This document shows positions 1 through 64,000 of a stretch of 64,000 nucleotides of DNA, piece after piece. The notes under the pieces were generated by a model. That model did no database searches and was not told where the DNA came from. It worked only from the letters and a program-made list of their open reading frames with translations. Source of the stretch: a virus (taxonomy: Duplodnaviria; Caudoviricetes); the IMG/VR virus record IMGVR_UViG_3300032327_000953, positions 96,001 to 160,000 of that record. One strand, given 5' to 3'. How positions within the stretch are numbered: position 1 is the stretch's first letter; the number at the start of each line of letters is the position of its first letter. The translations under genes and the position numbers were made by a program.

Positions 1-963
1 CTGCTCGCCCCAACCATAGAAACCGGCTCTCTTCTGACGGTGTAGAGTGTCGTCCTCGAAAATCTGGACTTCTTCTCTAACTGGCATAATAAAGCTGTCT
101 CTCTTGCGCATGTCAAGACCAACTACCATTTCTGCTTTACCGGCTGGCATAGAGCCACTTAGAACGTTTTCAAAGAAGAGTTGGTATTGCTGACCTTCAC
201 CTAGTTCATCAAGGTCATGTAGATTAATACCAAAGACTCTATTAAGAGTGCCATCGGCAGCAGTATAGATCTCACGACGAGTAACCTCGTCAACTTGATC
301 AATACCCCAGTTACGAATATCTTCCATTGACTCTGGGGAAACATAAAGATCAGTTAACATGCCACGGTTGGTACTAGCTGAGTTACCACCACCGTTTCTA
401 CGCATAACTGTCTTCATGAGACTTACGAGTCTCTTTGTAAACTGACCACTGCTAGCGTCACTATCGAACACAACGATGTTGCGATCAACACCAGCAGCTA
501 GTAGTGTGTGCCAGCCGTCATCATTCATCTTCTTGACGAATTGACCTTCTAGCACTTCCATAGCGCGACCGACTACGTCCCAACGAGCATCACGAGCATA
601 CTTAAGCAACCAGTCAACACTAGCACCAATATCATATGTTGGTACCATGACGTAATCGCTCTCGATATGACGCTCTGGAATATATCCATGGTTAGGAATA
701 GTATAGGCCACAAAGTCCTTCTCTGTGCCTGGAGCAAGGAAGTCTAAGGGGAATTCTGGTGTGGCGCTTTGAGCCAAACGAATTGGTTCAAAAATGCCTC
801 CTAGAATATCGCCGCTCATGATGCCCTGTCTGAGTGGTAGCTCTAGTGCCTTAGCAAACTCAGAGTTTGCAGCAAGAGCGACCTCTCGGTTCATTGAACC
901 TGAACGAACTAGAAGATCTGTTAGTTCTGGTGATGGTTGAAAAGCTTTATTGTTACCTGTCAT
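1..963 (-). CDS. Major capsid protein (HK97-like), 3' end runs off the window
   Basis: Not in the ORF track. Manual translation from ATG at 963: MTGNNKAFQPSPELTDLLVRSG...PTYDIGASVDWLLKYARDARWDVVGRAM...DDTLHRQKRAGFYGWA, open to base 1. RBS-like GGAG upstream. Position after portal, protease/scaffold and decoration gene. Confidence 0.85.
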   Translation of the reverse strand, partial: MTGNNKAFQPSPELTDLLVRSGSMNREVALAANSEFAKALELPLRQGIMSGDILGGIFEPIRLAQSATPEFPLDFLAPGTEKDFVAYTIPNHGYIPERHIESDYVMVPTYDIGASVDWLLKYARDARWDVVGRAMEVLEGQFVKKMNDDGWHTLLAAGVDRNIVVFDSDASSGQFTKRLVSLMKTVMRRNGGGNSASTNRGMLTDLYVSPESMEDIRNWGIDQVDEVTRREIYTAADGTLNRVFGINLHDLDELGEGQQYQLFFENVLSGSMPAGKAEMVVGLDMRKRDSFIMPVREEVQIFEDDTLHRQKRAGFYGWGEQ

Positions 964-986
964 GGTTTTTCTCCTATGGATATTTA

Positions 987-1436
987 TTATGTTAAGTTGA
1001 CCGATAATTTAGCGTAACCATCAGCGTCAACTGCACTTAAGAACTGACCGATCTTAACTGCGTTTGTGCTAGATGTACCAATTAGTCCGTTAGCACCAAC
1101 ATAAGCGTCAACGCCGGCTGCTGGACTACCAGTTACTTTATTTGTTGTTACCTGACCCTGGCGAAGTAGAGTTACCTTGCCACCGACCTGCACTTCATCT
1201 TTGAACCAGTTGATGTGCTGTCTTGTTAGATCAAGATTAACTACGTCGTTTAGGAGAACACCAACAGGTTTTGCACCAGATACTGTAGCTGCATAGGCAA
1301 CAACTGCGTTGGCATCATCCATCGATACGCCAACACCACCTGTTACCACAGAAGCAACACCACCGCGCTCGGCTGTAGTATTCATGAAAAAAGAAACGTC
1401 TGTTAGAAGTTCAATGCGATCTGGTTTAAGAGCCAT
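987..1436 (-). CDS. Capsid decoration / auxiliary head protein
   Basis: 149 aa, Gly/Val/Ala-rich and beta-type, lying between the scaffold and MCP, the usual position of decoration proteins. Confidence 0.6.
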   Translation of the reverse strand: MALKPDRIELLTDVSFFMNTTAERGGVASVVTGGVGVSMDDANAVVAYAATVSGAKPVGVLLNDVVNLDLTRQHINWFKDEVQVGGKVTLLRQGQVTTNKVTGSPAAGVDAYVGANGLIGTSSTNAVKIGQFLSAVDADGYAKLSVNLT

Positions 1437-1438
1437 TT

Positions 1439-2983
1439 TTATTCTCCCTTATTAAGTGTTTTACCTAATCTACTATAAACAAATTCTACTAAAGCTGAGC
1501 GAGTAGAAGCGACTGATGTTTCGACATCAGAACCGCCAACGCTAAGGTCAACTGATTCTTCAGCTACAACAGTATCCAATACCGTCTCATCAATTTTTGG
1601 TGTTTCAGAAGCCTGGACCTTTTCGGTGGCCTCTTCTTTGGTTTTCTTTTCATCGTCCTTCTTCTTGTTTAATAACCATGGTGGCATCTTGCCAGCAACA
1701 AGGGAAGTAACGGCTGCAAAAGTATCGTCATCTAGACTCTCAAATTGGTCAACAGTACTATTGGCTGTTTCAGCATCAAAACCGTTTTCCATCAAAGAAG
1801 CGGCTCTCTTCATTTTCTTTTCTTTCTTAGCCATTTCTTCTTCTTTCATCTTATAACCAGCAATAGTTTCATTAGCTGTTTCTAGAGCTGCTTTAAGATT
1901 CTTATTCTCTTCATCCTTAGCACTTTCATCTTCTTTGAACTTCTTAGCAGCTTCAGCTTCTGTTGATAGAGCACTGATGGCTGCATCAAGTTCGGCCTTT
2001 AGCTTCTTCATCTCTTCATCCTTGCTTTTCATGGCAGCTTGTAAGGATTCTAGCTGAAGTTGTAGTTCTGTATTATTTGTATTGGTTTCTGTAGTGGCTT
2101 CAACACTACTAACAGATACGGTCTCTGTCTTTTCTGTCGATTCGACCATTTCTGGTTGTAAGTCTGCGCTCATATTAATATTCTCCGTATTAGAGTGAAA
2201 CTGACTATTAGATACACCCAAATTATCAAAATTATCATTTTTTGGTTCGTATAAATTGTCTAATGTAAATATTATACTATCTGGATTGGCTGGTTTGTCA
2301 ACAAAACCTTTTCCAGAAAATGTAATATTTCTTAAAACTCTACCAATTTTATATTCTTCATGTTGTCCTTGACCACCATAAGACCTTAAATATTTAGTAA
2401 GATAGGCAGTGGCATCATTCCTGGTTAAAATTGAAAATTGACCATTACTCTTATTTAATAGCCCATAATCAAAACCCTTAAAAAAGCATTCCATGCTAAC
2501 ATATTTTTGTCCAGATTGAATCTCAGCAATTAATTTTTCTGATCTTTCTTTTAGTTCTGGACTAGCAAATGCTCTATAAATTACTGATCCTGTTAATATA
2601 TGGTATTTTTCTGGTAAATTATCTATGGGTGTATTTTCATTGATTAATATCCCATCTTCTGTAATAGGCCAGTTAGATGTTATATGTCCGATAATTAAAC
2701 CTTCATCATGCTCAAGATTTGTTGGCTTATCTTCTGGAGTATTTCTGGCTGCCCATACTTCTTTTTTGTCGAAAATATCGTCGTTTTTATTCCATGTTGT
2801 ACTTACAAGAATTGATTGTACATAATATAAATCTTCATCATTTAAAGAAGCGATACTCTGCAAAGCCTTACTAATACTATCTGACTTGGAAGATGTTTGA
2901 ATAGCAGAGGCATAAGAAATTGATGCAGATGTTGTTATAAGCTCGGATAAGCCGTCAGCCTCTTCTTGTGGATAGATTTTCAT
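1439..2983 (-). CDS. Prohead protease/scaffold protein
   Basis: N-terminal globular part (NKNDDIF, NLEH...IIGHI, VSMECFF, ITFSGKGFVDKPANP) followed by a long acidic coiled-coil. Lies between portal and MCP. Confidence 0.7.
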   Translation of the reverse strand: MKIYPQEEADGLSELITTSASISYASAIQTSSKSDSISKALQSIASLNDEDLYYVQSILVSTTWNKNDDIFDKKEVWAARNTPEDKPTNLEHDEGLIIGHITSNWPITEDGILINENTPIDNLPEKYHILTGSVIYRAFASPELKERSEKLIAEIQSGQKYVSMECFFKGFDYGLLNKSNGQFSILTRNDATAYLTKYLRSYGGQGQHEEYKIGRVLRNITFSGKGFVDKPANPDSIIFTLDNLYEPKNDNFDNLGVSNSQFHSNTENINMSADLQPEMVESTEKTETVSVSSVEATTETNTNNTELQLQLESLQAAMKSKDEEMKKLKAELDAAISALSTEAEAAKKFKEDESAKDEENKNLKAALETANETIAGYKMKEEEMAKKEKKMKRAASLMENGFDAETANSTVDQFESLDDDTFAAVTSLVAGKMPPWLLNKKKDDEKKTKEEATEKVQASETPKIDETVLDTVVAEESVDLSVGGSDVETSVASTRSALVEFVYSRLGKTLNKGE

Positions 2984-2988
2984 GAGAT

Positions 2989-5187
2989 TTAGCCTTCTTC
3001 AGAATGAATTTGAATATAAAAAGCAGTTTTGGACTGTTTGATTTCTTCAACAGTAAGCTGCTTACCAATAGCACTTGTGAGGTTTTTGAGCCATATATTA
3101 TACCCCATTAATATACTTTTGGTGTTTTTTTGATCTATATCGGCCAGTATTTTGATTAATCCAGCTTCATCTATATTTTCAAATGGCTGTAATGAAAATA
3201 ATACTTTACTCTTTAGAGTTTCTATTTCCTGACTTTCAGTATTAGATAAGCTTCTCAAATTTTTCTTTTGATAAAAATCTAGAAGAATAGGATTGAGGCA
3301 GGAGTTGATCCTATCCTGAGTGTCGTTTGCCCATAACATTAGATGTGCGCCAGTTTGTGGGCTGAATACTTTTGTTTTTCTTTTTGTTTGATCCGTACTA
3401 TTTTTTGGTCTTCCTTGGCCGGGCTGACCGGGCAAAGAACTGGGGACATCCTTTGCCAACTGCGTTGGGCTGTTCTGACCAACTGGTGGCTGCTTAAGCT
3501 CTAATGCTGTCTTCTCTCCAGATTTTTTCTTTTCTAATTCAAGACCTACTTGACCAGGAGTAACAGATCCACTCTGTAATGCTATCTTCTTTAAAGCATT
3601 TTCAAGCTGTGGGTCATGCCATGGTCCAGCTTTTCTTGCCATTCTTTCGCTCTTTCTCTCTCTGGATTCTTTATTTAGTCTGAATTTCTCCATATCGGGA
3701 TCAAAGCCAAATCGTGTTTGCAATAATTCGTCAGATATCAGATTTCTATCTGCTAATTGAATTAGTAGAGCTTTTTCAGCATCTTCATTGCTGAGATCCA
3801 TAGTATCAAATTCAATTTTAGCTGGATACTTAAAACCCATAGCTTTTTGTACTGCAATAATTTCTTTCTCCCAAAACTCTACAAGAATATCACGACCATA
3901 CTGAAGTCTTTGGGTTAGTGTCTTGAGACTAATGAAATTGTTTGTGGTGCCAGCAGCACCGAATGTTCCTGTTAAGGTTGGAGGAATTCCAAGACCAGCA
4001 TAAACACTATTTAAATGTGGAACATATTTAGCTTCGCCAAGAAAATTATGTACATTAGTATTGGATTCTAAGAGTTGAATATCTGGACCCCATACTAAGT
4101 CCATTGTGCCTCCACCAACATTATTACCCAAAATACTAGCTAGTTTTGCTGCTGCTGCTTTGGTTGGAGAAATCTTATGTTCTAGACTTCCTAGTTTAAA
4201 AATACGAATATTTGAAATAGCTCCATCAAGAGCTGCCATATCAGCAAGCTTTAGTTTCTCAATGACTGTAATATCATCCATAATAGCATAGATCATTGGA
4301 TATGCCCAACTCTGCCAATCATCTTTTTTATAATGGAATACTGAGACCTTATTAGGATCTAATGGATATGGCTTTCTTGTTTTTGCTGCTTCAATAATTT
4401 GTGGTGGAAGTTTGGATACGATGTCTTGTTCATTTTGATTTTTGGGACTATTAACAGTTTTTCTTAAACCAGCTGGTAAAACTAACTCGTATCTTTTTTC
4501 TGAAACGAATGAAGATAACTGACCAGCAGATACCTCAACATAAACAGGATCTATGAAAGTATATTTCCAAGGAATTTCTCTTTTTTCTAATTGTAAATTA
4601 TCAAGATCATCAATGATCATATCGGGAGCAGCCACTGCTTGATATAGTTTATCTGCAACTTTTAAACTAAGTTTTCCTGTTTGTCTATTAACTACAACAT
4701 TACCAGTTTTATATAGATTATTTAAGAATCTTTCAGTTCTATCTTTTCCTCTTACTCTCTTAAACCACTGACGATAAAATCTTTCAATTCTCTTATTTTT
4801 ATGTACAAGCTTGATTCCTTGAGCTGCAAAATCACCCATGAGATCAATTACATTTTTTACTAATCCAACTTTTTGATATATATCATCAGCTCTTCTAAGA
4901 ATAGCTTTGACTTGAGTTGGTACTGCTTCAGATGGTCTAAAGAAATCATAATCAGAACGAGTTAAACCAGGACGACCACCGACATTGGGAGTAAGATTAG
5001 AATAGTCGATTCCATATCTTAAAGATCCCTGAGCTTTCTGAATGCCTATATATTCTTCCAAAGATCCAGCATTAGCGTCTAGTGCTGCTTGCCTACTAGC
5101 CTGATCATCTCCCCATGTAATATAGGCCGGAATATCGGTCGATGAGCTATTTTGGATTGATTCGCTTTTTGGATACTTTTTGGCCAT
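2989..5187 (-). CDS. Portal protein
   Basis: 732 aa directly downstream of the terminase. Helical content and motifs (LVKNVIDLMGDF, GIPPTLTG, LQYGRDIL..FW) typical of large-phage portals. Confidence 0.8.
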   Translation of the reverse strand: MAKKYPKSESIQNSSSTDIPAYITWGDDQASRQAALDANAGSLEEYIGIQKAQGSLRYGIDYSNLTPNVGGRPGLTRSDYDFFRPSEAVPTQVKAILRRADDIYQKVGLVKNVIDLMGDFAAQGIKLVHKNKRIERFYRQWFKRVRGKDRTERFLNNLYKTGNVVVNRQTGKLSLKVADKLYQAVAAPDMIIDDLDNLQLEKREIPWKYTFIDPVYVEVSAGQLSSFVSEKRYELVLPAGLRKTVNSPKNQNEQDIVSKLPPQIIEAAKTRKPYPLDPNKVSVFHYKKDDWQSWAYPMIYAIMDDITVIEKLKLADMAALDGAISNIRIFKLGSLEHKISPTKAAAAKLASILGNNVGGGTMDLVWGPDIQLLESNTNVHNFLGEAKYVPHLNSVYAGLGIPPTLTGTFGAAGTTNNFISLKTLTQRLQYGRDILVEFWEKEIIAVQKAMGFKYPAKIEFDTMDLSNEDAEKALLIQLADRNLISDELLQTRFGFDPDMEKFRLNKESRERKSERMARKAGPWHDPQLENALKKIALQSGSVTPGQVGLELEKKKSGEKTALELKQPPVGQNSPTQLAKDVPSSLPGQPGQGRPKNSTDQTKRKTKVFSPQTGAHLMLWANDTQDRINSCLNPILLDFYQKKNLRSLSNTESQEIETLKSKVLFSLQPFENIDEAGLIKILADIDQKNTKSILMGYNIWLKNLTSAIGKQLTVEEIKQSKTAFYIQIHSEEG

Positions 5188-5236
5188 AATTGTAATCTAA
5201 TTGTAATGGGAATGTATTGATATTGATCTATACACC

Positions 5237-7276
5237 TTAGTTCTTATATATTCCTTTATATATATCGTCATTCGCACCTCCAGTAAACCACTCTGGCCCC
5301 TTATATAGTTTATCATCATCAGATGGTGCTATGTTTGTTCTAAAGTCACCAATCATATTATATTCCATTGGTTTCATTGCTCTGGCAAGCTGTCTGGCCA
5401 ACATGTTAGCTATAACTAATGCGCTATATCGGTCTTTTCTTAATCTTCCTTTTTTGCCATTAGGCATTTTAACTTCTGGAGTATCCCATCTATCTCTAGC
5501 ATTAGAACCAGTACTAGTTTGAGTCATAACTATAGTAGTTAATTCATTTTTCAATTCTTCTATTTCTAAAATACATTCGCTATATGTATCATATATTGGA
5601 TTTAAATCTGTAGAAACTATATCTCTACCCTCAGCATCAAGAGCTAGTCCTAATGTAAGATTATCAAAGCGTGGAAATAATAATAACTTATCTTCTAGAT
5701 CTTTACGTAAACCATGATTAGCCTGTGCTGTCCAATCGGCTTTAGCAAATTGCACTAATTCTAGAATATGTAATCCTGCTTGATCATCAGTATCTCTAGA
5801 TTTATTTGGATCTACTGCTGGCCATATTAGATTTTCTCCTTCTTCTAATTTTGATGGATCATGAAATGCTTCTTCAATTGCCACACCACCACCCTGAGCA
5901 TCCATTCCTATTCGTATGGGAGGAAAACTTTTCATTAGATTGCGAATTTTTCTACAACAGAATCCATAAAAATCATGTTCATTAATTAATCCAGTTTTCT
6001 GTCTTTCTTTAAAATTAGCTCGATTAGTAGACCATCCATATACTACCCTATTATGATCATGATGAACTTCTATAATTACTATGCTAAAATTATCTTGTTC
6101 ACTAGCTGGGTCGATTCCATAAACATATTTACAGTCAGGATTGCCTTTTGTGGATGCATCAAATATAATTGATTTATCATTAACTTTAATATTATTAGAG
6201 TCTCCCACAACGCAGCTCTCAATTAAACTTCTTCTGAAGAATCCTTCGCTATCGCTAATAAAACAAGCAGCATATTCCATATTATAAATACCAGAATGTA
6301 TAGTAGCTTTTGCTCTACTTACTTGCTTATCATCCATGAATCCTTTTGGAATTAATTCATACGGGATACGAATGATTGAATAATCTTGCCAATTAAAATT
6401 ACTGGGAACTTCTCCTTTAAAAATTTCTTCTAATTTTCTAACATCTCCTCTGCTTTCAATAATTCCCTTGTATCTTTTCCAATAACTGGCAAAATGCTTG
6501 AAACCATAATCAGCAGTTCCAGATATGATGGCTTGATTTCCCATTTTGAAATTAATAATATCTAATTCATCATTCCATAATCCTGCTTCAATCATAGCTT
6601 GTCTTTTAGCTTGCTCTTTAACATTCTGTATTGGACTAGCGGATACGGCAGCGAATCCCGATACTACTGTCTCATAAATCTCTGGACTTATAGATGCAAA
6701 TTCGTCTGCAATGATAATATGGGCACGCAAACCTCTAATCTTACTTCCATCACCCATAGGAATAGCTATGGTCCAACTATCTCCTAGTCTCATAGTACAT
6801 CTATCAACGTCTCTTCTTGGTCCGTCATCATTGCCATTAAAAATACTTCTTAATATTGGACTACCTCTCCAAATAGTTTCCATATATTCAAAAATAATCT
6901 TACTCTGACGAAAAGCAGCACCGACAACCACAATCTTGGTTCCTGGAAAGAATGTCATTCGTAAAATACAGTATAATGATAGAAGAAATGATTTACCCCA
7001 ACCACGACTTGCAACATACATGGGAAATGCTCGTACCCAAAATTCTTGCAAAATACAAATCTGCATAGGATGCAACTCAATATTGAAAAGAAGTTTACAT
7101 GTTGATCCAATATATTTTGGATTTCTCAGTATCCTCATTAAATGAAGATCTGGATTTTCTATCTCCTTTTCAGTTCTATTGATCATAAGATTATGACCAA
7201 GAGATAATGAAGATATTTCTCCTAAGCCTAACCAGGCATCGTCAAATCTTGTTGTTTGATTTACTGTGGATTTCAA
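5237..7276 (-). CDS. terL: Terminase large subunit
   Basis: Walker A-like ASRGWGKS, Walker B IIADE, coupling motif ISGT, nuclease-domain YGIDPA and C-terminal KDRYSAL. Confidence 0.92.
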   Translation of the reverse strand: MKSTVNQTTRFDDAWLGLGEISSLSLGHNLMINRTEKEIENPDLHLMRILRNPKYIGSTCKLLFNIELHPMQICILQEFWVRAFPMYVASRGWGKSFLLSLYCILRMTFFPGTKIVVVGAAFRQSKIIFEYMETIWRGSPILRSIFNGNDDGPRRDVDRCTMRLGDSWTIAIPMGDGSKIRGLRAHIIIADEFASISPEIYETVVSGFAAVSASPIQNVKEQAKRQAMIEAGLWNDELDIINFKMGNQAIISGTADYGFKHFASYWKRYKGIIESRGDVRKLEEIFKGEVPSNFNWQDYSIIRIPYELIPKGFMDDKQVSRAKATIHSGIYNMEYAACFISDSEGFFRRSLIESCVVGDSNNIKVNDKSIIFDASTKGNPDCKYVYGIDPASEQDNFSIVIIEVHHDHNRVVYGWSTNRANFKERQKTGLINEHDFYGFCCRKIRNLMKSFPPIRIGMDAQGGGVAIEEAFHDPSKLEEGENLIWPAVDPNKSRDTDDQAGLHILELVQFAKADWTAQANHGLRKDLEDKLLLFPRFDNLTLGLALDAEGRDIVSTDLNPIYDTYSECILEIEELKNELTTIVMTQTSTGSNARDRWDTPEVKMPNGKKGRLRKDRYSALVIANMLARQLARAMKPMEYNMIGDFRTNIAPSDDDKLYKGPEWFTGGANDDIYKGIYKN

Positions 7277-7724
7277 GATAATATACCTTATTCATTATGA
7301 ATTCTGCCATTTTTTCTGCATTGCTTGGACATCCGCAAAATACTACTTTGATATTATGATACATTTGCCATTCTAATATGTGTTTCATAATAAAGCTTGG
7401 ACTGATCTTAACTTTATCCCACATTTTCTTAGGTAATGTGGATCCTATCGGATAGCTAAGAACATTCTCTAAGTCAAATTCTAAAAGAATATATGAATGT
7501 TTAATTTTTGAAAGTCTCTCTATTACATCTTTGAATCTGGGTTCAATAATATTATTTGCTATTTCATTAATACTCTTTTTTCTTTCAATAGCTAATAGAT
7601 TCTCTAGTCCCTCAATGCTATAGTCTCCGGTATCTAGTTTTCTATTAGCAATAGCATAGTTATCAAAACTCCATGGTTGCTGCTCTCTAGTATCTACTAT
7701 TATAGTAAAATCATTTTTTATCAT
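7242..7724 (-). CDS. ERCC4-family nuclease (putative resolvase)
   Basis: IIVDTREQQP...LDTGDYS...IERKK pattern of ERCC4/XPF domains. Confidence 0.85.
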   Translation of the reverse strand: MIKNDFTIIVDTREQQPWSFDNYAIANRKLDTGDYSIEGLENLLAIERKKSINEIANNIIEPRFKDVIERLSKIKHSYILLEFDLENVLSYPIGSTLPKKMWDKVKISPSFIMKHILEWQMYHNIKVVFCGCPSNAEKMAEFIMNKVYYLEIHSKSNNKI

Positions 7725-7983
7725 AATGTTCAGCCACTATTTTTAGGAAAACTGCCTCATAAATTGCTTCCATGCCCGTTATCATCTTATGATGTTCTTT
7801 GCATAAGGTGATTCCATTTTTTGGTTCAAATCTTAATCCAGGATAATGCGCCCATTGTTTAATATGATGAGCATTAAGTTTTTTCTTAATAGAACATCCT
7901 GGCCATTGGCATTTGTGATTATCTCGTGAATAAACTTCTTTGCGCCATTTTTTGTATAAAGGATCATTGAAATCTCTAAGCAT
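7711..7983 (-). CDS. Small HNH endonuclease (packaging-associated type)
   Basis: CQWPGC...LNAHHIK...NGITLCKEHH. Start taken at the second Met (MLRDFNDP). Confidence 0.85.
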   Translation of the reverse strand: MLRDFNDPLYKKWRKEVYSRDNHKCQWPGCSIKKKLNAHHIKQWAHYPGLRFEPKNGITLCKEHHKMITGMEAIYEAVFLKIVAEHYDKK

Positions 7984-8968
7984 GAGTAAAAACCTCAATA
8001 TCATTAGTTACCATATCTTTTACTAAATCTTCAAAACTAATTTGTGGAAACCATTTTAATTCTCGTCTAGCCCTATCGCTCTTACCGCATAAATAATCTA
8101 CTTCGGCCGGACGATATAAGTTATGGTCTATCTCAACATGTTTAGTATAGTCTAAGTTAACATATTCAAATGCTGTTTTAAGAAACTCAAGAACAGTATG
8201 GGTTTTACCAGTACAGATAACATAGTCTTGAGGATAATCATTTTGTAACATTAAAAACATTGCATTCACATAATCCTTAGCATGGCCCCAGTCTCTGCTA
8301 GAATTAAGATTACCGAGTTTTAAATTTTCTTTAATATTATGATTTACTAGTTGTCCTATATATTTGGTAATCTTTCGTGTAACAAATTGTTCTCCTCGTC
8401 TCGGACTTTCATGATTAAATAAAATACCACTCACGGCAAATATACCATATGCTTCTCGATATATCTGTACTAATCTGTGAGATGCTAGCTTTGCAACACC
8501 ATAAGGACTTTGTGGTAATAGTTCTGTAGTTTCATCTTGATATTTAACGCCATCTTTATCTGTGCTAAAATTACGACCAAACATTTCACTTGTGCTAGCT
8601 TGATAAAATTTGGTGGTGGGAGATGTTCTTCTGATAGATTCTAATATGTTGACTACTCCAACCGTATCTATTTGAAATGTTGTTGATGGCTGCTTAAAGC
8701 TTGTTCCAACATGACTTTGAGCTGCTAAATTATAAAACTCATCTGGTTGATAATGATTAATAATATAGTCGCAGATACTAGGATCGGTAATATCAAATTC
8801 TTCCAATTGAAACTCTGGATTATCTATTAGATGATTTATTCTTTCAAAATTATTGATACTACTTCTTCTGTGTAAACCAATAACTTTATATTTGTGTTTC
8901 AGTAGTAGCTCCGACAGATAGGAACCGTCTTGTCCAGTGATACCAGAAACTAATGCTATTTTAGCCAC
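7976..8968 (-). CDS. gmd: GDP-mannose 4,6-dehydratase
   Basis: GITGQDGSYL, YNLAAQSHV, FYQASTSEMFG, SPYGVAK, LFNHESPRRG, RDWGHAKDYV: the full Gmd motif set. Confidence 0.97.
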   Translation of the reverse strand: MAKIALVSGITGQDGSYLSELLLKHKYKVIGLHRRSSINNFERINHLIDNPEFQLEEFDITDPSICDYIINHYQPDEFYNLAAQSHVGTSFKQPSTTFQIDTVGVVNILESIRRTSPTTKFYQASTSEMFGRNFSTDKDGVKYQDETTELLPQSPYGVAKLASHRLVQIYREAYGIFAVSGILFNHESPRRGEQFVTRKITKYIGQLVNHNIKENLKLGNLNSSRDWGHAKDYVNAMFLMLQNDYPQDYVICTGKTHTVLEFLKTAFEYVNLDYTKHVEIDHNLYRPAEVDYLCGKSDRARRELKWFPQISFEDLVKDMVTNDIEVFTHA

Positions 8969-9524
8969 GATATGCTCCTTCTGTTTTTTTCACAACCCAA
9001 CAATCACCATGCATTGTGTTAATATTGGAAAATTTTTCATTTACTGCTTGCTTAACACCAGGATGATAGTGCGAATAATCATGACCAGCTATATATCCAT
9101 TAAATTTAACTTTAGGATACCACGCTTCAATATCTTCTTTAACACATTCATACATATGACACATATCAATAAATACTACATCTAAAGATTTGTCTTCAAA
9201 GTTTTTTGAAGCTTCTAATGAATTTGATTTGATAGTAGTAAATTTTCTATTTCCCATATTATTTAAAAATAGTTGGTATATATCATGTGTTTTAGCTAAA
9301 CTATGAGTATCATCAATTTCTTCAATAGATCCTTTCCAATTATCAACAATAAATACATTAATATTTTTAGATAGTGACTGAATTTTATCACATAAGTAAG
9401 CTGAGCTTTTACCTAGCCAAGCTCCTCCTTCCACAAAGGTACCATTTTCTGGTATGCTATCTATAAGAAAATCAAAAGTTTCTTCGTAATTAAACCATCC
9501 GTCTATTTGATCTGAATTTTTCAA
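8961..9524 (-). CDS. Class I SAM-dependent methyltransferase (Methyltransf_24-like)
   Basis: FVEGGAWLGKS SAM-binding motif, VFIDMCH.YE, GYIAGHDY. Confidence 0.85.
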   Translation of the reverse strand: MKNSDQIDGWFNYEETFDFLIDSIPENGTFVEGGAWLGKSSAYLCDKIQSLSKNINVFIVDNWKGSIEEIDDTHSLAKTHDIYQLFLNNMGNRKFTTIKSNSLEASKNFEDKSLDVVFIDMCHMYECVKEDIEAWYPKVKFNGYIAGHDYSHYHPGVKQAVNEKFSNINTMHGDCWVVKKTEGAYRG

Positions 9525-9528
9525 GATA

Positions 9529-10335
9529 TTATTCCTTTACTGTGTCTGGTGTTAAAAAGGGACGATCTATTACTCCGTCTTGATAAGTATGTAGTTCAGA
9601 CATTTTTTTCAAGTTGTTTTGCGCTGCCATACTTAGTATAGCTATTTCCTTACCTTCTTTTTCTCTCAACTCTTCATCTTCCAACATTCGGATTAATCCT
9701 GTCCAACTACTTTTTCCATCTTCTATTCTTTTTATTCTTTGTTCTCGTGTAGCTTTAAGATCTTTACTAATTTTTTGCTGTTCATTAAGAAGCTTGGTAT
9801 ACTCATTAGTGTAATTAGCGATACTGTTGCGGGCAAACGAAAGTTGAGTTTCAAGATTAGCCAGTTTAGGAATATCTCGTTGATCTTCAGGTTTTTCATA
9901 TTCTTTATCAACCTGTCTTTGGAGTTTTTCGGTTTCTGCTATATGACGCTTTCTTTCTTTCATGCTTCTATTAATAAGAATATCAATTGTGATAAATTGT
10001 TTGATCTGTAATTCTTCTGCTGGTAAAACGTCTTCTCTAAATTGTTTTATTAAACCAACCCATGTATCTTCAAAATACTGAAGTTCGCCCGTATCTTCAT
10101 CAAACTGACGTTTAATTTCATTCCAGAATGTTTTGCTATGTAATTTATACTTCAAATAATCATTATTATTTTTTTCAGTATCTGGAATCATTAGAGCCTG
10201 CTCATCAATATATCTTTTAATTGGAGCGGAGCTTCGATTTAGTTGTTCTGCTATTTGATCTATAGTGAGAGATTCAACATTATCTCTAATGAATTTCTCT
10301 TCATCTAGTCCTAGCTGTCCTCGCTTTTTTGGCAT
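9529..10335 (-). CDS. HTH plus coiled-coil protein, possible terminase small subunit
   Basis: N-terminal HTH-like segment (TIDQIAEQLNRSSAPIKRYI), long coiled-coil, upstream of terL. The function is an inference. Confidence 0.35.
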   Translation of the reverse strand: MPKKRGQLGLDEEKFIRDNVESLTIDQIAEQLNRSSAPIKRYIDEQALMIPDTEKNNNDYLKYKLHSKTFWNEIKRQFDEDTGELQYFEDTWVGLIKQFREDVLPAEELQIKQFITIDILINRSMKERKRHIAETEKLQRQVDKEYEKPEDQRDIPKLANLETQLSFARNSIANYTNEYTKLLNEQQKISKDLKATREQRIKRIEDGKSSWTGLIRMLEDEELREKEGKEIAILSMAAQNNLKKMSELHTYQDGVIDRPFLTPDTVKE

Positions 10336-11006
10336 ACTTTTATCTTATCTATTAGGGTTTTAATATATTGTTGTAGCTTAAGTAATTGTTGTTTAGGAAC
10401 CTTTAATCCATGTTTCAACTTTAAATAGTTCTCTCTATATTCTTGCTCAATATTTTTATCTAAGTAATCTAATAGTTCTTTATTCTCAATTTTATCGACT
10501 AAATTATTGCTAGAAAATACCGAAGCTTCAGGATCCTTCTCAATGTATGTTGGCTGCATAATATTCTTTTTGGTTTCATTTCTGTGAGACCAACTAGCAT
10601 ATAGTTCACAGTCTTGCTTGCTGCTGTATTTTGAACACTGATTCTTAGAACAGGCATACGTCTTATCGAAAAAAGGACAGCCAAAACAAGGCTTGTCAGG
10701 ACGCTGATAGTTATTTCTTTTATAGTTGAAAAGTCGATTGCGTATGTGGGTCCATAGGAAATTTTCCAAGGGACGTTTATTATCGTACTTTTGAACACCC
10801 TCTAAAGCAAAAATATATGCCTGTTGCTTCATGTCATCAAAATCATGATAACCAAATTTGAATTTATATCCTAACCTTTTGCTAATATTTTCAACTACTC
10901 TGATAAATTCTTTTTCATCAATATCATGAGGTAATGAGGACGTTTCTATAACTGGTTTATTCTTGGTGGTTTTCTTGACTATTTTTTTCTTGTTCTTTTT
11001 CTTCAT
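10311..11006 (-). CDS. Phage sigma70-family RNA polymerase sigma factor
   Basis: Region-2-like DFDDMKQQAYIFALEGVQKYD...FLWTHIRNRLFNY, followed by a Cys-rich insertion. Confidence 0.75.
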   Translation of the reverse strand: MKKKNKKKIVKKTTKNKPVIETSSLPHDIDEKEFIRVVENISKRLGYKFKFGYHDFDDMKQQAYIFALEGVQKYDNKRPLENFLWTHIRNRLFNYKRNNYQRPDKPCFGCPFFDKTYACSKNQCSKYSSKQDCELYASWSHRNETKKNIMQPTYIEKDPEASVFSSNNLVDKIENKELLDYLDKNIEQEYRENYLKLKHGLKVPKQQLLKLQQYIKTLIDKIKVCQKSEDS

Positions 11007-11145
11007 ATAATAATTGTGCTATGCTCTTTCCTTCTGGTAAATTAAGTTCCTCAGCACTAACGTCACAATTGGCCGATATTTTAACATCCAGCGTACTGGA
11101 AACAAATTGAGGTAATATTGGATCGATCATTTTTTCTCCTTGCAC
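10957..11145 (-). CDS. Hypothetical protein
   Basis: 62-aa ORF with GGAG RBS, first gene of the minus-strand operon. Confidence 0.5.
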   Translation of the reverse strand: MQGEKMIDPILPQFVSSTLDVKISANCDVSAEELNLPEGKSIAQLLYEEKEQEKNSQENHQE

Positions 11146-11220
11146 GAAATAACCAACTTGATACTATTATATGGTTAGTATACACTTTAGTCAACAATAA
11201 AAACGAAAGGACATATTGTT

Positions 11221-11454
11221 ATGGCAACATACAAGAAATGGGCCGAATCAGAACTTGAGTTTATCAGAAATAATCAAAAGCTACTAAGTGATGATGAATT
11301 GGCCGCAAAACTAGGACAAATGACTGGTAATGGGGTAACAACAGCTATGGTTAGACGACAAAGACGAAAGCTTGGCATTCAAAAGCCCAAGGGAAGAAGG
11401 CCCAAGAACAGAGTTGTAGAATCTCCAATTAATCAAGAAGTTAGTAATACTTGA
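11221..11454 (+). CDS. Small HTH-type DNA-binding protein
   Basis: W..SELEFIR...SDDELAAKL....TTAMVRRQRRKLGI pattern. Divergent from the packaging operon and followed by a terminator. Confidence 0.6.
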   Translation: MATYKKWAESELEFIRNNQKLLSDDELAAKLGQMTGNGVTTAMVRRQRRKLGIQKPKGRRPKNRVVESPINQEVSNT

Positions 11455-11501
11455 TATTATTAGTAGTAAATTAAAATAGTTATTAAATTATTTTGTAAAT
11501 T

Positions 11502-11527
11502 GGGCGGGTCTAGTACCTGCCCTTTTT
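11502..11527 (+). terminator. Intrinsic terminator
   Basis: gggcgggt-ctagt-acctgccc followed by ttttt. Confidence 0.8.
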
Positions 11528-11547
11528 ATTTGTATAAGGGATAATTT

Positions 11548-12786
11548 ATGGATATATTAAAATACGAAGAAGAAGTAAAGATTTTTTTAAAGTCAAAATC
11601 TAAAGGAGAGAAACTTATTGAAGAGTATGTTTCTTTTTGTAATTATTTACTTTATATGGATTCTGATATTGTGTTAGAAGTAACTGATAAATTAAAGAAT
11701 AATATAATAGAATATGCTACTAATAATAGTTTAGTTTATAAGGACTTTAATCCAGAAAAGATTTATTCTAGAAAAGATCTGAATAATAATGAATGTTGGT
11801 TTGTTAAAGATTTGAAAGAAGAAAATCAGATATTTAATACTAGTGGTAGTAGTAGCGGAGAACCTTTTAGTTATGGTGTGTGGAACAAATATATTAGATT
11901 CTTAGAAGACGAAAGTCATTATGGAATGATTTTGGATGAATTTCATATTAATAAAAAGAATCCTAAAATATTAATGCTTAAAAAATTAGCATATAATCCA
12001 AGTCATAAAGAATTTTTACATAAGCAAGAAGGAGATTCTCCATATACTCTTCATACTCATAAGAGCATTGATAGCATAAGGTATTTTGTTAATTTTGAGA
12101 ATTACATGAATAATAATGATAGTTGGTTTGAAGAATTGTTGCAGAAAATAAGGCCTATTGTGCCATTTGACATTATTATGATTACTGGGCCAATAATGAA
12201 TTCTTTGGTAAATTATTTGACTAAAAATAATATTGATATAAAGTTGGGGAATTTGATGAGTCAGACCGGGGAGTTTATGAGATTGGTTGATAAGGAAACG
12301 ATTATATTAAAAAAATATGCTAATAATGTTTGTGATCATATGAGATGTTGGGATGGTGGAGCAACTTTTTTTACATGTCGATATGATACGTATCATTTGT
12401 TAGATAATTTGAGTTGGGTAACTCAAGGAGCGGACAATAAGATGATTAGTACTGATTATTTTAATTTATCCTCTCCTTTTGTTAATTATTACAATGGAGA
12501 TCTTTGTGAGATTAAAAATGATTATTCCAGATGTGAGTGTGGAAGATTATATAGACCTTTTAGAATGATAGAGAATCGTCCTTTCGCTTTAAAGGGACCT
12601 GGAAGATTGACCGATATAAAACAACAAATATCTCAATTATCTTTTAGGAATGATTTAAATCAAATTCAATTTGAGAATCTTAGTGTCAGGGTGGTATCAA
12701 ATAGGATTTTGGATCAATCGGAAAAAGAAAAGCTAAAGAGTGTATTAACTGGATATGAGATTATATATCAGGAAAATAACACATGA
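11548..12786 (+). CDS. PaaK/CapK-like adenylate-forming (ANL superfamily) enzyme
   Basis: P-loop FNTSGSSSGEPF, NYYNGDL (RYxTGD-like), CECGR...MIENR hinge. 412 aa. Confidence 0.8.
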   Translation: MDILKYEEEVKIFLKSKSKGEKLIEEYVSFCNYLLYMDSDIVLEVTDKLKNNIIEYATNNSLVYKDFNPEKIYSRKDLNNNECWFVKDLKEENQIFNTSGSSSGEPFSYGVWNKYIRFLEDESHYGMILDEFHINKKNPKILMLKKLAYNPSHKEFLHKQEGDSPYTLHTHKSIDSIRYFVNFENYMNNNDSWFEELLQKIRPIVPFDIIMITGPIMNSLVNYLTKNNIDIKLGNLMSQTGEFMRLVDKETIILKKYANNVCDHMRCWDGGATFFTCRYDTYHLLDNLSWVTQGADNKMISTDYFNLSSPFVNYYNGDLCEIKNDYSRCECGRLYRPFRMIENRPFALKGPGRLTDIKQQISQLSFRNDLNQIQFENLSVRVVSNRILDQSEKEKLKSVLTGYEIIYQENNT

Positions 12787-13838
12787 GCTATGATAATAAT
12801 GGGCCGATTTATAGTGTTCTAAATGGCAAATCTCCTTGCGGAGCTTATGATGGTGTGGAATTGGATGGCTCCACAGTTAATGGAGTAGTATTAAATGGAT
12901 CAAATTGTACTGAAGGAAAATTAGGTCCGTATTGCCGAGGAGGAATCGTTTCTGGGTGGTGTTGTTTTGGTCCTTGTTCTAGTAATTCAGACTGCTTGAA
13001 TTCTAATCCTTGTACTAATGGATCTTGTTGTGGTGTTGTTCCTTGTTCTGTTACTCCTAATGATTGTACCACAAGGTTAGTATTTCGTCCTTATTTTGAT
13101 GATTCATATTCAGGCGCTGGTATTACTGGTGATACTGGAGCATGGCCCAAATCTATAAGAGTTATTATCGCTGGAAATGTTAATTCAAATTTGAATATGA
13201 CTGTGGATCTTAATGGTTCAAACTATAGTAATTCTTATGGAGGAGGAAACTGGAACAAAACCCTGTCTCCTACTATGAGCATTAGCGTATCAAGAGATAT
13301 GGGTAATGGATATTCTAGTCCTTTTTACTCAAGAAGTAATCCTTATTATGGTCCAAGTTCTGGGGGAGTTGGTGCTTGGAATGTATCAATTAATGAAATA
13401 GATCCTAACGGAGATCCAGAATGGGGCCCTACTACCATATCAAGTTTTAACGGAACTATTCCAGTACTAGTTCACAGAGTAGTATCTCCATCAGTAACAA
13501 TCGAAGGAGTAGGTAGTTATAATTTGGAATTAAGTCCAATACAAGAACAAAAGACTTTTTTTACTTGTGCTTATTGTTTTGCTACTCTTTACGGAGATGT
13601 TGAGACTAATTATCCTCAGGGAGATAGTCCTAACTATGGATACGGAAGAACTTTTTGGTATAATATGAGTGAGTATACAACAACAAGAGAATATTTTGAT
13701 CAAGGTATAATATCGGGAGGTAAATGTGTTTCGGTTATTACTGGACAAAGAAATGGATATCAATATAGTCCAGCAATAGAGAATCTATCTGATATTACGG
13801 ATGGTCAACGATCAATTAAAATACAATCTATGGGATAA
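12783..13838 (+). CDS. Leader-family Cys/Gly-rich protein 1 (351 aa)
   Basis: Starts MSYDNNGPIYSVLNGK. 15 Cys, 12 of them in the first ~96 aa, then a beta-rich body. Confidence 0.8.
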   Translation: MSYDNNGPIYSVLNGKSPCGAYDGVELDGSTVNGVVLNGSNCTEGKLGPYCRGGIVSGWCCFGPCSSNSDCLNSNPCTNGSCCGVVPCSVTPNDCTTRLVFRPYFDDSYSGAGITGDTGAWPKSIRVIIAGNVNSNLNMTVDLNGSNYSNSYGGGNWNKTLSPTMSISVSRDMGNGYSSPFYSRSNPYYGPSSGGVGAWNVSINEIDPNGDPEWGPTTISSFNGTIPVLVHRVVSPSVTIEGVGSYNLELSPIQEQKTFFTCAYCFATLYGDVETNYPQGDSPNYGYGRTFWYNMSEYTTTREYFDQGIISGGKCVSVITGQRNGYQYSPAIENLSDITDGQRSIKIQSMG

Positions 13839-13841
13839 TTT

Positions 13842-14204
13842 ATGATGTATAATAATACTGGTCCTATTTATAGTGTTTTAACAGGTAAGGGTGATGGATA
13901 TTTGTGTCAAGGAGGTTTGGGGTGTGCTCCTTGCTATAGTTGTTTAGGAGGTCCTAATACTTATGCTGATTTAAATACCTGTCAACAAAATTGTATAATA
14001 AGAAATCCTTTAACTGGATGTGGGCCATCTGCTAATTGTCCAGAAGGTTATTGTAGGTATAGTACTTGCGTGAGCGAGCAAGATCCTTCCTATAACCCAA
14101 CCATGATGAGCTGCGGATATCCTACACAAATTAATTGTTATACTTATGTAGTATCAGATTCGGAAAGTTCTTTGAATTGTATTTCATATTGTGATAATGT
14201 TTAG
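13842..14204 (+). CDS. Leader-family Cys-rich protein 2 (120 aa)
   Basis: Starts MMYNNTGPIYSVLTGK. 14 Cys. Confidence 0.8.
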   Translation: MMYNNTGPIYSVLTGKGDGYLCQGGLGCAPCYSCLGGPNTYADLNTCQQNCIIRNPLTGCGPSANCPEGYCRYSTCVSEQDPSYNPTMMSCGYPTQINCYTYVVSDSESSLNCISYCDNV

Positions 14205-14273
14205 AAAGAAATTTTAGGTTATCTTGTCAATCTCCAGTCTCTTTCTATAATAAAGAAACCAAGGAGACTTAAT

Positions 14274-14678
14274 ATGATTAATACTAATAATGTGACCGAT
14301 GTTCTGCCAATGTTGATTAAAGATGATGAAACTTTCTCAAAACTAAAGAATGCCTTTCCTTCCATATTAGCGGATCTTGTTACTTTTAAAGATAATCCTA
14401 ATTGTACCTGTCGAGGAAAAGTCTTTAAGTTTTTTACTGAACAGCTAGAAAAGAATAGTTCAGTATTAGATACTTATGTTAAGGACGCTTCAGAAATAAC
14501 TCTTAAGCTACAATCTTTAAATGAAGAAAGAGCTAATAATAATTATGCAGGAAAAGTTTTTGTGATTGATAAGGGTGACGAAGCTTGGAAGAATTTCGCG
14601 GCCAATCTGCCTGGCAAAATGTTTAGGATGTTTAGTGTGGCCGAAAGAGATAATAAAGTTGCAGTTTATTTCTTATGA
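14274..14678 (+). CDS. Hypothetical protein with CxC motif
   Basis: 134 aa with GGAG RBS, containing NPNCTCRGK. Confidence 0.65.
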   Translation: MINTNNVTDVLPMLIKDDETFSKLKNAFPSILADLVTFKDNPNCTCRGKVFKFFTEQLEKNSSVLDTYVKDASEITLKLQSLNEERANNNYAGKVFVIDKGDEAWKNFAANLPGKMFRMFSVAERDNKVAVYFL

Positions 14679-14965
14679 CACTTTTTATAATTTATCTATT
14701 CACTTCATTAGCTCTAAGTTATGCTTGGAGCGATACTGAAATTAGTGTACCATTAAGAAATTTGGTTGCGCGAGTTCCGTACATTAGTAAGCCTTTGCTT
14801 TGTCATGAGTGCGTTAGCTTTTGGATTAGTTTAACTCTTTCGTATTTTTTTAATCCTTTGGAAGATCTGACTCAGCCAATAGTGAGCAACTTATTGAGTG
14901 CTTTCTGTGGATTCTTCATTAATATGATCTTTGTGCGAAAGCATCTGATTCCTTATAAGGACTAA
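14675..14965 (+). CDS. DUF1360-like small membrane protein
   Basis: Three hydrophobic segments and LLCHECVSFW, resembling the L.CxxC.S.W motif of DUF1360. Confidence 0.6.
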   Translation: MTLFIIYLFTSLALSYAWSDTEISVPLRNLVARVPYISKPLLCHECVSFWISLTLSYFFNPLEDLTQPIVSNLLSAFCGFFINMIFVRKHLIPYKD

Positions 14966-15010
14966 GGGTGTATATATTATCTCAGTAGTCATCCTCTATA
15001 AGGCGTTTAA

Positions 15011-15427
15011 ATGATATATGATAATAATGGACCAATATATAGCATCCTAGATGGGAAAAATCCAGTACCTCCGTGTTTATATTATTATACAGGGAGGATT
15101 GGTATGGGTGGTCGAAATGAATGGAGATTAATTGGTGGCGGCAATGGAGGTTGTGCTCAGACTAATAGCAATTGTTTTAATTTGACTTTTAATCCATGCT
15201 TACCAGAACAGCCAGGATGTGATCAAAAGTACGGAGAGACTACAACGATTTGTGTTGCTGGAAATGATGGATCAATATCTTCTACTACTAGAACAGTGCT
15301 TTATTACTGTTATAATGATAATGGGGATATTGGTTGTTGGGAGTGTGATACATACGCTGACTATCTCTCATTTTGTCCAGAACGTGTAACGACATATACT
15401 AGTAATAATTGTGATGGTAATTGTTAA
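15011..15427 (+). CDS. Leader-family Cys-rich protein 3 (138 aa)
   Basis: Starts MIYDNNGPIYSILDGK. 12 Cys. Confidence 0.8.
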   Translation: MIYDNNGPIYSILDGKNPVPPCLYYYTGRIGMGGRNEWRLIGGGNGGCAQTNSNCFNLTFNPCLPEQPGCDQKYGETTTICVAGNDGSISSTTRTVLYYCYNDNGDIGCWECDTYADYLSFCPERVTTYTSNNCDGNC

Positions 15428-15451
15428 TTCTTAAAATAAAAAGGAAAATAT

Positions 15452-16054
15452 ATGAAACTAAATAATACTATATCAATAACTCCTCCTCCTTTTACTAATA
15501 ATCTTGGAAAAGTAGTTTATCCAGATACATTGGTATTAGATAATTTAGATTTAGTATTTACTGATAATCCAATAAATAAAACAGTAAGTGTTAATCTTCT
15601 TGGAATACAAACTCCAATTAATCTTTGGTCTGGATCAGAATATGATCTTGTGGGGGACTGGACTCAAGCTCAAGCTGAAGATAAATTAACTGAAATATTA
15701 GGAGATGATCCAGCAGCATTTTTACGATCATTATTTCCAAAAACTTTGGAGGAATATCCAAATAATCCAGGAACAGTTCTGGTTAAAGTTCTAAAAAATC
15801 AAGGAGTTGTAATATCAGATAATTGTTCTTGTACAAAATATATCTTAGAAATGAACGAGAATGGTAATGATTGGTGTGTTGAAAATATAGAAAAAATAGT
15901 AGCTTGGCTCAAAGTAGAAGCAAATAATCTTAAAATTATATTCATAGATAGTGTTGCAAAACTATTAATTATGCGAGCAATTAAAAAATCTCGTAGACTA
16001 TTAAATAATCAGCCGGTTCCAACTAATGACTCAGATCTGGATATTATGGAATAA
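15452..16054 (+). CDS. Hypothetical protein with CxC motif
   Basis: 200 aa with RBS, containing DNCSC...MNENGNDWC...IVAWLKVEA. Confidence 0.65.
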   Translation: MKLNNTISITPPPFTNNLGKVVYPDTLVLDNLDLVFTDNPINKTVSVNLLGIQTPINLWSGSEYDLVGDWTQAQAEDKLTEILGDDPAAFLRSLFPKTLEEYPNNPGTVLVKVLKNQGVVISDNCSCTKYILEMNENGNDWCVENIEKIVAWLKVEANNLKIIFIDSVAKLLIMRAIKKSRRLLNNQPVPTNDSDLDIME

Positions 16055-16056
16055 AA

Positions 16057-16260
16057 ATGGTATATAATAATGAAGGTCCAATATATAGTATTTTGAGTGG
16101 CAAACCATGTTCTGGTAATTGTAAGGTACAATGGTATCAGGATGGAGGAGGAGGATGGGATGCTTTTGAAAATAATTGTCCAGCAGGATGTGATTGTGTA
16201 ATTCCTGGGGACTCTGGATATAATGATGAGATACGAACTGTTAACTGTGCAACAGTTTAA
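16057..16260 (+). CDS. Leader-family Cys-rich protein 4 (67 aa)
   Basis: Starts MVYNNEGPIYSILSGK. 6 Cys. Confidence 0.8.
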   Translation: MVYNNEGPIYSILSGKPCSGNCKVQWYQDGGGGWDAFENNCPAGCDCVIPGDSGYNDEIRTVNCATV

Positions 16261-16335
16261 AGTTTGCTGACGGCTTCTGTCGATAAAGTATGTGTGGAAA
16301 CTGGCCAATTGTTTTTTAACCCCTAGGAAAATTTT

Positions 16336-16632
16336 ATGAAAAAGATATTAGCTGGAATATTATTGTTTGTTGCAGGAAATGTTGCTCTTGGTGATGAGGG
16401 TTGGGTTCCTTATGTTTATCATCCTCCGGTTGTGGTTCAACAAGTTCCAGCGGCAGTTGCTGCTCCATACTATTATTATGTTCCAGTGGTAACTATGGTG
16501 CCTGTGGTTCCTCAGTACGTTCCTGTGACAAGTTATCAAAATGTTCTGGTGGAGCGTCGATACCACTGTTTTTTTAAAAGATATGAGGTACTAAGTGTGC
16601 CTCAGACTGTTTATGTTCCAAATCGGTACTAA
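16336..16632 (+). CDS. Secreted-type Pro/Val/Tyr-rich small protein
   Basis: Sec-like signal MKKILAGILLFVAGNVALG, then low-complexity VP/PY repeats. Confidence 0.6.
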   Translation: MKKILAGILLFVAGNVALGDEGWVPYVYHPPVVVQQVPAAVAAPYYYYVPVVTMVPVVPQYVPVTSYQNVLVERRYHCFFKRYEVLSVPQTVYVPNRY

Positions 16633-16741
16633 TAACTGGCTAATAAACTGGCCAATTTATATATGGTGGTCCCTATTGTGTTTGCACCACCGCGACTTGT
16701 AGTGAAAAATCCGTACCAACCTTCTAAAAACGAAAAAACCC

Positions 16742-16823
16742 CCTAAGTATATGGTAGGTAAGGACTTATGTCTTGTTGGACGGGCCGGGCTTGACGTAAG
16801 TTGTTTGGTACCAACGACTTATG
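16742..16823. repeat. 82-bp double-palindrome element, copy 1
   Basis: cctaagtatat-ggtaggt-aaggacttatg / 24-bp spacer / cgtaagttgtt-tggtacc-aacgacttatg. Confidence 0.85.
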
Positions 16824-16965
16824 TCGAGTCAGCGTAAAGTCAGCCGATTCGGCACGATATTTGCACTACAAACCTTACGAAAATGCAAGGAAACTTTTCA
16901 CTTGCAAATAAAGTTTGGGATGGTATAATGTCGATATAAGAATAAGAGAAAGAAAAGAGGAAAAA

Positions 16966-17187
16966 ATGGAAAATCTGAATTATGATCTGGTTTCTGACTG
17001 CTGCGGTGCTGGTTGCTCTTTTGAGACCGGCGAGGGTAAGGATAGAATCGGGATTTGTATGGATTGCAAGGAATGGTGTGGTGTGGTTGAGGATATTCCG
17101 GAAGATGAGGCCGACTATATTCCGGGCCTTGACGATGGCGAATGGGAATCCGATGAGGATTGCTGTGGTGAAGAGGATTTTGCCTAA
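16966..17187 (+). CDS. Small acidic Cys-containing early protein
   Basis: MENLNYDLVSDCCGA...CMDCKEWC...DEADYIPGLDDGEW. GAGG RBS. Confidence 0.7.
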   Translation: MENLNYDLVSDCCGAGCSFETGEGKDRIGICMDCKEWCGVVEDIPEDEADYIPGLDDGEWESDEDCCGEEDFA

Positions 17188-17191
17188 GCCC

Positions 17192-17221
17192 TTGACAAAC
17201 TAATAGCCGATACTGTATAAT
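17192..17221 (+). promoter_or_regulatory. Sigma70-type promoter with GCCGATA box
   Basis: TTGACA-18 bp-TATAAT with gccgata in the spacer. Confidence 0.8.
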
Positions 17222-17245
17222 AGCAACAACACAAAGGAAAAGAAA

Positions 17246-17467
17246 ATGAAAACTGCAACCGTGCGATCTGTTGGTAGGGTGTATCTGTTGAGCGACATTG
17301 TAAAGGCTATGATGGATCGATCCTATATTGGTCTGGTCGATCCTGCTGGGAAGTGCCATGTCGGTACGGTGAATGGTCTACAGATTGAAGATGGTAGTGG
17401 AAAGAATTATATCGTGACGATATACGCTAATGGTAAATCATCTAAGGTTTTTATCAAGGCTTCTTGA
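17246..17467 (+). CDS. Hypothetical early protein
   Basis: 73-aa ORF right after the promoter with AAGGA RBS. Confidence 0.65.
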   Translation: MKTATVRSVGRVYLLSDIVKAMMDRSYIGLVDPAGKCHVGTVNGLQIEDGSGKNYIVTIYANGKSSKVFIKAS

Positions 17468-17607
17468 AAGGATATAGTATGTCGATTATTGATTATGTTA
17501 TATTGTTTTCTCTAATTGGTTTCTGTGCATTTATCACCTATACTGTGCATGAGGTGGGTAACGCTATCCATTCCATGCTGAATGACTAACACACTAAGGA
17601 ATATAGA

Positions 17608-17925
17608 ATGACACACGATGAAGCTACTAAGATGGTACATGGTAAGACTAAGCGGAAATCTCGTAAGGTAGGTAACAATACATACGCTGAGATATTGCCT
17701 GATAGTAGCGTAGGTATTATGCTACATGGTACGTATGTGGTAAAGATTCATTCTGACAATAGTGCTACCCTTAACACTGGGGGATGGTATACTAGTACCA
17801 CTAAGGATAGAATCAATCAGTATTCACCTGTACGTGTGTATCAACGTAAGGGAGAATGGTATTTAGAGAATGGTGATGAGTATACTGATGGTGTCGTAGT
17901 AGCTGATAATAATCTGGTATACTAG
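17608..17925 (+). CDS. Hypothetical early phage protein
   Basis: 105 aa containing LNTGGW...TTKDRIN. Stop codon abuts element copy 2. Confidence 0.7.
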   Translation: MTHDEATKMVHGKTKRKSRKVGNNTYAEILPDSSVGIMLHGTYVVKIHSDNSATLNTGGWYTSTTKDRINQYSPVRVYQRKGEWYLENGDEYTDGVVVADNNLVY

Positions 17926-17926
17926 A

Positions 17927-18008
17927 CGTAAGTCCTTGTCCCTAAACGACTTAGGGCGAGGCCGGCGGGCCCACGTTGACGTAACTCCTTATGTGCCAAC
18001 ATGTTACA
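17927..18008. repeat. 82-bp double-palindrome element, copy 2
   Basis: cgtaagtcctt-gtcccta-aacgacttagg / 24-bp GC-rich spacer / cgtaactcctt-atgtgcc-aacatgttaca. Confidence 0.9.
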
Positions 18009-18143
18009 GCTAATGCAAACGGCTAGCAAACGGTGTGCCACAACACGCCACGAACCTTACGGTATTGTAAGGAAAGATTTTGCTTGCAAGCTCAAGAATA
18101 CTTTGGTATAATGTCGATATAAGAAAGAATAGGAGAAAGAAAA

Positions 18144-18392
18144 ATGATTACGCTCGACAAGGTTATGGCTGGTGTTCGACAGGTTTTTGGTAAGGATTCC
18201 CACAAGGTGCGTGTGATTCAAGCCGGATCGTCGTTCAAGGTTGAGCCGAAAGATATGGTTCACGATGGGGTGTGGATTCGTTCGGAAAATGGTATTGAAA
18301 ATCAGCTGAACGATCTGTATTATGACATGGTGTGCGAGGCTTGTGCCGACGAGGCTGATTACATTCCGGGCCTTGACGATGGGGAGTTTTGA
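18144..18392 (+). CDS. Early protein ending in DEADYIPGLDDGEF
   Basis: 82 aa after a promoter and GGAG RBS. Confidence 0.7.
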   Translation: MITLDKVMAGVRQVFGKDSHKVRVIQAGSSFKVEPKDMVHDGVWIRSENGIENQLNDLYYDMVCEACADEADYIPGLDDGEF

Positions 18393-18590
18393 ATGAGCGT
18401 TTTTACCTTTCATCGAATAGACACTCACGAATATATCGGTATGTTTTTTGGTAAGGATTGGATGGAGGCTCGAAGTAAGGCTAGTATAAAAAGTGGAATA
18501 CCAGTGGATGATATTCTACCTTGGGCTTTCAATACTGAAACCTTTCCCCTACCTGAGAGGGATGAGACTCCCCACTACCCATATGACTGA
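18393..18590 (+). CDS. Hypothetical early protein
   Basis: 65 aa, coupled to the upstream ORF. Confidence 0.55.
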   Translation: MSVFTFHRIDTHEYIGMFFGKDWMEARSKASIKSGIPVDDILPWAFNTETFPLPERDETPHYPYD

Positions 18591-18678
18591 ACCTTACGAC
18601 ATTGTAAGGTTGACAACATAAAATCAGTTTGGTATAATGCACACACAAGAGAACGATAGACCTAAGAGAGAAAAGAAA

Positions 18679-19053
18679 ATGAAAACCAAGTTCCCCATCA
18701 TCGAAAATGCCAAGCGTCAAGCCCGTATGATCTTCAAGGGTATCGCAGTGCCGATGCTCGTGGAAATCCCCGATGATAAGGTTGTGGACGATACCGATTA
18801 CGTCTACGGTGTGACCGATCAAAAGCGGTATGTCGTGACCGAAAAGGTTCTCAAGTTCAATCGTACCGCACTGAAGAATATCGGCAAGGCTCGTAAGGAA
18901 AAGGCTGATCCCCGCTATGTGGGGGGTGAGGATACCATGATCGTTCCGGTTGGCAAGCCGGGTAGCCGTGAACGTGTTGAAGAACTGACCAAGCAGTATG
19001 GTGCGGTTGCTCACCTTGAAATCAGCCCGTTCAGCTTCAAGGGGGAAGAATGA
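18679..19053 (+). CDS. Hypothetical early protein
   Basis: Start at MKTKFPII after a TTGACA/TATAAT promoter. GC-rich codons. Confidence 0.7.
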   Translation: MKTKFPIIENAKRQARMIFKGIAVPMLVEIPDDKVVDDTDYVYGVTDQKRYVVTEKVLKFNRTALKNIGKARKEKADPRYVGGEDTMIVPVGKPGSRERVEELTKQYGAVAHLEISPFSFKGEE

Positions 19054-19190
19054 ACGACTGTACACTAGTGTACGACGTTACACTAGAGACTGAGCGATGG
19101 GTAAAGAGTACGTATGTAAGGCTATATCCTAAGCTATACCTACCCATATGGGTGGGTACTGAACGAATATACAGGAAACGAAAAACTTGA

Positions 19191-19272
19191 CGTAAACCCT
19201 TGCTACTAAAGGACTTAGGGCAAGGGCGGCCCGCCGGGCGCGACGTAAGTGCTTATGCCTCAATGACTTACG
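19191..19272. repeat. 82-bp double-palindrome element, copy 3
   Basis: cgtaaaccctt-gctacta-aaggacttagg / 24 bp / cgtaagtgctt-atgcctc-aatgacttacg. Confidence 0.9.
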
Positions 19273-19371
19273 GCAACATAGCAAATGCTGTACCAAATCA
19301 TGTTAGAAATACCTTACAGTATTGCAAGGAAAATTTTTCTGCTCTACCCTATTGACAAATGACGATAATAG

Positions 19372-28412: not shown

Positions 28413-28869
28413 TTAAGTCTCCATGATCTAATTCCCAGTGGTGGTTGGGACAAAGAGCTATAAGATTATCTATCTTATTTATCTCTCCGACTGTTGCTGT
28501 TTTAGGGAATGATGAAATAGCTTTGATATGACATACTTCAAAGTGTTTATCGTACCCACAAATCATACAACATTCTGGTTTTCCAGACGATTTATAAATT
28601 TTTCTGGATAGATTTCTAATCCTAGAATTTTTTTGATATTTCCGAGTTTGGATAGCATCTCCATAAGTTATAGAATTCCAATCTTTATTCATTGGATTAC
28701 AATCTACGCAAAATTTTCTTCTAAAGAATCCAGTTTCTTTACCACAAGATGAGCAGTAATTGATTCTTTTTTTGCGTTTAGGTATTTTATTAGTGGTTTT
28801 AGCTGCACAAGATCTAGAGCAAAAATTTGGATTATTTGTTTCCTTGCCGCAATGTCTACAATTGATCAT
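28384..28869 (-). mobile_element. Freestanding HNH homing endonuclease 2
   Basis: CRHCGK...FCSRSC and CMICG...VCHIK...NLIALCPNHH. Its 3' end overlaps tRNA-Arg antisense. Confidence 0.85.
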
Positions 28870-28925
28870 ATTAATCTCCTAATAGAAAGTGAAACTACTT
28901 CTATATACACCAAAACATATTCGAT

Positions 28926-29007
28926 TCTAAATCCTTTGCCAGTAAGCACTTAGGGCAAACTCGGCGGGCCGGCCTTGTCGTAAGTCCTTATCTACCAACG
29001 ACTTGCA
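28926..29007. repeat. 82-bp double-palindrome element, copy 11
   Basis: tctaaatcctt-tgccagt-aagcacttagg / 24 bp / cgtaagtcctt-atctacc-aacgacttgca. Confidence 0.9.
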
Positions 29008-29035
29008 TCAAAAATAATTTTGTGAAGTTTTTCGC

Positions 29036-29064
29036 TTGACCTTGCCGATACTATAGTGTAGAAT
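29036..29064 (+). promoter_or_regulatory. Sigma70-type promoter with GCCGATA box
   Basis: TTGACC ttgccgatactatagtg TAGAAT. Confidence 0.8.
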
Positions 29065-29085
29065 CGGTAGACACAGGAGAAGAAC

Positions 29086-29790
29086 ATGAAAACTGCTGAT
29101 GGTAATGATAAGTTGGGTAAGGGTTGTATTGTGGTTTCGCGTCCGGTTGGCGATACTTGCCCGCCCGATTGCGACTATCTTGGTAATGGCTGTTATGCCG
29201 AAGCGACTGAGAATCAGTATAAAAATGCCCGCACTGCCGGGTTTGCTAATGTTATCACGGAGAAGAATAAAATCCGTGCCATGATTCTAGAAGCAAAGCG
29301 TCGTGAGAAGTCTATTCGCTGGCATGAGCGTGGCGACTGGTTTCTCAATGGCGAGCTTGATCTTGACTATGTTGCGAATGTAACGTGGGCTTGTGAGAGT
29401 ATTCTTGCCGATGGTAATACTCTGCCCGATATGTGGTTTTATACTCATATTTATGATTCCCGGCTTGTGAGTCTGGAAAAGTATATGAATGTATATGCTA
29501 GTATTCACGATGATAATGATATGGGTGAAGCACTGGCACAGGGTTTCAAAAAGTTTGCATGGTGTGATAGTGATATGAAGTTTGCTCCCAAGCGTCCCAA
29601 GAGCAAAGCAAAAGCCGAAGCATGGAGACAAGCACTGCCGAAGCTGGTTGTAATCAATGCTACAAAGTTTGTAGTATGTCCCGAAATCCGTCGTGGTCGT
29701 TCGGAAATCACTTGCACCGGCACTAAAGATAGTATATCATGTGACTTGTGTGTTCGTGGTTTAGGCAACGTATTATTCCCCGCCCATTGA
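29086..29790 (+). CDS. GP88-like (radical-SAM-like Fe-S) protein
   Basis: TCPPDC...GCYA cysteine triad, IRWHERGD, WFYTH, C-terminal CPE...C..C..C. Confidence 0.65.
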   Translation: MKTADGNDKLGKGCIVVSRPVGDTCPPDCDYLGNGCYAEATENQYKNARTAGFANVITEKNKIRAMILEAKRREKSIRWHERGDWFLNGELDLDYVANVTWACESILADGNTLPDMWFYTHIYDSRLVSLEKYMNVYASIHDDNDMGEALAQGFKKFAWCDSDMKFAPKRPKSKAKAEAWRQALPKLVVINATKFVVCPEIRRGRSEITCTGTKDSISCDLCVRGLGNVLFPAH

Positions 29791-29801
29791 AAGGATTTGG
29801 C

Positions 29802-30362
29802 ATGAGCTACGTTGGATTGTATGATGATGCAGGAAGTAAGAACGCTTTCTATATTATTAAGGACAAAAAGATTGGCCGTAAACGTGTGGGCTTCAAAGAG
29901 TTTGAGAATGAGCAAGAGGCACAGTTTGCCCATCGGGCTCAAAAGCATCTGGCACAGTTTGATTTGGCCCCTATGGTATATGGGGATGTTGGTATGATTC
30001 GTAGGCATGATGGTGAATTAACTTGTTATGGTTATTTAACCGAAGTTGCTCGACCTATGCCAGTATGTCATGACGATGATTGTGATGGTGAATGTTTTCA
30101 ATCGGAATGTAGTAATGGTATAACTATCTGTGAAGTAGTTTCCGATTTAAGTGAACAAGGTTTAGAATATAATGATTCCCACAAGGGTAATTTTGGTTAT
30201 GTTCGACGTAAGGGTTCATGGGTTCCGGTTGCTATCGACCTTGGGGTTGAGAGTTTTACTGAATGGGATGAAGATATTTATGGAGAGTTTGATTACGATG
30301 ATAACGATGGTTATGGAGAATGTAACTGTGTTCAATGTTGTATGTTTCGAGAGGAACAATAA
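29802..30362 (+). CDS. Protein kinase-like (APH/ePK fold) protein
   Basis: GFKEF (beta3 Lys), LAPMVYG, YLTE, catalytic-loop-like DSHKGN, DFG-like IDLG. Confidence 0.65.
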   Translation: MSYVGLYDDAGSKNAFYIIKDKKIGRKRVGFKEFENEQEAQFAHRAQKHLAQFDLAPMVYGDVGMIRRHDGELTCYGYLTEVARPMPVCHDDDCDGECFQSECSNGITICEVVSDLSEQGLEYNDSHKGNFGYVRRKGSWVPVAIDLGVESFTEWDEDIYGEFDYDDNDGYGECNCVQCCMFREEQ

Positions 30363-30592
30363 TGAGCAAATACTATATCAAATGTGGGACACTAGAACTA
30401 ATTTATTCCTGCAATAAATGTCCACGAGATGCTGCTATGGATGCAATATGGGAAACAAATGAAAATGATACGCTAGATGAACACTTCTATATAGATGAAC
30501 GTGGATATAAAGACTATGTTACTGCTGATGGACGAACAAAAGTATTACGCACTTCTCATATTCTAAAAGACGCAGGATGGAGTATTGAATAA
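30335..30592 (+). CDS. Hypothetical protein
   Basis: ORF downstream of the kinase gene; true start probably MSKYY. Confidence 0.55.
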   Translation: MLYVSRGTIMSKYYIKCGTLELIYSCNKCPRDAAMDAIWETNENDTLDEHFYIDERGYKDYVTADGRTKVLRTSHILKDAGWSIE

Positions 30593-30769
30593 TGTGGATT
30601 ATTATTGATGAGAAAAAAGTAAGACACTTGTGGGAATGTGCAGATTGCGAGGCTAGTGTTTATGTAGAACCTTGGTTCTATTCTGAAATGGGAACGCCTT
30701 TCTGTAAGGATTGTGAGAAAGATATGGAATATATAAACACGCAGATAGATATTGAAAAATAAGACTTGC

Positions 30770-30851
30770 CGCAAACCCTTGGTGTGTAAGCACTTAGGGC
30801 AAGCGCGGCGGGCCGGCTTTGACGTAAGTTGTTGCAGGATAAAGACTTAGG
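30770..30851. repeat. 82-bp double-palindrome element, copy 12
   Basis: cgcaaaccctt-ggtgtgt-aagcacttagg / 24 bp / cgtaagttgtt-gcaggat-aaagacttagg. Confidence 0.9.
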
Positions 30852-30939
30852 GAATTTCAGAAAAGTCCTAAAGTGTTGGGGGTGGTTGGCCGATAAATAT
30901 GGTATGAGAACGAGAAGGATATTGACAAGGACTGAGATT

Positions 30940-31299
30940 ATGATACAATGGATCGGGATTCTGATTACGATTGTGGGTTTGGCGTATACTGGTGTAAAAG
31001 ATTATCAAAAAGGTGATATTAAATTGTCCAGACTTCCACAAAAACAAGTCTTGACAAAACCAGTCTATCCGGTACAATACTGTCTGATGGCTTACGACCC
31101 TAATGTTGACAAGGTTTTTTACTTACACGAAAATGGACAATGGCATGATTACGCTCCACAACAACGACGATACCAGACCACGCCGCAACCATATCAAGAT
31201 CAAGGTGCGACCGCAGTGGCAAGTTCCTACGGGTCACAAGGAACACCGCAATACTATTATGGACAATCGCCCCAAGCGTCTGCGAACCCGATCCGCTGA
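30940..31299 (+). CDS. Membrane-anchored hypothetical protein
   Basis: MIQWIGILITIVGLAYTGV TM segment. C-terminus overlaps the next ORF in another frame. Confidence 0.5.
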   Translation: MIQWIGILITIVGLAYTGVKDYQKGDIKLSRLPQKQVLTKPVYPVQYCLMAYDPNVDKVFYLHENGQWHDYAPQQRRYQTTPQPYQDQGATAVASSYGSQGTPQYYYGQSPQASANPIR

Positions 31300-31333
31300 A
31301 AAGCGTAGGGCTTGCGACTATGGGGACTATTGA
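31145..31333 (+). CDS. Small basic protein
   Basis: MITLH...WQVPTGHKEHR...DNRPKRLRTRSAEKRR. Internal TTGACA/TACAAT promoter upstream. Confidence 0.55.
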   Translation: MITLHNNDDTRPRRNHIKIKVRPQWQVPTGHKEHRNTIMDNRPKRLRTRSAEKRRACDYGDY

Positions 31334-31349
31334 CTATAATAACCTGTTT

Positions 31350-31422
31350 GCCGATGTAACTCAGTTGGTAGAGTAGCAGTTTTGTAAACTGCCTGTCGTC
31401 AGTTCGATTCTGACCATCGGCT
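31350..31422 (+). tRNA. tRNA-Thr(UGU)
   Basis: gccgatg/catcggc acceptor; gcagt-tttgtaa-actgc. Confidence 0.92.
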
Positions 31423-31423
31423 C

Positions 31424-31494
31424 TCCGGGATGGTGAAACGGTATCACAAAGGATTTTGGTTCCTTTTTTCTACGTTCGAATCGTAGTCCCGGAA
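31424..31494 (+). tRNA. tRNA-Gln(UUG)
   Basis: tccggga/tcccgga acceptor; aagga-ttttggt-tcctt. Confidence 0.88.
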
Positions 31495-31505
31495 CTGTAA
31501 GATGA

Positions 31506-31577
31506 TGTCCGATAGCTCAACGGTAGAGTAGGCGGCTGTTAACCGCTTGGTTCTAGGTTCGAATCCTAGTCGGACAG
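31506..31577 (+). tRNA. tRNA-Asn(GUU)
   Basis: tgtccga/tcggaca acceptor; ggcgg-ctgttaa-ccgct. Confidence 0.92.
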
Positions 31578-31582
31578 CTTAA

Positions 31583-31671
31583 GGAAGAATGGCAGAGTGG
31601 TCTAATGCACCGGTTTACTAAACCGGAGATCCCTTAACCGGGGTCCGTGGGTTCGAATCCTACTTCTTCCG
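31583..31671 (+). tRNA. tRNA-Ser(ACU), unusual anticodon
   Basis: ggaagaa/ttcttcc acceptor, G discriminator, long variable arm, ccggt-ttactaa-accgg. Confidence 0.88.
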
Positions 31672-31672
31672 C

Positions 31673-31754
31673 TATAAATCCTTAACATATAAAGACTTAG
31701 AGCAAATCCGGCGGGCCGCGCTCAACGTAAGTTCTTTATCCATAACGACTTAGG
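31673..31754. repeat. 82-bp double-palindrome element, copy 13
   Basis: tataaatcctt-aacatat-aaagacttaga / 24 bp / cgtaagttctt-tatccat-aacgacttagg. Confidence 0.88.
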
Positions 31755-31811
31755 ATTTTCTAAAGAAATCACTTGACTCTTGACGATACATAGTGTAGAA
31801 TAGTCCAGCAC

Positions 31812-31887
31812 GGGGCGTAAGGTAAGCCGGTAGCATCCGTCACTCTTATAAGGTGATCATAGGTACGTTCGACTCGTACACGCCCTA
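31812..31887 (+). tRNA. tRNA-Ile(UAU), unusual anticodon
   Basis: ggggcgt/acgccct acceptor; tcact-cttataa-ggtga; T arm with ttcgact loop. Confidence 0.85.
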
Positions 31888-31916
31888 CTCGGAGGCTGAT
31901 GATTGAGTTACGAAAC

Positions 31917-31987
31917 ATTGGAGTAGTTCAACGGTAGAATGACGGTCTCCAAAACCGTAGATGAGGGTTCGATTCCCTCCTCCTTTG
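31917..31987 (+). tRNA. tRNA-Trp(CCA), acceptor stem with two mismatches
   Basis: acggt-ctccaaa-accgt; gaggg-ttcgatt-ccctc; acceptor attggag/ctccttt has two U-U mismatches. Confidence 0.75.
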
Positions 31988-31990
31988 CTT

Positions 31991-32062
31991 GGCCCCATTG
32001 TATAACGGCTAGTACGCCACCCTTTCACGGTGGAGATCGGAGTTCGATTCTCCGTGGGGTCA
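31991..32062 (+). tRNA. tRNA-Glu(UUC)
   Basis: ggcccca/tggggtc acceptor; ccacc-ctttcac-ggtgg. Confidence 0.92.
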
Positions 32063-32367
32063 TTTGTTTCTGCTAATCCTACGGATTTGGAAGCTGTGGA
32101 AGTAGTCAGCACGATTTTCTAAACCTTTACCACTTGACAAGTCGATAATAGTATGGTAGACTCTTGGAACAAGAAAGGAAACTTAACATGAAGAACCTTC
32201 GGATTTACGATATTGTCACCGAGGATGGTAGAACTCTGGCCGATATTCAACTATCCATGCAAGAGGATTTTGATTGGGCTGACGTATTCGACAAACTGTA
32301 TGATTTTACTACAGAAAATGTTGAAAGTTATTCCTATCAGGAAATCTCTGTAACTGAATAATAAGGC

Positions 32368-32440
32368 GGGCCTTTAGCTCAATTGGCAGAGCAAGGAGCT
32401 TTTAACTCTTAGGTTCGGGGTTCGAGTCCCCGAGGGCCCA
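32368..32440 (+). tRNA. tRNA-Lys(UUU)
   Basis: gggcctt/agggccc acceptor; aggag-cttttaa-ctctt. Confidence 0.92.
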
Positions 32441-32493
32441 CTTGACAGAGACAATTGTTGGTGTAGAATGTAGGAAAGAAAGGGAGTAAAAAT

Positions 32494-32667
32494 ATGAGAT
32501 ATGAAGATCATTATGACGGATACGATTATGACTATGATGAATTGGTAGAAAATACCGAGGATCTTGGTCTGGATGAAGAACCTTGGATGCAAGATGCCGA
32601 GGAAGATGATGAAGTTCCGTCTTATGGTAAGAATTATTATCCAAGTATTCAAGACGACGAAGATTGA
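32494..32667 (+). CDS. Hyper-acidic small protein (not in ORF track)
   Basis: MRYEDHYDGYDYDYDELVEN...IQDDED: 23 D/E in 57 aa. GGGAG RBS. Confidence 0.65.
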   Translation: MRYEDHYDGYDYDYDELVENTEDLGLDEEPWMQDAEEDDEVPSYGKNYYPSIQDDED

Positions 32668-32673
32668 TTTTTT

Positions 32674-32755
32674 GTGTGTGCTTCTAGGTGGGACTAGACC
32701 CTAATATATTATCCTTTCTTGTAACGGGTTGTTGGTTCAAATCCAACCACACACT
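32674..32755 (+). pseudogene. Degenerate or atypical tRNA-like element
   Basis: Perfect acceptor gtgtgtg/cacacac, D arm tcta/taga, T arm gttgg-ttcaaat-ccaac, but no foldable canonical anticodon arm. Confidence 0.55.
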
Positions 32756-32757
32756 TT

Positions 32758-33261
32758 ATGACTGCTTTTCAGGAAGAACTGGATGATTTTCGGCGTACCC
32801 CAGACGGTAAAATCATTCAAGGGGCTGCTCATACTAGCAAAATATTAAATCACAAGTATAGAAATAGTGTGATTATCAAGGCTATCTGTTCTCTGCGTAA
32901 GATTGAACAAGATTTTGATAGCATTGCTTGTTGTGGCGTAAGTGGTTTGATGGTTGTGCCACAAATTGCAGAGATTTTAAATAAGAATATTATAGTTGTT
33001 CGTAAAGGTGAGCGACGATATAGCGAATTCTTTATCGAAGGTGTTGCTCCGTCTAGTTATGTTATTGTGGATGATTTGATTTGTTCGGGTGGTACGGTTA
33101 AGCGTATTATGAATAATATTTATGATGATGTTCCGCGAGCAAAATGTATCGGTGCATATTTCTACATGGGTGAGGAGTGTGCCTACAACGCTTCCAATTC
33201 TAAACTTTTTGAGAAGCAGTTTGGGACGATCATCCTAAACCCTTACCAGCCAAAGACTTAG
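32758..33261 (+). CDS. Phosphoribosyltransferase-domain protein
   Basis: PRPP-binding motif VIVDDLICSGGT. Confidence 0.8.
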   Translation: MTAFQEELDDFRRTPDGKIIQGAAHTSKILNHKYRNSVIIKAICSLRKIEQDFDSIACCGVSGLMVVPQIAEILNKNIIVVRKGERRYSEFFIEGVAPSSYVIVDDLICSGGTVKRIMNNIYDDVPRAKCIGAYFYMGEECAYNASNSKLFEKQFGTIILNPYQPKT

Positions 33262-33315
33262 GACAAGGTGGGGCGGCCCCGGTCGCCTTAAGTCCTTATC
33301 TGTCAACAACTTACG
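33234..33315. repeat. 82-bp double-palindrome element, copy 14
   Basis: cctaaaccctt-accagcc-aaagacttagg / 24 bp / cttaagtcctt-atctgtc-aacaacttacg. Confidence 0.9.
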
Positions 33316-33343
33316 ACCTGCGGAATTTTTCCAAAGTTTTCGC

Positions 33344-33372
33344 TTGACACTGCCGATAATATAGTGTAGAAT
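33344..33372 (+). promoter_or_regulatory. Sigma70-type promoter with GCCGATA box
   Basis: TTGACA ctgccgataatatagtg TAGAAT. Confidence 0.88.
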
Positions 33373-33415
33373 CAGTGCATAAGAACGATTGAACAGCAAC
33401 ACGAAAGGGATGATT

Positions 33416-34366
33416 ATGGCTCATGCAGTTGAACAGATGATGTTTGTTGGTGCGACCCCGTGGCACGGTCTGGGCAATAAGCTCGACGAGGCTCCCACGG
33501 TTTCGGAGTCGATGACCGCTGCCGGTCTGGATTGGGAAGTCGGTCTGAAGGATTTGTTTACGGTGGACGGCCAGCCAGTTCCGGCCCGTGCTACCTATCG
33601 TAAGACTGACGACAGTATTCTGGGCGTTGTCGGCCCGCGATACACTCCGCTGCAAAACAGCGAAGCGTTTGATTGGTTCCAGCCGTTTCTGGACGCTGGC
33701 GAGTGCAATCTGCACACTGCCGGTTCGCTGCACAGCGGTCAGAAAGTTTGGGTTCTCGCCCAACTGAACCGCGATAACAGCGAGATCGTCAAGGGTGACG
33801 AAGTTTGCAAGTTTATCCTGCTGTCCAACAGCCATGATGGTACGACCGCGATCCGTGTCGGATATACTCCGATCCGTGTTGTGTGTGCGAACACGATGGC
33901 AATGGCCCACAGCAAGGGTAGTGGTTCCAAGTTGATCCGTATTCGTCACACACGTTCCAGCAAGAGCAATCTGGAAAACGTGCGAGATATTATGGATAAT
34001 ATCAATGCAGAGTTTGAGGCGACTGCGGAGCAGTTCCGATTTCTCGCGTCGAAGAACTTCAACCAGAATGACGTGCGTCGATACGTCAAGGTGATGCTCG
34101 ACATCGAAGGGACTGAGGATAAGGATATCAAGACCCGTACCCGCAACATCATGGATGAGATTCTCACCTTGGTGGAAGGCCCGAAGCAGAGTGCAACGGG
34201 TGTGCGTGGAACGTGGTGGGCCGCTTACAACGGCTTCAACGAGTACCTGAATTACAGCAAGGGTCGCACGACTGACAATCGTCTCGATTCTCTGTGGTTC
34301 GGCCAGAACGCCAACGATAACACGAAGGCTCTGGAAACCGCAATGAACTTTGCGAACGCCGTCTGA
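33416..34366 (+). CDS. DUF932-family phage/plasmid protein
   Basis: MAHAVEQM...TPWHGLG...AGLDWEV...LGVVGPRY.PLQN...TAGSL..G.KVW...NSHDG...RVVCANT...RHT. Confidence 0.88.
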   Translation: MAHAVEQMMFVGATPWHGLGNKLDEAPTVSESMTAAGLDWEVGLKDLFTVDGQPVPARATYRKTDDSILGVVGPRYTPLQNSEAFDWFQPFLDAGECNLHTAGSLHSGQKVWVLAQLNRDNSEIVKGDEVCKFILLSNSHDGTTAIRVGYTPIRVVCANTMAMAHSKGSGSKLIRIRHTRSSKSNLENVRDIMDNINAEFEATAEQFRFLASKNFNQNDVRRYVKVMLDIEGTEDKDIKTRTRNIMDEILTLVEGPKQSATGVRGTWWAAYNGFNEYLNYSKGRTTDNRLDSLWFGQNANDNTKALETAMNFANAV

Positions 34367-34390
34367 CCGGAGGGCTAAAACCCCACTCGT

Positions 34391-34472
34391 CGTAAGTCCT
34401 TTGCCCAAGGGGACTTATGGCGAGGCCGGCCGCGAGATTTCGTCCTAAGTTTAGTGCTGCCAAGGGTTTACG
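34391..34472. repeat. 82-bp double-palindrome element, copy 15 (last)
   Basis: cgtaagtcctt-tgcccaa-ggggacttatg / 24 bp / cctaagtttag-tgctgcc-aagggtttacg. Confidence 0.85.
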
Positions 34473-35150
34473 TCAATTTTGTCAAAGAATCTCATAAGTT
34501 CCCTATTCCCAAGGGGTTGCAATGACGATATAATGAATAGGACGCAAGTGCTTATCTGGCAAAGGGTTAGGATAAAATAGTAATAAGATTGTAATAATGA
34601 ATTGGATATTTTTCCATTTCTTATTTGTCTCGCCTAATCCAGCGGAATTACGGTCTTGGCGATAGTCAGCCGAAATACTGGTTATAATAACATAGCTCTC
34701 TGATCCTAAGTTCTTATGAGACAAGTAGTTGCGTCAAGAGCTAGGATGTGGTATACTTGACAGAGTAACAAGGATAGTAATAAGCTATGTAAAAAGTTTA
34801 TTATTATCATGAGAATGGAAATGTTAGGCTATTTGTTTAGTCTAAAGTAGTAGTCAGTGTAATCCTGGAGCCCTTTGTGATGCAGAAGGAAAGAATTATT
34901 GTGACTGATAAAAATAGACCAGATATTACCAGTGTCTATTGCCATCGGTTATTGGATGATATGGACTTTGATACATTGTACAATTTTGCTTATCAAATGC
35001 TGGTGGATAATAAGAGTGGATTGACTAATAAGATGTTGGAAGATCAAATTGTAGACTATTACCCTGACTTACTGGAGAATTAAATGTTAATTATTGTTAT
35101 AGCAGTCATTATGATTCTTTTGTTGGATTCTAAACGGTAAAGGAGACTTT

Positions 35151-35345
35151 ATGAACATTGATAAGATCATACGGAAATTTAAAAAGCTGGGTTTTGAGAT
35201 AGAGTATGGTGATGGTAGTATTGCTAAACTATATCCTCCTGACAAAACTAAGCCCTTCTATTCTTTGCATATTGGCGAGAAAGCTATTCATCCTCTTAGA
35301 CGTTTTGCTAAGAGTAATTGGGATATTGATATTAGAAATTTTTGA
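35151..35345 (+). CDS. HicA-like (dsRBD-fold) small protein
   Basis: IIRKFKKLGFEIEYGDGSIAKLYPP...SLH.GE resembles the HicA alpha-beta-beta-beta-alpha pattern. Confidence 0.5.
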   Translation: MNIDKIIRKFKKLGFEIEYGDGSIAKLYPPDKTKPFYSLHIGEKAIHPLRRFAKSNWDIDIRNF

Positions 35346-36239
35346 AAGGTATAAATATGCAAATAGAAATTACTAAGCAAGAAGCATGGAAACTAATAGA
35401 TGCTATTAATGCCTATATGAAAGATTATACTGTTACAGGAGCTGTTCATAAAACTTTTGACAATATTTCCAAAAAGCTAAAAGAAGTAGTAAAGGAATAA
35501 TATGTCTCTTAGAGATTTTAGAAATGTGGAATATTATCGTCTTAAAGATGATCATACTTGGGATATACAGAAAATGTTAGTTCCTGTAGAAGTTCCATAT
35601 GATCATTGTCTAGAATATATTTGGACAGAGTTAGTTGGTCTTGATCTTAGACATAATCTACAAACTATCGCCATATATAATTTTTCCAATGAAATTGTTT
35701 CTTTTTCTGACAATGTTGAAGCAGAGGAGGTGTGTACCTAATACTAGTCTGTGGATTTCCATGGTCAAGGTGGATTTATTGAGATACTAGGGTAGTAGTA
35801 AGTATTAGTATTCTTAGTAAGATATAACATCCCCCGACCTGCATAATAATTATTCTATTCCCCCACTCTTGTCAAAGGACGAATTTTTTATGAGTTGTAT
35901 GCTATTTCTTGCTTTTAGCATGTGTTTGTTTGCGGGAATGACAGATTGCCTAGTAAAACAGGGTCAGTAACTTTGTGACTTGCCACGGCTTGGGCCATGG
36001 ATACTATACGAACAGAGGTGTGTGTTGGTTGGCGAAAGTTTAATTTCTGGAATACTCTTGGTGTTTGTGATAGGAATATTTTCTTTAATCATGGATAGTA
36101 TTTATTCTAAGTCAGAATATTACTCTCCTAAATTAAAACATAAAGAATCTACTAAATACCAACCAGAGCCAACCTATAGGAATGATAGTTTATTCAAGGA
36201 TGATGAGTACGAATATTAAACCTTAACTAAGGAGATTTT

Positions 36240-36452
36240 ATGAAGTATGTGCTAATGATTGTTCTTTCACTAGTTTCGGCAACATCATTTGCTGGAGAGT
36301 GTGCTACTGGTAATTGCTCTTTGCGTAGTCGAGTAGTTAATGTTACACGCGAAGTTATTAGCGTACCAGTAGAAGTAACACGTCGAACTGTTGAGGCTAC
36401 TCGTAATGTTGGTCGCAGAACTGTGGCCCGCGTTCGTAGTGTTGTTCGATAA
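36240..36452 (+). CDS. Secreted-type Arg/Val-rich small protein
   Basis: Signal MKYVLMIVLSLVSATSFA, then GECATGNC and repeated V..TR. Confidence 0.6.
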   Translation: MKYVLMIVLSLVSATSFAGECATGNCSLRSRVVNVTREVISVPVEVTRRTVEATRNVGRRTVARVRSVVR

Positions 36453-36603
36453 CAATATAATCATGGTTGATAATCAAAAGGGTCAGGAAGAACTTGTTTG
36501 ATTATAGATCATAAAGAAAAGATAAATCCCCCGATGCCTCTTAACAATGCACACTTTCGGGGGTCTTTTCTTGAATATACATTTTTTACTCAAGGAGGAA
36601 CTT

Positions 36604-36948
36604 ATGAAGATTTTTATAATGTCAATTGCACTAGTTTTTGTCATTACTTTTACCGCAGAGGCGGCTCGACCAAAATATTATAGTCAGTCAAATACTATGG
36701 TAGGAACTTATACTAGTAGTCATGGTTCAAGCAGTGATCAGGATCGTTGTCAAGCAGAGGCTAATCATATGGCAGCTAATAACATTACTGGTCATGTGTG
36801 GAGTGTTATTGGAAATTTTGAAGGAGTAGGTTATGGTTCGTCTCCCAATTGTAATACTTGTACTCCAAGTGGTAATATGAGACTAACAGGAGATGCTTCA
36901 GCAAAAGGTGGTAATGGTAAATGGTATAGAGTAAGGTCTTGGAGATAA
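36604..36948 (+). CDS. Secreted-type protein, weakly CAP/SCP-like
   Basis: Signal peptide ending AEA; CQAEANHMA...GH...FEGVG. Confidence 0.55.
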   Translation: MKIFIMSIALVFVITFTAEAARPKYYSQSNTMVGTYTSSHGSSSDQDRCQAEANHMAANNITGHVWSVIGNFEGVGYGSSPNCNTCTPSGNMRLTGDASAKGGNGKWYRVRSWR

Positions 36949-36957
36949 TATCTTCAG

Positions 36958-37030
36958 GCAAGAGTAGCTCAATTGGCAGAGCGTCAGGTTTCCAACCTGA
37001 ATGTTGAGGGTTCGATTCCCTTCTCTTGCT
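36958..37030 (+). tRNA. tRNA-Gly(UCC)
   Basis: gcaagag/ctcttgc acceptor; tcagg-tttccaa-cctga. Confidence 0.92.
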
Positions 37031-37941
37031 TTTAATGTAATACCTAATGCTTTAGGTTTGGTTATTGATGTTATAGTCAGCACGATTTAAGATGATAGTG
37101 TAAAAATTTCGCTGGACCCTGGAATCCCCTATGGTATAATACAAGAGTCAACGGAGCCAATTATCAAGCATGGGTTAACTATGCGGGATAAATGGAATCA
37201 TGGGCAAAAGTGTTTTTAACTTTTAAACCATGAGGTGATTTATGAAAAGTAGATTAATAAGTTCGGACAATCGTATCGAGATTCAGAGAAAGTATATTGA
37301 TCAGATTCTGGGTGAATTAGATTTCATGCAGATCAAAGATAGATTAAGGGATTATCTAACTAAAGAAAAAGATAGATCATCCAACTACTCTTTAGAGTCT
37401 GAGATTAGGAAAGAAGCTCCTGAAATTTTAGTTGATAATTGGGAAGATTTCGATCAACCCGCAACATTAACTAGAAATAGGAAGAAAGACTTCCATTCAG
37501 ATGATCCTTCAGAAGAACAGGAGGAGTATCACCATGCCTAAAACTTTCCATAGAATTATTTCTTTTGAAGTAGAGGGTGAAATTTATGACAACTATACTA
37601 CTCCAGAAGAAGTTCTAAAAAGCTATGAGTGGAAATTTAAAGGATTTCACGACAATCATGAGGATAAATGTTTCTTAGAATCATCTCATGAAAATAGTCG
37701 TGGACGCATTACTAAAATAGTGCGAAAGAATAAAATCGGTAAGACCGATAAAGCGGATACAGAAACTTTTACAATTAAACAATGAGGTGCTTTATGAATT
37801 ATCAATTGCTATATTGGAGCGTTGGTGGATTAGTAACATTGTTAGCATTAGTATCACTATATTATTACTCATGCCATTGTTCTCCTCCAGCGATTAAATA
37901 ATAAGTTCTACTTGAGGCCAAACGCCCCAGGTATACTATAG

Positions 37942-37981
37942 ATAGGGGATCAGTCAGAAATGATTGGTCTCCTATTTTTTT
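37942..37981 (+). terminator. Intrinsic terminator
   Basis: ataggggatcagtca-gaaa-tgattggtctcctat followed by a T tract. Confidence 0.75.
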
Positions 37982-40900
37982 ATTAACTTTTGGGTAGCTT
38001 AAGCTTGGCTCACCTAAAGATATCGGGTCGATTTTTATGATAACAGTCAGTTGAAATTACTATGTTAGCTTTCAAAATATCAGAACAAATGAGTTGTGAC
38101 TCTATATGTATGCAAATTCAAAACTATATCAATAGCTATCAAAAAACTAATGGGGCCGGCTCTGCTACTGGTAAGATAATGAGAATATCTATTCAAGATG
38201 TGACAGATAGTGAAACGAAGAATGAAGTTCTTGGTATTGAGTTCAAAAATTAGTTGGTTGACAATAGCAAAAATATTTGTATTATAAGCTATATGTATTA
38301 GCTAAACTACCGGTTTCGGTTTTTATGGTAACAGTCAGTCAAAATTATACAGAAAGAATTATTATGGCTAAGAAAACATCCAGCAAGAATAGTAAAAAAT
38401 TTCCCAAGACTAAGACTCCTAAACTTAATAAGGTAGTAACTTCCAGTAAGGATGATTGTGATGGAGGAAGTTGTCCAATAGATAAAAAAAAAAAGAAGAC
38501 TATTGCCGCACAATCGGCACCAGTTGTTCCTCAAGTATCTTTGTGTTCAAGAGTCATGGCGGCTCTTTTCTTTTGGAAATAATATAGTGGCCTATGGATA
38601 ATTTAATACAAGATTTAGCCGGATTTATGATAGGATTAATAGTAGTAGAATCAGTAGTATATGTTGGCGCCTTGTATTTTATCTCTTACTTATCTAGGAA
38701 AGATAAAGATGATAGCTCAAATAATTTCCATAGTTAGAAAACCCATCTGTCCAACATTCATACATGACGATCCCACTCGCATATTCATAATACTCATAGC
38801 ACTACTACTACTCTCAGCCATAATGGCCAAAATTCTAAGGTATTTTAATGATACATAATGAACCACTCATTTTATATGGGCCACAGATAATTCTTTCCTG
38901 CATCATTCTCTGGTCAGCATTAGTGTTATATTTAGAAGAATACTTACATGAGGACGATAATTATGAGTAAATCAAAATTTGAAGAATTTCACGTTCCTTT
39001 CATTAAAAGTCTAGCTTTTGTGGGGCTAGTTACTATAGTTTCTATGATTTCTGTACGATATTACCTACTAAAATCATTTTCTCCACCATCAAATCCCACC
39101 ATTTATACCTCTACCAATTCGCCAATCAAGCCCAATTAAGGGTATTTTTAGCTAATATGAGCTATTTATCGGCTAATTGAAACTTAATTCACTTATTATC
39201 TTACGCCGTGGTGAAAATTAGAGTGTTACAGACTGAAATTATACCATAACTGGCTAAAGTTGTCAATCCCATTTTGTCGATACTTGACAATGCCTTTACC
39301 TTGTGGTATGCTACTGTTACTGATAGGGGTAAAAAGTTTAATTTTAGGCTGAAAAAGTGAGATTTGTTATGTATAAACAGATTCAATTAACCAATAGTGA
39401 ACTAGAACTTTTAGCTTCTATAATCCACCATTATATTCATGAAAAGCAGAATAAACCGGGCTTTGAAATCAACAATGCTCACATTATGCTAAGGCATATT
39501 ATTGGGATAAATGCCCAAAAAGACAATAATCAAATAGTGTTTAGTGGGAAATGAACCCGGAATCAAAACAAATGAAAATTAATGAGTATATGTCTCTTGT
39601 TGCTGACTATATTGAGAATGAATATGGGCCAGATGAAGATTGTAAAGATTTAACTTTGGACGAAAAGTATGCGGTCAAAGAAATTCTAATGTCCCATTTT
39701 GAGTTGGATAATAGTATCAATAATGCAGCTAGTGATGTTATTAGCTACATTCGTGATAATAGGAAATGGATGAGGGAGAATATTAAATGATTGATAATGA
39801 AACTCTACAAAATGTTGTTATTAAAGAATACGAAAAGTCTCAAAAGAATATTCAGCCAGTATGGGTGGGCGAAGGATGGTACAAGGGTACTCCTAATTCT
39901 TTTAACTATTTCTCTTCTGGATTTGAGGCGGGCATGGAGTTTTATAAGCAACAAAATAAGGCCGATAAATGAACAATAATCCAATCAATGTACAATTACG
40001 TCAGAATAATATACTAACCACACCGGGTTATTATTTAATGAAACGAACAATTGTTAATGGAAACCCATATCTGGCTCATGTAAGACCTCTTTTGTCAAAT
40101 AGTAAAGAATTACATTTGTTTTTCGGTATGAGCGGTTTTCCATTAAAAGATTTGGAAAAAGATGCTTGGTGGAGTGACCAAGTTTCTATAGATTTTACAG
40201 GAGATAAATAATGAGTAGCGTTGTAATCAAAGATAGTTATAAGGCTGATGTTTTTAATTTCGATATGGAATGTTGGAAGCAGGAAGATCCAAAGGGGGAG
40301 TTATTTAATTTGACCATAAACAATGTTATTAGTTGGGAATGGATGAAATTTAAGTTTACAAAAGAAGAGCTAAAGGGGCTTGCTAATTTTATCAATAGTT
40401 TTGTTGATGAATCACAGGATTCTTGTTGACAATTGCCGATAACGATGGTATGCTTACGATCAAGGAGATATATATGAAAAATGATCCGTTGGGTGAGGCT
40501 TGTCGTCATCTTGCTAATTCTCAGACTATTATTGAGAGAAAAAATGCAGAAATTGAGAGATTAAGATTAACAGACGAGGAACGCGATACTATATATTGGT
40601 CTGCTGAACTTGCTTGTGCTGATGACAATGATGAATACGCATTGAGAAAAGCATGGGTGCTTCAATCATTGCTTGAAAGAACAAAGAATTAAAATGAAAT
40701 CAAATAATCTTTCTTTTAATCAGTTTATGTTGGCTATTGCTGATTATATTGATGATGAATATGGGGGAAATCGGTCATATTCATTGAGGAATTTAACTCA
40801 TGATGAAAGATATACTATAAATCATATGTTGCATATTCATTATGAGAACTATAATAGTATAAATAATACGGCTAATAATGTAATGAAATATTTATCTGAC

Positions 40901-42227
40901 AATAAAGCTTGGACAAGTAAGAATGATATCATGGAGAATAATTAATGAACGATAAACTGAAAAGTAATATCAGGAACTTTATTGTGGATTATGATAATAC
41001 TGTGAGTGATTTTAATATGGCCGATTATGATTTGTGGCTTGAGACTGCTGTTAATCTTTTAAAGGAAGTTTTGGAGAATAAATAATGACTAATCTACCAG
41101 AAATAGACAAAATATCAGTAATGAATCTGAAACCAGACGATATACTAGTTTTTAGTACCTATGATAAAATAGCTAGTAGTGTTTATTCAAGAATAGACCA
41201 AAAAATAACCGATTGGAAAGCCCAAAACAATATAAAAAACAAACATTTGATACTAACCTCTCTAAAACTAGAAGTATTATCAAAGGAACAGACTCAAAAA
41301 CTGGAAAATAACTAATGACTAGATTAAATTTGGATTTGACAACTAGACAGATTAATCTTTTATTTGAAAGTTTGGAAACATTACAGGCTTACTACAAGAC
41401 AACTAATACTAATACTATAAATGTTGAACGGGAAATTATTAATTTTACTAGGTATTTGGACAGTAAAGTATTTAAAGGAGAATAAATATGGCTGGACTTG
41501 TATTGTTTGGTATACTAGGATATATGGCTTGTATACGAATTTATGATTGGTGGAATGGATATGGGGATTTATTTTAATGGTAATGAATATCAAAAAAGAA
41601 TTACAAAATCTTGACCGTAATGATTTTATAGCAGTTTCACAACTTACTGATATGATAATATTTGATCTTACTGATCTTCTTATTATTGGGGGAGATGAAG
41701 TTATGTTGTCTGCCGCAAAAGACTATATGATTGACCTTATTAATCCCAACCTATTAGATTTTGATTCAAGTGAGTCTTGACAACATCCGATAAGGATGGT
41801 ATGCTTACTGGCAAAGAGATAACCAATGACCCTGCTAAGAACTCTGAATCTTGAATACGATCTTGTTGAGATTCATTATAATGAGCTTTTGAAGAATAAA
41901 CCTTACTTGGTGAGGGTTTTCTCATATAATAATACTGATCCCAGCGAACTACGTCTGGATGAAAAAGAAGTAAAAAATCTATATCAAACCCTTAAAGAAC
42001 ATGAGCTATTATGAAACCCATAATTTTAACAGATAAAGAAATTGAAGCGATTGAGTGGTACGCAAATTTTCACGACGGGATACATCGTGACACACTCCGC
42101 AATCTACTTGAAAGAATAAAGGATAAATAATGAGTATTCCATATAAAGGAAACTGTGAACATCTCAAAGAAGGATATTGTATAGCTTGCATATCCAAGAT
42201 TAGAGATAATTGGGGTGGATTTTAATA

Positions 42228-42845
42228 ATGAATAATTCAGATATTGTATTGGTAAGTGGTCATTGGCCGCTTACTGTTGAATTTGCTAATAAAACTAGAC
42301 AGAGCATACAGAATTATGCCAATTTGCATAAATATGATTTTCATTATGATGAAATAGAACCAATTGAAAAAGAAGTTTCAGCATTACATTTTAGGAGATG
42401 CAATATACTGCAAAGAGCATCAATAAAATTTCCAAATGCAAAATGGTATGTTTGGCTTGATACGGACATTTTTGCATACAGAACAAACCTAAAGATAGAA
42501 TCAGCAATAGATTTGTCAGATACCAATATTTTATATCATCTATTTCATGAAAAGCCTTGGACTTACTGTGTAAATACTGGAGTTAAATTTGTAAATCGTA
42601 ATGCTATTCAAATTGAATCAAATATATGGAATTTAAGAAATGAACCTGGATGTAATGAATTTCCATATGAACAAAAAGTAATGTGTGAAAAAATTATACC
42701 AAAATATCAAGATAGAATTAAAATACATGATCCTTATATTCTAAATTGTATAGAACAATTGTATCCTATAAATAATGCTATATTTGTTCATATGTGTTAC
42801 AGAAAAGAAAAAGAACGCAATCATTTGATAAATAAATTCATTTAG
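42228..42845 (+). CDS. Glycosyltransferase (GT34/GMA12-MNN10-like)
   Basis: NYANLHKYDF, WYVWLDTDI (DxD motif), VNTGV, FPYEQ. Confidence 0.7.
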   Translation: MNNSDIVLVSGHWPLTVEFANKTRQSIQNYANLHKYDFHYDEIEPIEKEVSALHFRRCNILQRASIKFPNAKWYVWLDTDIFAYRTNLKIESAIDLSDTNILYHLFHEKPWTYCVNTGVKFVNRNAIQIESNIWNLRNEPGCNEFPYEQKVMCEKIIPKYQDRIKIHDPYILNCIEQLYPINNAIFVHMCYRKEKERNHLINKFI

Positions 42846-43494
42846 AGATTATGGAGAAATATAAATGAAAATCCAAAATAAGAAAGAAATTGTTCTCAGT
42901 GTTAAAGATGTTCAAGATATTCTTTTTGATCATTTGACTAAAGAACATAAATTGAGCGGGGATTTTAGTTTTGACTTTGTTGTTATCAATAAACCATACC
43001 CATGTGGAATTCACGATGTTTGTGATCGTCATGAATTTGATGGAGTAAAGATTGTGGTGACTCATGAGTAAACAACTAACCTATGATGAATTAGTACAGA
43101 AAAATCTTGAACTAAGACAAATTATTACTACTCTTAGGAATCAACGAGAAGAATATGAAAAATGCACAGCAAGAATTAATCCTCCTAATAAAAGCTATAA
43201 GGACTTAGAAGATAAATTAGCTTCATTAGAAAACATCCATCAGGATAAAATTCAAGAATTGTGGGATAATCATATTAATCCCTTACAAAATGAAGTCAAA
43301 GACAGAAAAATTCAACTAGAATCAGCATATAAAGCTAGTGAATCTCAAAAAGATAGAATTAAAGAACTAGAGAGTATCATAGCTAATCAAAATACTATGA
43401 TTCATATGGCTGCTGGCTATATTAGTTCAACTCCTCAATTTAGAAATCAACATCCTATGAATGTATTAAAGTGGTTAAGAGGTATAATTATACA

Positions 43495-43971
43495 ATGAGT
43501 AAATTTCTAGACAATCAAAAAGCACAAGATATAACTGTTACTCTAATACTTTTTGGAGTAGTGATAGTTCTTACAGTCTTTTCAATGTTTATTCTTAATC
43601 CTATCCACAAAAAGAATATACAAAAACTATCAGAACCACCGCTGATAACTTGTAATCAATGTAAAGGTTCTGGAGAATATCCAACGGATGTTAATAAACT
43701 TATGATGGATGCTAGTTTGGCATTATTCATAAATCATCATCTAATGGTTGACAAGTGTGAAAAGTGTGTTAAACTACCCTACGGTGATGGTTACGATTAT
43801 TGCGACATTGTTCAGAACAAATACAAGATTTTACTTCAAGAATATGGTGCTGCTGGGCCGAAAATAGATATGGCGGCTTGTGATAAGTGTATGGGAATGG
43901 GCCAATTTACCACAATGAAAAAAGATGGGTCTTATATGACTCAAGAGGAATATGATCAGGAAAATAAATGA
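43495..43971 (+). CDS. Membrane-anchored DnaJ-type Zn-finger protein
   Basis: TM segment; CNQCKGSG and CDKCMGMG repeats. Confidence 0.6.
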   Translation: MSKFLDNQKAQDITVTLILFGVVIVLTVFSMFILNPIHKKNIQKLSEPPLITCNQCKGSGEYPTDVNKLMMDASLALFINHHLMVDKCEKCVKLPYGDGYDYCDIVQNKYKILLQEYGAAGPKIDMAACDKCMGMGQFTTMKKDGSYMTQEEYDQENK

Positions 43972-44057
43972 TGATTATATTTTATAGAGCAGTTTGTAAA
44001 ATTTGTGGTAGTAATTGGAAAAGATGTCCTAAATGTCAATTTGGAGTCTAGTAATTC

Positions 44058-44438
44058 ATGCGTGGTTTAAACGTGCAGAGTCCTTGGTCTACCCTTTTAA
44101 TTAATGGTCAGAAAACGGTCGAAACCCGCTCTTATCGACTCCCACAAAGATTAGAGGGAGTTGAGTTGGCACTGATTGAAACTCCGGGGAAATCGGCCAA
44201 GTTTAAGAGTAGAATTATTGGAACAATTACTTTTAGTGGTTGTATTCAATATTCCTCTAAAGAACAGTGGGAATCTGATGAGAGTAGACATAAGGTGAGC
44301 ATTGAGGATAGGACTTATGGTTGGAAGGATAAGCCTAAGTTTGGTTGGGTAGTAAAATCAGTCAAAAAATTTGAAAATCCAGTTGATCCTCCAGCCAAAC
44401 GTGGTATAATCTACGCTAGGGATTGTAACATTTCTTAG
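44058..44438 (+). CDS. ASCH-domain protein
   Basis: LNVQSPWSTLLINGQKTVETRS signature. Confidence 0.85.
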   Translation: MRGLNVQSPWSTLLINGQKTVETRSYRLPQRLEGVELALIETPGKSAKFKSRIIGTITFSGCIQYSSKEQWESDESRHKVSIEDRTYGWKDKPKFGWVVKSVKKFENPVDPPAKRGIIYARDCNIS

Positions 44439-45146
44439 GAGAAATAAAATGGATAACTATAACCAAAATTTTATGATTTCAGCTAATAAATGTGCTAAAT
44501 TCATATATAATGATCCTATTCAAAAAGAATCATATGAAGCACATATCCATCTTGGAAAAAATCCAAGAGATCATATTTATTTTGATGCTGCCTATGTATT
44601 AAACAAAGATGATGAATTGGATATTGACATTAACTATTATCAAGAAATCACTAATAGCTAGGAGTTTAAATGAGTTGGGTTTTTATTGTAGCTAGAGGAT
44701 CAACAGTTGAAAGAGTCAAAGTCTTTACTGATTATTTTGCAGGAGAGGCTTATACTAGTGAATATCTTAGGATAGAATTTGGGGTCAACGAGGTTGATTT
44801 CCCAGAATATCGTAAGGGAGAGTATTATCAAAGTGCTGATTCTGGAGTAAGTGTTGGTCTTTATAAGGATAATATCTAAAATGGAAAAATTGATTAATAC
44901 GTTCCCTTTGTTTCTTATCGTCTTTGTTGTAACAGTTTTGTTTTATCAATCCGAATATAAGGCAGAAGAATGTCAATTAAGGATTAGACAAGATAAGTCT
45001 ATATGCTTTTGTAATGGATTAAGCTTACCAGCAGAAAAGCAATGTCCTAGCATGGATGATTTGTAAAATATTTGATCTTACGATGTCTCTGTGGTACAAT
45101 GGGGTTTGTGAGACAGATTTACAACCTTTAAGTACTGGAGTTAATT

Positions 45147-45323
45147 ATGACGCCGTTCAAGATTAGTATCCTTATTGCAGCATTTCTAAGCTTTGCTTTA
45201 AGTACAGGACTATGGTTTAGTGGAGTAGAAGATGCAAAAGACTGTGGATTATTTGTAGGGTTGTGGGTTCCTAGTTTCTTATCTCTTGGCAATCTGTTAC
45301 TAAAAAACAGTAAAGGAGATTAA
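45147..45323 (+). CDS. Small two-TM membrane protein A (not in ORF track)
   Basis: ...LSTGLWFSG...GLFVGLWVPSFL. GGAG RBS. Confidence 0.65.
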   Translation: MTPFKISILIAAFLSFALSTGLWFSGVEDAKDCGLFVGLWVPSFLSLGNLLLKNSKGD

Positions 45324-45324
45324 C

Positions 45325-45540
45325 ATGGAAATGTACATATTTTTTGCTGGAGTAATTATGATGCTAATTGTTAGTTCTGGTTTAGCTATTAGTATTCTAT
45401 TTTTAGGTGATGTTAATCCAGACTCAAGAAGTAATCGTAGAGTAAATTATACATTAGCTGAACTTAAAGATAATAATGTATTGAAGAAATTAGTTAGCGA
45501 AGTTAAAAGATACAAAGTTAAACTTGATGAACAATCATAA
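45325..45540 (+). CDS. Small single-TM membrane protein
   Basis: GGAG RBS, hydrophobic N-terminus. Confidence 0.6.
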   Translation: MEMYIFFAGVIMMLIVSSGLAISILFLGDVNPDSRSNRRVNYTLAELKDNNVLKKLVSEVKRYKVKLDEQS

Positions 45541-45549
45541 AGGTGTGAT

Positions 45550-45714
45550 ATGATTAATATGGTAATTATTCCCGCTTTCATTAGCTTGTTATTAAGTTTA
45601 GGGCTAATGTTTAGCGGGATACCAAATGCAGAATTCTATAGTTTATATGTGGGCCTTTGGGTTCCAAGTATTTTATGCTATGGTATTTTGTTGTGTGTTG
45701 CAGGAAAGAAATAA
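45550..45714 (+). CDS. Small two-TM membrane protein B, paralog of A (not in ORF track)
   Basis: ...LSLGLMFSG...SLYVGLWVPSIL. Confidence 0.65.
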   Translation: MINMVIIPAFISLLLSLGLMFSGIPNAEFYSLYVGLWVPSILCYGILLCVAGKK

Positions 45715-47340
45715 TTGCTAATGAAGCATCTTGACAAACGCCGATAACATAGTATACTTGGGTATCCTTTGGAGAAAGTTTTATGAGTCCAACAGTTCAA
45801 CAAAAAGTTCAAGATTTGATTGATAAGTATTTCATTGGTCAGAATAACTACGAACTATCTATCAAACAAGATAACCTAGACAAATTCTTGTCAGAATACA
45901 ATAAGATTATTATTACTCGCACCGTAGAAGTTTGCGGCCTGCACTGATGAAACAAAATAGAAAAATTATTGATTTTGCTTTTCGACAATCTTTGTGTTGT
46001 GAGAATGATTTTTATCTTGAAATTTATCGACCAAAAACCAATGCTTTTGGTAATACAAGATATATTCCAATGGATAATCCTCATAGAATGAATAAGGCGG
46101 AACTTAAACTATTGGCTGACTTTATCTATAAATTTATCGGAGAAAAAAATGACAATTCAAGAATTGCGTAATTGCGGATATAAAGTAAAAGTTCTTCATA
46201 ATCGTCTTTACAACGGTTATTATAAATGGCAAGTAGGCAGCAAGACTGCGGAGGGTTATGGTTATGGGCCTATTGATCCAGATACTAAAGGTGGCTCAAC
46301 TCAAATCATAATTGATAGCCCGCATGGTAGTCATTATGAGGGGCTGGCTATTTGCAGCAAAAAAGAGAATTATAATAAGAAATTGGGAGTAAGAATTGCT
46401 CTTGGAAGATGTAATGTTAACCAAACTTTTTATATCCAATATGCTCAAATAAAGGCTGAAAATGAATAATGAAGAAAAAATTGAAGAAATTAAAAGAATG
46501 TGTTTGGGTATTATGCAATGCTGGAGTCAAAAATCTTCATACAACGATCCCTATGAAGATGGTAGAATTGTGGGACGTTCAACATTAGCTGAGACTATTT
46601 TGGATATTATTAATGAATCATACTCCTGATACTATTGTGAGTTTAGTCGGTGGGCCTTTATGCGGAGAAAGCGTTACTATGAAAGGCAATAGGATTCCTA
46701 ACAGTATTCCAATGTTTTCAGAAGGTAAATTTTATACATACAATCTTATTTTCAATCAAGAAGAAGATTGGACAAGTATTTATTATGAATATTCTAATGA
46801 AGTAATGGAGATCACTACTAATGGCTAAGAGTTTTCAAGATTTGATGAAGAAAACTTGCTCTAAAGATGTTATTATTGCAGGATACAAGAAAACTATGGA
46901 CTATTTTGCAGAATATATTGGACTAACTGATAGTCAACTTAAAAATACTACCAGAGTTCTTCCTAGCGGTTTTGAAACAAAAAAGATTTTTAGACCATAC
47001 TCAGTTACTACAAAAACAGTTAGCTATTATAATCCACCTAAAAGGCGTGATCCAGCACGAAGATGGCAATGAGAACATTTAAAGAAGAAGTAAGAAAAGT
47101 TCTTGACGATGTGAATTGTGATATTTGTGGAAAAAGTACCACTAACTATCCAGATGTTGGGCCAGATTATGCTACGCTAGAATCCTATTGGGGATATGGC
47201 TCAAGTAATGATGGATCAAAATATGAGATTCACATTTGTGAGAATTGTTTTGATGAAACTCTAGAATTTCTCAAACAAAAAAGAAAGAGCGTTTTGGGGC
47301 CATTTAGTTATCCTTATGATGTAGACCCTTTGGATGGAGT

Positions 47341-47952
47341 ATGAATAATTCAATAACTCTAATTGGTGATCTTCATGGCAAGTATAAAAACTATCATGAA
47401 ATTATCAGAGAAAAAGATCGTAATCCATATACCCTACAATTAGGCGATTTTGGATTTAAATATGATACATTAAAGAATGTTGACTCTACCAGACATTTAA
47501 TATTGCCTGGAAATCATGACAATTACAACGATTGCTACAATCATTCTCATTTCTTGGGTGATTACGGATATACTTCTCTTAATAGAGTAAAATTCTTCTA
47601 TTATAGAGGAGCATATAGTATTGATCGCGGAGATAGAACTATTGGTATTGACTGGTGGGAAGATGAACAGGTTACTATAGACCAATTCATGAAAGCTAGA
47701 GAACTCTATAGAATAGTTAAGCCAGACATTGTTATTACTCATGACTGTCCAGATGAAGTTGCTTTCCGTTTATTAAAACCACATCAAAGAAAATATGAGA
47801 ATTTAACAGGATGGGCTTTGCAAGAGCTATTTAATATTCATCAACCAAAGAAATGGAGATTTGGTCATTGGCATCAAAGTTGGAATATGAATATAAGCGG
47901 TACAGACTTTAGATGTTTAAACGAATTGGAAACGGAAGTATTGACAGTCTAG
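47341..47952 (+). CDS. Calcineurin-like metallophosphoesterase
   Basis: IGDLHG, LGDFG, PGNHD, THD.P, FGHWH. Confidence 0.9.
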   Translation: MNNSITLIGDLHGKYKNYHEIIREKDRNPYTLQLGDFGFKYDTLKNVDSTRHLILPGNHDNYNDCYNHSHFLGDYGYTSLNRVKFFYYRGAYSIDRGDRTIGIDWWEDEQVTIDQFMKARELYRIVKPDIVITHDCPDEVAFRLLKPHQRKYENLTGWALQELFNIHQPKKWRFGHWHQSWNMNISGTDFRCLNELETEVLTV

Positions 47953-48550
47953 AATCAGATAGTATAATTAAAATGTTGATGCCGAAAGGTCGGGGTAGCG
48001 GGTATCCTCACAATCAACTTCCGTAGGTTTTGTTTGCAGAAAAGTTTTCGTAAATTAACCAAAACCAATTCTGCTTTAATATAAGGAATAATTATGAGTC
48101 AAGATGAGAGGTTTGTCCTATTTTGGCTATATAATACAGTTGCCAAAAAGATGCCGGATAATCCTTATGGTTCTAATGATATTATAGTCAATGGAATTAA
48201 TGTAACAGAAACTGTTAGAAAGCTATTGCAAGATAGATTATTTGTATGAATGAAATAGAAAAAGCTAATATACTTGAAATCATAAAGTTATGTAATCGAA
48301 AGATTAAAGAACAAAAAGATCATGAGTCTACTTCTGGATATGGAGAAGATTATAATGATGGTAGGATTGTTGGTGGTGCGGCATTGGCACGAAGAATTCT
48401 GACTATACTAAAATATGTTGAACTTTGATTATGAGTGAATTACCAGATAGTAAAATTCCTTGGTGGGATAATCACTATGAAGATACTTATAGTGAAGAAA
48501 TAGAAGATGGATATCCTTATGATATGGGAACTAAAGTACAGGAATAAATT

Positions 48551-49333
48551 ATGTGGTTCAGACCAAGATCAAGAATTCATCATTGGAATTGTTCTAGGTT
48601 CGCGGATTTTATTCGCGGAGAAAAGAAACCTTTTGCTTTAGAGTGGGGCAAATGGGATGAATGGAAAAAAGAACAAAGAAAGAAAAGACCAATTCGGTTT
48701 TGGCTGGCAGAAGAAGTATTACCTAAACTACAGGATTTGATCCTGTTTCCTGTGGATGTTTACACTGAGATTAGATATTATATCAATAATCGCTGGATAA
48801 ATAAAACGCATTATCTAAAAACTGGATTAAAACCGGGACATTACTACGAGCTTGATTACAGAATTCTTCATGGTTTATTTAATGAGCTTGTGGATTTCGT
48901 AGAGATCGAATATGCACATCTAGCAAAGTGGTCTCTTAAAAAGGGCGCTAAAAACTACAAGTTCAAACATGGTCGATCAGTTGAGGCAGGATTAGCTTAT
49001 CTAAAGTGGGCTTGCTCTTTAAAGTATAACAAAGATTGGGGAATAGATAAAAAAGATCCTAAATATGGGAAACCAACCCATCAAAGTATTAAAGCACAAA
49101 AAATAAAAAAACTTTATCTCTGGTGGAAAGATCGTCCAAACAGACCACAACCTATGGACGTTGCCAAATTGTCTTGGAATCAAGATAAAGAAAATAATTT
49201 GATGGACGGTAAGATAACAAGAAAAGAATTATCTCAATTCAAAAAACTTGAAAAGATTGAAATAGACTACGAGAAAGAAGATACAAAAATGCTTATTGAA
49301 CTGATTAAAATCCGTAAAGAGCTATGGTCATGA
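48551..49333 (+). CDS. Conserved-looking hypothetical phage protein
   Basis: 260-aa Trp-rich ORF in operon context. Confidence 0.6.
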   Translation: MWFRPRSRIHHWNCSRFADFIRGEKKPFALEWGKWDEWKKEQRKKRPIRFWLAEEVLPKLQDLILFPVDVYTEIRYYINNRWINKTHYLKTGLKPGHYYELDYRILHGLFNELVDFVEIEYAHLAKWSLKKGAKNYKFKHGRSVEAGLAYLKWACSLKYNKDWGIDKKDPKYGKPTHQSIKAQKIKKLYLWWKDRPNRPQPMDVAKLSWNQDKENNLMDGKITRKELSQFKKLEKIEIDYEKEDTKMLIELIKIRKELWS

Positions 49334-49666
49334 GAAAAGCTAATCTAGAACACGATCTTATCAAATCAGATTATATCACAGAAAAATGTACAAATAGCAC
49401 ATCTTACAGTCAAAATCTATATGCTGCTATGTGTAATAACTTATTCTACAAGAATGATGAGGAATGGAGTTGCTCTTGGAGATATTCTGGGGGTGTTGTT
49501 GCAGATATAAGAAATAATGGTGAAAGTTATATTGATTGGTATTGTTCTGGAATAGGTAGCGGTCGTGAGGGATATGTCGGTGAGAGTTTCGTTACTGATG
49601 AAGTTCGATCAGACTTACTACAACTAGGATGGATTATCAAAGAATATCCTCAGAGCGAACAGGTTG

Positions 49667-49825
49667 ATGCTATCTAGGGAGTTCCTATTAAAAAGAGGGT
49701 ACTGCTGCCACCTTGGTTGTTTTAATTGTCCCTATGGCGACAACCCAGAGGTCTTGACAAAGGAACCAGAGGACGTTAAACTAGAACATAACGACGAATC
49801 ATCCACTAAAAAGGAAAAACAATGA
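49667..49825 (+). CDS. Small Cys-rich protein (DUF5522-like; not in ORF track)
   Basis: FLLKRGYCCHLGCFNCPY. Confidence 0.55.
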   Translation: MLSREFLLKRGYCCHLGCFNCPYGDNPEVLTKEPEDVKLEHNDESSTKKEKQ

Positions 49826-51575
49826 ACGAATCAGTCAATCAAGCTATTTGTGATTTCTATAATAGTGTTTGGAATTATATGAAAGCTGAATATAAGCCAA
49901 GGTGGGCTAGACTTTATAATTCTCAAGATATTCTAGATGAAATGATTACGATTACTGGACAGTATTATCTTGGTGGAAATAATGTTCCCGATACTGCTGG
50001 CGATATTGTTAGATTCCTCAAGAATAGAGACTAATGACTTATTCTGATTTTAGAAATAAAATTGATCACGATCTTAAAAAATATAACTTAAGATATGGTC
50101 AAACGGTTATGAATGTTTTGTCAGAAGTTTGGCCCGAAAAGAATAAAGAATTAATGACAACTGATTGGGATTGTTTCTATAACGACAACAAAGCAGATGT
50201 TTTACTAAATTACTTAGAAAAAATATGGAATCATGAAACAGGTAGATAAAAAAGATCCCTTTTTTGATATAGACACATATATAAACCATTTAGAGAAAAC
50301 TATAGAGCAGCAAAAATATACTATAGAGTCTCTTAAAACTGAGATTAGAATTCAAAGAAAAGAAATAGGTGCTTTGCGAGAAGAACGCAGACTATTACTA
50401 GAGCAAGACAAGCCTCCGATGTTTGATAACAATTTATGGATAGAAAATGGAGATAATTATGAAAGATAAAACAGAAGTCTTTGCTATCGGTACTGATGTT
50501 AAACTTGCAGAAGATGTCTTTGGTAAGGTGACTGGAATTAATATTCGTGGAAATAATTCTATTTCTTATGAAATTGGTTGGTGGAATGGTCGCAGCTATG
50601 ATTGCAAGAGTTTTGCAGACTATGAGATTGAGGAAACATTGTCTACAACTAAACAGCGAATAGGATTTGCGTGAGTATGAAGTGGGATTATACTTGGTTA
50701 GTAGAATTAACTTTTATCATATTGGTTTTCTTTACTATTGGTTATATGTTGGGCATTTCATTTTGAAAAATAAGGATATAGTATGGAAAAATTAACCGAA
50801 TTACTTTTGGCTATGATCATAGGAATTATAGGATTCTATTTGATCTACCACAACTCAAATCTACAAATGTTGTTGGGAATATTTTTAGCTCTTTGGAGCA
50901 ATAATATTGCTATGAAGTTTAATATTCTTGATACAGCCAAGAAATAAATAGGAGATATGTATGCGTCTTGATTTAGCTTTGGGATTAAAGCCTGGGGATA
51001 AGGTAGTTAATGTATTTATGGATGAGCTTGTTATATCGTCAATAGATCATAGTTATGATCCCAAACCACCAGTATTTATTGCATTAGACACTATGCTACA
51101 AAAGCATTATTTGTGGTTTGACGATATTTATTATCCAGATTTGTCTGATATTTGTGATGAAGAAAAAAGTTTTGTCCTTTGGGCTAAAGATAATAGACAA
51201 TTTATTGGAGAAAATTCTAGACTTCTCAAGACTGTTTATATGCAAGGATTTGCTATGGGTTTTGAGCATAAAAGACAAATATCTTATGAGGAGCAGATGC
51301 AAAAATGAGCGATCAATATGATCCAAACTGGAATCCAGACGATTATGATATGAAGCTCAAGTATGAGCCAATGGATTTATCTAAAGTAAATGCTATACTA
51401 TCTAAATATAAAGGGCAGCCAGTTCTGGACTATATTATCGAACTATATAAGCTTATTGAATATCAAAAACAAAGATTGAATGAACAGGAAAAGCAGATCA
51501 TAGCCTTAAAGCATACAGAAGCATGGAAACACTACGATAAGTCAATAAATAAATACAATCCTAGAACTAGGAAAT

Positions 51576-52307
51576 ATGAATAAATTCGACAACATATCTA
51601 CTATCAACTATATAAATCTTGAATCAAGTATTGATAGACGAGATTTTATGGAGAGTCAATTCGCTAAATACGGTATAACAAAATACCAGTGTTTTCTCAC
51701 AATACCTTTTGAAACCTACAAAGATTCATGTAAACTCTCTGGTAGATTTATAGATAGCGTTAATCATCATGGTACAAATATAACCTTTCTAAGATGTATT
51801 AAAAATTGGCTTGATAATACAGATGAAGAATATGGGATATTCCTTGAGGATGATACTAGTTTTGAAACTTCTAATTACTGGTCTTTTACATGGTCTGAAT
51901 TAATTGGTAGTTTACCCAGCAATTGGGATATTGTACAACTAATACGTATCAATGATTGGTCTGATGGAAGAAATCCACAACTATCATGCAGACCTAGAAA
52001 TTGGGATGATTGGGGAGCAACTTGCATGATAAAAAGAGATTATGCAAAGAGACTCATTTCTGCTTATATGATCAATAATAATGAGTATTTTCTAGATATA
52101 GCTGGCACAAATCTTATGCCTATAGTGGAAAATCTTTTATTTTGTCAGTCTGGAAATTGTCTAAATATTCCTTTGTTTGTTGAGGGGGATTTTACATCTA
52201 CCTATAATAGAGGTTATGACGAAATTCATGAAGTATCAAAACAAAAATATAAAGACCTGTGGATAACAAATGGTCAGCAAACTAAAATACCTGACCTATA
52301 TCAGTAA
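51576..52307 (+). CDS. Glycosyltransferase family 25-like
   Basis: YINLESSIDRRDFM..QF, IFLEDD, WDIVQL. Confidence 0.8.
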   Translation: MNKFDNISTINYINLESSIDRRDFMESQFAKYGITKYQCFLTIPFETYKDSCKLSGRFIDSVNHHGTNITFLRCIKNWLDNTDEEYGIFLEDDTSFETSNYWSFTWSELIGSLPSNWDIVQLIRINDWSDGRNPQLSCRPRNWDDWGATCMIKRDYAKRLISAYMINNNEYFLDIAGTNLMPIVENLLFCQSGNCLNIPLFVEGDFTSTYNRGYDEIHEVSKQKYKDLWITNGQQTKIPDLYQ

Positions 52308-52597
52308 GCGTTGACAAAACTATATGAGATGCTATAATTAGTGGTAATCTAGGAGAAAATCAATGCTTTGGTCAGAAGTAAAAAAATGGGCAAAAGAAAA
52401 AGGCTACGAAACCATCAAAGATAAAGAAGATGGTCAGTATTATTGGGCAAAATTAGATGCTCCAGTTGAGGCTAGTGGAGTTGCTAAAAGTGTTAGTAAA
52501 TTAGCTACTGCTATTTTTAATCATTCTACTGAAGATAAATGGGTTGAATACCAACTCAAATTCAAAGAAGAAAAAGAATATACCAAATTCACAGTGA

Positions 52598-53101
52598 GTG
52601 ACTATGGCTATTAAAAGTTTATATGTTGATAGAGACTGGGAAACTAAATCTATAGATAAGATTTGTTATGCTATACGACACGCCACAAACATAGACCTAA
52701 ATACTTCAATAGCAATTTTACAATTAAGCTATGAATACTCTGGTTTGATGGCACAGTTAATGGCTCATAAACTCTCTATAAAAAATGAACCCATAGATAT
52801 AGAACCTGTTAATATTCCATACAAAAATGAGTTTGAAGCTATTATACATCCAGATCAACTTGATCCATATAATCAACTAATAGTTATTGATAGTGGTTGT
52901 TTAAGTGGAAATAATTTTCGTAGAATAGAAACTAAACTATTAGATTATGGTTTTAGTAGACAGGATTTATTTTTTACCTGTGTAGCTTGCGATCTTAATA
53001 GCGTATTTCAACCAGATTTTTGTCCTATATATTTTAATGGAGACGAGCAAATGGTTCATTTCTGGTGGGAAACTAAAACAGATAAATTCAGGAGAGATTA
53101 A
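52598..53101 (+). CDS. PRTase-fold protein
   Basis: LIVIDSGCLSGNN resembles the PRPP-binding loop. Confidence 0.5.
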   Translation: MTMAIKSLYVDRDWETKSIDKICYAIRHATNIDLNTSIAILQLSYEYSGLMAQLMAHKLSIKNEPIDIEPVNIPYKNEFEAIIHPDQLDPYNQLIVIDSGCLSGNNFRRIETKLLDYGFSRQDLFFTCVACDLNSVFQPDFCPIYFNGDEQMVHFWWETKTDKFRRD

Positions 53102-53751
53102 TGGAATCAGTAAAATTAGTTTCGGTAACTCCCGATGCAGAAAAACTTATGGCATATTGTGCAAGAGTGAGCAACCCGAATAATCAAGACAATGAAAACT
53201 ATTCCAAGCTTTTAGCATACTGTATCAAGAATCAGCATTGGAGTATTTTTGAACAAGCATTTATGACTGTAGAAATTAATACAACAAGAGGATTAGCTGC
53301 TCAAATTCTACGACACAGAAGTTTTACTTTTCAAGAATTTAGCCAAAGATATGCTGACGCTACATTGTTAGCTGAAGATATCCCTATGTTTGAACTGAGA
53401 AGGCAGGATAATAAAAATAGACAGAATAGTATTGACGACATATCTAATGAGACTAAGGTGAAATGGAATACTCAAATTCGTGAGCATTTTTCTAAAGCTA
53501 AGGCTATTTATGATGGTATGATCGCAGATGGTATTGCTAAAGAATGTGCTAGATTTGTTTTACCTTTAGCAACTCCCACTAGACTTTACATGAGTGGTTC
53601 TATTCGTAGTTGGATTCACTATGTAGAATTACGATCATCCAATGGAACTCAAAAAGAACATAGACTTATTGTAGAAGAAATTAAGAAAGTTTTTTCAGAA
53701 CAATTCCCCACAGTATCAGAAGCATTAGGATGGAGCAATGAGAATGTATAA
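53101..53751 (+). CDS. thyX: FAD-dependent thymidylate synthase
   Basis: HWSIFE, QILRHRSFTFQEFSQRY, ECARFVLP, SWIHY. Confidence 0.97.
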   Translation: MESVKLVSVTPDAEKLMAYCARVSNPNNQDNENYSKLLAYCIKNQHWSIFEQAFMTVEINTTRGLAAQILRHRSFTFQEFSQRYADATLLAEDIPMFELRRQDNKNRQNSIDDISNETKVKWNTQIREHFSKAKAIYDGMIADGIAKECARFVLPLATPTRLYMSGSIRSWIHYVELRSSNGTQKEHRLIVEEIKKVFSEQFPTVSEALGWSNENV

Positions 53752-53915
53752 TATAACAGCACAAGTGTATGAGTTACATGATCATTCTAAACAACATCTT
53801 TTGATTAATCAAGTTATGGACGCAGTATCAGAAGAGGATGCTATTTTTCAATTTAAGGATCAGCATCGCATTAAGTTTCAAGTAGTTAAAATTCATTCAG
53901 TAGAACAATTTGAAT

Positions 53916-54551
53916 ATGGAAACTAAATCTAATCTCACAATTAAGATAATTAGAGAATTACTCGACAATCAATTTTCTGTATTATTGTATAATAAAGAAC
54001 AGCTACCAGATGCTTGCGGTGGATGGTGTTCTATTGATGATGATGAGAGAGAATTTGTGGTGGCTATGAAACATCACATGGGTTTTGAAATTCTAATTCA
54101 TGAGTATTGTCATTTTTTACAATGGAAAACTGATCGTAAATTATGGGATAGAAGTATGTCTACATATGATGTTCTTTTTGACTGGATTAGTTTTCCCTCA
54201 TTAGTTCATAATGCTTTTGTTAAAGACTGTAAGATTACTCAAGAAGAGCTTGATCAAAGTTTGCATGATATTCTAGAGATAGAGCATGATTGTGAGAAAA
54301 GAGTTCTGAAACTTGTTAAAAATTGTCCTATTGAGGATTTTGATACAAATAAATATATTCGGGCTGCTAATGCTTATTTATGGTCTTATCACTTAAATAG
54401 AGAACTAAGAATGAGACCTAAAAATCCAATCTATTCTGTAAGAGTATTAGAACATATGTCGAATACTTTTAATAATGATCTATCTTTCTATCTAGATAGA
54501 CATAATCTAACTGATTCTATACGCCAAGCATTACTGGCTGAATACGAATAA
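53916..54551 (+). CDS. Putative zinc metallopeptidase (HExxH)
   Basis: LIHEYCH with a downstream EIEHDCE. Confidence 0.5.
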   Translation: METKSNLTIKIIRELLDNQFSVLLYNKEQLPDACGGWCSIDDDEREFVVAMKHHMGFEILIHEYCHFLQWKTDRKLWDRSMSTYDVLFDWISFPSLVHNAFVKDCKITQEELDQSLHDILEIEHDCEKRVLKLVKNCPIEDFDTNKYIRAANAYLWSYHLNRELRMRPKNPIYSVRVLEHMSNTFNNDLSFYLDRHNLTDSIRQALLAEYE

Positions 54552-54565
54552 TTCTCAAGTCTCAG

Positions 54566-54594
54566 TTGACAATTCGACGATACTGTGATATAAT
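54566..54594 (+). promoter_or_regulatory. Sigma70-type promoter with GACGATA box
   Basis: TTGACA attcgacgatactgtga TATAAT. Confidence 0.85.
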
Positions 54595-54612
54595 CTTGCA
54601 AACGGAGGAATT

Positions 54613-55521
54613 ATGAGATTTGGACTGTGTTGCATTTCGCTCAAACTTAAAGAACAAGGTTTTGGTCATCAGACTATGACCTACAAGCGTTTTAATTCTT
54701 TGCCACGAGAAGAAGCATTAGAAACTCTTGGGGACAGAATTTTGAATAATCTAATTACAACAGATAAGACTATTCAATTTTGTGCAGAGAATGATTATAC
54801 CTATCGTGTTAGTAGCGATATTTTTCCCCTTATTACTTATGACGAAGCTAATGTAAATCTTGAGGATTTGCCTAATTATGATGCTATTCAAAATGAGTTT
54901 GATAATATTGCACAAAGTATATCCAATACTAATGTTCGCGTTTCTTGTCATCCTAGCGAATTCAATAGTTTATCAAGTCTCAATGAAAAAGTTGTCGAAA
55001 AAACAATTACTGAACTCAACTTCTACAGCAGTTTCTTTGACAGAATTGGACTTCCAGCAGATCATAGATCTCCAATGAATTTTCATATACATAATAATAA
55101 TGGCACTAGAGAAGAAATCTCGCACAGGTTCTATAACAACTTTAAGAAACTAGACAAAAATTGTCAGGATCGCATAACAATTGAAAACGATGACAAACTT
55201 AACTGTTGGAGCGTGAAAGAATTGGTGGATATTTTTCATCCAATTACAAGAATCCCAATTTGCTTCGACTATCTGCATCACAAGTGCCATCCTAATAATT
55301 TGACAGAATGTGAAGCTATTAATATGTGCTGGGATACTTGGCAGACTAAACCACTATTTCATTATAGCGAATCATCACTAGGAAATAATCCTCGTAAACA
55401 CGCAGACTATGCAGTAAAACCTCTAAATACTTATGGATTAGAGTTTGATCTTGATATGGAACTAAAAGGTAAAGACTTAGCTATTGCCGAATACAGTGAA
55501 ATTTTAACTACATATTCTTAA
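54613..55521 (+). CDS. uvsE: UV DNA damage endonuclease (UvsE/UVDE family)
   Basis: RFGLCCI, YRVSSDIFP, RVSCHP, IENDD, CFDYLHH, FHYSES, RKHAD, MELKGKDLA. Confidence 0.93.
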   Translation: MRFGLCCISLKLKEQGFGHQTMTYKRFNSLPREEALETLGDRILNNLITTDKTIQFCAENDYTYRVSSDIFPLITYDEANVNLEDLPNYDAIQNEFDNIAQSISNTNVRVSCHPSEFNSLSSLNEKVVEKTITELNFYSSFFDRIGLPADHRSPMNFHIHNNNGTREEISHRFYNNFKKLDKNCQDRITIENDDKLNCWSVKELVDIFHPITRIPICFDYLHHKCHPNNLTECEAINMCWDTWQTKPLFHYSESSLGNNPRKHADYAVKPLNTYGLEFDLDMELKGKDLAIAEYSEILTTYS

Positions 55522-56006
55522 TAAGGAGAAGATTATGGCTCAAATCGGTGCAATTTCAATTAGTCCTAATGTTAATACTCAAGCAATGATTAACTTGCTA
55601 AAGGAAGATAAGAAGATTACTATTGGTCAGGAACAAGTTGCCCCCGATGGTACTCGTTATATCCCCATAGAAAAGAACTAAAATGTCAGCTAACCTTATT
55701 CTTATAACTGGCGTAATTTACCTTTACATAGCCATAGAACAAGGTTATCTACATAATAACTACGGTATGTTTATTGCATATCTTGGTTATGCAGCAGCGA
55801 ATGTTGGTTTATATATGTTAGCTTCTAAATAGGAGGTCTTATGAAAGAGCCTAAAAGAATCAAACTCAATCCAGAAACACCAACACCAAAAGAACCTACT
55901 AAGCGTCCACTACCTCCACTATCTAAGCCAGAGTGGAATGTAACTGGTCAAGATAATGATGATACATATACTCCTTTAGACTTGGATAAAGTTAATAGAC
56001 TATTGA

Positions 56007-56474
56007 ATGAAATATCAGATGAAGATAATTCAAAAGACAATTAAACGAGCATACGATCATTGGGAACCAGACCCTTTAATTAGATGCTATCATTATGCTG
56101 CTGCTTTTGATGGCAATAAGATGATCGAATTTGCACAAAATAATCCTATTAAAATGAGTACGAAAGCTTTTAGGATTGGTAAACGATTTAATATACCAAA
56201 GTATCTGGAGTATCCTTATGTTCATAGTGAATCTCATCTTATTTCTAAATTACTTGATCGTTATAACTCCATTGATCCTAATTGGAGTATATGTGTCTTA
56301 CGAATTAACAGACTTGGATTGATTCTTGGAAGTAAACCATGCGTTAATTGTTCTAAACTATTAAATGCTGTTGGCTTAAGTAATGTATATCATAGTGATG
56401 ATGATGGTAACTTTATCTGTCCTACCAAAACAATCAAGATTGATTGCAATAATATAGCAATTTCTCAAGTCTGA
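56007..56474 (+). CDS. Zinc-dependent cytidine/dCMP-deaminase-fold protein
   Basis: HSE...SKPCVNC (HxE...PCxxC). Confidence 0.8.
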   Translation: MKYQMKIIQKTIKRAYDHWEPDPLIRCYHYAAAFDGNKMIEFAQNNPIKMSTKAFRIGKRFNIPKYLEYPYVHSESHLISKLLDRYNSIDPNWSICVLRINRLGLILGSKPCVNCSKLLNAVGLSNVYHSDDDGNFICPTKTIKIDCNNIAISQV

Positions 56475-56524
56475 CGGTTGACACTGACGATACTTGTGGT
56501 ATACTTCAATTATGGAGGACAAGT

Positions 56525-56743
56525 ATGATTTGCAACTATTGTAGAAGTATGATCGACGCTGACCGTGCTGATTTTTTGACAGAATATAAACGCCCTATGG
56601 TTTGTGTTGAATGTTCAACAGAGCAGAGGGCTGTTGGCTATATGGATTGGGGACATAAAACAGCACCTAGTTTGGTTATGGTTCCGGCAAATGCCAAAGA
56701 AACTATTCGTAAACTTGACAGAGCAAATAGGAGAGCAAGATGA
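56525..56743 (+). CDS. DksA/TraR-type C4 zinc-finger-like protein
   Basis: CNYC...I...R.......CVEC. Confidence 0.55.
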   Translation: MICNYCRSMIDADRADFLTEYKRPMVCVECSTEQRAVGYMDWGHKTAPSLVMVPANAKETIRKLDRANRRAR

Positions 56744-57718
56744 GCAGTATGACTTGGCTAGATTTGTATAATTTTTTCCATAAACAAGCACATGATTTTG
56801 AGAATCTTGGTAAATTTGATTGGAATAGTCCAGCAGTTATTCACGACGCTTCTACTGGAGATGAAGTAAATTGTGATACTTGGATTATATCTGATGATAG
56901 AGGTAATGATAGATTTGTACTAGCGACCAATGTTGAAAGTATTTTTAATGATACCAAGAAAGGAAAATCTTGATGAATGATATTGAGATAGAGAGTCTTT
57001 TATTCAAGCAAGTTGAAAAACCAAAGTATCTTACAATGACTAAAATTATTAATCTTTGGGAAAACAGATACCGAATCAATTTGTATATTGAAACTTTGGA
57101 AGATGGTTTGATTAAAAGGAAAATAGAGAATAGTTATTTTTGTCATTATAGTCCCGGCACATTGACAATAATTCCCGATCCAGATAAGAAACCAGAAGAT
57201 TTAAAAAAGAAATGGTGAGTTATGCCAATAGCAACTTTAAAATTTAAGCTACCAGAAGAACAGTACGAATTTGATACTGCTATTCAAGCTGTTAATGCTA
57301 AAAGAATGTTGTGGGATTTTTCTCAACAACTACGATCTTGGCAGAAATACAGTAATGATTTTAATGACGCTGGAGATGCTCTAGATAAGATAAGAACAGA
57401 ATTTTATAGATTAGTTACCCAATACAATATTAATATAGACTAAGGAGATTGCTGTGCCACTATTTGAAGTTAATACAGTTTCTTTGTTTCGTCACAAGTA
57501 TGTTATTGAGGCTAAAAATCTTGAACACGCTTACGATACTATCTTGTGTGATAAACCAGAAGAATTGACACAAAAACATCTTGAAGAAACTATTCTTGAT
57601 GGTAGAGAGATTACATATCAAGATTTTGATAAACTCTGTAAAGACTCTATGAACGATAGCTCAGAATTAAGCAATGCTCACTTAGGGAAGAGAATTATAC
57701 ATAAAGTGGATTATAGCT

Positions 57719-58126
57719 ATGAGTCCTGAACTAGCAGATAAATTAATTTCAGCATATCCTGAGCAATTTAAAAACTTACGATGGATAGAATGTGGAGATG
57801 GTTGGTTTAGTATTTTATCAAGGTTATGCTATATTGTAGATAGTCATCTTGTTCGTAAGAAAAAACTTAACGAGCCTCTGGAATTGTTTTGCTGGCAACA
57901 AATCAAAGAAAAATTTGGAGGATTAAGAGCTTATGCTTATGATGCCGATGATTTTATTAAAGGAGCCATAGAAATGGCAGAAAGTATGAGCTATATCACT
58001 TGTGAGGTTACTGGAGAAAGAGGTAAGCTTAGAAAACAAATGCTTAATGAAAAACAAGAACTTATTCCAGCATGGATTAAAACTCTTTGTGATAATGAGG
58101 CAAAAAAGGAAGGATATGTAGTATGA
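57719..58126 (+). CDS. Hypothetical phage protein
   Basis: ECGDGWF...QIKEKFGGLR...ITCEVTG, a recurrent phage family pattern. Confidence 0.65.
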   Translation: MSPELADKLISAYPEQFKNLRWIECGDGWFSILSRLCYIVDSHLVRKKKLNEPLELFCWQQIKEKFGGLRAYAYDADDFIKGAIEMAESMSYITCEVTGERGKLRKQMLNEKQELIPAWIKTLCDNEAKKEGYVV

Positions 58127-58809
58127 CTTTTGATGCTATAGTTATTAGTGATATTCATTTGGGGAGTAATGTTTGTCAGGCTAAAACTCTAGCATCTTTT
58201 CTGTCTAGGATTGAACTTGGAGAGACCGATACTGATACTTTAATTATCAATGGAGATTTATTTGATAGTTGGGATTTTCGCAAACTAAAAAAAGATCACT
58301 GGAAGATACTGTCTCAAATTCGTAAAATATCTGACATTATTAAAGTTATCTGGATTAGTGGCAACCATGATGGGCCTGCTGATATGGTGAGTCATTTGAT
58401 TGGTGTTGATTTTATGAATGAGTATAGTTTTATCAGTGGAGATGAAAAGATATTAATCTTACATGGAGATATTTTTGACAATGTGATTTCCAAATATCCT
58501 AGACTAACGAAAATAGCTGATTATATTTACAGATGGCTACAAATTTATGCGGGATTATACTTCTCAAACCTTGCTAAACGTAGTAGTAAAACCTTTTTAA
58601 GATGTTCTCAGGAAGTTTGTGAAAGAGCAAAGTTATATTGCTCTATTAAAAAATGTGATTCAATAATTTGTGGTCATACCCATTTAGCTACCACAGATGT
58701 CTCTGGATCAACAAACTACTATAATAGTGGATGTTGGACTGATCATCCTTGTTCATATATCTCGATCAAAGATGGTCATATTAAAATAAACTATGTTGAT
58801 GTATTATAA
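58123..58809 (+). CDS. UDP-2,3-diacylglucosamine-diphosphatase-like metallophosphoesterase
   Basis: ISDIHLG, NGDLFD, SGNHD, LHGDIFD, CGHTH, NSGCW. Confidence 0.85.
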   Translation: MTFDAIVISDIHLGSNVCQAKTLASFLSRIELGETDTDTLIINGDLFDSWDFRKLKKDHWKILSQIRKISDIIKVIWISGNHDGPADMVSHLIGVDFMNEYSFISGDEKILILHGDIFDNVISKYPRLTKIADYIYRWLQIYAGLYFSNLAKRSSKTFLRCSQEVCERAKLYCSIKKCDSIICGHTHLATTDVSGSTNYYNSGCWTDHPCSYISIKDGHIKINYVDVL

Positions 58810-58814
58810 TAAAA

Positions 58815-58840
58815 AACTCCCAGTATTTCTACCGGGAGTT
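58815..58840. terminator. Probable bidirectional terminator
   Basis: aactccc...gggagtt hairpin between convergent genes, with an upstream A run. Confidence 0.6.
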
Positions 58841-58872
58841 CTTATTAAAAGAATTGTTAGACTAAACTAACA

Positions 58873-60138
58873 TTAGGCTTTTGGTTTTTGATCTTTTAGC
58901 ATATGTTTTAATCTAGCATTTAGATCATCAGTTCTTGGTTGCTCTGATAATCTTAAAGCTGTAAACATTTCATTTGAAACTTCTGATGGAAACTCACGTT
59001 TATTTCTAGCTGTACGATTATCTTTAACATAAGTCATACCCGATACTGGATACATATTATTCATTGGATATGAAGTTAAGATACCATTAGCATAGCAATT
59101 AAGATGAGTATCTGTTAATACTCCATAAAAATTCAAATCGCCACTAGCACTCACCAACTCTTTAGATACTAATGTAGTATTAGTTCCATTTGCTTTAATA
59201 GTAACCATACCGCTTGGGGTACTATTAGGCATTGTACTAACGAATGAATTAGAATCAACGCTATAAACTCTATGACCCAAAGCTGGAGACGTACTATCTA
59301 AAACTGTTCCATCAGCAAAAGTAACTTTACTATATTTATCTGCTGGTTGAGCAACAGATAGCCATGCTGGTTTAGCAGTATCAGACTTGCCTTCATCAAA
59401 ATTCCAGACTAAAAGATCATCATTATAAGTTAAATCTTCAACATTTTTCTCAGAACCATCAGCAAGAGTAATCTTTGTTCCCTGCAAGAAACATGAACCA
59501 GTAATCTTTACTGTTTTTGTTGGCCCATAGAACATTACTTCATCATCAAGAACATGATCATAAGCATACATCCAAGGAGTAACATAAAATGTTCCAATGT
59601 CGCCACCAACATAAAGAGTAAAATCTGATCCATTTAAGTAGCCATAAACATTATTAGAATCAGAATAATCATAATCTGTGTCCCAAGTTGGAGCTTTAAC
59701 AGTTTTACTAGCAACATAACCAACACCTATAACATAATCATCATACTGATCACCAGCACTAATTGGTTGAACTTCAACATAAGCACTAGCATTAGCATTA
59801 TCTGTTAGTTCGCTAAGGTAAACTTTAAATGGCTCCCTAACAACATCATGCCTATTATCGTTTGTAGCAATATTTGCTGCAAATTTAAGAGTATAAGTAT
59901 CAACTAAACCACTACCAGCTATTACCGAAGAACTAGTTACTGTCATCTTTTTAGATTTATCAACAGCGCTAAAACTATCAACCTTATCACTAACTTTTGA
60001 TAATAATGCTCTCATGAAAGCTCTCATATCATCATTGTTTGGCTGAAAAGAAGAATCAAAATTATCTTTATGCATATAAAAATAATCACCATCCCAATCA
60101 CTATCAAATAAATATTCGTTCACATACTGTTTAGCCAT
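58873..60138 (-). CDS. Protein with C-terminal Hint (Hedgehog/intein-like) domain
   Basis: GSCFLQGTKITLADGSEKNVEDL block A; C-terminal block FYGVLTDTHLNCYANGILTS lacks the terminal His-Asn. Confidence 0.8.
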   Translation of the reverse strand: MAKQYVNEYLFDSDWDGDYFYMHKDNFDSSFQPNNDDMRAFMRALLSKVSDKVDSFSAVDKSKKMTVTSSSVIAGSGLVDTYTLKFAANIATNDNRHDVVREPFKVYLSELTDNANASAYVEVQPISAGDQYDDYVIGVGYVASKTVKAPTWDTDYDYSDSNNVYGYLNGSDFTLYVGGDIGTFYVTPWMYAYDHVLDDEVMFYGPTKTVKITGSCFLQGTKITLADGSEKNVEDLTYNDDLLVWNFDEGKSDTAKPAWLSVAQPADKYSKVTFADGTVLDSTSPALGHRVYSVDSNSFVSTMPNSTPSGMVTIKANGTNTTLVSKELVSASGDLNFYGVLTDTHLNCYANGILTSYPMNNMYPVSGMTYVKDNRTARNKREFPSEVSNEMFTALRLSEQPRTDDLNARLKHMLKDQKPKA

Positions 60139-60166
60139 TCGTAATCTCCTTTATTGTTATTGTTAA

Positions 60167-60544
60167 TTAAGCTTCTGTTGGAAAACTAATTGGTGCATTT
60201 GTTACATTCAAATTCATAGTAACTGTAAAAGTTACCGTCTGACTATTTGCATCAATTGTTTTTGTTGCTTTTGCAATACTAAAATTAGCTGGTTTCTCTT
60301 CAACAGTCAATGCATTATAAGTATTATTTACAGCATTTAAAACTGAATAAACAAATTCTGGAGTATCTTTTCTGTTATCATAATTATAAGATTCCAACAT
60401 TATCTGACTTTCTGTTTGGTCATCATAATATGGAATAAAAACTCCACCATATCTACCATAAACCAAACCTCCCCACATACCATGAGATGCTGCAAAACCG
60501 TCACTTGGAAATACATCATTCATACTAAAATTAACTGATGGCAT
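60167..60544 (-). CDS. Hypothetical protein, partner of the Hint protein
   Basis: 125 aa, GGAG RBS, same strand and codon style as the Hint gene. Confidence 0.7.
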   Translation of the reverse strand: MPSVNFSMNDVFPSDGFAASHGMWGGLVYGRYGGVFIPYYDDQTESQIMLESYNYDNRKDTPEFVYSVLNAVNNTYNALTVEEKPANFSIAKATKTIDANSQTVTFTVTMNLNVTNAPISFPTEA

Positions 60545-60657
60545 ATTTTGCTCCTTTAATTAGTACAAAATAAAAAGTTTACTATATTTAATTCCTCTAT
60601 ATAATACACTATTTTAGGGGAATTTTGCAGTAACCTGTTTTTTTTAAAGATCAATGC

Positions 60658-60685
60658 TTGACAGTGCCGATAACTGTGGTATACT
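60658..60685 (+). promoter_or_regulatory. Sigma70-type promoter with GCCGATA box
   Basis: TTGACA gtgccgataactgtgg TATACT. Confidence 0.8.
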
Positions 60686-60721
60686 GATGAAAGTGACGTA
60701 ACTAACACAGGAGAAACTGAG

Positions 60722-61126
60722 ATGGGTAAGGGTCAAAAAACTTGTGATAAATGTGGAGCTACCACAGGCCCAAGAGCTTATATGTGTCCTAAATGTAATG
60801 CTCCATTTGTTTTTAAGGCAAAAAGCAAAGAGGCAAAGAACACCAAGATTATTCGTGATTTTAACTGGAAAGAACTGGTTAAGGGAGATCGAATCAGAGT
60901 TGGTGGAGGCCCGTACTTTGTTAGCAAGGGAGAATTTATCCCTATGGGTTATAGAGGTCGTTTTGTTGTTGAGGCTCTTGACCATGATGGAATTAAAGCA
61001 TGGGGTCTAGACAAGCATCAAGGCTTCTGTCACATTTATATGGGTCTGGATACTCAGAATAAAGAAACTGGAGTTTGGAAGATAAAACATAAGCTTATGA
61101 AATTGAAAACTAAAGTTGAGGTTTAA
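60722..61126 (+). CDS. Zn-ribbon plus SH3-like hypothetical protein
   Basis: CDKCG....CPKC at the N-terminus. GGAG RBS. Confidence 0.65.
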   Translation: MGKGQKTCDKCGATTGPRAYMCPKCNAPFVFKAKSKEAKNTKIIRDFNWKELVKGDRIRVGGGPYFVSKGEFIPMGYRGRFVVEALDHDGIKAWGLDKHQGFCHIYMGLDTQNKETGVWKIKHKLMKLKTKVEV

Positions 61127-61405
61127 TATGGAATCTAATCAGGACAAAAAAGATCAACTTAATGATCTTATGGATTGTCGAGATAATATTGTTGACTCTC
61201 TCGCTAAGATTCAAACTATCCTTAGAGTAAATTTTCCAAAAGAATATGAAAAAGCTATTCAATTTTATATTCCACAAATTGTAACTGCTCTTTATGAGGA
61301 TGAAAAGTGGCTAAGTAGAGGAGAATATAGTCTACAGAACACTATTGACAATCTTGTTGAATGGTGTAAAAATGATGAGATAGATAAAAGTATTCAAAAA
61401 TATAT

Positions 61406-61789
61406 TTGACTTGGAATAAAGAAATGGAAACCTATAGCATTATTGATTTGGAAGGATATGCAAAAGCCATGAGAAGTGGTGCAGCATCCTCTTTCTCTCA
61501 AGAGTATTCTGAGAACCTTGATGAGTTTATTACTATTTTTCAAGTAATTAATCTGATCAAGAAGAACAACCTTGGACTAGATCAAGAAGGAAATTATCTT
61601 ATCAATCAGGATATTTTTGATGAGATATTTGATAATATTAGAGAATGGCTTTATGAAGTTGGTCTTGCCAAGTTGGCAGCAAAAGGTTTTGTAGATTGTG
61701 CATGGGATGATGAAGCTAATGGAATGATATTTTGGCTTCCAAACAAAGACAATACCTCAATATCCTCTAAACCATCAAAATCAGAATAA
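61406..61789 (+). CDS. Hypothetical protein
   Basis: 127-aa ORF in operon context. Confidence 0.55.
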   Translation: MTWNKEMETYSIIDLEGYAKAMRSGAASSFSQEYSENLDEFITIFQVINLIKKNNLGLDQEGNYLINQDIFDEIFDNIREWLYEVGLAKLAAKGFVDCAWDDEANGMIFWLPNKDNTSISSKPSKSE

Positions 61790-62206
61790 ATAATGGGCAA
61801 ACAAGAAATAGAAGAACTTAAAGAACAAATTCATGATTTGAAAGAATATCTATATTCTGATTTGTGTAAAGCTTGTGGCGATGCTGCATTAGCTTTAGAC
61901 AAAATTAATCAAAGACTAATGGAGTTAGAAACACAAAACAATACAGCAAATTCTTGACAACCATTGTTTGATAAGATATAATTAATGGTCATGGGGGTTT
62001 GTTCTATATTGAGAAACGGAGTCTTAACATTAAACTTCAACCACTGACTATTATATTTTTAGGACTATTCTTAACATCTCTAGGTTTTAATATTCTATTC
62101 TTACAAAGAGTAAAAGAACTAAATAATAGGCCAGCAAGAATTATAGTAGAAAGACCACAACAAGAAATTCATATTAAACCAAAAGTTTGGGGATATACTG
62201 ATAATC

Positions 62207-62559
62207 GGGCTAGTAAAGGTATCGACAGGTAAAATAGGTATAGATTGCATCGACTGGTTAATCGACCGGCCAGTTTAAAAGTCGATTAAAATTGTTAATT
62301 GGCGAAGTTTCAACTCTCGCTCTCGCTGCCTAATTAATTAGGTAATGAGTGGGGCGGCATGAGCCTTATTACCAAATCATGCTGACTCCGATATTCGGAT
62401 ATGGTAGTCCTACCAGACATAAATAGGAATGATGATTGTACTCAATCTGACGCAGATAATTCTGATAGCTTTGTTGGTAGTGTGATAACAATCAACTAAC
62501 GATGTAGAAGTTTATATTGATGTTTATTCTGGACGGCAGTTCGACTCTGCCCTAGTCCA
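62207..62559 (+). ncRNA. ssrA: tmRNA
   Basis: 5' gggctag taaaggtatcgac; 3' ggcag-ttcgact-ctgcc ctagtcc a with G3-U70; tag frame GGC GAA GTT TCA ACT CTC GCT CTC GCT GCC TAA = GEVSTLALAA. Confidence 0.93.
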
Positions 62560-62613
62560 CTTAATTTAGCTCTTGTCCATGTTTTGGTGTAAAGATATGT
62601 ACAGGAGACAACT

Positions 62614-63147
62614 ATGAAAACGAATACGTCTGTTGATTGTTCATATTGCGGTAAAAAAGTACTCAAATTAGCTTCAGAAGTAAAAAGACGAAGAAAAGCA
62701 GGAAAAGATAAGTTCTATTGTAATAACAATTGTTCTGGTAAACATAAGGCTGTTTATGTTATGCCATATAAGGATAATTTCAAAAAAACAAAATATACCA
62801 GACAACCAGATAAGTTTGCTAATTTTAGATGGTATATAAAAAATGTCATCAAAAATTCTAAAAAACGTAATCAGGAATATGATATAGATTTAGAATATTT
62901 GAACCAATTATGGGAAAACCAACTTGAGGTCTGCCCATTTACTAAACAGAAATTAGAACTCAGAACTCACAGCTATAACAATAAGAAACATCCATATTCA
63001 GCTTCTTTGGATAGAATAGACAATACAAAAGGTTATGTAAAAGGGAATATAAGATTTGTTGCCTTAATATTTAATTATGCTAAGAATACATTCAACGATC
63101 AACAAGTTTTAGATTTTTGCAAAAATACGGTTTCAAATGTCTCGTAA
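62614..63147 (+). mobile_element. Freestanding HNH-like homing endonuclease 3
   Basis: CSYCGK...YCNNNC and CPFTKQ...SASLDRIDNTKGYVKGNIRFV. Confidence 0.8.
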
Positions 63148-63481
63148 AATTTGTACTTACTGTGGAAAGCGTAAAAACCTAGCAAGTTTTCCCAAGCACA
63201 GTATGTATAAAGATAATCTTGATAGTAGATGTAGAAAATGTGTTAAGAAACACTCTAAAATTAGAGTTAAGCTACACAAAAAAGCCCCACCAAAACCAGA
63301 AGTTTGTGAATGTTGTAAAAAAGTTCCTTACAAATGGGCTTTAGATCATGATCATGATGACAATACTTTTAGGGGTTGGTTATGCGAACCTTGCAATACT
63401 GGTATAGGTAAATTAGGTGATGATTTTCAGAGCATTGTGAACGCTATGAATTATTTTCTTTCAAGACCAAATCGCAAATAG
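63137..63481 (+). CDS. Recombination endonuclease VII-like protein
   Basis: CECC...LDHDH....FRGWLCEPCNTGIG. Confidence 0.85.
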   Translation: MSRKICTYCGKRKNLASFPKHSMYKDNLDSRCRKCVKKHSKIRVKLHKKAPPKPEVCECCKKVPYKWALDHDHDDNTFRGWLCEPCNTGIGKLGDDFQSIVNAMNYFLSRPNRK

Positions 63482-63543
63482 ACGATACTTGACAAAGAGA
63501 TCACCGTATGCTAAAATTTTGGAAAACACAGGAGAAATTGGAA

Positions 63544-64000
63544 ATGTCATTTGAGCATCTGAGCGGTTTTGTTAGTGATCTGAAAGCAACTAGTAGTACG
63601 ATTGACAAAGTTGGAATTATTGAGGACTATACCTCTTCCAATAAGGCTGGAGCAGATTTTATCAAAAAGATTCTACTTTATACATACCATCCTCTTTGGC
63701 AGTATAATGTGACTAGTGACAATCTTAAAAAGAAGTCCTCTCTTAGAGGCAAATCACACAAGACTATTTTTGATTTGTTGGATTCTTTGAAGAATAGGGA
63801 AGTTACGGGGCATGATGCTATCGGAGCAGTTAATACTTTCATCGACAATAATGGACACGAAGAACTGATTCACTGCATAATTGATAAAGATTTGAAAACC
63901 CGTGCTGGAGATAAGCTTATCAATAAGGCTATTCCAGATCATATTCCCACATTTAGCGTTGCTCTTGCCGATAAATATGTTTCTAAAATTGTAGACTGGA
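63544..64000 (+). CDS. ATP-dependent DNA ligase (T4-like), N-terminal part, runs off the window
   Basis: Manual translation MSFEHLSGFVSDLKATSSTIDK...ILLYTYHP..QYNVT...DLLDSL..REVTGHDAI...IIDKDLK......INKAIPDHIPTF.VALA. Confidence 0.8.
   Translation, partial: MSFEHLSGFVSDLKATSSTIDKVGIIEDYTSSNKAGADFIKKILLYTYHPLWQYNVTSDNLKKKSSLRGKSHKTIFDLLDSLKNREVTGHDAIGAVNTFIDNNGHEELIHCIIDKDLKTRAGDKLINKAIPDHIPTFSVALADKYVSKIVDW

Follow-up and report, generated by a model that had tools for sequence, protein, structure and literature searches.

The early region of a complete 238-kb genome from an uncultured freshwater phage carries fifteen copies of an 82-bp double palindrome that lie at gene ends, ahead of strong promoters, and within which the genomes of related phages cross over. 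We give about an even chance to the reading that this element is a protein-bound cassette boundary or operator, with a putative binder, and at the same time a hotspot of homologous recombination. All coordinates refer to the window, the 64,000-nt stretch of the genome that was analysed.

An array of fifteen double palindromes

A position weight matrix (PWM) built from the fifteen copies listed in the first-pass annotation found all of them again, with scores of 78 to 113 bits, the next best place in the 238,135-bp genome scoring -0.2. A matrix made from 479 relatives recovered the identical fifteen elements.

16742..16823, + strand, element 1, 82-bp double palindrome, 79 bits (65 bits with the 479-copy matrix), the most degenerate copy
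17927..18008, + strand, element 2, 106 bits, abutted by the stop codon of ORF 17608-17925
19191..19272, + strand, element 3, 113 bits
20339..20420, + strand, element 4, 89 bits, chimera relative to genome G003
21458..21539, + strand, element 5, 102 bits
22437..22518, + strand, element 6, 97 bits
23386..23467, + strand, element 7, 100 bits
24469..24550, + strand, element 8, 84 bits, ORF 24288-24467 stops 1 nt upstream
25932..26013, + strand, element 9, 92 bits, first base at the end of ORF 25677-25931
27710..27791, + strand, element 10, 105 bits, first base at the end of ORF 27335-27709
28926..29007, + strand, element 11, 101 bits
30770..30851, + strand, element 12, 98 bits
31673..31754, + strand, element 13, 82 bits, directly preceded by the end of a tRNA-Ser (31672)
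33234..33315, + strand, element 14, 96 bits, overlapped for 28 nt by ORF 32758-33261
34391..34472, + strand, element 15, last of the array, 80 bits
34543..34571, + strand, extra single 29-bp palindrome past element 15, 27 bits (single-palindrome PWM), kept in 5 relatives, just 3' of a weak promoter-like site
34705..34733, + strand, second extra single 29-bp palindrome, 26 bits (single-palindrome PWM), kept in relatives

A single-palindrome matrix detected 32 palindromes in the real genome but not one after the genome had been shuffled. Thirty of them make up the fifteen elements, and the other two are the singles at 34543 and 34705. The earlier statement that no copy lies outside the block is therefore right for the double element; the series of palindromes extends about 260 bp beyond 34472. 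At least 69 related IMG/VR phage contigs contain more than 500 elements, always arrayed. As an independent test, we measured palindrome start-to-start distances in about 1 Mb of related loci: the 53 bp proposed from the window was found in 554 of 564 neighbouring pairs, the exceptions being 52 bp (n=3), 54 bp (n=6) and 48 bp (n=1). The range of 903-1844 bp, first given for the gaps between copies, agrees with the start-to-start distances between successive elements.

The whole element is dyad-symmetric, with nearly invariant inner arms flanking the GC-rich spacer and degenerate outer arms. The arms are about 4 nt longer than first described (TTGA/TCAA), and the centre of the spacer is a short GC palindrome in its own right. 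Among 479 distinct copies, 20-odd positions are 95-100% conserved, while most of the spacer and the 7-bp cores, already seen to differ from copy to copy, vary freely. Fully conserved positions next to free ones indicate purifying selection rather than decay. No 10.5-bp periodicity was found in the element's own information profile. The GC content is 41-45% in the block and 30-34% in the flanks. Outside phages, the double element is absent from the genomes of 185,579 prokaryote species, save for four mis-binned phage contigs, and it is not a host REP or MITE.

Base pairing in the element is not under selection

Under four arm-pairing models, the Watson-Crick fractions and the corresponding expectations from column composition were 0.686 and 0.682, 0.660 and 0.684, 0.623 and 0.637, and 0.766 and 0.785. 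Local hairpins were 74.1% paired (73.9% after shuffling) and the long fold 73.9% (74.6% after shuffling), the mean folding energy of real copies equalled that of column-shuffled ones, and the pairs with the highest mutual information were all adjacent columns. Compensatory change was not found in any fold tested. The consensus is self-complementary, folding to about -24 kcal/mol vs -18.5 for the shuffled sequence; about 74% of stem cells pair, and on the transcribed strand most copies have A-C and C-A mismatches halfway along hairpin 1. A search of Rfam returned no matching family. As pairing corresponds to the column-shuffle expectation in every fold, a hairpin of RNA or single-stranded DNA, be it attC-like or a terminator, is unlikely, and the integron-like hairpin recombination suggested at first becomes improbable for the same reason. 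The paired site for a dimeric protein that had also been suggested, on double-stranded DNA, fits the invariant spacing, the fully conserved positions and the lack of compensatory change, and such a double-stranded protein-binding site is the preferred reading.

Elements lie between gene ends and strong promoters

The upstream stop codon is exactly adjacent to the element (n=87) or one base off (n=35), or else is provided by the element itself, as TAA at positions 3-5 (n=31), TAA at 18-20 (n=22) or TAG at 26-28 (n=37). Orientation relative to transcription is fixed in 94% of the copies. Downstream, a strong promoter is present within 250 nt in 387 of 463 copies (149 of 186 clusters). The sites in the window are the following.

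16902..16929, + strand, promoter of element 1, TTGCAA-16-TATAAT, CGATA box after the -10
18084..18112, + strand, promoter of element 2
19352..19380, + strand, promoter of element 3, 12/12 consensus matches
20482..20510, + strand, promoter of element 4
21584..21612, + strand, promoter of element 5
22556..22584, + strand, promoter of element 6, TTGCAT-17-TAGAAT
23497..23525, + strand, promoter of element 7, 29 bp past the element end
24590..24618, + strand, promoter of element 8, 39 bp past the element end
26043..26071, + strand, promoter of element 9, 29 bp past the element end
27831..27859, + strand, promoter of element 10, 39 bp past the element end
29036..29064, + strand, promoter of element 11, 28 bp past the element end
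30922..30949, + strand, promoter of element 12
31773..31801, + strand, promoter of element 13, 18 bp past the element end, drives the tRNA cluster downstream
33344..33372, + strand, promoter of element 14, 28 bp past the element end, drives the DUF932 gene
34506..34534, + strand, weak promoter-like site of element 15, TTCCCA-17-TATAAT, palindrome arms on both sides

A UP-element-like A/T tract fills the gap between the element and the -35 hexamer of these sigma70-type promoters. The distances from element end to -35 cluster around 18, 28-29 and 39-40 bp, the best period being about 10.5 bp (R 0.44). This quantisation could just mirror the number of A/T-tract (UP subsite) units present, from one to three. 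Promoter-like sites are enriched in the block (88 vs 45.5 ± 5.9), where strong promoters are about twice as numerous as elements, and around 14 copies of the same promoter class occur without an element, inside cassettes and downstream of the array (40-76 kb in window coordinates). Given that the promoter class works without the element and that promoters outnumber elements, the element does not serve as an accessory to promoters in general.

Intrinsic-terminator-like sites show no enrichment in the block (13 vs 12.0 ± 3.8); no terminator was called at any element, and no stem has a U-tract after it. A small hairpin with a T-run stands between element and promoter in 5 of the 15 window copies, and also in some relatives, so that transcription there may not be terminated by the element on its own.

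Crossovers among relatives lie mostly inside elements

Related genomes differ by gain and loss of cassettes and by one rearrangement, with breakpoints within elements. This bears out the cassette shuffling, and the analogy with the promoter-early stem-loops (PeSLs) of T4-type phages, put forward in the first-pass annotation. Cassette order is largely collinear across six genomes. In element 4, the left ~60 nt match the element that precedes an extra module (P) in G003, and the right part, together with the downstream gene, matches the G003 element preceding module D. In 23 of 27 chimeric triplets overall, the switch falls within the element; positions 37-61 account for most of them, and the exact place varies (switch intervals 15-27, 37-39, 42-48, 51-53, 59-62, 61-68, 68-69 and 71-73). 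Few intervals touch the 7-bp cores, and most map to the spacer and to palindrome 2's inner arm. Such scattered positions argue for homologous rather than site-specific exchange, the latter having been among the first proposals.

Flank linkage was 43% across elements vs 61% across equal gaps inside cassettes, and 43% vs 82% in the 92-97% identity class. Breakpoints are frequent inside cassettes too. The element travels more with its upstream than with its downstream flank. The likeness of the centre motif was 0.73 among non-orthologous elements of one contig and 0.65 between contigs, an effect not seen for core 1. The suggestion that the array acts on the first-injected DNA is without basis, as records start at differing places relative to the array in five complete relatives; one record (G005) ends inside the array, with a 123-bp assembly overlap.

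Search for a binder and a recombinase

Neither Phage_integrase nor Resolvase of Pfam has a match in the complete genome, which extends to the whole genome, for these two families, the earlier remark that no recombinase is visible in the window. HTH_3 (XRE-type), HU/IHF and ParB, also from Pfam, gave no match in the genome either. The only lead to a binder is a GcrA-N-like protein, a candidate unlinked to the element.

11221..11454, + strand, 77-aa small helix-turn-helix-like protein, candidate binder only, first + strand gene of the early arm

No Pfam family matches this protein; among named Atlas clusters, those closest to it are GcrA (feature score 0.87, TM 0.62), sigma70 region 4 and HTH_38.

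A proposed protein-bound cassette boundary and the alternatives to it

We propose that the element is a double-stranded DNA site for a putative sequence-specific protein, in the simplest case a dimer of dimers. Four half-sites (C-G/C-TAAGTCCTT) form two 11-7-11 palindromes, with centres 53 bp (five helical turns) apart and the short GC palindrome at the dyad centre; binding on the same face would be an expectation calculated from the 21-22, 33 and 53 bp spacings. The element marks the early cassette junctions, starting at the upstream stop or a few bases from it and lying before a strong sigma70-type promoter. Since the block has no excess of intrinsic terminators, we infer that the bound protein would turn each junction into a transcriptional boundary, stopping or damping upstream read-through, and from its helically phased upstream position it may also determine how active the downstream promoter is, or when it fires. 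The effect could be that of a roadblock, of repression or of activation. The element would likewise be the preferred place for homologous crossovers, because no other conserved tract at any junction is as long and because, when bound, it may stall forks; these crossovers would add, delete and rearrange cassettes between related phages.

One could argue that the element is instead a dedicated recombination site, at which an unrecognised site-specific recombinase or nuclease of phage or host excises, inserts and exchanges cassettes, with only secondary effects on transcription. The array would then be a promoter-carrying analogue of integron cassettes. In line with this, the element is confined to the plastic cassette block, is missing from the same promoter class elsewhere, lies directly 3' of ORFs like attC, and has an 11-7-11 layout, each palindrome combining a conserved arm with a degenerate one, that resembles tyrosine-recombinase core sites such as those of Xer. 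The crossovers concentrated at the centre and the palindrome 2 inner arm, the within-contig likeness of the centre motif but not of core 1, and the distinct GC content of the block point the same way. We nonetheless consider it unlikely: neither Phage_integrase nor Resolvase is matched in the complete genome, switch intervals are scattered rather than placed at one bond and seldom fall in the 7-bp cores, the expected place of strand exchange by a tyrosine recombinase, breakpoints are also common within cassettes, the six genomes are largely collinear, and hairpin selection as in attC is absent. An element acting at the RNA level, whose transcribed palindromes fold to terminate transcription, protect mRNA 3' ends or allow RNase III-like processing, as PeSL or REP stem-loops, is decidedly improbable. 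Its 3' UTR position directly past the stop codon, its stronger linkage to the upstream flank, its self-complementary consensus and the terminator-like hairpin after some copies would suit it, but pairing is what chance gives from column composition, a quarter of stem cells and the middle of hairpin 1 fail to pair, U-tracts, called terminators and Rfam matches are all missing, and loop and linker lengths never vary, which is unusual for RNA hairpins.

That each genome's 30-50 high-affinity palindromes, made more numerous by replication, serve as a decoy or sponge to titrate a host regulator or defence protein seems to us very improbable. The phage yielded no binder belonging to a known family, and many strongly conserved sites lie in the earliest-expressed region amid probable host-takeover and anti-defence ORFans, as a sponge might; it would, however, need no fixed gene-end position, promoter phasing or polarity, and the double element does not occur in bacterial genomes. 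Hardly credible is a selfish or neutral repeat of MITE/REPIN type, spreading among intergenic sites without function for the phage. It would account for a multicopy, intergenic, dyad-symmetric unit of ~80 bp, but not for positions 100% conserved beside free ones in more than 479 copies, nor for confinement to one block and one orientation without dispersal through the genome or hosts, and the genome has no Pfam integrase or resolvase match.

Comparison with known systems

Integron attC arrays resemble the phage array in their small unrelated ORFs, single orientation, cassette content varying between relatives and imperfect dyad-symmetric element (~60-140 bp) directly after each ORF. However, conservation in attC resides in the folded single strand rather than in the sequence, and attC requires the IntI tyrosine recombinase, whereas the element is conserved in sequence and not in pairing; integron cassettes are mostly promoterless, while each phage cassette has its own promoter, in a genome with no integrase match. 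BIME/REP and REPIN sequences are, like the element, pairs of inverted imperfect palindromes with a short linker after gene 3' ends, and some BIMEs are protein platforms (IHF, gyrase). REPs are dispersed over host chromosomes in hundreds of copies and linked to RAYT transposases; the element, unlike them, is phage-only and confined to one block.

The dispersed operators of mobile-element regulators (KorB OB of IncP plasmids, C1 sites of phage P1, CIR repeats of phage phiC31) share with the element a conserved palindromic site repeated across the transcription units of a mobile genome. There, one (near-)palindromic site recurs at a dozen or more units and is read by one element-encoded DNA-binding protein, sometimes from upstream of the promoter. 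These sites are single, 13-17 bp long and have known binders; they are not known to share the paired 29+24+29 architecture or the cassette-boundary position, and the phage genome has no ParB or XRE-type match. Baculovirus hrs likewise consist of repeated imperfect palindromes (~28-30 bp) within a large dsDNA virus. The dimeric immediate-early protein IE1 binds them in double-stranded form, and they act as enhancers of early promoters and are linked to genome rearrangement. They belong to a eukaryotic virus, form tandem-repeat clusters dispersed round the genome and act as distance enhancers and putative origins; neither cassette-by-cassette placement nor the paired 53-bp geometry is known for them.

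PeSLs (Arbiol et al. 2010, PMC2839356; Comeau et al. 2014, PMC4122927) and the element are both composite conserved junctions in hyperplastic, ORFan-rich early regions, each junction with an upstream stop, an A/T-rich tract, a strong sigma70-like promoter, an RBS and an ATG. In both, recombination between junctions produces cassette indels and replacements and leaves chimeric junctions, and a dedicated recombinase is known for neither. The PeSL stem-loop, often GGGG...CCCC, varies in position relative to the promoter (five subclasses), has been shown to terminate transcription, and its crossovers map mostly to the promoter/SD and A/T region (PMC2839356, PMC4122927). The phage element, in contrast, has four half-sites, an invariant length of 82 bp and a fixed upstream position, with bases conserved and pairing unselected; crossovers fall mostly inside it, and its promoter class also occurs without it.

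The early region also holds, among probable host-takeover and anti-defence ORFans, a DUF932 protein and very acidic small proteins.

The element is a constant part of the early region in an abundant phage lineage

We found all 15 copies of the 82-bp double palindrome that the first-pass annotation had placed between 16742 and 34472, and its impression that the element is confined to this block holds for the complete genome, where a position weight matrix (PWM) of the element scored 78-113 bits at the 15 sites and at most -0.2 anywhere else. A matrix for the single palindrome detected 32 palindromes in the genome (30 within elements, plus two singles at 34543 and 34705) and none in the shuffled genome. 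The source record is a complete IMG/VR virus genome of 238,135 bp. The minus strand carries the terminase and portal genes at the left end of the window; the plus-strand early genes start about 11.2 kb in, and the 16-36 kb block has a GC content of 41-45%, against 30-34% on both sides. Because the elements make up only about 7% of the block length (16000-36000), the cassette genes themselves are GC-richer; host-like codon use of the earliest genes, a separate cassette pool or GC-biased conversion are possible sources of this composition.

The genome encodes tRNAs and a tmRNA:

62207-62562, full-length tmRNA (Rfam, 89 bits)

Apart from the tRNAs and this one tmRNA, the Rfam scan gave nothing but a borderline abiF match outside the block, at 36528-36564, downstream of the array (38.3 bits, with a gathering score of 37).

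Megablast against 50,697 cultured phage records returned no match for the block and the terminase is only about 24% identical to Bacillus phage terminases, so this phage has no close cultured relative. Searching IMG/VR for the exact pattern of both inner arms, we found at least 118 stretches on at least 69 contigs, many of them 100-244 kb long. The stretches listed carry 575 element copies, arrayed at 0.6-2.5 kb spacing, and yielded 479 distinct 82-mers (including the 15 of the window), which we used for the conservation and pairing tests. Regarding the DUF932 protein encoded by the cassette gene at 33416-34366, each of the 8,000 closest-word candidates had E≤1e-5, and identity to the window protein was 81-93% in the best 120 of them; such numerous and close candidates mean that the lineage is very abundant in public metagenomes. 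Together with more than 500 element copies on at least 69 contigs, this shows a very abundant lineage of uncultured jumbo phages, and the original observation, now confirmed, applies to a large phage lineage as well.

The geometry of the element is kept throughout. The two palindromes start exactly 53 bp apart in 554 of 564 neighbouring pairs from related stretches, as had been reported for the window, and loops and linker have a constant length across copies. The whole element is dyad-symmetric (outer arm, 7-bp core, inner arm, 24-bp spacer, inner arm, core, outer arm), with conserved positions at 95-100% among the copies. The inner arms, AAGGACTTAGG and CGTAAGTCCTT, are almost invariant, while only TAA and TT are held firmly in the outer arms. 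A few mirror positions differ consistently and hence give the element a polarity, which agrees with the direction of transcription in 94% of copies. When the information profile was subjected to Fourier analysis, no period of 10.5 bp emerged and the strongest was about 18 bp, which is the half-site spacing; for this reason we do not claim binding to one helix face, as proposed in the first-pass annotation, as a measured property.

A short GC palindrome, lineage-specific in form, occupies the spacer centre: GGCCGGCC, GCGGCCGC, GGCGCGCC or A/T-flanked variants. Non-orthologous elements are more alike at this centre within one contig than between contigs (0.73 versus 0.65), an effect that core 1 does not show (0.34 versus 0.33). 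The exact dyad centre, of 8-10 bp, varies by lineage yet tends to remain palindromic, with CGCGGCCGCG, CGGCCGGCCG, GGCGCGCC or TTTT..GC..AAAA in related loci (e.g. L049, L062, L031, L112, L106 and L078), a pattern that resembles rare-cutter restriction sites. Behind this variation may be local gene conversion or a co-evolving reader whose specificity the centre follows.

The palindromes are probably read as a duplex rather than folded

The 479 copies made it possible to ask whether the element is selected as a hairpin or as a duplex site. The strongest mutual-information pairs were adjacent columns in every case. Watson-Crick pairing was not in excess, neither in the local hairpins nor in both long-range pairings, where its fraction equalled the expectation from column composition, and a scan of all column pairs revealed no coherent helix. 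Folding energies were close to those of column-shuffled copies on the plus strand (-23.8 versus about -23.5 kcal/mol) and on the minus strand (-23.2 versus about -24.2 kcal/mol). Among 117 cluster representatives, 74.1% of positions were paired in the local fold (73.9% when shuffled), and neither this fold nor the long one showed significant covariation. In the long fold, paired positions came to 73.9%, compared with 74.6% in the shuffled set; pairing is therefore not under selection, and the integron-like hairpin recombination suggested in the first-pass annotation is unlikely. In a few copies, the spacer start seems by eye able to pair with core 1 and the adjoining end of arm 1; over all 479 copies, this other helix has no excess pairing.

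Judged from these alignments, the pattern is the signature of a sequence read on double-stranded DNA and not of an RNA or an attC-like folded strand, a clean case of palindromy that does not mean a hairpin. An RNA role of the element, which its foldability might invite and the pairing tests argue against, is distinctly unlikely. The site itself has features of an operator, namely conserved inverted half-sites, fixed spacing, non-compensatory variation and a fixed relation to a promoter. That the elements serve as a sponge for a host protein is a reading that we consider very improbable.

Elements lie at the junctions between promoter-bearing cassettes

The stop codon of the upstream ORF directly abuts the element in 87 copies and lies one base further away in 35; in some other copies, it is the element's own TAA at 3-5, TAA at 18-20 or TAG at 26-28. 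Thus, the stop codon abuts or falls within the element in most copies, an attC-like position directly 3' of the cassette ORF. Of 463 copies, 387 are followed within 250 nt by a strong promoter (TTGACA, 16-17 bp, TAGAAT/TATAAT, with a conserved CGATA box in the promoter spacer). With orthologues collapsed into 186 clusters, the distances from element to -35 peaked at 18, 28-29 and 39-40 bp, with minor peaks at 12, 33 and 44, and had a best period of 10.5 bp. The gap is UP-element-like, with an A-tract, a T-tract and AAAG, and at a gap of 28 bp the element covers roughly -145 to -64. A small CCTTAC/GTAAGG hairpin with a T-run is also seen in five window copies and in some copies of the relatives.

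Promoter-like sites were in excess (88 versus 45.5 ± 5.9), with the best 17 all on the plus strand. Terminator-like sites were not (13 versus 12.0 in the shuffle expectation) and none was called at any element, in contrast to an intrinsic terminator, whose G+C-rich stem runs straight into a U-tract. Since the same promoter class also occurs without an element, inside cassettes and at about ten places further along the early arm, the element is a property of the cassette junctions of the block and not of the promoter. Around 25 plus-strand promoters between 17192 and 76353 carry a CGATA(A/C)T box, 3-4 nt after the -35 or just after the -10; the last four (66023-76353, in window coordinates) are beyond the 64-kb window, and the 82-bp element accompanies only the promoters at cassette starts.

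There are one to five small genes per cassette, of unknown function in nearly all cases; named examples are DUF7249, Kyanoviridae Gp96-like, GP88-like, DUF932 and very acidic small proteins. Among the most widespread (43 loci) is an extremely acidic, D/E-rich protein of about 85 aa encoded at 20783-21034 and in relatives, reminiscent of DNA-mimic anti-restriction proteins. The block also contains tRNA clusters and an ORF-free stretch. Five tRNA genes (31350-31672) run right up to the start of element 13 and the promoter of the next cassette drives four more (31812-32441), so the tRNA clusters are cassettes too. The cassette after element 8 opens with about 650 nt without an RBS-led ORF (24619-25310), probably a structured noncoding RNA, and the first 40 nt of its transcript are conserved in two related loci (L103 and L014).

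Cassettes are exchanged with crossovers mostly inside the elements

Five complete relatives of 229-244 kb carry arrays of 16-25 elements. With the window included, the hyperplastic ORFan regions form arrays of 15-25 cassettes, with gains, losses and one rearrangement between relatives. Module order is mostly collinear; whole cassettes are inserted or missing and the order differs in one complete relative (G004). The element at 20339 is chimeric with respect to another, G003: the left 60 nt, together with the gene upstream, correspond to the G003 element preceding an extra cassette, the right end and the gene downstream to the next G003 element, and the switch point lies in 9 identical bp within the inner arm of palindrome 2. 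We identified 27 such chimeric triplets, not all independent, in which the switch lies inside the element in 23, after it in four and before it in none. With these gains, losses, rearrangement and chimeric elements, the PeSL-like shuffling of cassettes with breakpoints in elements that had been anticipated is borne out (PeSL, promoter-early stem-loop of T4-type phages). Tandem duplicate modules suggested by module clustering in a further relative (O O O in G005) had only their junction sequences in common on direct comparison.

Switch intervals were scattered, mostly over element positions 37-61, and elements co-travelled more with the upstream than with the downstream flank. Flank linkage was 43% across an element versus 61% across an equal gap inside cassettes, and 43% versus 82% for flanks 92-97% identical. 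Therefore, elements are preferred but not sole crossover sites.

Search for a recombinase, a binding protein and host copies

The complete genome gave no match to tyrosine recombinases (PF00589, Phage_integrase, including the IntI type) at E≤0.01, a search in which the controls were detected, nor to serine resolvases (PF00239, Resolvase), so the remark that no recombinase is visible in the window now extends to the whole genome. HTH_3, HU/IHF and ParB were also without match in the genome, and the only DNA-binding Pfam family among 40 window proteins was a weak match to sigma70 region 2. As a lead only, we propose as candidate binder the 77-aa protein of the first plus-strand early gene (11221-11454), whose nearest named Atlas clusters are GcrA, sigma70 region 4 and HTH_38. 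Its helix-turn-helix resembles that of the GcrA N-terminus and its tail is basic. The GcrA family is alphaproteobacterial, and this likeness may hint at the host.

DUF932 was considered as the binder, as palindromes bracket its gene; the family is widespread in elements without the site, has no solved relative by sequence and no functional literature. The genes after the terminal palindromes match only DUF7326 and, weakly, HicA in Pfam, and we discarded them as a universal autoregulated repressor, given their lack of conservation in G003 and G004.

The element pattern turned up six times in 596 Gb of prokaryote genomes: four small MAG contigs carrying arrays, i.e. phage contigs, and two chance matches in DNA of 65-67% GC. 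Of the four mis-binned contigs, two bear the label Alphaproteobacteria or Rhodobacteraceae. With these figures, the element is not a host REP or MITE, an origin that the first-pass annotation had named as one that would undo its proposal. To a selfish repeat we assign the slightest probability of all the readings considered.

Comparison with known systems and interpretation

Integron attC sites, Xer-type cores, res sites, REP/BIME and intrinsic terminators each have at least one defining feature that, when tested, the element lacked. The element shares with attC its place directly 3' of the cassette ORF, but there is no match to an IntI-type recombinase, and sequence is conserved instead of the R''/L''-L'/R' pairing of a folded single strand. 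The absence of a resolvase match sets it apart from serine-resolvase res sites; the 53-bp spacing is that of gamma-delta res sites I-II, which we take to be a coincidence. Unlike REP, BIME or REPIN, it is not dispersed over bacterial chromosomes. The reading as a tyrosine-recombinase core site draws on the 11-7-11 geometry, which does fit Xer/dif, but in such sites strands are exchanged at fixed bonds next to the core, and the crossovers here are scattered and mostly outside the 7-bp cores, which differ between copies. A dedicated recombination site, favoured by the concentration of switches inside elements, is unlikely. A duplex site that one regulator would read at many units has functional parallels in the baculovirus hr/IE1 palindromes and in the dispersed operators of KorB, P1 C1 and phiC31 c.

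The nearest system is the PeSL, which combines a strong early promoter, an A/T tract, ORFan cassettes and junction recombination without a known recombinase, and whose defining stem-loop has a variable position and measured terminator activity (PMC2839356, PMC4122927). Mini-circles that arise when neighbouring motifs recombine are another PeSL hallmark. Here too we found a strong sigma70-like early promoter behind an A/T-rich upstream tract and followed by an RBS and ATG, in an ORFan-rich hyperplastic region where indels and replacements between relatives end in the motif. Unlike in PeSLs, there is no pairing-selected stem-loop and no terminator call at any element, and position and length are fixed. 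Early hyperplastic regions have so far been understood chiefly through T4-type PeSLs, with a promoter and an RNA-type stem-loop as junction; the junction described here is far more constrained, with four half-sites and an invariant length, the signature of a putative protein complex on double-stranded DNA.

Weighing these data, the most likely reading, in which we place about even confidence, is that the element, bound by a putative protein, acts as a boundary or operator between cassettes and at the same time as a hotspot of homologous recombination. A bolder version, possible but doubtful, would make the elements the cis sites of a new phage cassette system. A putative protein would bind the four arms and provoke breaks or fork stalling at the GC centre, promoter-bearing cassettes would be exchanged, gained and lost at elements among co-infecting phages, and the same complex would insulate adjacent cassettes transcriptionally. 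If true, this would be a counterpart of the integron in function, without a tyrosine recombinase, in a very abundant freshwater jumbo-phage lineage. Should the binder of the putative boundary be found, it would be a new global regulator or insulator of phage early transcription and would provide a defined, portable boundary part for engineered tandem expression cassettes, as well as a test case for whether recombination is focused by protein-bound sites, shaping the trade in host-takeover and anti-defence genes.

A conserved noncoding stretch follows the last element

After element 15 comes a noncoding stretch of about 400-450 nt (34473-34880) that is conserved in five relatives. It contains the single palindromes at 34543 and 34705, a weaker one near 34493 and a promoter-like site with a CGATA box, its -35 region lying between palindrome arms; also present are a TGTGGTATACT motif and, after it, another CGATA box. 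Palindrome arms partly overlap the promoter-like motifs, and the stretch may be a regulatory hub or a small RNA gene.
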